Shown here piece by piece: positions 1 to 32,000 of a DNA stretch of 32,000 nucleotides (positions are counted from its first letter, which is position 1; every line of letters starts with the position of its first letter). A program made the translations under genes and the position numbers. The notes beneath the pieces were generated by a model that saw only the letters and a program-made list of their open reading frames with translations, ran no database searches and had not been told where the DNA came from. This stretch comes from Dickeya dadantii NCPPB 898 (lineage in GTDB: Bacteria > Pseudomonadota > Gammaproteobacteria > Enterobacterales > Enterobacteriaceae), in assembly GCF_000406145.1 (NCBI RefSeq), contig NZ_CM001976.1, forward strand, positions 1,465,315 to 1,497,314, given 5' to 3'.

Positions 1-404
1 AAGGGCTGAAAGGCGTGATGCAGCAACTGTATCCGGACTCGCTGGCGGTCAAAGAGATGGACCGTCAGTGGCAGAAAGCCCTCGACCGCCAGCAGGGCGA
101 CAAACCGCCGCGCGTCAGCGGCTACGAACAGGCGCGCGCCGGGGTGGGCGACACCCTGCAACAGCTGCTGGATCTGGAAAAACAGCGTCGCACGGTGACC
201 ATTTCGTACCTGAAGTCCCAACTCTACGATATTCAGAAAGATTTGGCTTCCGATGTGCCGTTTGGCCTCCGTTTGCGCACGCTGGAGGCGCGCAAGGCCG
301 CCCGCCAGTCGCTGACCCCGGCGGAGCTGCGCGCCATGGAAGATGAACTGCGTGCGTTCACTATCCGGCTGTACCGGTTGCAGCAAGGCGATAGCGGCAG
401 TTAA
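1..404 (+). CDS. 3' fragment of a gene that starts upstream of the window; product unknown
   Basis: The reading frame (phase of nt 3) is open from the window edge to TAA 402-404. The tail is charged and helical-looking (QQLLDLEKQRR, ELRAMEDELRAF). It is co-oriented with the Sel1 lipoprotein gene and lies 70 nt upstream of it. No family recognised. Confidence 0.5.
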   Translation, partial: GLKGVMQQLYPDSLAVKEMDRQWQKALDRQQGDKPPRVSGYEQARAGVGDTLQQLLDLEKQRRTVTISYLKSQLYDIQKDLASDVPFGLRLRTLEARKAARQSLTPAELRAMEDELRAFTIRLYRLQQGDSGS

Positions 405-473
405 GGCCGCTGGCCGGGCGGGATGCGCCGCCCGGCGGCGTCGCCGGATGTCACCAGGGGTAACGACGGTAAC

Positions 474-1841
474 ATGATGAGAAAAATACGATTATTGACG
501 GCGCTGTCCGTATGCTTGCTGGCTGCCTGTCAGGCGCCGGTGTCGTCGCTGTCCGATGCGGACCTGCTGAAGTCGGCGGAAAGCGGCAACGGCGAAGCGC
601 AGTACCGGCTGGCGAAGCAGCTGGCGTCCCGTTCGCACTACGGCGAAGCCATGCAGTGGATGCAAAAGGCGGCGGATCTGTCAGACCTGTCCGGACCGCA
701 GGAAACCCGTGCGCTGGCGGCGTTGCAGGTGGGCGACTGGTATCAGGCCGGGCTGGGTGAACCGAAAAATACGCCGCTGGCGCGCCAGTGGTGGCAAAAA
801 GCCTCGCGGCTGGGCAGCGGCGAGGCCGGCTATCGGCTGGGAACCGACTGTCAGGCGCAGCATCAGGGCAAACTGGTGGCGGCCTGTCTGGATGCGTTCG
901 AACGCGCGGCGGACAATCAGTACGCACCGGCGCAGCTGGTGGTGGCGCAGTGGTACGCCGCCCATCCCGGCGCTGAAGAGGAGGCGACCGGGTGGCTAGA
1001 GAAGGCGGCGGATCTGGGCAACCGCGACGCGCAGTACCAGCTTGCCCAGCGCTATGAGCAAGGCAAAGGCGTGGCGAAACGGACCGACCTGGCCGAGCGC
1101 TGGTATTTCCGGGCGGCGCAAAGAGGGCAACCGCAGGCCCAGTTATGGATGGCGCGGCACGCCGACGGTAAAGACGCGCTCGACTGGTATCAAAAGGCGG
1201 CGAACAGCGGCGAAGCCGACGCGCAGCTGTGGCTGGCGCAGGCTTACCGTGACGGCAACAAGGGGCTGGCGAAGGACGACAAACAGGCGCATTACTGGCT
1301 GGAGCGCGCCTCCGGCAAAGGCAACGGCGAAGCCGATTACAAGCTGAGCCAGATGCAGGCGGACAACGCCAGGCGGGAGCACTATCTGGTGCTGGCGTCG
1401 TCGGCCGGCTATGTGCCGGCGCAGCGTGAACTGGGCGATTGGCTGCTTAAGCGTGGCGAGCTGGAACGAGCCCGCGAGGTGTTCACCAAGGCGGCGACGA
1501 CCGGCGATACCGCATCCCGGCTGGCGTATGGCGAGATGCTGCGGCTGGGGCAGGGCGGAAAAGCCGATTATGTGGAAGCGATGAAACAGTATCGCTTCGC
1601 GGCGCATGACGGCAACCGTATGGCGCAGTATCGTATGGGGATGATGCGGCAGGATGGGCTGGGCGCATCCCGTAATCGTATTCACGCCTACGCCTGGTAC
1701 TCGCTGGCGGCGACCGAAGGCATGGCGGAGGCGATTGCGGCCCGTAACGATCTGGAAGCCACCATGCAGCCGGATGAAATCAAGGCCGGGCAGAAACTGG
1801 CTATGCATTGGTCGACAGGCAAAGAGACGGATACACAGTGA
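474..1841 (+). CDS. Sel1-like repeat (SLR) lipoprotein
   Basis: Track ORF 423..1841 trimmed to ATG 474, giving MMRKIRLLTALSVCLLAAC with a lipobox (LLAAC). The body is many tandem Sel1-type repeats (pattern AQYxLAxxYxxGxGVxKxxxxAxxWYxKAAxxG, e.g. AQYQLAQRYEQGKGVAKRTDLAERWYFRAAQRG). Confidence 0.85.
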   Translation: MMRKIRLLTALSVCLLAACQAPVSSLSDADLLKSAESGNGEAQYRLAKQLASRSHYGEAMQWMQKAADLSDLSGPQETRALAALQVGDWYQAGLGEPKNTPLARQWWQKASRLGSGEAGYRLGTDCQAQHQGKLVAACLDAFERAADNQYAPAQLVVAQWYAAHPGAEEEATGWLEKAADLGNRDAQYQLAQRYEQGKGVAKRTDLAERWYFRAAQRGQPQAQLWMARHADGKDALDWYQKAANSGEADAQLWLAQAYRDGNKGLAKDDKQAHYWLERASGKGNGEADYKLSQMQADNARREHYLVLASSAGYVPAQRELGDWLLKRGELERAREVFTKAATTGDTASRLAYGEMLRLGQGGKADYVEAMKQYRFAAHDGNRMAQYRMGMMRQDGLGASRNRIHAYAWYSLAATEGMAEAIAARNDLEATMQPDEIKAGQKLAMHWSTGKETDTQ

Positions 1842-1863
1842 TGCGAAAATTAAAGGAAAGCGT

Positions 1864-2796
1864 ATGAAACGGAACGGATATCTCGCCCTGCTGCTGGGCA
1901 TGGCGGCGCTGTCGTCACAGGCGGAAGTAAAGCCGCCCTATCAGGTTGAGCAAGGTAAGGTGGTGTACCGGGTATCGGTGAATGCGGATCCGCAGGTGCT
2001 GGAGGGTGCAAAGCTGGACGATTTTCGGGTGCTGTTGCGGGAAAAACGGGTGGCGCTGGCGGTGTCGGGCCATCGTTACTACTGCAACCAGCAGCCTCTG
2101 CCGGATGGTTTCAAGCCAGAAAGCGCCAGACTGCGTTATGACTCGTTTCTGATTAGCAATGTCGGCTCATATGTCGGCTGCGAGCGCATGAAGCAGGATA
2201 TAGATGCCGACAGTTTTCAGGCGCTGGATTTTCCGTTCTTCCGCGATCGCAACCATGTTTGGCTGCCTGACGGTGAGGAGCTGAATGGCGTGGATATCGC
2301 CAGTTTCAAAACGCTGGCCCGCAATCAGGCGTTCGACAAACAGAACTACTATTTCGTGGAGAATGAAACTAGCGTCGTGCCCTATCAAAAACAGGCGCCG
2401 AGCGCGGGTAGCTGTTTTGGCTGGGCCACCATTGACGGTAATCTTTACTACCGCGGCGAGCAGCGCGCCGATGGCGATGCCGCCAGTTTCCGCTGTCTGA
2501 CGTTCAGCGCCGCGCTGGACAAAAACGGCTTCTATATCTTCGGGCGGCCGTATCAGGGTCTTCCGGCCGGGGTGAAAGCGGCGGATATTCGTATGCTGCC
2601 GAATAATGAAAAACTGGCGACCGACGGCGAACATGTCTGGTTTCTGGGGGTAGAGCCGGTGCAACTGGCCGGACTGAGCCTGCGCGACGTCCGGGTGGTG
2701 CCGGACGCCAACGGCTATACCATCAGCGACGGCAAAACCCGCTGGCTGTGCGGCTCCGGCAAGGTCAACGGTCGCCCGCTGTGCCGCAAAGGATAA
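1864..2796 (+). CDS. DKNYY-family secreted protein
   Basis: Track ORF 1654..2796 trimmed to ATG 1864, preceded by aaggaaag. The N-terminus MKRNGYLALLLGMAALSSQA looks like a signal peptide. Repeated DKNYY-type motifs are present (FDKQNYYF, LDKNGFYIF, GNLYYRG). It starts 22 nt after the Sel1 gene. Confidence 0.75.
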   Translation: MKRNGYLALLLGMAALSSQAEVKPPYQVEQGKVVYRVSVNADPQVLEGAKLDDFRVLLREKRVALAVSGHRYYCNQQPLPDGFKPESARLRYDSFLISNVGSYVGCERMKQDIDADSFQALDFPFFRDRNHVWLPDGEELNGVDIASFKTLARNQAFDKQNYYFVENETSVVPYQKQAPSAGSCFGWATIDGNLYYRGEQRADGDAASFRCLTFSAALDKNGFYIFGRPYQGLPAGVKAADIRMLPNNEKLATDGEHVWFLGVEPVQLAGLSLRDVRVVPDANGYTISDGKTRWLCGSGKVNGRPLCRKG

Positions 2797-2889
2797 GCGG
2801 CGTAGTAGACGCTGCCGTACGGTAGACATGTGGTGAAAACAGGCCCTGTCCTGATACGGCAGGGCGGTATTACCCGCCGCGCCAGATGC

Positions 2890-3750
2890 TCACCCCGCCG
2901 TCTGGGCGCGAATCATTCCGATATAGATGTCCCGCAGCTGGCGCGCCAGCGGGCCGGGCCGCCCATCGCCAATCGTCACGCCGTCAATCTCTACCACCGG
3001 CCAGACAAAGGTGGTGGCGGAGCTGATAAAGGCTTCTTTGGCGGCGAGCGCTTCCTGCGGGGTAAACGCCCGTTCTTCCACCGTCAGCTGATGATCGGCG
3101 GCGAGTTGCAGCAGCGCCTTGCGGGTAATGCCATGCAGGATGTCGTTGCTCAGCGGGCGGGTGATCAAATGGTTATCGGCATCGACGATAAAGCAGTTGC
3201 TGGAACTGCCCTCGGTAATCAGGCCGTTTTCCACCAGCCAGGCGTCATCGGCGCCTTTGGCGTGCGCCCACTCCTTCGCCATGCAGGCCATCAGCAGGCT
3301 GACGGTCTTGATGTCGCGCCGGTGCCAGCGCAGATCCGGACAGGTGATGACGCGAATGCCTTTTTCCGCGCAGGGATGGTGGATCACCGGGCGGGACTGG
3401 GTGAACAGCACCAGCGTCGGCGCGGCGTCGCTGGGGAAGGCGAAATCACGGTCGCCGGTGCTGCCCCGGCTGAGTTGCAGGTAAATGCCGCCTTCCTCCA
3501 GCCGGTTTTGCTCGATAAGCGCCAGATGAATTTCCCGCAACGCTTCCTGGCTAACCGGCAGACGCAGGTTCAGCTCGCGGCAGGAGCGCGCCAGCCGCGC
3601 CATGTGGCCGTCATATTCCGCCAGCCGGCCGTTGACCACCGCGGTGACTTCATACACCGCGTCGGCAAACAGAAATCCGCGATCGAACACCGAAATCGTC
3701 GCTTGTTCCTCGGGCAGATAGCGCCCGTTAACGTAAAGGACACGTGACAT
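2890..3750 (-). CDS. dat: D-amino-acid aminotransferase (class IV PLP aminotransferase)
   Basis: Track ORF trimmed to ATG at 3750. MSRVLYVNGRYLPEEQATISVFDRGFLFADAVYEV is a typical class IV/Dat N-terminus, and there is a DIKTVSLL lysine region. The start overlaps the upstream stop by 1 nt (TAATG at 3748-3752, minus strand). Confidence 0.8.
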   Translation of the reverse strand: MSRVLYVNGRYLPEEQATISVFDRGFLFADAVYEVTAVVNGRLAEYDGHMARLARSCRELNLRLPVSQEALREIHLALIEQNRLEEGGIYLQLSRGSTGDRDFAFPSDAAPTLVLFTQSRPVIHHPCAEKGIRVITCPDLRWHRRDIKTVSLLMACMAKEWAHAKGADDAWLVENGLITEGSSSNCFIVDADNHLITRPLSNDILHGITRKALLQLAADHQLTVEERAFTPQEALAAKEAFISSATTFVWPVVEIDGVTIGDGRPGPLARQLRDIYIGMIRAQTAG

Positions 3751-4760
3751 TATGCAACTCCCGTTAAACAAGGGCGGGGGTGGCCCCACAATCCCTCTTC
3801 AGATAAATACAGCTGGCTGCCGCGCCATTCCAGCCCACCGACCCGGTCGTCCGCCAGCAGCAACGGCCCGTCGAGGTCGACGATCTCCGCGCCTTGCGCT
3901 ATCAGCGTGGCCGGCGCCATCGACAGCGAGGTGCTGACCATGCAACCCACCATGACTTTCAGCCCCTGCGCCTGCGCCGCCTGACGTAATAACAGCGCTT
4001 CGGTCAGCCCGCCGGTTTTATCCAGCTTGATGTTGACCATGTCGTAGCGCGCCGCCAGCCCCGGCAACGACCGGCGGTCATGACAGGACTCGTCGGCGCA
4101 CAGCGGAATCGGGCGCGGCAGCGCGGCCAGCGCCTCGTCGTCGCGGGCGGGCAGCGGCTGTTCAATCAGGCTGACGCCAAGGCGCTGCAACGCCGGCACC
4201 AGTTTCAGGTACAAATCGACGTTCCAGCCTTCGTTAGCGTCGACGATCAGCCGCGCTTGCGGCGCCCACTGTCGCACCGCCGCCACCCGCTCGATGTCAT
4301 GTTCGTCCGCCAGTTTCAGCTTCAGTAACGGACGGTGCGCGTTGCGTTGCGCCGCCTGCGCCATCCGTTCCGGGGTATCCAGCGACAGCGTGAACGCGCT
4401 GACCACCGGTTCCGGGCGCGGCAGCCCGGCCAGTTGCCACACCGGTTTGGCCTGTCGCTGGCTGTCGAGGTCCCACAGCGCGCAGTCCAGCGCATTACGT
4501 GCGGCGCCGGGCGGCAACAGGGTTTGCAATGTCGACCGGTCGAGGCCGCGTCGCACCGCGTCCCGCAGCGTCAGCAACTGAGCTTCCACGCCGCTAATGT
4601 TTTCGCCGTAGCGGGCATAAGGCACGCTTTCGCCGTGCCCTTCGCAGCGCCCGTCGCGCACCGTTACCTTGATGACATCGGCGTGGGTTTTACTGCCGCG
4701 CGAAACGGTGAAGGTTTCTTTTAACGCCCAGCGTTCATGGGTGACGATCAATTCCGCCAT
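3750..4760 (-). CDS. dgcA: Enolase-superfamily epimerase/racemase: YcjG-like L-Ala-D/L-Glu epimerase or DgcA-like N-acetyl-D-Glu racemase
   Basis: Aligns by eye with E. coli YcjG along its length (GAARNALDCALWDL, LKLKL, IVDANE, IEQPLP, CADESC, MVNIKLDKTGGLTEAL). The DgcA call rests on adjacency to a DUF1611/DgcN-like gene. A GAGGA SD lies 7 nt upstream of the ATG. Confidence 0.7.
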   Translation of the reverse strand: MAELIVTHERWALKETFTVSRGSKTHADVIKVTVRDGRCEGHGESVPYARYGENISGVEAQLLTLRDAVRRGLDRSTLQTLLPPGAARNALDCALWDLDSQRQAKPVWQLAGLPRPEPVVSAFTLSLDTPERMAQAAQRNAHRPLLKLKLADEHDIERVAAVRQWAPQARLIVDANEGWNVDLYLKLVPALQRLGVSLIEQPLPARDDEALAALPRPIPLCADESCHDRRSLPGLAARYDMVNIKLDKTGGLTEALLLRQAAQAQGLKVMVGCMVSTSLSMAPATLIAQGAEIVDLDGPLLLADDRVGGLEWRGSQLYLSEEGLWGHPRPCLTGVA

Positions 4761-4770
4761 GATGCGGTCC

Positions 4771-5763
4771 TCACAGTTGGTCGACGATACGGCCCACGCC
4801 CTGACGGAACGGATCGACTACCGGCAAACCCAGTTGCTGTTCCAGTGTCGTCATGTAGGCCAGCGCGTCCGCTTCGTCCAGGTGCGCGCTGTTGATGGAA
4901 ACCCCGACGAAGCGGGCGTGCGGGTTGGTCAGTCTTGCCATCGCCAGATTGAGGTCGATACAGGCTTGCAGATCCGGCAGCGGATAGTCCACGCCGCGCA
5001 TGCGGGTGCGGGTGGGTTCGTGACACAGCACCAGCGCGTCCGGCTGTGCGCCGTGGATAATACCGGTGGTGACGCCGGCGAACGAAGGGTGGAACAGCGA
5101 CCCCTGACCTTCGATCACGTCCCAGTGGTCGGCGTCGTTATCGGGGGCGAGGGTTTCCACCGCGCCGGCGATAAAGTCGGACACCACCGCGTCAATGCTG
5201 ACGCCGGCGCCGGAAATCAGAATGCCGGTCTGGCCGGTGGCGCGAAAGGTGGCCTTGCCGCCGCGTTCCAGCAGCGCTTTTTCAATCGCCAGCGCGGTGT
5301 ACATCTTGCCGCAGGAGCAGTCGGTGCCGACCGGCAGCAAGCGTTTACCGCTGCGTTTACGCCCGCTGGCCACCGGGAAGCTCTGGGTCGGGTGACGCAC
5401 GTCGAACAGCGAGCGCCCCAGCCGGGCGGCCAATTCGCTGATTTCCGGCACATCCGCCAGTTTGTTGTGCAGACCGGCGGCCAGATCCATGCCGCACTCC
5501 AGCGCCTGACGCAGCACCGCGACCCAGGCGTCGGAAATGATGCCGCCGCGGTTCGCCACGCCGATCACCAGCGTCTGCGCGCCCGCCGCGCGGGCGGCGG
5601 GGATATCCATATCCGGCAGGCCGCAGTCCGCCCGGCACCCCGCCATGCGGTACTGGCCGACGCAGTACTCCGGATGCCACTGTTTGATGCCGATCGCCAC
5701 TTTGGCGGCCAACTGGTCGTGGGCATCGCCAAGAAACAGCAAATAAGGTTTTTTAATATTCAT
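4771..5763 (-). CDS. dgcN: DUF1611-family protein (DgcN-like D-glutamate N-acetyltransferase)
   Basis: MNIKKPYLLFLGDAHDQLAAKVAIGIKQWHPEYCVGQ is the N-terminus I associate with DUF1611/DgcN. Start moved to ATG 5763 (GGAG 6 nt upstream) from the track start at 5775. First gene of a tightly packed three-gene minus-strand operon. Confidence 0.7.
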   Translation of the reverse strand: MNIKKPYLLFLGDAHDQLAAKVAIGIKQWHPEYCVGQYRMAGCRADCGLPDMDIPAARAAGAQTLVIGVANRGGIISDAWVAVLRQALECGMDLAAGLHNKLADVPEISELAARLGRSLFDVRHPTQSFPVASGRKRSGKRLLPVGTDCSCGKMYTALAIEKALLERGGKATFRATGQTGILISGAGVSIDAVVSDFIAGAVETLAPDNDADHWDVIEGQGSLFHPSFAGVTTGIIHGAQPDALVLCHEPTRTRMRGVDYPLPDLQACIDLNLAMARLTNPHARFVGVSINSAHLDEADALAYMTTLEQQLGLPVVDPFRQGVGRIVDQL

Positions 5764-6598
5764 CACCGACTCCATTATTGAAATAAAAAACGCAGGGCAA
5801 AGGGCCGCCGTCTCACCGGTAGGTAAGGTAAATAGAAAATTAGAATCAATAAGATAATGCGTACATCAGCGCTTTTCTGGATACGTTGTGGTGTCCGGAA
5901 AATAATGCTGACAGGTCAGGTTTTTCGATATTATCAAGTAGTGTTATGTTGTCAATAACGACAAAAAATAAGATTTATATTCTGGATGTGATGGTTTTTA
6001 TTCGTTCGCGATGTCTTCTATTAGGTGTTTTTTAATATAAAAGTCTGTTATTTTTTTAAAAACGAATATCAGGCCGATTTTTATAAAAATAAAGGCGAGT
6101 AAAAATTAATAGGGTTATTTTAGTGCGATGCTCGCGTTATTTTGGTGCTGTTGCACATTACTGGGTCGGCCGCATTGTATTTCCACGAGGAATGTTAAAT
6201 TACCTCAAAAGACTATTCATCATCACGTTAATAAAAAGCACGGATAACGCGCAAGGTGAGGATTGATTTTACCCTGGACAAACAGGGTGCACTAAAATGG
6301 ATCGAACATTGGCGCACTCGGCAGCGTAATATTGAGCATCAGGAGGACGCAGATGCCGGTACGATAGCGGGCTTTTTTACAGAACTGAGCGTTTTGTCAC
6401 AGATTTATTATAGTCTGTCCCCAATGTGGCAACAGGTTAAGGATGTATGCTGCATGTTGAGAGATCACATTTTATCTGGCGGAATACCCCGTTGCGCCTT
6501 TTAGGACAGCGGGAGACGGTGGAATGGCAATAGTGGGACACCGTCTGAAATATCAGGTAGCATGTCTATATAGAGTTGTCGTCTTATTGAGAACGCAT

Positions 6599-8158
6599 AT
6601 GTCAAATAATAATAATTCTCTGTTCAGTGCTCTGCGTTTCCTTCGTTCTTTGCCATTTCATACTTCTCCCGGTATTACCATGATGGCGTTTCTGGCCGTC
6701 TGTAGCCTGATTTTTGTGACCACAAGTATTTGGAATTTTCTGGATTCCTATCAGCGTATGTTGGTGGATGCGGAGAAAAACGTGACTAACCTGTCCGTGG
6801 CGATGTCACGTCAGGCGGAAGATACGTTTGTGCCGATTGAAGTGGCGATCGACGACATGCTGCGGGAGTTGTCGCAAACCGGCATGCTGGATTCCACGCG
6901 AGTGAAAAACGTTCTCGATACCCATCGCGCGGTGCTGCCGCAACTGGTGGGTTTCTACCTGTTTGACGAAAAGGGAAACCTGATTTCCTCTACCGGCAAT
7001 GGGCCGCTCTATATTTATAATGCCGGCCGGCGGGAATATTTTACCTGGCTCAGAGACAATAATACCACGTCGTTGTTTATCGGTAAGGTTAACGTCAGTA
7101 CGATAACCCGCAGACGTATTATTCCGGTGGCTAAACGAATAAATGGACCGAATGGCGAATTCAAGGGCGTTTTCCTTGCCACTATCGACCATAATTATTT
7201 CGGTAATTTCTACAGTTATTTCAGCCTGGATTATGACGGCGTGCTGTCATTGATGAATGCGGATGGCCATGCCATTTATCTTTACCCCAATCGCGAACAA
7301 TATATTAATAGCAATTTCGCTGACGGCGGCCTGTTTGAAAAGTCCCGGCTGGAACAGGGTAGCGGTAACGGTATCTGGCGCACCACGCTGGATAACCGGG
7401 TTCGTATTGTCGGCTACGTTAAACTGAAACGCTATCCGCTGGTGGTGGCGGCCAGTCTGGACAGAGGCGCGCTGCAGACGCGCTGGCTGACGGAAAACAT
7501 TTCGGCCATGCTGCTCAACATCATGGTGCTGTTCGCCATGTTTGTTCTCGGCGGCTTCGTTCTGAAACAGATCCGCTTAACAGTGAAAAATAAAGAGGCG
7601 ATCAGCCGCCTGCATCAGGAGGAAAGCGACAAGAACAAAGTGCTGCAAAAACTGGCGCTGGTTGACCCGCTCACCAAACTGGCCAATCGCCGACGTTTCG
7701 ATCTTTATCTGGAGCAGTCGCTGACCCGCGCCCGCGAAGAGGGCGGGCTCCTGTCGCTGATCATGCTGGATGTGGATTTCTTCAAACGTTACAACGATAC
7801 CTACGGCCATGTGTTGGGCGACCGCTGTCTGACCCAACTGGGCGGCGTGTTGAACGGGCTGCTTTTGCCTGACGGCGCTCTGGCCGCTCGTTATGGCGGC
7901 GAAGAGTTCGCGATTATTTTGCCGGGAATGAACGGTGAACAGGCGGCGGTGTACGGTGAGCGAGTGGTGGAAAGTGTACGCAGATGTGCGATACAGCATC
8001 AGGCCTCGCTGTTGCCCCGTCTGGTGGTGACGGTGAGCGTGGGGGTGTATTCGCACTCCAGCGACAACCCCTGCGATATTCAGCGCCTGAAAGAAGGGGC
8101 CGATCAGGCGTTGTATCTGGCGAAGAAAAAAGGCCGTGACCGCTGCGTGCGGTTATAG
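6599..8158 (+). CDS. Membrane sensor diguanylate cyclase (periplasmic sensor domain + GGDEF)
   Basis: C-terminal GGDEF domain (DPLTKLANRRRFD, MLDVDFFKRYNDTYGH, RYGGEEFAIILPG, ADQALYLAKKKGRDR). Two hydrophobic helices (MMAFLAVCSLIFVTTSIW; AMLLNIMVLFAMFVLGGFVL) bracket a roughly 270-aa extracytoplasmic region that looks Cache-like but is unverified. Start chosen at ATG 6599 (MSNNNN); ATG 6524 is possible. Confidence 0.85.
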   Translation: MSNNNNSLFSALRFLRSLPFHTSPGITMMAFLAVCSLIFVTTSIWNFLDSYQRMLVDAEKNVTNLSVAMSRQAEDTFVPIEVAIDDMLRELSQTGMLDSTRVKNVLDTHRAVLPQLVGFYLFDEKGNLISSTGNGPLYIYNAGRREYFTWLRDNNTTSLFIGKVNVSTITRRRIIPVAKRINGPNGEFKGVFLATIDHNYFGNFYSYFSLDYDGVLSLMNADGHAIYLYPNREQYINSNFADGGLFEKSRLEQGSGNGIWRTTLDNRVRIVGYVKLKRYPLVVAASLDRGALQTRWLTENISAMLLNIMVLFAMFVLGGFVLKQIRLTVKNKEAISRLHQEESDKNKVLQKLALVDPLTKLANRRRFDLYLEQSLTRAREEGGLLSLIMLDVDFFKRYNDTYGHVLGDRCLTQLGGVLNGLLLPDGALAARYGGEEFAIILPGMNGEQAAVYGERVVESVRRCAIQHQASLLPRLVVTVSVGVYSHSSDNPCDIQRLKEGADQALYLAKKKGRDRCVRL

Positions 8159-8162
8159 GCAC

Positions 8163-8192
8163 GGCTGGCAATGCGCCCGCCCATTGCCAGCC
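8163..8192 (+). terminator. Perfect 11-bp stem / 8-nt loop hairpin just after the cyclase gene (possible terminator, no U-tract)
   Basis: ggctggcaatg (8163-8173) and cattgccagcc (8182-8192) are exact reverse complements, and the hairpin starts 5 nt after the stop at 8158. It is followed by atgtaatt rather than a U run. Confidence 0.4.
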
Positions 8193-8194
8193 AT

Positions 8195-8226
8195 GTAATT
8201 GCCCAGACACGTAATTGCCCAGACAC
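8195..8226. repeat. Perfect 16-bp tandem duplication (gtaattgcccagacac x2)
   Basis: 8195-8210 and 8211-8226 are identical. The repeat lies in the efeU upstream region, immediately after the hairpin. Confidence 0.9.
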
Positions 8227-8336
8227 GAATGTGCGACACCGCCGGGTTTTCCCTGTCATGCCCCGCTGCTGCGCCGGACGGCAGCGCTGAAATATTTGAT
8301 TAGAAAAAATTGCTTTACCCTACCTTACCTTTCTCT

Positions 8337-8365
8337 ATTAATAAGAACTATTATCATTCTTTATC
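8337..8365. promoter_or_regulatory. Candidate Fur-box-like AT-rich element upstream of efeU
   Basis: attaataagaactattatcattctttatc contains ATTATCATT-type hexamers resembling the Fur consensus GATAATGATAATCATTATC (about 11/19 in the best by-eye alignment). It sits about 100 nt upstream of the efeU start. efeUOB is Fur-regulated in E. coli. Confidence 0.25.
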
Positions 8366-8463
8366 TGATTTGTATCCCTGTGACGGCGCGTCCGGGCTGG
8401 CGTCTGGAGCGGGTCTGGAACTAAAAGTGCGTGTCGCCCTGTCTGTCTGAGGAGTATCCATCC

Positions 8464-9309
8464 ATGTTTGTTCCGTTGCTCATCATGTTCCGTGAAGGCC
8501 TGGAGGCGGCGCTGATCGTCAGCCTGATTGCCAGCTACCTGAAGCGTACCCAACGCGAACAGTGGTTGGGGGCGGTTTGGGCGGGGGTGGCGTTGGCGCT
8601 GGTGCTATGTCTGGCGCTCGGGGTGTTCATCAACGCCACCACCGGTGAGTTTCCGCAAAAACAGCAGGAGCTGTTTGAAGGGATAGTCGCGGTGATCGCG
8701 GTGATCATCCTGACCTATATGGTGTTCTGGATGCGCAAGGTATCTCGCTCGGTTCGGGTGCATCTGGAAGGCGCCATCGATCAGGCGCTGAGCGCCAGTT
8801 CGCGTCAGGGGTGGGCGCTGGTGGCGATGGTCTTCTTCGCCGTGGCGCGCGAAGGGCTGGAGTCGGTGTTCTTTCTGCTGGCCGCTTTCCAGCAGGATGT
8901 CGGCATTTACGCGCCGATCGGCGCCGTGCTGGGGCTGCTGTGCGCCGTTGTGGTCGGGGTGATGATCTACTGGGGCGGGGTGAAACTGCATCTGGCGCGG
9001 TTCTTCAAATGGAGCAGCCTGTTCATTCTGTTTGTCGCCGCTGGTCTGGCCGCCGGAGCTATCCGCGCGTTTCACGAAGCGGGACTGTGGAACCAATTTC
9101 AGCAAATCGCGTTCGATTTCAGCGCCACGCTGTCGACCCATACCCTGTTCGGCACGTTGCTGGAAGGGATGTTCGGCTATCAGGAAACCCCGACGGTCAG
9201 CGAAGTGGTGGTCTATTTCCTGTATCTGATCCCGGCGCTGGCGTTCTTTTTCCTGCCGCAGCGCATGGAGCCGGCCACGGCTTCGGCGCCGCGTAAGCAT
9301 CACCATTAA
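8464..9309 (+). CDS. efeU: Ferrous iron permease EfeU (FTR1/OFeT family), apparently intact
   Basis: MFVPLLIMFREGLEAALIVSLIASYLKRTQR and a second REGLE motif (FAVAREGLESVFFLLAAFQQD) are near-identical in pattern to E. coli EfeU. GAGGAG SD lies 9 nt upstream of ATG 8464. Confidence 0.92.
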   Translation: MFVPLLIMFREGLEAALIVSLIASYLKRTQREQWLGAVWAGVALALVLCLALGVFINATTGEFPQKQQELFEGIVAVIAVIILTYMVFWMRKVSRSVRVHLEGAIDQALSASSRQGWALVAMVFFAVAREGLESVFFLLAAFQQDVGIYAPIGAVLGLLCAVVVGVMIYWGGVKLHLARFFKWSSLFILFVAAGLAAGAIRAFHEAGLWNQFQQIAFDFSATLSTHTLFGTLLEGMFGYQETPTVSEVVVYFLYLIPALAFFFLPQRMEPATASAPRKHHH

Positions 9310-9367
9310 TCGCTGTAACTATTAGTAACTATCACCATTAACAATTAATGTAAAAAGGGATAATTCT

Positions 9368-10489
9368 ATGTCTACACCATTCTTCCGCCGTACGGCGCTG
9401 TGCGTCGCTCTGCTGGCTTTACCGGCGTTCAGCGCGCTGGCCGCGGATGTCCCGCAGGTTAAGATTACCGTGAACGACAAACAGTGCGAACCGATGCAAG
9501 TCACGGTGGCGGCCGGCAAAACGCAGTTTGTGGTCACCAACGCCAGTCAGAAAAACCTGGAATGGGAAATCCTCAAAGGGGTGATGGTGGTGGAAGAGCG
9601 TGAGAATATCGCGCCGGGCTTTACCCAGAAAATGACCGCCAACCTGGAACCGGGCGAATACGATATGACCTGCGGCCTGCTCAGCAACCCGAAAGGTAAA
9701 CTGGTGGTGACCGCCGGCGGCGATGCCGCCGCCGCGAAAACCAACGTGCTGGACCTGGTAGGGCCGATCGCCGAATACAAGGTTTACGTGACCAAAGAAG
9801 TGGAAGGGCTGGTACAGCAGACCAAACTGTTCACCGCCGCTATCAAGGCCGGCAAGCTGGATGAAGCGCGTAAACTCTATGCACCGACCCGTCAGCACTA
9901 CGAGCGTATCGAGCCGATTGCCGAGCTGTTCTCCGATCTGGACGGCAGCATCGACGCCCGTGAAGACGACTACGAGAAGAAAGCCGACGACCCGAAATTC
10001 ACCGGTTTCCACCGACTGGAGAAAGCACTGTTCGCCGACCGTTCCACCAAAGGTATGGAGCAGTACGCGGATCAGCTGTACGCCGATACCCAGGAGCTGC
10101 AAAAACGTATCGCCAGCCTGACCTTCCTGCCGAGTAAAGTGGTGGGCGGCGCGGCCGGGCTGATTGAAGAAGTGGCGGCGACCAAGATCAGCGGCGAGGA
10201 AGATCGTTACAGCCGCACCGACCTGTGGGATTTCCAGGCCAACGTTGACGGCGCGCAGAAGATCGTCAACCTGCTGCGCCCATTGCTGGAGAAAGCCGAT
10301 AAACCGCTGCTGACCAAAATCGACGCCAACTTCAAAACGGTTGATGGCGTGCTGGCGAAGTACAGAACCAAAGACGGGTTTGAATCTTACGAGAAGCTGA
10401 GCGACGCCGATCGCACCGCGCTGAAAGGGCCGATCACCACGCTGGCGGAAGACCTGGCGCAGCTGCGCGGCGTGCTCGGTTTGGATTGA
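9368..10489 (+). CDS. efeO: Iron uptake system periplasmic protein EfeO (cupredoxin-like N-domain + imelysin/M75-like C-domain)
   Basis: Signal peptide [26 protein letters not shown]-terminal cupredoxin-like segment ([27 protein letters not shown]), and its position between efeU and efeB. Confidence 0.9.
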
Positions 10490-10500
10490 GGCGAGCGATC

Positions 10501-11814
10501 ATGAGCCATACCACTGGCCCGCAGGACGGGCCGCATTCCTCCCAAGCTTCCGCGTGTCCGGCACAGCCGGACATCGCTTCGCCCTCACGCCGCCGGCTGT
10601 TGCAGGGGCTGGGCATGATGGGCGGCGCGCTGGCGCTCGGCGCCGACCGGCTGGCGCAGGCGGAGGACAAACCGCAGGCGCCGCAGGATGAACGCTGGGA
10701 AAAACAGCCGTTCTACGGTCCGCATCAGGCCGGTATCGTCACGCCGCAACAGGCGGCGATGATGCTGGTGGCGTTCGATGTGCTGGCGACCAGCAAGCCG
10801 GACCTGACCCGGTTGTTCCAGTTGCTGACTCAGCGTGTCGCATTTCTGACGCAGGGCGGCAAGGTGCCGGATGTCGACCCGCGTCTGCCGCCGCTGGATT
10901 CCGGCATCATGGGGCCGGAAATCTATCCGGATAACCTTACCATCACCGTGTCGGTCGGCGCGTCGCTGTTTGACGAACGGTTTGGTTTGCAGGCGCTCAA
11001 GCCGCTGAAGCTGCAACGCATGACCCGTTTTCCCAACGACTCGCTGGACGCCAGTCTGTGTCACGGCGACCTGTTGTTGCAGATTTGCGCCAACACCAAC
11101 GAGACGGTGCTGCACGCGCTGCGCGACATCATCAAGCAGACGCCGGACCTGCTCAGCGTACGCTGGAAGCGGGAAGGGTTTATTTCCGCGCACGCGGCGC
11201 GCAGCAAAGGCCGGCAAACCCCCGTCAATCTGCTGGGTTTCAAAGACGGTACCGCTAACCCCAATACCGGCGATCATACGCTGATGGACCAGATCCTGTG
11301 GGTCGGCGCGGCGTCCAGCGAGCCGGCCTGGGCGGTGGGCGGCAGCTATCAGGCGGCACGCATCATCCGTTTTCATGTTGAATTCTGGGACCGCACGCCG
11401 CTCAGGGAGCAGCAGACCATTTTCGGCCGGGACAAACACAGCGGCGCGCCGCTGGGCATGGCCCATGAGCATGACGAACCGGACTACGGTCAGGACCCGG
11501 AAGGCAAAGTGATTCCGCTGGACGCGCATATTCGCCTCGCCAATCCACGCACCCCGGAAACCCGCGCCAACCTGATGCTGCGCCGTGGCTACAGCTACTC
11601 GCTGGGGGTGTCTAACTCCGGCCAGTTGGATATGGGGCTGCTGTTCGTCTGCTATCAGGCCGACCTGGAAAAAGGTTTTCTGACGGTGCAAAAACGGCTC
11701 GACGGCGAACCGCTGGAGGAGTACATCAAGCCAATCGGCGGAGGGTATTTCTTCGTGCTGCCGGGGGTGAAAAGCGCCGACGACTGGCTGGCGAGCGGGT
11801 TGCTGACGGCGTAA
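10501..11814 (+). CDS. efeB: Dyp-type (deferrochelatase) peroxidase EfeB, Tat-exported
   Basis: Twin-arginine motif [19 protein letters not shown], Dyp-type body ([23 protein letters not shown]). Start set to ATG 10501, 11 nt after the efeO stop. Confidence 0.9.
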
Positions 11815-11864
11815 GCCGCGCCGGGTTACCAACCGGGTTAATCGCTGAAAACAGGAGCGTCATC

Positions 11865-12092
11865 ATGCTGGAATTACGGCCCAACTGTGAATGTTGCGAC
11901 GCCGATCTGCCGCCGGATTCATTGCTGGCGCGGATTTGTTCGTTTGAGTGCACCTTCTGCGCGGATTGCGCGGAGGATAAACTGAGCGGTCGCTGCCCTA
12001 ACTGCGGCGGCGAACTGGTCCGTCGGCCGATCCGGCCGGCGGAGAAACTGGTCAATAACCCGGCGTCGACCCGGCGGGTGCTGGCCCGGTAA
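11865..12092 (+). CDS. DUF1272-family Cys-rich small protein (zinc-ribbon-like)
   Basis: MLELRPNCECCDADLPPDS..ARICSFECTFCADCAEDKLSGRCPNCGGELVRRP matches my recollection of DUF1272. There are ten Cys in the first 47 of its 75 aa. AGGAG SD lies 7 nt upstream, and the gene starts 50 nt after efeB on the same strand. Confidence 0.75.
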   Translation: MLELRPNCECCDADLPPDSLLARICSFECTFCADCAEDKLSGRCPNCGGELVRRPIRPAEKLVNNPASTRRVLAR

Positions 12093-12152
12093 CGCTTTTC
12101 TTTCTACCGCTGTTTTCTCTACCCCGGTTTTTCTTGCCAGGCTGATGCAAAA

Positions 12153-12180
12153 CGCCCGTCGAACAGAAGGTCGACGGGCG
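12153..12180. terminator. Shared hairpin terminator between convergent DUF1272 gene and proP
   Basis: cgcccgtcga (12153-12162) and tcgacgggcg (12171-12180) form a perfect 10-bp GC-rich stem with an 8-nt loop. On the minus strand it is followed by TTTTGCATC, which suits a proP terminator. Confidence 0.7.
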
Positions 12181-12209
12181 TGCTCAGCTGTTCATTGGTT
12201 CAGCTTCAG

Positions 12210-13715
12210 CTAGTCATTAATGCGCGGATGCTGGGCAACCAGCAGTTGGCGTTTCGCTTCCAGCTCGGCGATTTGCTGCGTGATATCCTCGATTTTATGT
12301 TCGATATTGTCGTGGTGCTCCTGCAAAATTTCCTTCGCTTCCGACAGGTCGGAGGCGGCCGGCGTGGCGCCCTTCAGCGGCTTGTTGGCCGTTTCTTTCA
12401 TGAACAGGCCGGTCAACAGGCCGATAACGGCGATCACCATCAGGTAGTACGCCGGCATATATAGGTTCTGACTGCTTTCCACCAGCCAGGCGGTGACGGT
12501 GGGCGTCAGGCCGGCGATCAACACCGAGATATTGAAAGCGCTGGCCAGCGCGCTATAGCGAATGTGCGTCGGGAACAGCGCGGGCAGGGTTGACGCCATC
12601 ACGCCGGTAAAAGCGTTCAGGATCACCGCCAGCATCAGCAGCCCAAGAAAAATCAGGCCGATAATGTCGCTGTTGATCAGCATAAAGCTCGGCACCGCCA
12701 GGAAAAACATGGCGACGCTGCCGATAACCACGAATGGTTTGCGGCCAAAGCGGTCGCTGAGCAGGCCCATCACCGGCTGCACGAACAGCATGCCGATCAT
12801 GATGGCGATGATGATCAATACGCCATGGTTTTCCGAGTAATGCAGGCTGTGCGACAGGTAGCTTGGCATGTAGGTCAGCAGCATGTAATAGGTCACGTTG
12901 GTGGCGATCACCAGCCCGATGCATACCAGCAGGCTTTTCCAGTGGTGGGTGGCGATTTCCCGAAAAGAGACGCCCGGTCCGGCTTTCAGCCCGTCGCGAT
13001 CGTTCTGCTCCAGTTTCTCCACGTGTTGCCGAAACGCGGGGGTTTCTTCCAGCGCGTGGCGCAGGTACAGGCCGATGAGGCCGAGCGGCAGCGCCAGGAA
13101 GAACGGCAGGCGCCAGCCCCATTCCAGAAACGCCTGTTCGCCGATAAGGGTGGAAATCAGCACCACCACGCCGGCGCCCAGCACAAACCCGGCGATGGAG
13201 CCGAAATCCAGCCAACTGCCCATGAAACCGCGTTTGCGGTCGGGAGAATATTCCGCCACGAAGATCGACGCGCCGGTGTATTCGCCGCCGACGGAGAACC
13301 CCTGCGCCATTTTTGCCAGCAGCAGCAGGATCGGCGCCCAGATGCCGATGCGTTCGTACGACGGTATCAGCCCGATGCTGAAGGTGCTGATGGACATGAT
13401 GATAATGGTAATGGCGAGGATTTTCTGGCGGCCGTATTTGTCGCCCAGTGCGCCGAAAAACACGCCGCCCAGCGGGCGGATCAGAAACGGCACCGAGAAG
13501 GTCGCCAGCGCGGCGATCATCTGTACGCCGGGATCGGCGCCGGGGAAGAACACCTGGCCCAGCGCATAGGCGACGAAGCCGTAGACGCCAAAATCGAACC
13601 ACTCCATGGCGTTGCCGAGCGCGGCGGCGGTAATGGCTTTGCGCAGACGGCCGTCATCAATGATGGTGACATCGTCCAGCGCGATAGGTTTTACACGTTT
13701 TCTCTTCAATTTCAT
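12210..13715 (-). CDS. proP: Proline/glycine betaine:H+ symporter ProP (MFS osmosensor with C-terminal coiled coil)
   Basis: Collinear near-identity to E. coli ProP (KPIALDDVTIIDDGRLRKAITAAALGNAMEWFDFGVYGFVAYALG ... QHPRIND), including the C-terminal heptad region EDITQQIAELEAKRQLL. Confidence 0.95.
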   Translation of the reverse strand: MKLKRKRVKPIALDDVTIIDDGRLRKAITAAALGNAMEWFDFGVYGFVAYALGQVFFPGADPGVQMIAALATFSVPFLIRPLGGVFFGALGDKYGRQKILAITIIIMSISTFSIGLIPSYERIGIWAPILLLLAKMAQGFSVGGEYTGASIFVAEYSPDRKRGFMGSWLDFGSIAGFVLGAGVVVLISTLIGEQAFLEWGWRLPFFLALPLGLIGLYLRHALEETPAFRQHVEKLEQNDRDGLKAGPGVSFREIATHHWKSLLVCIGLVIATNVTYYMLLTYMPSYLSHSLHYSENHGVLIIIAIMIGMLFVQPVMGLLSDRFGRKPFVVIGSVAMFFLAVPSFMLINSDIIGLIFLGLLMLAVILNAFTGVMASTLPALFPTHIRYSALASAFNISVLIAGLTPTVTAWLVESSQNLYMPAYYLMVIAVIGLLTGLFMKETANKPLKGATPAASDLSEAKEILQEHHDNIEHKIEDITQQIAELEAKRQLLVAQHPRIND

Positions 13716-14319
13716 AAAGTGACTAACCTTTTATTCTCGTGACATGAAAAGGGAGGTGAAGCGTGGGGGAAAAACACCGTCTTGCCGGGTATGACGTCAG
13801 GTGCTATCGGGTAGTGTGGTGAGGGTGTGGCGGACAGCAGCCCGCAAAACGTATTCACGTCGGCGCGCCGGCAACATGGCGCAACACCGTCTCATTCTTC
13901 CCCTTGAGCATCTCTGCCGGGCCGGGGCATCAAAATGATGCAGGCTCGGCGTGATCGCGTACTACGGCCTGTTGCGATGCTGAACGAGCAGGCCGTTGTC
14001 AATACACATTGTTGTTAATAATATCACAATTTTTTAATTTATAAAAATAATGGTGATTGTTTGTCATTTTATGTGGATTTAAATATCGATTATTTGGCTT
14101 TTTACTGGTGTTTTATGCTGGTTCTGAGTGGGTTTTTCTGGTGGCTGAAATGGGGGGATAACCACGGACTTAACTGGAAAAGCAAAGGTGAGCCGTCGTG
14201 TTTGATATCAATAAAGGTAGGCGAAACGTTACGCAGAGGTTGTAAACGATGGATGCCTGCTGTGGGCGAGGAGCCGAAGTAGGCGGCTATAAGATGACTA
14301 GTAAGACAATGGCGATGCA

Positions 14320-15318
14320 CTATAGGTAATCATCACGGCGATTACGTTCATATCCCCTGCGTCCTCTTACCGCCTGTTCATTGTTGAGCGCAATATAGCG
14401 CTCAAATCGGTCACTAAGCTGCGCAAGTTTCAGTGGCAACTCTTTGGTGACAAAGGCTTCCGGGATCTCAAAATCATCCAGATGCCCTGCTAGAAATTGA
14501 TGCACTTTTTCCAATACGCCTAATAGTGTAATGTTGTTACTTTGCTGCTTCTCCAATAACGGTCCCTGCCAGGTGTGCCAGAATGCTTGCTGACGAAGAC
14601 AATTCTTATTGCCCGCCAACTGCCAGAGTTCCATAAACATTTCCCGAGCAATCCAGAACGGCTCAACATCGAACGCGTCGATAAGAAAGTAGTAACACGG
14701 GATTTTAAGCGCGTTGATTCGGGCGATCTCAATTTCAGGATCACGACGCAAATCAATTAGGTTACTGAAGCGGGAGCGCATACAGGCAATGGGATTTAAC
14801 ACCCTGATCTTTTCGCTCATTTCCGGGATACCTGGGCCGGTTGCTTCCACATAAAACGGGGTGGTATGGAGGTAAAGTTTATCCCCCAGAAAATCAGAGC
14901 GGTCAAAGCCTCCGGGCCGATCGATAATATCTACCACATTTGGCTCGTCAGGTGCATTCGGCACAGCAAACAAACGATCATCATCCCGCTTAATATCATG
15001 CGTGTCCTTATCGATAAGCATGAACTGAGCTAGGGATGGTGGCTGGCCGTCTTTGTTCTCCCACGTATTTACATTGAGTGTTTTAGCTATGGCCGCAATG
15101 TCGTCTTTCCGGGCGCTGTAGTCGCAGTCAACAGAAGTAGTGAGACGCTCATCAGGCAACCTATCGCCGTATCGAGCATGGTAATAGGATATCCAGTATC
15201 GCACGGCCTGGCCGCCAACTGTGATCACCGCATGTTTGAACTGATCGGCGTTGCAGATCAACTGCTGATTTAGCAGATACACCTGCTCATCAGGGGGGAT
15301 AACGTTTTGAACAGACAT
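14320..15318 (-). CDS. Uncharacterised 332-aa protein; candidate Pol-beta-fold nucleotidyltransferase (AbiEii-like architecture?)
   Basis: Long ORF in a low-GC islet. By-eye NTase signature: VITVGGQAV (GG at nt 15211-15216), then TTSVDCDY (DxD at nt 15121-15129), further acidic clusters (VVDIIDRPGG), and a helical C-terminal half. ATG 15318 is preferred over the track's TTG 15357, which would read through a hairpin. No family confidently recognised. Confidence 0.6.
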   Translation of the reverse strand: MSVQNVIPPDEQVYLLNQQLICNADQFKHAVITVGGQAVRYWISYYHARYGDRLPDERLTTSVDCDYSARKDDIAAIAKTLNVNTWENKDGQPPSLAQFMLIDKDTHDIKRDDDRLFAVPNAPDEPNVVDIIDRPGGFDRSDFLGDKLYLHTTPFYVEATGPGIPEMSEKIRVLNPIACMRSRFSNLIDLRRDPEIEIARINALKIPCYYFLIDAFDVEPFWIAREMFMELWQLAGNKNCLRQQAFWHTWQGPLLEKQQSNNITLLGVLEKVHQFLAGHLDDFEIPEAFVTKELPLKLAQLSDRFERYIALNNEQAVRGRRGYERNRRDDYL

Positions 15319-15322
15319 AAAA

Positions 15323-15345
15323 AAACCATCAGTGGATGATGGTTT
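15323..15345 (-). terminator. Hairpin + U-tract between the 51-aa ORF and the 332-aa ORF (leaky or partial terminator?)
   Basis: aaaccatca (15323-15331) and tgatggttt (15337-15345) form a perfect 9-bp stem with a 5-nt loop. On the minus strand it is followed by four more U (15322-15319), making U7 with the stem, and then directly by AUG (15318-15316). The stem is AU-rich, so strength is uncertain. Confidence 0.45.
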
Positions 15346-15366
15346 ATTGTGCCTCAAAGTTCGTGG

Positions 15367-15522
15367 TCAGGCAAAATCGATCTCATGGGCAAACTTATTG
15401 CTGGCTGACTTGCTGAAGCGACTTTTCACGGCAGGTTGATACCCGGCACGACCAAGCGCAACTTGCACTGCTACGGCATTGTAGCGTTTATGCTGCTTCT
15501 GTTTAGCTTGTGCGGGAGACAT
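15367..15522 (-). CDS. Unlisted 51-aa basic small protein (hand-translated; below ORF-track cutoff)
   Basis: ATG 15522 to TGA 15369-15367 gives MSPAQAKQKQHKRYNAVAVQVALGRAGYQPAVKSRFSKSASNKFAHEIDFA. There is a weak AGGT SD-like element 9 nt upstream. It is followed by the hairpin/U-tract and co-oriented with the 332-aa ORF. No family recognised. Confidence 0.4.
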   Translation of the reverse strand: MSPAQAKQKQHKRYNAVAVQVALGRAGYQPAVKSRFSKSASNKFAHEIDFA

Positions 15523-15591
15523 AATTTAGTACCTGACGGTAGTTATAAACAAATGAGTTGCAGCAACTATACGTCACGAATCTTCGTTACG

Positions 15592-15607
15592 CAATAGTAT
15601 ACTATTG
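15592..15607. promoter_or_regulatory. Perfect 16-bp palindrome (CAATAGTATACTATTG) containing a -10-like TATACT; candidate operator/promoter of the islet module
   Basis: The sequence is exactly self-complementary. On the minus strand, TATACT (15601-15596) has TACACA 16 nt upstream as a possible -35. It lies 70-85 nt upstream of the 51-aa ORF start. Smaller dyads flank it: gttgcAgcaac 15557-15567 and gtactTTCAGagtac 15621-15635. Confidence 0.4.
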
Positions 15608-15916
15608 ATGCAACCACTGTGTACTTTCAGAGTACAAAGTAAGTCGTTAACTCCTGGATAGAAGTACGGATATCATTGTTTGCCAGATACTCATACATTC
15701 ATTTCCAAAGAACTTTTCTCTCCTTTACCTTCGACACAAACGTTTATCTTCTCGCAGTTAAACGGTAGACAAAATTTGGCCACGATATGAGAGCTTCCCA
15801 GAACCACTCTAAACTTCCCCCCCCCTGGCACTAAGCAAACACGGGCAGCAGGGTCTGCTTTAAACATACAAGGATCGGACCTGGCGGTCATGGCGTGATG
15901 GGATAACCGCATAATG

Positions 15917-15947
15917 AGAGCGGCGACGTTCAGCCTGTCGCCACTCT
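15917..15947 (-). terminator. Possible terminator hairpin downstream of the RND permease gene
   Basis: agagcggcgac (15917-15927) pairs with gtcgccactct (15937-15947), giving an 11-bp stem with one mismatch and a 9-nt loop. It starts 8 nt downstream of the stop at 15955-15957. Only a weak U-rich tail follows (CAUUAUGCGGUUAU). Confidence 0.4.
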
Positions 15948-15954
15948 GATGGGG

Positions 15955-18900
15955 TTAGTGTGGGGCGTTTACGTGTGTTGTCCGGCGTTTTTCACGCCAG
16001 CGGTCATAACGCTCCTGCACGCTCATGACCGCCACGAAAAACACCGGCACGAAGAATACCGCCAGTACGGTGGCGCTGACCATACCGCCGAACACGCCGG
16101 TGCCGATGGCGTGCTGGGTTTCCGCGCTGGCGCCCGACGCCACCATCAGCGGCACCACCCCCAGCGCAAACGCCAGCGAGGTCATCAGGATCGGGCGCAG
16201 GCGCAGGCGCGCCGCCGTCACCGCGGCGTCCACCAGTTCATGCCCCTGGTCGCGCAGCTGTCTGGCGAACTCGACGATCAGGATGGCGTTCTTGGCCGAC
16301 AGACCGATGACGGTAATCAGCCCCACCTTGAAGAACACGTCGTTCGGCATATCGCGCAGGATCACCGCCAGCACCGCGCCGAGCAGCCCCAGCGGCACCA
16401 CCAGCATGACCGACAGCGGAATCGACCAGCTTTCATACAGCGCCGCCAGCACCAGAAACACCACTACCATCGACAGCAGCAGCAACATCGGCGCCTGCGC
16501 GGCGGATTGCCGTTCCTGCAGCGACTGCCCGGTCCATTCCACGGTGAAGCCGGGCGGCAACTGCGCCGCCAGCCGTTCCATCTCCGCCATCGCCGCGCCG
16601 CTGGAGACGCCGGGCGCGGCGCTGCCGGAGATTCGTGCCGCCAGGAACCCCTGATAGCGCGTCAGTTGCAGCGGGGTATCGCTCCAGACCGGCGTCACCA
16701 CCTCTTTCAGCGAAACCATGCCGCCCGCGGTGTTGCGCACATACAGCCGGAGCACATCGTCCAGTTGCATCCGCGCCGGCGCGTCGGCCTGAATGATCAC
16801 CTGCTGCATACGGCCGGCGTTCGGGAAGTCGTTCACGTACAGTGAGCCGATGGCGGCGGACAGCGTCTCGCTGAGGGTGCTGAACGACACGCCGAGCGCT
16901 TCCGCCTTTTGACGGTCGATATTCAGCCGCACCGTGCTGCCGGGCGGCAGGCCGTCCGGATAAACCCCGGCGACGATGTGGCTCTGCGCCGCCAGCGTCA
17001 ACAGTTTGGTTTCCGCCGCCTTGAGCGCGGCGTAACCCTGACCGGATCGGTCCTGCAGGCGCAGGGTAAAGCCGGACGAGGTGCCCAGCTCATCGATCGC
17101 GGGCGGCATCAGCGTCATGGCGGTACCCTCGCGGATCGACGACATCGCCTGCTGCGCCAGCGCCACTTCACCCTGCGCGGTGGCGCCGTCGCGGGCCGAC
17201 CAGTCCTTCAGCGTGGTGAACGCCATCGCCGCGTTGGGGCCGGAGCCGGAGAAGCCGAAGCCGAGAATCGACATGTTGGACGCAATACCGGGGCGCGAGG
17301 CGATGTGCTGTTCGTAGGCCTTGACCACGTCCCGCGTGCGCGCTTCGGTGGCGTCCGACGGCAGTTGGATCGAGGTCATGAAGTAGCCCTGATCCTCTTG
17401 CGGCAGAAAGTCGGACGGCAATTCCCGGAATATCCACGCCAGCGCGCCGGTCAGCGCGGCGAACAGCAGCAACATGCTGCCGGAACGGCGCAGCAGCGCG
17501 CGGGTGCCGGCGGCGTAATGTTGCGTCAACTGTTCGAAACGGCGGTTAAAGCTGCGTTTCTCATGATGACCGTCGGCAACCGGCGTCAGCAGCGTGGCGC
17601 ACAGCGCAGGGGTCAGCGTCAGCGCCAGAAACGCCGAGAACAGGATTGATACCGCCATCGACAGGGTAAATTGCCGGTAGATGACCCCCACTGAACCGCT
17701 GGCGAACGCCATCGGGATAAACACGGCCGACAGCACCAGCGTGATGCCGATAATCGCGCCGGTGATCTCCTTCATCGCCCGGGTGGTCGCCGCCTGAGGC
17801 GACAGCCGTTCCTGCGCCATCAGCCGCTCAACGTTTTCCACCACCACGATGGCGTCATCCACGATGATGCCGATCGCCAGCACCATGCCGAACATCGTCA
17901 GCACGTTGATGGAGAAACCGGCCGCCAGCATCACCGTAAAGGTGCCGAGCAGGGCGATGGGGGCGACAATCGCCGGGATCAAGGTATAACGCACATTTTG
18001 CAGAAACAGGTACATCACCAGAAACACCAGCACCATCGCTTCGGCCAGCGTCCTGACCACCTGCTCGATGGAGATTTTGACGAACGGCGCGGTGTTGAAC
18101 GGCAGCGAATAGCCCATCCCGGCGGGCATGGACGGTTTCAGCTCGGCCATGCGCTGCGCGATCGCGGCGGCGGTGCGCACCGCATTCGCGCCCGGCGCCA
18201 GCTGAACGGCGGCGGCGGTGGCGTCCTTGCCGTTTTCACGCACGGAAAAACCGTAGGACTGCGCGCCCAGTTCGACGCGCGCCACGTCGGCCAGCGTCAC
18301 CCGCGAGCCGTCCTCCCGGGCACGCAGCACGATGGCGGCGAATTGCTCCGGGTTTTCCAACTGCCCTTGCACCGTCAGCGGAATGGTCACCCGCTGCCCC
18401 GGCAGGGTAGGCGCGTCGCCGACCCGTCCGGGGGCGATTTGCGCGTTCTGCTGGGTGATGGCGGTCGACAGGTCGTTCATGGTCAGGCCGTAGGACAGCA
18501 GCTTGTTCGGGTCGACCCAAATGCGCATCGCCTGTTCGGCGCCGAATAGCTGGACGCGGCCGACGCCGTCGACCCGGCGCAGCTCCTCGACCACGTTACG
18601 CGCCATGTAGTCGCTCAGCGCCACCTGGTCGAAACGCCCGCTATCGGAGGTCAGGCTGACCAGCAGCAGGAAGCCCGATGAGGCGGACTCCACCTGCAGG
18701 CCGTTTTGCCTGACCGTTTGCGGCAGCCGGGGTTCGACCGATTTGATGCGGTTTTGCACGTCCACCTGCGCCAGCTCCGGGTCGGTGCCCGGCTTGAAGG
18801 TGATGCTGATCTGCGCCGAACCGGAGGTGTCCACCGACGACTCGAAATAGAGCAGGTTTTTGACGCTGGACAGCTCGCGTTCAATGAGCCCGACCACCGC

Positions 18901-19077
18901 ATCATTCATGGTCTGGGGCGTCGCGCCGGGGTAAGAGGCGGTGATGCTCACCGTCGGCGGCGCCACCGACGGGTAACGGGCGATCGGCAACTGGGGAATG
19001 GCGATGGTTCCCAGCAGCACGATGAACAGGGCGATCACCCAGGCGAATACCGGGCGATGGATAAAAAATTGCGGCAT
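15955..19077 (-). CDS. RND (HAE1, AcrB/MexB-type) multidrug efflux permease
   Basis: 1040 aa. MPQFFIHRPVFAWVIALFIVLLGTIAIPQLPIARYPSVAPPTVSITASYPGA parallels the AcrB N-terminus, and the 12-TM/large-loop organisation is typical of the family. Confidence 0.93.
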   Translation of the reverse strand: MPQFFIHRPVFAWVIALFIVLLGTIAIPQLPIARYPSVAPPTVSITASYPGATPQTMNDAVVGLIERELSSVKNLLYFESSVDTSGSAQISITFKPGTDPELAQVDVQNRIKSVEPRLPQTVRQNGLQVESASSGFLLLVSLTSDSGRFDQVALSDYMARNVVEELRRVDGVGRVQLFGAEQAMRIWVDPNKLLSYGLTMNDLSTAITQQNAQIAPGRVGDAPTLPGQRVTIPLTVQGQLENPEQFAAIVLRAREDGSRVTLADVARVELGAQSYGFSVRENGKDATAAAVQLAPGANAVRTAAAIAQRMAELKPSMPAGMGYSLPFNTAPFVKISIEQVVRTLAEAMVLVFLVMYLFLQNVRYTLIPAIVAPIALLGTFTVMLAAGFSINVLTMFGMVLAIGIIVDDAIVVVENVERLMAQERLSPQAATTRAMKEITGAIIGITLVLSAVFIPMAFASGSVGVIYRQFTLSMAVSILFSAFLALTLTPALCATLLTPVADGHHEKRSFNRRFEQLTQHYAAGTRALLRRSGSMLLLFAALTGALAWIFRELPSDFLPQEDQGYFMTSIQLPSDATEARTRDVVKAYEQHIASRPGIASNMSILGFGFSGSGPNAAMAFTTLKDWSARDGATAQGEVALAQQAMSSIREGTAMTLMPPAIDELGTSSGFTLRLQDRSGQGYAALKAAETKLLTLAAQSHIVAGVYPDGLPPGSTVRLNIDRQKAEALGVSFSTLSETLSAAIGSLYVNDFPNAGRMQQVIIQADAPARMQLDDVLRLYVRNTAGGMVSLKEVVTPVWSDTPLQLTRYQGFLAARISGSAAPGVSSGAAMAEMERLAAQLPPGFTVEWTGQSLQERQSAAQAPMLLLLSMVVVFLVLAALYESWSIPLSVMLVVPLGLLGAVLAVILRDMPNDVFFKVGLITVIGLSAKNAILIVEFARQLRDQGHELVDAAVTAARLRLRPILMTSLAFALGVVPLMVASGASAETQHAIGTGVFGGMVSATVLAVFFVPVFFVAVMSVQERYDRWREKRRTTHVNAPH

Positions 19078-19097
19078 GGCGCATGGCTCCTTTGCTG

Positions 19098-20360
19098 TTA
19101 ACGTGACGCCACGTCAGTGGCGGACGGCACCGTTTTCCAGTTCTGGGTCGTCACCCAGGCGCCGTCTCTCAGCCTTTCGCCGCCTTCGATCACCACCTGT
19201 TGGCCGGCGCTGAGCCCGGCGCGAATGCGGTACTGCCGGTTGACCAGCTCGCCCAGCTCGACCGTGACGGCATGGGCCGTGTTCCGCGCGTCAACCACCC
19301 AGATTTTGGCTTCGCCGGCGCTGCGCGTCACCGCCTGTTGCGGCACCAGTAGGGCGTCGTCGTGGTGACCGAGCGGGATGCGGGCGCGGACGAACATTCC
19401 CGGCAGCAGTTGCCGCTGCGGGTTGTCCACCAGAATGCGCAGCAGCACGTCGCCGGTGCCGGCGTCCACATTGACGCCGGAAAACAGAATGCGCGCCTGC
19501 ATCGGGTAGGGCTGGCCGTCGCCGTGCAGGATCACCGCCGGTACGCCGTCGCTGCCGTTGGCGCGCTGACTCAACATATCCCGCAGTTGTTCCAGCGAGG
19601 AGGCCGGTTGCCGCACATCGACATAGACCTGATCGATCTGCTGGACCCGCGCCAGCGGGTTGCTGTCGTTGGTGCTGACCAGCGCGCCTTCGGTGATCAG
19701 CGCCTGATCGATACGGCCGGCAATGGGGGACTCGACGGTGGCGAAGGTCAGATCCAGTTGGCGGCGCGCCAGCGTGGCCCGGGTCTGCGCCACATCGGCG
19801 GCGGCCTGGTCGCGCTGGGCTATCGCATCGTCGTAGGTTTGCTGGCTGATGGCGCCGGTGCTGAGCAGCGGCTTGAGACGAGCGACCTGAATTTGCGCCC
19901 GGTTCAGCACCGACTGGGCGCGTTGCAGCGCGGCGCCGGCGGTATCGACATCGGCCTTGAACGGTGCCGGGTTAATCTGGAACAACGGTTGCCCGGCGCG
20001 GATCTCGGCGCCCTGTTCGAACAGCCGGCGCTGGATGATGCCGCCGACCTGCGGACGGATTTCCGCCGTCCGCACCGCGGCGACCCTGCCGGGCAGATCG
20101 TCGGTCAGGGTGATGGGCGCGGGCGTGGCGGTCAGGACGGTGACCTGCGCCGGCGGCGGTTCGGCCGCTACGTCGGTTTGGTCGCAGCCGGTCAGCAACA
20201 TACCGACCAGCGCCAGTATTACGCCGTGGCGACACAGTTGTTTCAGCGACACGGGCTGGCGGGTGGTTGCGCCGTGCGACTCCGCCTGACCGGGCGTCGC
20301 CAGCAGCAGGGCCGACAGAATACAGGCGGCCGGGTATTGATACGGTTTCTTGGTGTTCAT
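19098..20360 (-). CDS. RND efflux periplasmic adaptor (membrane fusion protein, AcrA/MexA family)
   Basis: Typical MFP body (barrel-sandwich hybrid and coiled-coil hairpin regions: QVTVLTATPAPITL, RPQVGGIIQRRLFEQGAEIRAGQPLFQINPAPF) ending 20 nt upstream of the permease gene. The start is ambiguous. ATG 20360 gives MNTKK. GTG 20252 gives MSLKQLCRHGVILALVGMLLTGC, a clean lipoprotein signal. The track start at 20483 is unlikely. Confidence 0.85.
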   Translation of the reverse strand: MNTKKPYQYPAACILSALLLATPGQAESHGATTRQPVSLKQLCRHGVILALVGMLLTGCDQTDVAAEPPPAQVTVLTATPAPITLTDDLPGRVAAVRTAEIRPQVGGIIQRRLFEQGAEIRAGQPLFQINPAPFKADVDTAGAALQRAQSVLNRAQIQVARLKPLLSTGAISQQTYDDAIAQRDQAAADVAQTRATLARRQLDLTFATVESPIAGRIDQALITEGALVSTNDSNPLARVQQIDQVYVDVRQPASSLEQLRDMLSQRANGSDGVPAVILHGDGQPYPMQARILFSGVNVDAGTGDVLLRILVDNPQRQLLPGMFVRARIPLGHHDDALLVPQQAVTRSAGEAKIWVVDARNTAHAVTVELGELVNRQYRIRAGLSAGQQVVIEGGERLRDGAWVTTQNWKTVPSATDVASR

Positions 20361-20446
20361 ATCACTTCGTAATCCCTGTTTACCGGCCATAGGGAGGCCA
20401 GACTGCAAAAGTGTGCGCCCGCTGTGTGCGGTTTCCGTTGGAGAAA

Positions 20447-20465
20447 GATGGAGATATGATGGAGA
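20447..20465. promoter_or_regulatory. 8-bp direct repeat GATGGAGA-N3-GATGGAGA (11-bp phasing) in the divergent efflux/two-component promoter region
   Basis: 20447-20454 and 20458-20465 are identical, lying 29-47 nt upstream of the response-regulator ATG. A second direct repeat GTGTGCG x2 lies at 20411-20417 and 20424-20430. Helical-turn spacing suits OmpR-family binding, but the repeat could equally be SD/uORF sequence. Confidence 0.3.
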
Positions 20466-20493
20466 ACCTGGATTTTTTATCATGAGCTGACCG

Positions 20494-21231
20494 ATGACTG
20501 TTCATACACAATCCATGCCGATGGCTGACGAGACGCATGGATTGGTGCTTATCGCCGAAGATGAGCCAGAAATCGCCGATATTCTTCGTGCTTACCTCAC
20601 ACGCAGCGGTTTGCGCACCCTCCACGCCGCCGATGGACACAAAGCGCTGGAACTCCATCTCTCCATGAAACCGGATCTGGTGCTGCTGGATGTACAGATG
20701 CCGCAGGTCGATGGCTGGCAAGTGCTGGCGGGGATTCGTCACCGCGGCGATACTCCGGTGATTATGCTGACCGCGCTGGATCAGGATATCGACAAGCTGA
20801 TGGGCTTGCGGATTGGCGCCGATGATTACGTGGTCAAACCGTTTAACCCCGCCGAAGTGGTGGCACGGGTGCAGGCGGTGCTGCGCCGCGCCGGTCTGCG
20901 CGCCGATCGTCAGCCGCAGCGCTTCCTGCGTACCGGTATCTTCCAGATCGATCTGGAAAACCACGAGGTGGTGGTGGAACTGAATGGCGTCGGCCAGCCG
21001 CTGGAGCTGACGCTGACCGAATTCCGGCTGATCGCCCATATGGCGCGTGCGCCGCGCCGGGTGTTCAGCCGCGAGGAACTGCTGGTTTCCTGCCTGCCGG
21101 AAGGGGATTCGCTGGAACGCACGGTGGACAGCCACATCAGCAAACTGCGCAAGAAACTGGAGCGGCTGGGGCTGAGCGGCGTGCCGTCCAGCGTGCGCGG
21201 CGTCGGCTACCGGTTGGGGGAGGCGTCATGA
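20494..21231 (+). CDS. OmpR/PhoB-family response regulator
   Basis: Receiver motifs (LIAEDEPEI, LVLLDVQMPQVDG, MLTALD, DDYVVKPF) and a winged-helix output domain (LTLTEFRLIAHMA, VRGVGYRL). Divergent from the RND operon. Alternative in-frame ATGs at 20515 and 20521. Confidence 0.9.
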   Translation: MTVHTQSMPMADETHGLVLIAEDEPEIADILRAYLTRSGLRTLHAADGHKALELHLSMKPDLVLLDVQMPQVDGWQVLAGIRHRGDTPVIMLTALDQDIDKLMGLRIGADDYVVKPFNPAEVVARVQAVLRRAGLRADRQPQRFLRTGIFQIDLENHEVVVELNGVGQPLELTLTEFRLIAHMARAPRRVFSREELLVSCLPEGDSLERTVDSHISKLRKKLERLGLSGVPSSVRGVGYRLGEAS

Positions 21232-22352
21232 AACCGCTGGGTAGCCTGAGCCGCCAAATCGTGCGTTCCATGACGCTGCTGGCGCTGTCCGTCACCCTGA
21301 TGATGGTGGTCGGTTCCTACATCTTCTATTCGCTGATGTTGACTATTTCTCCGGAAAGCCTGTCGTCGAACGATCAGTTAATGCCGACGACCATGGAATG
21401 GTTCTGGATGGCGGTCACCACGCTGTTGGCGTTGGTGATCGCGGTGGTGCTGGCTATTCGGCTGGCGCGCCGCATTTTGGTGCCGCTGAATTCAGTGGCG
21501 CACAGCCTGCGCCAGATCGCCGAAGGCGAACTGAACGCGCGCGCCGAAACCGACGATTACTCGCTGGGCGAAGCGGCGTTGCTGGTGCGCGACTTTAATA
21601 CCATGGCGGAACGGCTGGAGCGCATGGCGCAGGAGCGGGCGTTCTGGAACGCCGCCATCGCACACGAACTGCGCACGCCGGTCACCATTTTGCGCGGCCG
21701 GTTGCAGGGGCTGACCGAAGGTGTGTTCGAACCGGATATCGGCTTGTTTCGCAATCTGCTGACGCAGGTGGAAGGGCTGGGGCGGCTGATTGAGGACTTG
21801 CGGGTGGTGGGGCTGGCGGAAAGCGGCCATCTGGAGCTGCGCTGGACGCGAACCCGCCTGTCTGACGAGGTGACGGCGGTGGTGAGCGCGTTCGAACCTG
21901 CGCTGCAACATGAAGGGTTTACCCTGTCGCTGGCGCTGGAAGACCAGGTGGTGCAGTGCGACCCGGTGCGGATTCGTCAGGCGCTGCTGGCGTTGCTGGA
22001 GAATGCGCAGAAACATGCCGACCCCGGTCGATTATGCATCCGGGCGGGCGTGGATGGCGGGCGGGCGTTTCTGAGCGTTGAAGACGACGGCCCCGGCATC
22101 GACCCGCAGTTCGCCGATCAGATTTTTGAAGCCTTCCAGCGCGGTGAACAATCGCGCGCGGGCAACAGCAAAGGCAGCGGGCTGGGGCTGGCGGTGGTGC
22201 AGGCGATTGCTCAGGCGCACGGCGGTCAGGCGAGCTGCTGCCCATCGCCGTTCGGCGGCGCGCGGTTCGAACTGCGCTGGCCGGTGGCCGGCCGGAACAG
22301 CGGGCTGTCGGCCAGCGGACCATCGATCGGTGGGCAATCGATCGGTGGGTGA
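21228..22352 (+). CDS. Sensor histidine kinase (2 TM, HAMP, HisKA, HATPase_c)
   Basis: H-box AHELRTPVT, N-box LLENAQKHA, G-boxes VEDDGPGI and GSGLGLAVV. The start overlaps the regulator stop (ATGA at 21228-21231). Confidence 0.9.
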   Translation: MKPLGSLSRQIVRSMTLLALSVTLMMVVGSYIFYSLMLTISPESLSSNDQLMPTTMEWFWMAVTTLLALVIAVVLAIRLARRILVPLNSVAHSLRQIAEGELNARAETDDYSLGEAALLVRDFNTMAERLERMAQERAFWNAAIAHELRTPVTILRGRLQGLTEGVFEPDIGLFRNLLTQVEGLGRLIEDLRVVGLAESGHLELRWTRTRLSDEVTAVVSAFEPALQHEGFTLSLALEDQVVQCDPVRIRQALLALLENAQKHADPGRLCIRAGVDGGRAFLSVEDDGPGIDPQFADQIFEAFQRGEQSRAGNSKGSGLGLAVVQAIAQAHGGQASCCPSPFGGARFELRWPVAGRNSGLSASGPSIGGQSIGG

Positions 22353-22400
22353 TCGAACATAGGCAATCGATCAACGGACCGTCAGTCAGCGGGCAATCAG
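22321..22400. repeat. Degenerate ~15-bp tandem repeat spanning the kinase stop codon
   Basis: catcgatcggtggg / caatcgatcggtggg / tgatcgaacatagg / caatcgatcaacgg / accgtcagtcagcggg / caatcag... The first two units encode the C-terminal ...PSIGGQSIGG, and the repeats continue beyond the stop at 22350-22352. Confidence 0.7.
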
Positions 22401-22483
22401 GGACGCGCTGACGGCAGCAATGCGTCGGCTTTCAGCCAGGCTAAGGCGCTGTCGGCCAGCGCTTGGCCGATCGCCGGCGTGAT

Positions 22484-23383
22484 TCAGACCGGCTGACGCA
22501 GGTGCGCCAGCAAATTGGCGGCTTCGGGCTGCAAGGTCGCGCCTGACCTGATGCCCAGCCACAGTTTGCGGGTGGCCCAGCTATCGGTCAGGCGGATTGC
22601 GTGCAGCCCCACGCCGAGGATTTCCGGACGAATGGCGCCTTCAGGCAGGATGCTGATGCCGAGCCCGGCTTCGATCATGCGGCATATGCCATCAAAGCTG
22701 CTGACCTGAATGCGCAAACGCAGCATTTTTCCGTATTCTTCGGCGGTGTCCTGCAACAGTTTTAGCAGCGAGCTGCCGTTGTTGAGGCCGACGAAATCGT
22801 ACGGCAGGGCGTCGGCAAAAGTGATTTCCCGGTGTTCAGCCAGCGGATGCCGGGGCGACACCAGCACCACCAACTGGTCTTCCCGATACGGAATCTTTTC
22901 CACGCCGGGGGAGGGCACATTGTCGGCGAAGATGCCGAGATCGGCCTGCCCGGTGAGCAGCGCCGTCACCACGGTTTCACTCAGTTTCTCTTCCAGATTG
23001 ATGCGCACCAGCGGATGGCGTTGCAGAAAATGCGCCAGATCCTGCGGCAGAAATTCGATGATGGCCGAGGTGTTGGCCCAGATGTGCACATGACCGCGCA
23101 CGCCGGCGGCGTAATCCTGCATTTCGCCGGCCATGCGTTCCACGCTGCCCACGACCTGACGGGCGAGTTGCACCAGCTCTTTCCCCGCCGCCGTCAGCGC
23201 CAGACCGCGCGGCATACGGATGAACAGCGTGCAATCGACGGTGCGTTCCAGTTCCGCCATGCGTTTGCTCAGGGCCGACAGCGTCATGTGGAAGGTTTCG
23301 GCGGTCTTGGTCAGGCTACCGATTCTGGCGACCTGCAAAAACAGGCGTAGCGATTGCAGGTCAAAATGCGCGGGATTGATCAT
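22484..23383 (-). CDS. LysR-family transcriptional regulator
   Basis: MINPAHFDLQSLRLFLQVARIGSLTKTAETFHMTLSALSKRMAELE is a canonical LTTR wHTH N-terminus, followed by a substrate-binding domain. Track ORF trimmed from 23482 to ATG 23383. Confidence 0.9.
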   Translation of the reverse strand: MINPAHFDLQSLRLFLQVARIGSLTKTAETFHMTLSALSKRMAELERTVDCTLFIRMPRGLALTAAGKELVQLARQVVGSVERMAGEMQDYAAGVRGHVHIWANTSAIIEFLPQDLAHFLQRHPLVRINLEEKLSETVVTALLTGQADLGIFADNVPSPGVEKIPYREDQLVVLVSPRHPLAEHREITFADALPYDFVGLNNGSSLLKLLQDTAEEYGKMLRLRIQVSSFDGICRMIEAGLGISILPEGAIRPEILGVGLHAIRLTDSWATRKLWLGIRSGATLQPEAANLLAHLRQPV

Positions 23384-23436
23384 GGGAAGGCGGCGATCCT
23401 CGAAAGCGTGAGCGTCATAGCCTAACACAGTGGCGA

Positions 23437-23457
23437 CCCTTTCCTGGCAGGAAAGGG
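23437..23457. promoter_or_regulatory. LTTR-box-like dyad (CCCTTTCCTG-g-CAGGAAAGGG; core TTCC-N5-GGAA = T-N11-A)
   Basis: 10-bp perfect inverted arms separated by 1 nt, located in the divergent lysR/VOC intergenic region. It lies 54-74 nt upstream of the lysR ATG and about 83-103 nt upstream of the VOC start. Confidence 0.5.
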
Positions 23458-23539
23458 TGATTGACGATTGAGGAATTATCAAAAGCGTCGCCTGCGCCTA
23501 GGATGTCATCCTATTGTCTCAATTACAGGAAAGGCAGCG

Positions 23540-23932
23540 TTGATTAGTCATATTGACCACATTGTGCTGACCTGCGTGGATCTGGCGGCGACGCAGCGTT
23601 TTTATACCCAGGTGCTGCGACTGCGGCAGGAAACCTTCGGTAACGGTCGTATTGCGTTCTGCTTTGGGCAGCAGAAAATCAATGTCCACGTCAGGGGCGC
23701 GGAGTTTGCGCCGCACGCCCATCTGCCGGCGCCCGGCGCGCTGGATCTCTGTTTTATCGCCGGCGAACCGCTGGTGCAGGTGATGGCGCATTTACAGCGC
23801 TGCGGCTGGCCGATTATCGAGGGGCCGGTCGAACGCACCGGCGCGACCGGGAAAATCCGTTCGGTTTACCTGCGCGACCCCGACCTGAACCTGATCGAAA
23901 TCGCGGAATATCTTCGTGATGACGTGGTGTGA
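23540..23932 (+). CDS. VOC-family protein (glyoxalase/bleomycin-resistance/dioxygenase fold)
   Basis: ISHIDHIVLTCVDLAATQRFYTQVL ... LRDPDLNLIEIAEY is typical of VOC proteins. Start assigned to TTG 23540, with AGGAAAGG 5 nt upstream, giving about 130 aa. The track start at 23468 has no SD and adds an atypical extension. Confidence 0.75.
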   Translation: MISHIDHIVLTCVDLAATQRFYTQVLRLRQETFGNGRIAFCFGQQKINVHVRGAEFAPHAHLPAPGALDLCFIAGEPLVQVMAHLQRCGWPIIEGPVERTGATGKIRSVYLRDPDLNLIEIAEYLRDDVV

Positions 23933-24000
23933 TCATTGAAGGTACTTTTCATTCAACTCATTATTTCTAAAAACGATATAACAGGATGTAGTGGCTGTTT

Positions 24001-24765
24001 ATGACCAGTTTGCTGATGACCAATATGGTGTTGTGTTTGATTCTGGGGATGGGGCTTGGGGTATGCGGCGGAATGCTGGGAATCGGCGGCGGGCTGATCG
24101 CCATTCCGGTGCTGGGGATGCTGTTTGGCATGAATCAGCACCTGGCGCAGGGCACGGCGTTGATTATGATTACCCCGAACGTGTTGATCGGCTTTCTGCG
24201 TTACCGGCAGCGCAACAAGATCGACACCCGCATGACGCTGATGCTGTGCGCTTTCGCCACGGTGTCGGCCTATTTCGCCGCGCATATCGCCTCGGCCATT
24301 CAGGTCGATAACTTGCAGCAGGCGTTTGCTATTTTCCTGCTGGTGCTGGCGACCTACTACATCTGGCAGTGGATCAACAGCCGGCGCAGTCGTACGCCGA
24401 CCTCGGTCTTATCAAAACGTTATCTACCGGCGCTCGGCGTGGCGAGCGGCTTTATGTCCGGTATTTTTACCGTCGGCGGCGGGCTGGTGGTGGTGCCGGC
24501 GCTGGTAACGCTGTTTGGTTTCACCCAGACGCAGGCGCAGGGCATCGCGCTGGCGCTGGTGGTGCCCGGCGCGCTGGCGGCGCTGGTGTCTTACACCCAG
24601 GCCGGCAATGTGGACTGGGCGACCGGCATCCCGCTGGCGATCGGCGGCATCCTGAGCGTGTCGTGGGGCGTGGCGCTGGCGCACAAACTGCCGGTGGTCG
24701 CGTTGCGGCTGGCGTTCTGTCTGGTGCTGGTGGGCGTGGCGGTGGTGATGCTGGTGGCGAAATAA
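24001..24765 (+). CDS. TauE/SafE (DUF81) family anion/sulfite exporter-type membrane protein
   Basis: 254 aa and polytopic. GGMLGIGGGLIAIPVL and the repeated half GIFTVGGGLVVVPAL are the signature internal duplication of this family. Confidence 0.85.
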   Translation: MTSLLMTNMVLCLILGMGLGVCGGMLGIGGGLIAIPVLGMLFGMNQHLAQGTALIMITPNVLIGFLRYRQRNKIDTRMTLMLCAFATVSAYFAAHIASAIQVDNLQQAFAIFLLVLATYYIWQWINSRRSRTPTSVLSKRYLPALGVASGFMSGIFTVGGGLVVVPALVTLFGFTQTQAQGIALALVVPGALAALVSYTQAGNVDWATGIPLAIGGILSVSWGVALAHKLPVVALRLAFCLVLVGVAVVMLVAK

Positions 24766-24875
24766 CGCGGCGGGAATACGTTGCGTAAAAGAAGCCTGAC
24801 GGGTGGCGCTGTCCGCCCGTTGCCGCTACAATCCGGTCATCGATTAACCTACGGATAAAAATAAGGAGGACCATC

Positions 24876-24959
24876 ATGCTGCGCTGTGAAATGTTTAACA
24901 CTTCACATCCTTTTGGCGATCGCCGTTGCTCAAGCGTTATCGATATCGTGCTGCGATAA
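24876..24959 (+). CDS. 27-codon leader-like small ORF upstream of the ABC-F gene (hand-found)
   Basis: The best SD in the window: AAGGAGG (24863-24869) lies 6 nt before ATG 24876. Translation is MLRCEMFNTSHPFGDRRCSSVIDIVLR, with stop TAA at 24957-24959. The ABC-F start is 110 nt downstream, across alternative hairpins. Confidence 0.45.
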   Translation: MLRCEMFNTSHPFGDRRCSSVIDIVLR

Positions 24960-25068
24960 CGGTGGCTTGAGCGAAGCAAACCTCATTTCTCCTTCTCTCG
25001 GGCTTACCGGGTTATCGTCAGCGGTGTGTTGACGAGGCACAGCTGTGCCTGTAACTCTTGAGTAAGCA

Positions 25069-26799
25069 ATGAGCACTTTACTGACTGTACACTCCCTGAG
25101 TGTGGATACTCCTTTCGGCCCTCTGCTGAACGACGTTTCTTTTACCCTGAATAAAGGCGACCGCCTCGGTCTTATCGGCCATAACGGCTGCGGCAAAAGC
25201 ACGCTGCTGAAGCTGCTGGACGGCACGCTGACGCCGGCTCGCGGCAGCGTGACAAAAGCCCATCACTGCCTGCTGGCGCGCGTCGAACAGCATTTGCCGG
25301 CGGATCTGCATTCGCTGACGATGCTGGAGGCGGTGCTGGCCCGTCTGCCCGAGGCTGAACGCGCCGGCGAGCGCTGGCGGGCGGAAGCCCTGCTGGCGGA
25401 GATGGGATTCGGCGAATGGGACTGGCTTCTTTGCGCCGGCACCCTGAGCGGCGGCCAGCACACCCGGCTACTGCTGGCGCGGGCGCTTGTCACCTCGCCG
25501 GATCTGCTATTGCTGGACGAGCCGAGCAACCATCTGGACTTGCCGACGCTGTTGTGGCTGGAGCAGTTCCTGCAACGCTGGAGCGGCAGCTTTGTGCTGG
25601 TGTCCCACGACAGCCAGTTGCTGGATAACGTCACCAACGGCAGTTATATCCTGCGCGACCGGCAACTGCATTACTTTGCGCTGCCTTGTAGCGCCGCTCG
25701 TACCGCGCTGGCGGAGCGCGATCGCAGCGATGCGTTGCGCCGTAAAGCGGAACAAAAGGAAATCGACCGCGTTACCGCCAGCGCCAAACGGCTGGCCGTC
25801 TGGGGCAAGGTCTACGATAACGAAGATCTGGCGCGCAAGGCCAAGCAGATGGAAAAGCACATCGAACGGCTGAAGGACGATCAAACCGAGCTGACCGCCG
25901 GCAGCCAGTGGCGGCTGGCGCTGCATGGCGACGCTCTGGCCGCCGATCGTCTGCTGGAAATGACGGAATTGGCGGTGAGCCCGGCGCCGGCGTGTCCGCC
26001 GCTGTTTACCCTGCCGTTGCAGCGGGTGAAAAGCGGCGACCGGGTGGCGATTATCGGCCGTAACGGCTGTGGTAAGTCATCGTTGCTGCGCCTGCTGTGG
26101 CGGCAGTATCAACATCCGTCGGCGGACCCGTCGATTCGCCTGCACCCGCGCGTTCGGCTGGGTTATTACGACCAGACGCTGCATCAACTGCGTGACGACG
26201 ATACGCTGTTCGATGCGTTGACGCCGTTCGCGCCGCTGGCGCAGGACCGCAAGATGGCGCTGATCAGCGCCGGATTTCCGTGGTCGCGGCATCAGCAGAC
26301 GGTCGCTACCCTGAGCGGCGGCGAACGCGCCCGGCTGCTGTTTGTCGGGCTGTCGCTGGCGCGCTACGGATTGTTGATGCTGGACGAGCCGACCAACCAT
26401 CTGGACATGGAGGGCAAAGAAGCGCTGGCCGACACGCTGCAAACCTTTGGCGGCGGCGTGCTGCTGGTGACGCACGACCGGGCGCTGATCAGCCACAGTT
26501 GCAACCGCTTCTGGCTGGTTGATCACGGGGTGTTGAGCGAGTGGCACGATCTGGATCAGGTCTATCAACGGCTGAGCGAGCCAGCCGGCGGACCGACGGC
26601 GCACGTGGTGCAGCCGTTAGCGGCGGCGGCGGCGTCGGATCATGTCGATGAAGCCGATGTGCAGCTGGCGCAACTGGTTGAGCTGGAACACCGGCTGGCC
26701 GAGGATCTGGCGCGTAAGTCGAAGCACCAGAAACCGGCGCTACAGGCGCAGTGGCGAGAGGAGATCGCCCGGCTTAACGCCCTGCTGGGGCTGGTGTAA
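25069..26799 (+). CDS. ABC-F family ATPase (two tandem ABC domains, no TM domain; translation-factor type)
   Basis: Walker A GHNGCGKS and GRNGCGKS, signatures LSGGQHTRL and LSGGERARL, Walker B LLLLDEPSNHLD and LLMLDEPTNHLD. A basic inter-domain linker is present (RRKAEQKEIDRVTASAKRLAVWGKVYDNEDLARKAKQMEKHIERLK), along with a C-terminal coiled-coil tail. Confidence 0.9.
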   Translation: MSTLLTVHSLSVDTPFGPLLNDVSFTLNKGDRLGLIGHNGCGKSTLLKLLDGTLTPARGSVTKAHHCLLARVEQHLPADLHSLTMLEAVLARLPEAERAGERWRAEALLAEMGFGEWDWLLCAGTLSGGQHTRLLLARALVTSPDLLLLDEPSNHLDLPTLLWLEQFLQRWSGSFVLVSHDSQLLDNVTNGSYILRDRQLHYFALPCSAARTALAERDRSDALRRKAEQKEIDRVTASAKRLAVWGKVYDNEDLARKAKQMEKHIERLKDDQTELTAGSQWRLALHGDALAADRLLEMTELAVSPAPACPPLFTLPLQRVKSGDRVAIIGRNGCGKSSLLRLLWRQYQHPSADPSIRLHPRVRLGYYDQTLHQLRDDDTLFDALTPFAPLAQDRKMALISAGFPWSRHQQTVATLSGGERARLLFVGLSLARYGLLMLDEPTNHLDMEGKEALADTLQTFGGGVLLVTHDRALISHSCNRFWLVDHGVLSEWHDLDQVYQRLSEPAGGPTAHVVQPLAAAAASDHVDEADVQLAQLVELEHRLAEDLARKSKHQKPALQAQWREEIARLNALLGLV

Positions 26800-26809
26800 A
26801 TCAAACCTC

Positions 26810-26829
26810 GCCCCCTCGTCAGAGGGGGC
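26810..26829. terminator. Shared hairpin terminator between convergent ABC-F and lutC
   Basis: gccccctc (26810-26817) and gagggggc (26822-26829) form a perfect 8-bp GC stem with a 4-nt loop. It is followed by ATTTGC on the plus strand and GAGGTTTGATTT on the minus strand. Confidence 0.6.
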
Positions 26830-26866
26830 ATTTGCAGTGGCAGCCTGGTACCTTATGCCTGTGCTA

Positions 26867-27562
26867 TCAGCAGTCCTCAATAATCAGGTACGCCGCGTTC
26901 AGCGGCCCATGCACCCCCACCACTTTGATCAGTTCGATATCGGCGGTAGAACTGGGTCCGGCGATCAGGTTGATGCACGACGGCAGCGCTTCGCCCTGTC
27001 GCGCCCGCTGGCGCAGATGCTGGGCCAGTTGCGCCACGCGCGGCAGCAGGCAGCTTTTACGTACAATAAACAGTGTGGACTCCGGCAGCAGAGTGATGGC
27101 GCGCCCCTGTTGCGGCGTCGAGAACAGCACCACGCCGCCGGATTCGGTCAGGCCGTACTCGGCGTACACCACGCCGATGCGGGCCTGCGTCGCCAGCCGT
27201 AGATTTTCCTCGCCGGCTGTCGGCTCCCAACACTGTGCCTGATACGCCTGCCGTAGGTGGTCGGTGACGCCCAGTTCCGCCAGTCGCGGGTCGCCGCTGA
27301 CCAGCACCGGCGCGCCGCCATAACGCTGGCACAGGCGCGCGGCGGCCTGCGCTACCTCAGCCTGCGGGGTGAGTTCACAGTGCGCCTGCATCACGTTGCC
27401 GGCGTAGTCGATAAAGGCGTCGCAGCGTTGCTGCGGCGTCAGTTCGGTCAGGCGGATGCGGGCCGGGTCGTTGTCCAGCGGCGGCAACGGCGGCGGCGTT
27501 TGACGTGGTTCACGACCGAGCCGGCGGGCCAGCGTGGACAGAAAGGCATCGCGGTTTTCCAT
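26867..27562 (-). CDS. lutC: Lactate utilization protein C (LutC/YkgG)
   Basis: Track ORF trimmed to ATG 27562 (MENRDAFLSTLARRLGR...). It is the third gene after lutA and lutB, and its start overlaps the lutB stop by 1 nt (TAATG). Confidence 0.8.
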   Translation of the reverse strand: MENRDAFLSTLARRLGREPRQTPPPLPPLDNDPARIRLTELTPQQRCDAFIDYAGNVMQAHCELTPQAEVAQAAARLCQRYGGAPVLVSGDPRLAELGVTDHLRQAYQAQCWEPTAGEENLRLATQARIGVVYAEYGLTESGGVVLFSTPQQGRAITLLPESTLFIVRKSCLLPRVAQLAQHLRQRARQGEALPSCINLIAGPSSTADIELIKVVGVHGPLNAAYLIIEDC

Positions 27563-28989
27563 TAACGTTTCTCCCTGGTCTGGCGTTGATGCTGTTTGAA
27601 CCAGCTGCGGAAGCTTTCGCCGTCGGCGTCCGGCAGGTCGCGGGCGGCGGTCCATTCGCTGATAGCGCCGAGGTTAAACGGCATCTTGCCGTCGCGAATC
27701 AGCCAGCGCGCGGCGCGCGCCCCCGCCACCATGCCGACTTTCCACACCCCCGGATGGCGGTTGGCGTAGTTGAACAGTTGAACGGTGCGCCGTTCGGCGG
27801 CGGGCGTCATGCCGTTTTCCGCCAGCGTGCGCCGGTGTTGCAGGATCAGCGAGGACAGCGGAATGCGCACCGGGCAGACGTCGTCGCAGGCGGTGCACAG
27901 CGAGCAGGCGTAAGGCAGATGTTTGAAGTCTTCATATCCGCCCAGCAGCGGCGACAGCACCGCGCCGACCGGGCCGGGATAGATGGAGCCGTAGCCGTGG
28001 CCGCCGATATGGCGGTAGGCGGGGCAGGTGTTGATGCAGGCGCCGCAGCGGATGCAACGCAGAATGTCGTGGAACGGCGACCCCAGCACCTGCGAACGGC
28101 CGTTGTCGACGATCACCAAATGAAACTCCTCCGGGCCGTCGACGTCGTCGCTGCCTTTCGGGCCGGTCAACCAGGTGTTGTAGCCGGTTAAACGGGCGCC
28201 GACCGCGCTGCGCGCCAGCATGGTGAGGATCACGTCCAGCTCGTCAAAGGTGGGGACGATGCGCTCCATGCCCATGACGGCGATGTGGGTGCGGGGTAGG
28301 GTAGTGCACAGCCGGGCGTTGCCTTCGTTGCTCACCAGACTGACGGTGCCGGTTTCCGCCACGGCGAAGTTACAGCCGGTGATCCCCACTTCGGCGCTGA
28401 GAAAATCTTCGCGGATTTTCTGGCGGATAAAGCGCGTCATCGCTTCCGGTGTTTCCGGGCCGTCGTAGTCCAGCTGCTGTTGCAGTACGCGCTGGATTTG
28501 ATGGCGATCTTTGTGGATGGCGGGCACCACCACGTGGGAGGGCGCGTCCTGATCCAGTTGCAGGATGTATTCGCCCAGATCGGTTTCCACCACCTCGATG
28601 CCGGCGGCCTGTAGCACGGCGTTCATGCCGATCTCTTCGGTCACCATGGATTTGGATTTCACCACCTTGCGGGCCTGTTTGGCCTGCGTCACCTGCAAAA
28701 TATACCGGGTGGCGTCTTCGCGGGTTTCGGCAAAAAACACCTTGCCGCCGTTGGCGGTCACCTGTTCCGACAACTGGTACAGGTAGGCGTCGAGATTATC
28801 GAGCACGTGGGCGCGAATTTGCGCCGCCCGCGAGCGCCAGACATCCCACTGGCCCAGTTCATCGACCATCTTCTGGCGGTTGGCGCCAATGCGCTCCTGC
28901 GCATTGGCGACTGCCTGACGCATGATTGGGTTGTCGATCTGCTGACGGATACGTTCGCGAAACGGCAGGTTGCTGGTTTTGAGGTACAT
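27562..28989 (-). CDS. lutB: Lactate utilization iron-sulfur protein LutB (YkgF)
   Basis: Two ferredoxin-type clusters (CIRCGACINTCP, CSLCTACDDVCP), 475 aa, with AAGGAG SD upstream of ATG 28989. Confidence 0.88.
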   Translation of the reverse strand: MYLKTSNLPFRERIRQQIDNPIMRQAVANAQERIGANRQKMVDELGQWDVWRSRAAQIRAHVLDNLDAYLYQLSEQVTANGGKVFFAETREDATRYILQVTQAKQARKVVKSKSMVTEEIGMNAVLQAAGIEVVETDLGEYILQLDQDAPSHVVVPAIHKDRHQIQRVLQQQLDYDGPETPEAMTRFIRQKIREDFLSAEVGITGCNFAVAETGTVSLVSNEGNARLCTTLPRTHIAVMGMERIVPTFDELDVILTMLARSAVGARLTGYNTWLTGPKGSDDVDGPEEFHLVIVDNGRSQVLGSPFHDILRCIRCGACINTCPAYRHIGGHGYGSIYPGPVGAVLSPLLGGYEDFKHLPYACSLCTACDDVCPVRIPLSSLILQHRRTLAENGMTPAAERRTVQLFNYANRHPGVWKVGMVAGARAARWLIRDGKMPFNLGAISEWTAARDLPDADGESFRSWFKQHQRQTREKR

Positions 28990-28998
28990 GGCGTCTCC

Positions 28999-29718
28999 TT
29001 AACGGCTCATCAGCACTTCGGCGATATGCAACACCTGAACGGCGTGCCCTTCACGCCGCAGCCGCCCGCCGATGTTGATAAGGCAACTGACATCGGCGCC
29101 GATCAGGTAGTCTGGTTTGGCTGCCATGATGTGCGCTACCTTTTCTTTCACCATTTCGCCGGAGATCTCCGCCATTTTGACGGAAAAGGTGCCGCCGAAA
29201 CCGCAGCAGGTTTCCTGCGCATGAAGCGGCAGCAGTTCCAGGCCGCGTACCTGACTCAGCAGCGCCAGCGGTTCGTCGCGCACGCCCATTTTGCGAAACA
29301 GGCTGCAAGAGGGGTGGTAGACCGCCTTGCCCGGCAGGCGGGCGCCGACATCGGTGACCCCGAGCCGGTTGACGATAAACGAGGTGAGGTCAACCATCCG
29401 GCCGGCGACGCGCTCGGCGCGACTCGCCCAGGCCGGTTCATCGGCCAGCCAGTCGGCATAATGGCGGATAGCGTTGGTGCAGGAGCCGGCGGGCGAAATA
29501 ATCGGGTCATCGTTCTCTTCCAGCGTGGCGATCAGCGTTTTCATGCCCGGCAGCGCGTCGCGGATATACCCGCTGTTGATGGCGGGCTGACCGCAGCAGC
29601 CTTGCCGCTCGGGAAAGTGGACGCGACAGCCGAGCTGTTCCAGCAGCAGCACGCTGTCACGCGCCATACGCGATTTGAGCGCATCGCCGATACAGGTGAC
29701 AAAAAAATTAACGTTCAT
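28999..29718 (-). CDS. lutA: Lactate utilization protein LutA (YkgE; CCG-domain Fe-S oxidoreductase)
   Basis: MNVNFFVTCIGDALKSRMARDSVLLLEQLGCRVHFPERQGCCGQP and a second CCG motif (QETCCGFGG). Confidence 0.88.
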   Translation of the reverse strand: MNVNFFVTCIGDALKSRMARDSVLLLEQLGCRVHFPERQGCCGQPAINSGYIRDALPGMKTLIATLEENDDPIISPAGSCTNAIRHYADWLADEPAWASRAERVAGRMVDLTSFIVNRLGVTDVGARLPGKAVYHPSCSLFRKMGVRDEPLALLSQVRGLELLPLHAQETCCGFGGTFSVKMAEISGEMVKEKVAHIMAAKPDYLIGADVSCLINIGGRLRREGHAVQVLHIAEVLMSR

Positions 29719-29783
29719 GTTGTGTTAGCTTCCAGTTTGTAGGGGTTAACGGCGTATCGGTTTAAAAAGGTGTCGGTTTAAAA

Positions 29784-29806
29784 ATAACGATGGCGCTTAT
29801 CGTTAT
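29784..29806 (-). terminator. cfa terminator hairpin (between cfa and lutA)
   Basis: ataacgat (29784-29791) and atcgttat (29799-29806) form a perfect 8-bp stem with a 7-nt loop. On the minus strand it is followed by TTTTAAACC. It lies 46 nt downstream of the cfa stop. Confidence 0.5.
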
Positions 29807-29851
29807 GCGTTCGCTGGCCTTCGCCCGTGGCCTGAACGCATAGGTGAACAT

Positions 29852-31000
29852 TCAGCGCGGCACGCACAACCCGTGTGTGACGCCCCGGCTAAACAGGACT
29901 TGCCATAACTGAATGTTTCTGGCCCGAAAGGCGCCGGCGCAGGCGGTCAGGTAATAACTAAACATACGCCGGAAGGCGGGCGAATAATGTGCCGCCAGTT
30001 GCGGCCAGGCTTCGGTAAAACGGGTCAGCCAGGCCATCAGGGTTTTATCGTAATCGGCGCCGAAGTTGTGCCAGTCTTCCATCACAAAATAGGATTCGCT
30101 GGTGTTGGCAATCTGTTTAATGGATGGCAGGCATCCGTTGGGAAAAATGTATTTATTAATCCACGGGTCAACGTTATGAGCGGTTTTATTCGACCCTATG
30201 GTATGCAGCAGGAACAGGCCGTCCGGCTTCAGGCAGCGATCCACCACCTCAAAATAGGCGGCGTAATTTTTCGGCCCGACATGTTCAAACATGCCGACGG
30301 AGACAATACGGTCGTACTGCTGGCGCAGATCGCGGTAATCCTGCAATAGAATATGGACATCCAACCCGCTGCAGCGCGCTTCCACAAAGGCTTTCTGCTC
30401 AGCGGAAATGGTGACGCCATGCACGGTGACGCCGTAATGCTGGGCGGCGTACACCGCCAGACCGCCCCAGCCGCAGCCGATATCCAGCAGCGTCATGCCG
30501 GGTTTGAGCCGGAGTTTTTCGCAGATCAGCGCCAGTTTGTTTTGCTGGGCGTCGTCAAGGGTGTCGGCCTGTTTCCAGTAGCCGCACGAATATTGCATGT
30601 AGGGATCGAGCATGTGGCTGAACAGGTCATTGCCGAGGTCATAGTGTGCTTTGCCGACCTGCCACGCACGTTTGCGGGACTGAAGGTTGACCAGCCGTGC
30701 CAGGGTGATGCGCATCAGATCGCGCCAGCGTGACGGGCATTGTTCATCCAGCCGGGCGGCGAGTAACCGGTGAAAGAACATATCGAGCCGCGGGCAGTCC
30801 CACCAACCTTCCATGTAACTTTCACCCAGGCCAAGCGAACCCTGTTGTAATACGCGTTTGAAAAAGCGTGGATCGTTAACCTGAATATCCCAGGCTTCGT
30901 CGCCATTAATGGTAATGCCGGCCTGATGTAATAATTCCTGCGCCATACGCCGCCATTCATTTTTTTCGCTGATATCCTCAACGATGCACACATTACTCAT
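29852..31000 (-). CDS. cfa: Cyclopropane-fatty-acyl-phospholipid synthase
   Basis: Collinear with E. coli Cfa (FFKRVLQQGSLGLGESYMEGWWDC, VLDIGCGWGGLA SAM motif, VSVGMFEHVGPKNY, INKYIFPNGCLPS, ACAGAFRARNIQLWQVLFSRGV). 382 aa. AAGGAGA SD. Confidence 0.95.
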   Translation of the reverse strand: MSNVCIVEDISEKNEWRRMAQELLHQAGITINGDEAWDIQVNDPRFFKRVLQQGSLGLGESYMEGWWDCPRLDMFFHRLLAARLDEQCPSRWRDLMRITLARLVNLQSRKRAWQVGKAHYDLGNDLFSHMLDPYMQYSCGYWKQADTLDDAQQNKLALICEKLRLKPGMTLLDIGCGWGGLAVYAAQHYGVTVHGVTISAEQKAFVEARCSGLDVHILLQDYRDLRQQYDRIVSVGMFEHVGPKNYAAYFEVVDRCLKPDGLFLLHTIGSNKTAHNVDPWINKYIFPNGCLPSIKQIANTSESYFVMEDWHNFGADYDKTLMAWLTRFTEAWPQLAAHYSPAFRRMFSYYLTACAGAFRARNIQLWQVLFSRGVTHGLCVPR

Positions 31001-31351
31001 GATGTCTCCTTTAACTAACAGTTAATTCAATTGGTTATCGATAATGCTGATCACTACTTGGGCACTGTTTTTTCGGATGACATCGTGTCGCCGTCGGCAA
31101 AATGTTCTATTTCATCAAAAGGCGGACAAGCTATTACTAAAAACGGCAAGCGGCCGTGACATAAAAATAATGTCGCTTCCATGAATTCTTCCTCAATCCA
31201 TTTACTGGTTTGAAAAATCGTACAATCACAGCGAGTTCGTTCATCAGGCCATGAGCTGGCACCTGCTGAATAGATGCTGATTATCGGGCAAATCAGGCTG
31301 GCCTGCGTTACCCTATCGAGACAAACTTCATCGAATAGAGGTCAGGCCGTC

Positions 31352-32000
31352 ATGTCGCGTTCGTTTGTTTCTCCCCCCCGTTTGCCGGTGGCCGGACAGC
31401 CCGCGCCGGTATTGCTCACGCTGCCGCGGCCGGTCTACTTTCGCAGCTATCCGCTGGCGAAGGAGACGCAGGTGGCGCAGCACCAGCACCCGTTTGTCGA
31501 ATTTCTGTATGCGCGGGAAGGCGGGATGCGGGTGGAGATTGAAGGCAAGACGCTGATCGTGCCGGTGCTGTACGGCGTCTGGATTCCGGCGCACGTGCCG
31601 CACCGCATTCTGGCGACCAGCGACGTGCTGCTGGAGAGTTTGTACATCGAGCCGGATTACGTGGCTATCGATTACAGCGCTTGTAAGGTCGTGTTGGTCA
31701 GCGATTTCATCCGCGAGTTTATCCACTACGCCACCAGACATGTGCCGGAACAGTATGACCACGATGGTGATGACGCCAGGTTGGTTCGGGTGTTGACCAC
31801 GCTGCTGCGACAGCTGCCGGATGCCGGGTTTTCGCTGTCGTGGCCGCATTCGGCCACGCTGATGCGAGTATGCCGCGATATTCAGCAAACCCCGGATGTG
31901 GCGCACGGCATTGAGGAGTGGGCTTCCCGCACCGGGATGTCGGTGCGCACCTTTTCGCGCCGTTTCAAAAAGGAAACCGGGGTGGCGTTCAGCGAGTGGA
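31352..32000 (+). CDS. AraC/XylS-family transcriptional regulator (cupin-like N-domain), 3'-truncated by window end
   Basis: Hand-translated from ATG 31352 and open to the window end: MSRSFVSPPRLPVAG...HQHPFVEFLYAREGGMRVEIEGKTLIVPVLYGVWIPAHVPHRI... then the start of the HTH (IEEWASRTGMSVRTFSRRFKKETGVAFSEW). It is not in the ORF track because no stop is reached. Divergent from cfa. Confidence 0.8.
   Translation, partial: MSRSFVSPPRLPVAGQPAPVLLTLPRPVYFRSYPLAKETQVAQHQHPFVEFLYAREGGMRVEIEGKTLIVPVLYGVWIPAHVPHRILATSDVLLESLYIEPDYVAIDYSACKVVLVSDFIREFIHYATRHVPEQYDHDGDDARLVRVLTTLLRQLPDAGFSLSWPHSATLMRVCRDIQQTPDVAHGIEEWASRTGMSVRTFSRRFKKETGVAFSEW

Follow-up and report, generated by a model that had tools for sequence, protein, structure and literature searches.

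A mobile two-gene operon of Dickeya dadantii encoding a predicted divergent nucleotidyltransferase and a small partner protein

Organization and mobility of the two-gene unit

The window analyzed here is a stretch of 32,000 nucleotides from Dickeya dadantii NCPPB 898, and it carries two consecutive genes on the minus strand. The first gene (15367–15522), supported by the RefSeq annotation and by its conserved position, encodes a basic protein of 51 residues (MSPAQAKQKQHKRYNAVAVQVALGRAGYQPAVKSRFSKSASNKFAHEIDFA). The second gene (14320–15318), delimited from the open reading frame (ORF) list, conservation, AlphaFold modeling and fold matches, encodes a 332-residue protein with a predicted nucleotidyltransferase fold, hereafter the enzyme. 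Its start codon is ATG; a TTG-extended reading of 345 residues (to 15357) was rejected, as the homologues begin with MSVQ or MPVQ. The GC profile and DNA identity with unrelated flanks define a mobile, low-GC islet (~0.45–0.48) at 14291–15818, which is flanked by proP (12210–13715) and an AcrB-type pump gene (15955–19077). Two 73-residue ORFs at 14061–14282 (plus strand) and 15691–15912 (minus strand) matched no family and are unlikely to be genes.

The islet (14291–15818) shares 85.6% DNA identity with L005, and positions 14327–15653 are ~83% identical to IncF plasmids, the flanks being unrelated in both cases. The two-gene unit occupies different chromosomal insertion sites and also resides on 1033 plasmids (772 conjugative), where toxin–antitoxin (TA) genes and insertion sequence (IS) elements are its neighbors. 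The enzyme gene is abundant on plasmids from clinical Klebsiella, E. coli and Enterobacter, and 379 of 5426 complete E. coli genomes (7%) carry the unit; the wider family is mainly environmental, with members in Myxococcota, Sphingomonadales and cyanobacteria. The unit can be described as a two-gene operon of ~1.5 kb that spreads horizontally, and it behaves as an accessory module found both at chromosomal sites and on plasmids.

The unit is partly decayed in E. coli. In E. coli B/BL21 the small ORF is intact and the adjoining enzyme gene is IS-truncated with an internal stop; about 100 other E. coli chromosomes likewise retain the small ORF and the promoter region, with the enzyme gene destroyed. 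The B/BL21 state fits a harmless partner combined with a dispensable or toxic enzyme, while decay of the chromosomal gene is equally expected of neutral cargo. Indeed, the frequent decay, the IS elements that flank the pair on plasmids and the lack of direct evidence of toxicity would suit a non-toxic regulatory or repair pair, acting through RNA 3′-end tailing or a signaling nucleotide, or inert IS-borne cargo. We regard such a non-toxic pair or cargo as unlikely, because the predicted catalytic residues are strictly conserved across phyla, the enzyme is tightly linked to its partner, and a bare 1.5-kb two-gene block enters unrelated sites, as is typical of self-stabilizing modules.

Predicted promoter, palindrome and intergenic hairpin

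The 5′ region of the operon (15523–15653, minus strand) was recognized as conserved from a promoter scan, its sequence and inter-host identity. A promoter is predicted there, with a −35 element TACACA at 15623–15618 and a −10 element TATACT at 15601–15596. The −10 element falls within a perfect 16-bp palindrome, CAATAGTATACTATTG (15607–15592, minus strand). The 118 nucleotides upstream of the small ORF are 79–89% identical between hosts and the arms of the palindrome are kept; from its sequence and position, the palindrome is likely an operator.

Between the two genes, terminator scanning and RNA folding located a hairpin followed by a U-run (15319–15345, minus strand; stem 15345–15323). Its arms are AAACCAUCA and UGAUGGUUU, and the U-run directly adjoins the AUG of the enzyme gene. 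The only Shine-Dalgarno-like purines before this gene are found within the 3′ arm of the hairpin. The RNA fold has a z-score of −2.5. The hairpin with its U-run abutting the AUG is retained in eight of 10 lineages, in which the arms differ yet stay complementary, e.g., ACCCUCU/AGAGGGU in L097 and GCCAUCUU/AAGGUGGC in L093; L001 has a similar hairpin ~100 nucleotides upstream of the enzyme start. Conservation was judged by folding each sequence separately, since MAFFT left the loops out of register, and by these folds the hairpin is kept through compensatory changes. In sequence, the element looks like an intrinsic terminator. A search of Rfam over 13700–16000 gave no match.

The small upstream partner

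The 51-residue partner corresponds to the RefSeq hypothetical-protein entries WP_167401380.1, WP_000074143.1 and WP_000074142.1. The atypically small upstream partner noticed in the original prediction proved to be a constant feature: a small ORF precedes the enzyme gene in all 10 enterobacterial lineages examined, including those whose enzymes are only ~32% identical. The partners from these lineages share the end motif K-x-[KR]-Q-H-x-x-Y...G...[SN]-F-[AFN], and 15 of the 26 substitutions that separate the small ORF from that of L008 fall at third codon positions. In distant relatives (Myxococcota, Sphingomonadales and other groups), an HMM of the partner family itself identified a ~60-residue partner in 56 of 70 loci, which were collected with an alignment narrower than the 91-sequence one described below. 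This partner lies directly upstream of the enzyme gene in 51 of the 70 loci, in 16 of them with a 4-nt overlap, and its family comprises at least 535 clusters, all unannotated. Enzyme–partner pairing is a conserved property of these loci. In Desulfobacterales, the partner is encoded downstream of the enzyme gene.

The 51-residue protein does not resemble known antitoxins and has no match among family profiles. Homology between the enterobacterial partners of 51–56 residues and the ~60-residue distant partners was not significant by HMM or hhalign searches. The same region, A-L-x-x-G, was aligned each time between the two partner groups (EIASGQKS in L102 versus ALASGEKS), which is a lead only.

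Nucleotidyltransferases can also act as antitoxins, as MntA does by nucleotidylylating HepT. The roles within the present pair could accordingly be reversed in a type VII-like manner, with the nucleotidyltransferase as the protective component, whose target for nucleotidylylation is the small protein or a different factor, and with the small protein as toxin or substrate. The conserved Tyr and Ser of the small protein (KQHxxY and SFA) could accept a nucleotide, and the gene order of Desulfobacterales would also suit such roles. MntA–HepT is likewise a mobile two-gene module with a minimal nucleotidyltransferase, but the present module has no HEPN partner, its enzyme is encoded by the second and larger gene, and its partner is a basic protein of 51 residues. 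Retention of the small ORF next to destroyed enzyme genes in E. coli B/BL21 and the ~100 other chromosomes would hardly be expected if the small protein were toxic and depended on the enzyme, and a small gene in first position, followed by a hairpin that would throttle the second gene, fits an antitoxin-then-toxin order. Reversed roles thus appear quite improbable.

Sequence signature and family of the enzyme

The translation of the enzyme gene contains V31-I-T-V34 followed by G35-G36, then S62-V-D64-C-D66-Y, and further acidic stretches at residues 103–114 (DKDTHDIKRDDD) and 128–137 (VVDIIDRPGG). The GG and D64/D66 motif and the acidic clusters are present just as originally described, and conservation among homologues places the motif among the most conserved residues of the family. 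In 36 family members (35–96% identity), G35, G36, Q37, A38, S62, D64, D66, D103, D130, D133, R183 and N186 are invariant. In an alignment of 91 superfamily homologues with a mean column identity of 22%, only six columns are invariant: G36, Q37, W42, D64, D66 and P176. G35 (90 of 91), A38 and N186 are more than 90% conserved in the same set, position 62 is Ser in 79 members and Thr in the other 12, position 130 is acidic in 87 (96%), and position 183 is Arg or Lys in all 91. Judged from these alignments, the GG/DxD signature exceeds chance and is conserved family-wide.

Searches of Pfam, NCBIfam, PADLOC and PDB sequences with the 332-residue protein and two profiles returned nothing significant, the sole PDB sequence match being AbaSI (4par_B, E = 0.8). 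Among the Pfam profiles, AbiEii, NTP_transf_2 and SMODS/CD-NTase, which had been put forward as checks, did not match the window protein. No homologue received a Pfam, PADLOC or NCBIfam family assignment: 20 remote homologues scanned singly contained no Pfam domain, and the scan of the 91 members yielded only sub-threshold recurrent Pfam matches. PHROGs yielded only phrog_19559, of unknown function, and none of the INPHARED phages carries the enzyme gene. Neither the RefSeq accessions nor the PHROG turned up in the literature searched. NCBI names every family member hypothetical. The description of the protein as an orphan thus holds for annotation, as no significant match was found in Pfam, NCBIfam, PADLOC or PDB sequences, but not for ancestry, since many homologues exist. 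By sequence comparison, the enzyme belongs to a large, widespread and undescribed family, separate from AbiEii/DUF1814, that no current profile library (Pfam, NCBIfam, PADLOC or annotated PHROGs) recognizes.

Predicted fold of the enzyme

AlphaFold modeled the full-length enzyme with a pLDDT of 89.7 and residues 1–192 with a pLDDT of 88.9. The enzyme consists of two predicted domains. The N-terminal α/β domain (approximately residues 1–190) would be catalytic and contains VGGQA (34–38), S62-x-D64-x-D66, D130 and P176..S182-R183..N186. The C-terminal domain (residues 194–330) is helical, and the C-terminal half as a whole (176–330) is all-helical in the model, as had been anticipated from the sequence. 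The model runs in the order helix, strand 31–34, GG, helix, strand 65–68 (DxD), helix and more strands. In canonical Pol-β-like nucleotidyltransferases, hG[GS] ends the first core strand and [DE]h[DE]h lies on the second, with a spacer of 9–13 residues. The enzyme has both elements: strand 31–34 leads into G35-G36 with a helix after it, and D64-C-D66-Y supplies the acidic pair, both Asp residues being present in 91 of 91 members. The canonical spacer of 9–13 residues is absent; instead, 27 residues separate G36 from D64 and include two short inserted helices in the model, which agrees with the longer-than-usual spacer remarked upon originally. D130, a candidate third carboxylate that is acidic in 87 of 91 members, is located on strand 128–132.

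Since helical-repeat noise swamped the full-length fold search, residues 1–192 were modeled and searched alone. Against the PDB, the top 17 Foldseek matches of this N-terminal domain were all nucleotidyltransferases, each of them weak (E = 0.01–0.6), including TM1012, ANT(2″)-Ia, CCA-adding enzyme, Cid1, TUT1, TdT and cGAS. For the full-length model, the top three matches were nucleotidyltransferases, the best being the poly(A) polymerases of Megavirus and Mimivirus; a search of a viral structure library gave no informative match. Profile comparison by hhalign placed GG on GG and DxD on DxD of ANT(2″)-Ia. With best E values of 0.01–0.04 for Foldseek and 0.085 for hhalign, none of the individual fold or profile matches reaches statistical significance. 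Only three Pfam families recurred as weak matches among the 91 members, all below the gathering thresholds: DUF2204 (PF09970; four members, best E = 5e-4), NTP_transf_8 (PF12281; two members, 2.6e-4) and DUF6036 (PF19502; two members, 6.6e-3). These are uncharacterized nucleotidyltransferase families, each matched by just 2–4 of the 91 members and none by the window protein, and a literature search on them found nothing useful. Since GG/DxD is the most conserved feature, the fold model agrees with it, and the weak profile matches all lead to nucleotidyltransferase families, the assignment of the enzyme by fold class as a divergent member of the Pol-β superfamily is supported by sequence and model, and the divergent nucleotidyltransferase originally proposed is borne out to this extent. 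The structure search suggested alongside it did retrieve nucleotidyltransferase folds, but each weakly and with no MenT or AbiEii structure in the top 50.

Structurally, the N-terminal domain comes closest to ANT(2″)-Ia (AadB) and TM1012-type proteins (PDB 4wqk, 5cfs and 2ewr), with the catalytic GG/DxD in register. A role of the enzyme in modifying a small molecule of the aminoglycoside or lincosamide type, conferring resistance to an antibiotic or natural toxin with the small ORF as a regulator or leader, was considered on this basis. The TM-scores to ANT(2″)-Ia (0.46–0.49; Foldseek probability 0.9) are the best obtained, the catalytic motifs align with it by hhalign, many plasmids of clinical Klebsiella, E. 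coli and Enterobacter carry the gene, and the terminator-like hairpin before the gene recalls attenuation-controlled resistance genes. However, the matches to ANT(2″)-Ia and TM1012 are weak (E = 0.04–0.09, TM < 0.5), and the window enzyme differs from both in an inserted β-hairpin (~103–127) and an additional helical domain of ~140 residues. Unlike these proteins, it and its family are always paired with a small protein, and in many family members the two genes overlap by 4 nt, which is not the layout of a resistance gene. It has no resistance annotation, no Pfam or NCBIfam resistance-nucleotidyltransferase profile matches it, and the AMRFinder rows of PLSDB flag the nearby sul1 rather than the enzyme gene. 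Together with the mainly environmental distribution of the family and the frequent pseudogenization of the gene in E. coli, these features render a resistance function decidedly unlikely.

Comparison with AbiEii/DUF1814 and MenAT systems

The operon resembles MenA1–MenT1, MenAT and AbiE in being bicistronic with the small gene first (PMC11375011, PMC7450476, PMC3985639). It also shares with MenAT and AbiE a Pol-β-type enzyme with hGG and S/T-x-D-h-D, in which a later helix bears a conserved basic residue and the C-terminal part is helical, as well as a mobile and patchy distribution. In MenA1–MenT1 of M. tuberculosis, the 7.4-kDa MenA1 neutralizes the MenT1 toxin by inducing auto-phosphorylation of T39, beside D41 (PMC11375011). 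At the corresponding positions, MenT3 has S78/D80 and MenT4 has S67/D69 (PMC7450476), while AbiEii has T65 with D67/D69 (bioRxiv 10.64898/2026.01.19.700257; PMC3985639). By sequence, S62-x-D64 of the window enzyme agrees with the Ser/Thr-before-Asp phosphoacceptor pattern of MenT1, MenT3 and AbiEii.

Given this common architecture, the enzyme might genuinely belong to AbiEii/DUF1814, having diverged to an extreme degree and with its antitoxin replaced. The spacer of AbiEii also exceeds the canonical range (x15; PMC3985639), and UniRef names three family members “Nucleotidyltransferase (AbiEii toxin ...)”. These UniRef names carry no evidence, and NCBI labels all members hypothetical. At a cutoff as permissive as E ≤ 10, neither PF08843 nor the AbiE models of PADLOC matched any of the 91 members; the enzyme profile matches no PDB chain, hence no MenT or AbiEii chain; the weak matches go to other nucleotidyltransferase families; and neither the full-length nor the N-terminal fold search placed a structure of the MenT, AbiEii or JHP933 type in its top 50. 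DUF1814 proteins are further distinguished by an Arg within motif II, KLxAaxxR in motif III and +DxxD in motif IV (PMC3985639). All three are missing from the window enzyme, in which a hydrophobic residue occupies position −4 from D64, the motif of the later helix is P-x-x-C-L-x-S-[RK]-x-x-N instead and no +DxxD is conserved. Moreover, its spacer between GG and DxD has 27 residues versus 15 in DUF1814, and the enzyme has no detectable sequence or profile relation to that family. The 51-residue partner is unrelated to MenA1, MenA3 and AbiEi, and no winged-helix antitoxin of the AbiEi/MenA3 type is encoded upstream. Membership of AbiEii/DUF1814 is therefore highly improbable, and the original placement near AbiEii/DUF1814, MNT or CD-NTase/SMODS proteins is not upheld. 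As for CD-NTase/SMODS (CBASS), there was no Pfam or PADLOC match, and the module contains no effector gene.

Proposed function of the module

Two-gene organization, tight linkage and a mobile, patchy distribution, all characteristic of TA modules, are found here, and a toxin or defense role is plausible from this context; known toxin or defense profiles gave no match to the family members. By analogy, the module may be a TA or abortive-infection-type two-gene operon with a Pol-β-type nucleotidyltransferase working like MenA1–MenT1 or AbiE, a proposal to which we assign about an even chance. One promoter under the palindromic operator would drive the gene of the 51-residue protein and then that of the 332-residue enzyme. 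In the modeled enzyme, GG is at the turn between β1 and α2; Mg2+ would be bound by D64 and D66 on β2 together with D130, which is on a later strand, and R183 and N186 lie on the helix after the D130 strand, followed by the helical C-terminal domain. The enzyme would stop growth by adding nucleotides to a target in the cell, for which RNA 3′ ends, for instance tRNA acceptor stems, are the most plausible candidates. Two safeguards could restrain it. One is the small partner, and the other is the terminator-like hairpin, which may limit transcription and translation of the enzyme gene relative to the partner gene. Partner-induced auto-phosphorylation of S62 is a candidate route of neutralization, because the Ser or Thr that every family member has two residues ahead of the first Asp matches the S/T-x-D of MenT1, MenT3 and AbiEii.

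A broader and more tentative proposal, which we consider possible but less probable, is that the family represents an unrecognized and widespread class outside DUF1814, in which a protein of 50–60 residues controls a Pol-β-fold nucleotidyltransferase. Control might be exerted through auto-phosphorylation of S/T62 or by the conserved C-terminal F-A/F-x-F tail of the partner entering the active site. Such a class would provide plasmid addiction or phage defense on over 1000 sequenced plasmids of enterobacteria and across hundreds of species from Myxococcota, Sphingomonadales, cyanobacteria and further groups. If the toxin reading holds, the module would add a new nucleotidyltransferase toxin family with a new minimal partner to the TA and defense repertoire. 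It also offers a comparison case for the recently proposed rule that nucleotidyltransferase toxins are silenced by partner-induced S/T-x-D auto-phosphorylation. Even if non-toxic, the pair is a large, conserved and unannotated enzyme–partner combination with clear predicted catalytic residues. Should it be toxic, its presence on ~1000 sequenced IncF-type plasmids from Klebsiella, E. coli and Enterobacter, of which many are conjugative, and in 7% of complete E. coli genomes could help clinically important plasmids to persist or contribute to phage resistance.

Sequence conservation and fold of the enzyme

The enzyme is encoded on the minus strand (window positions 14320–15318) by an open reading frame (ORF) of 332 residues with an ATG start. 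An extended TTG start (to 15357) was rejected, as it is unused by homologues, which begin with MSVQ or MPVQ. The residues singled out in the original prediction were read correctly (VITV-G35-G36, S62-V-D64-C-D66-Y, and the acidic stretches 103–114 and 128–137), as was the long spacer of 27 residues between GG and DxD. The protein, which the prediction had left outside any named family, indeed has no match among the Pfam, NCBIfam, or PADLOC profiles; its sole family match is a PHROG of unknown function, phrog_19559 (full length, E 7e-202). A PDB sequence search gave nothing significant, and tblastn found no copy in 50,697 INPHARED phage records. A search of 5.8 billion proteins yielded 70 relatives of 300–335 residues, all named hypothetical and all from Enterobacterales: Dickeya (96%), then Yersinia, Pectobacterium, Erwinia, Klebsiella, Pantoea, Providencia, Photorhabdus, and others.

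Across 36 aligned relatives from this set, G35, G36, Q37, A38, S62, D64, D66, D103, D130, D133, R183, and N186 are invariant. With a profile, 355 proteins were retrieved from 1.84 billion representatives, including a second tier of approximately 240–290 residues with the same motifs. In an alignment of 91 superfamily members averaging 22% identity, G36, Q37, W42, D64, D66, and P176 alone were invariant, with G35, A38, and N186 conserved in more than 90%. Position 62 is Ser/Thr and position 183 is Arg/Lys in all 91 members, and position 130 is acidic in 87. The predicted GG/DxD signature is thus conserved among homologues, and column conservation in both alignments, far beyond chance, indicates that these residues form the core of the family.

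An AlphaFold2 model built with the family alignment (pLDDT 89.7, pTM 0.87) shows helix 9–22, strand 31–33, helix 36–45, strand 65–68, and helix 71–80, followed by further strands, including 128–132, helix 176–188, and thereafter helices alone, in agreement with the all-helical C-terminal half anticipated from the sequence. The top full-length Foldseek matches in the PDB were the Megavirus and Mimivirus poly(A) polymerases (E 0.01–0.08), the remainder being helical-repeat noise. When residues 1–192 were modelled separately (pLDDT 88.9), the top 17 PDB matches were without exception nucleotidyltransferases, among them TM1012, ANT(2'')-Ia (probability 0.9, TM 0.46–0.49), CCA-adding enzymes, Cid1, TUT1, TdT, and cGAS; Pol β, OAS3, and FAM46C appeared lower in the list. 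None of these matches is significant singly (E 0.04–1), but their agreement is. In a Pfam scan of the 91 members, the families matching more than one member were DUF2204 (4), NTP_transf_8 (2), and DUF6036 (2), all three nucleotidyltransferase families, plus DUF6904. Moreover, hhalign of the family profile with ANT(2'')-Ia, whose sequence was checked against PDB 4wqk, placed helix 1, strand-GG, and DxD in register (E 0.085). The model and its structural matches, the weak Pfam matches, and the motif conservation support the predicted assignment, and the enzyme is very probably a nucleotidyltransferase of the Pol-β fold whose GG-to-DxD spacer is long.

Comparison with AbiEii/DUF1814 and MenT toxins

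The AbiEii-type identity suggested in the original prediction did not hold. Even with the threshold relaxed to E ≤ 10, neither PF08843 nor the PADLOC AbiE models match any of the 91 members; a search with two family profiles found no PDB chains; and structures of MenT, AbiEii, or JHP933 are absent from the top 50 of both the full-length and the residues 1–192 fold searches. Dy et al. (PMC3985639) described four DUF1814 motifs. Of these, I and II are common to all Pol-β enzymes, this family included, whereas the DUF1814-specific features (an Arg inside motif II, KLxAaxxR, and +DxxD) are missing, P-x-x-C-L-x-S-[RK]-x-x-N taking their place on the later helix. True but very divergent DUF1814 membership is accordingly an unlikely reading, given the lack of the defining features examined. 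The UniRef name "Nucleotidyltransferase AbiEii toxin..." on three members has no evidence behind it.

One parallel with DUF1814 toxins remains: in every member, a Ser or Thr stands two positions ahead of the first catalytic Asp (S62-x-D64). The arrangement is that of the phosphoacceptor in MenT1 (T39/D41; PMC11375011), with equivalent residues in MenT3 (S78/D80) and MenT4 (S67/D69) (PMC7450476) and in AbiEii (T65, with D67/D69; bioRxiv 10.64898/2026.01.19.700257; PMC3985639). This feature is not universal, since ANT(2'')-Ia has His at the position of S62.

Partner gene and regulatory elements

The atypically small upstream partner noted previously is a 51-residue ORF (15367–15522, minus strand), 48 bases upstream of the enzyme gene and annotated in RefSeq as a hypothetical protein in Dickeya, Raoultella, Erwinia, and E. 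coli. All enterobacterial lineages examined (loci L001, L005, L008/L009, L093/L094, L095, L097, L098, L102, and L104) have a 50–59-residue ORF at this position, with enzymes down to ~32% identity to that of the window. Common to these ORFs are K-x-[KR]-Q-H-x-x-Y, A-x-x-x-G in the centre, and [SN]-F-[AFN] at the C-terminus, and close copies differ mostly at third codon positions.

For the distant tier, 353 loci were retrieved from GTDB species genomes in one scan that used a single peptide pattern; they belong to Myxococcota, Sphingomonadales, cyanobacteria, Planctomycetes, Desulfobacterales, and others. This tier's ~60-residue partner (consensus ...FDPxERAREKQRSREEDARALASGEKSREQLRRENGxFxF...) is recovered by its own HMM at 56 of 70 analysable loci; in 51 of the 70 it immediately precedes the enzyme gene in the same orientation, with a 4-nt overlap in 16, and its family numbers at least 535 clusters, none of them annotated. 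Homology between the enterobacterial and distant partners was not demonstrable, although the same short region aligned every time. In two Desulfobacterales loci (L051, L052), the ~60-residue partner is downstream of the enzyme gene. Seven cyanobacterial and planctomycete loci (L053, L054, L059, L075, L086, L091, L092) have another upstream partner of about 70–95 residues (…AQxIVExTLYPQLW…) in place of the EKQxSR…ENGxF protein; its C-terminal tail is strongly acidic. At L105, where no small upstream ORF was called, a 402-residue homologue (P0236) lies between IS605 tnpA/tnpB genes and an AbiJ_NTD4-domain gene, a hint of a defence-island setting.

The enterobacterial intergenic region contains a 9-bp hairpin followed by a U-run ending at the enzyme's AUG. 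This element adjoins the AUG in eight of 10 lineages, L001 having a similar hairpin further upstream. Its arms vary yet stay complementary (ACCAUCA/UGAUGGU, ACCCUCU/AGAGGGU, GCCAUCUU/AAGGUGGC), and Shine-Dalgarno-like purines (GAUGG, GGUGG, GAGGG) occur only in the 3' arm. Such an element should make the enzyme less strongly transcribed and translated than its partner. The 118 nt upstream of the small ORF are 79–89% identical between hosts and include a predicted σ70 promoter; a perfect 16-bp palindrome (15607–15592), a likely operator, encloses its −10 element. No Rfam family matched the module.

Mobility and distribution

The module is a low-GC patch (0.45–0.48, the flanks being at about 0.6). 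It lies downstream of efeUOB, with proP on one side and an AcrB-type pump gene on the other. DNA identity ends at 14291/15818 relative to L005 and at 14327/15653 relative to IncF plasmids. The additional ~165 nt shared with L005 (15654–15818) overlap a 73-residue ORF without a family match (15691–15912, minus strand) and may be left over from a larger ancestral element or serve as additional regulatory sequence. Flanks differ by host: argA/recD in Erwinia, ugd/arn at L005, and lldD in one E. coli chromosome. In Serratia (L093/L094), a phage-type integrase is beside the module, and a 598-residue ORF without a family match follows.

On plasmids, the module occupies IS-bounded segments among pemIK, relE, and higBA genes. 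By tblastn, 1033 PLSDB plasmids carry it (790 Klebsiella, 124 Escherichia, 57 Enterobacter), 772 of them predicted to be conjugative. A less likely reading, a small-molecule resistance-type nucleotidyltransferase, would accord with this presence on clinical plasmids and with the best structural neighbours of the enzyme; yet no resistance profile was matched, and the enzyme is tied to an obligatory protein partner.

Among 5426 complete E. coli genomes, 379 contain module sequence, about 123 of them with both genes. Some 100 chromosomes, including BL21(DE3), still have the promoter region, and their small ORF is intact next to an IS-truncated enzyme gene bearing an internal stop; ~128, including Nissle 1917, have a C-terminal enzyme remnant alone. 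In BL21(DE3) (L099, chromosome 3716036–3716695) and other B strains, the intact 51-residue ORF is WP_000074142.1, flanked by IS remnants.

Proposed function

We propose, at what we consider even chances, that the module is a toxin–antitoxin or abortive-infection-type system with the enzyme as effector, because several features fit together: a conserved nucleotidyltransferase core; a tiny upstream gene obligatorily paired with the enzyme across phyla and often translationally coupled; a conserved device throttling expression of the enzyme; a unit of just two genes that can insert at any site and travels on conjugative plasmids in the company of toxin–antitoxin genes; and tolerated loss of the enzyme while the partner is retained. 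Reversed roles, or a modifier-type system, are disfavoured by the genomes that kept the small ORF alone; a non-toxic accessory function is a further alternative to an effector role. As an effector, the enzyme would be toxic to the cell and the small partner would neutralise it, presumably much as in MenA1–MenT1, where a 7.4-kDa partner suffices (PMC11375011). By analogy, its target may be tRNA 3' ends.

The module is not categorically new, because both its fold and its architecture have precedents. The families of the enzyme and of its two kinds of partner are, however, very common despite missing annotation: they are absent from Pfam, NCBIfam, and PADLOC, of unknown function in PHROGs, and without any mention in the searchable literature. 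The module is of real interest for research into phage defence, plasmid biology, and toxin–antitoxin systems.

Other features of the window

A second low-GC patch (6001–8158; GC 0.445 at 6001–7000) contains a dCache-GGDEF diguanylate cyclase gene (6524–8158, plus strand), which may likewise have arrived by horizontal transfer. A gene for a 75-residue Cys-rich DUF1272 protein (11865–12092, plus strand) lies between efeB and proP.
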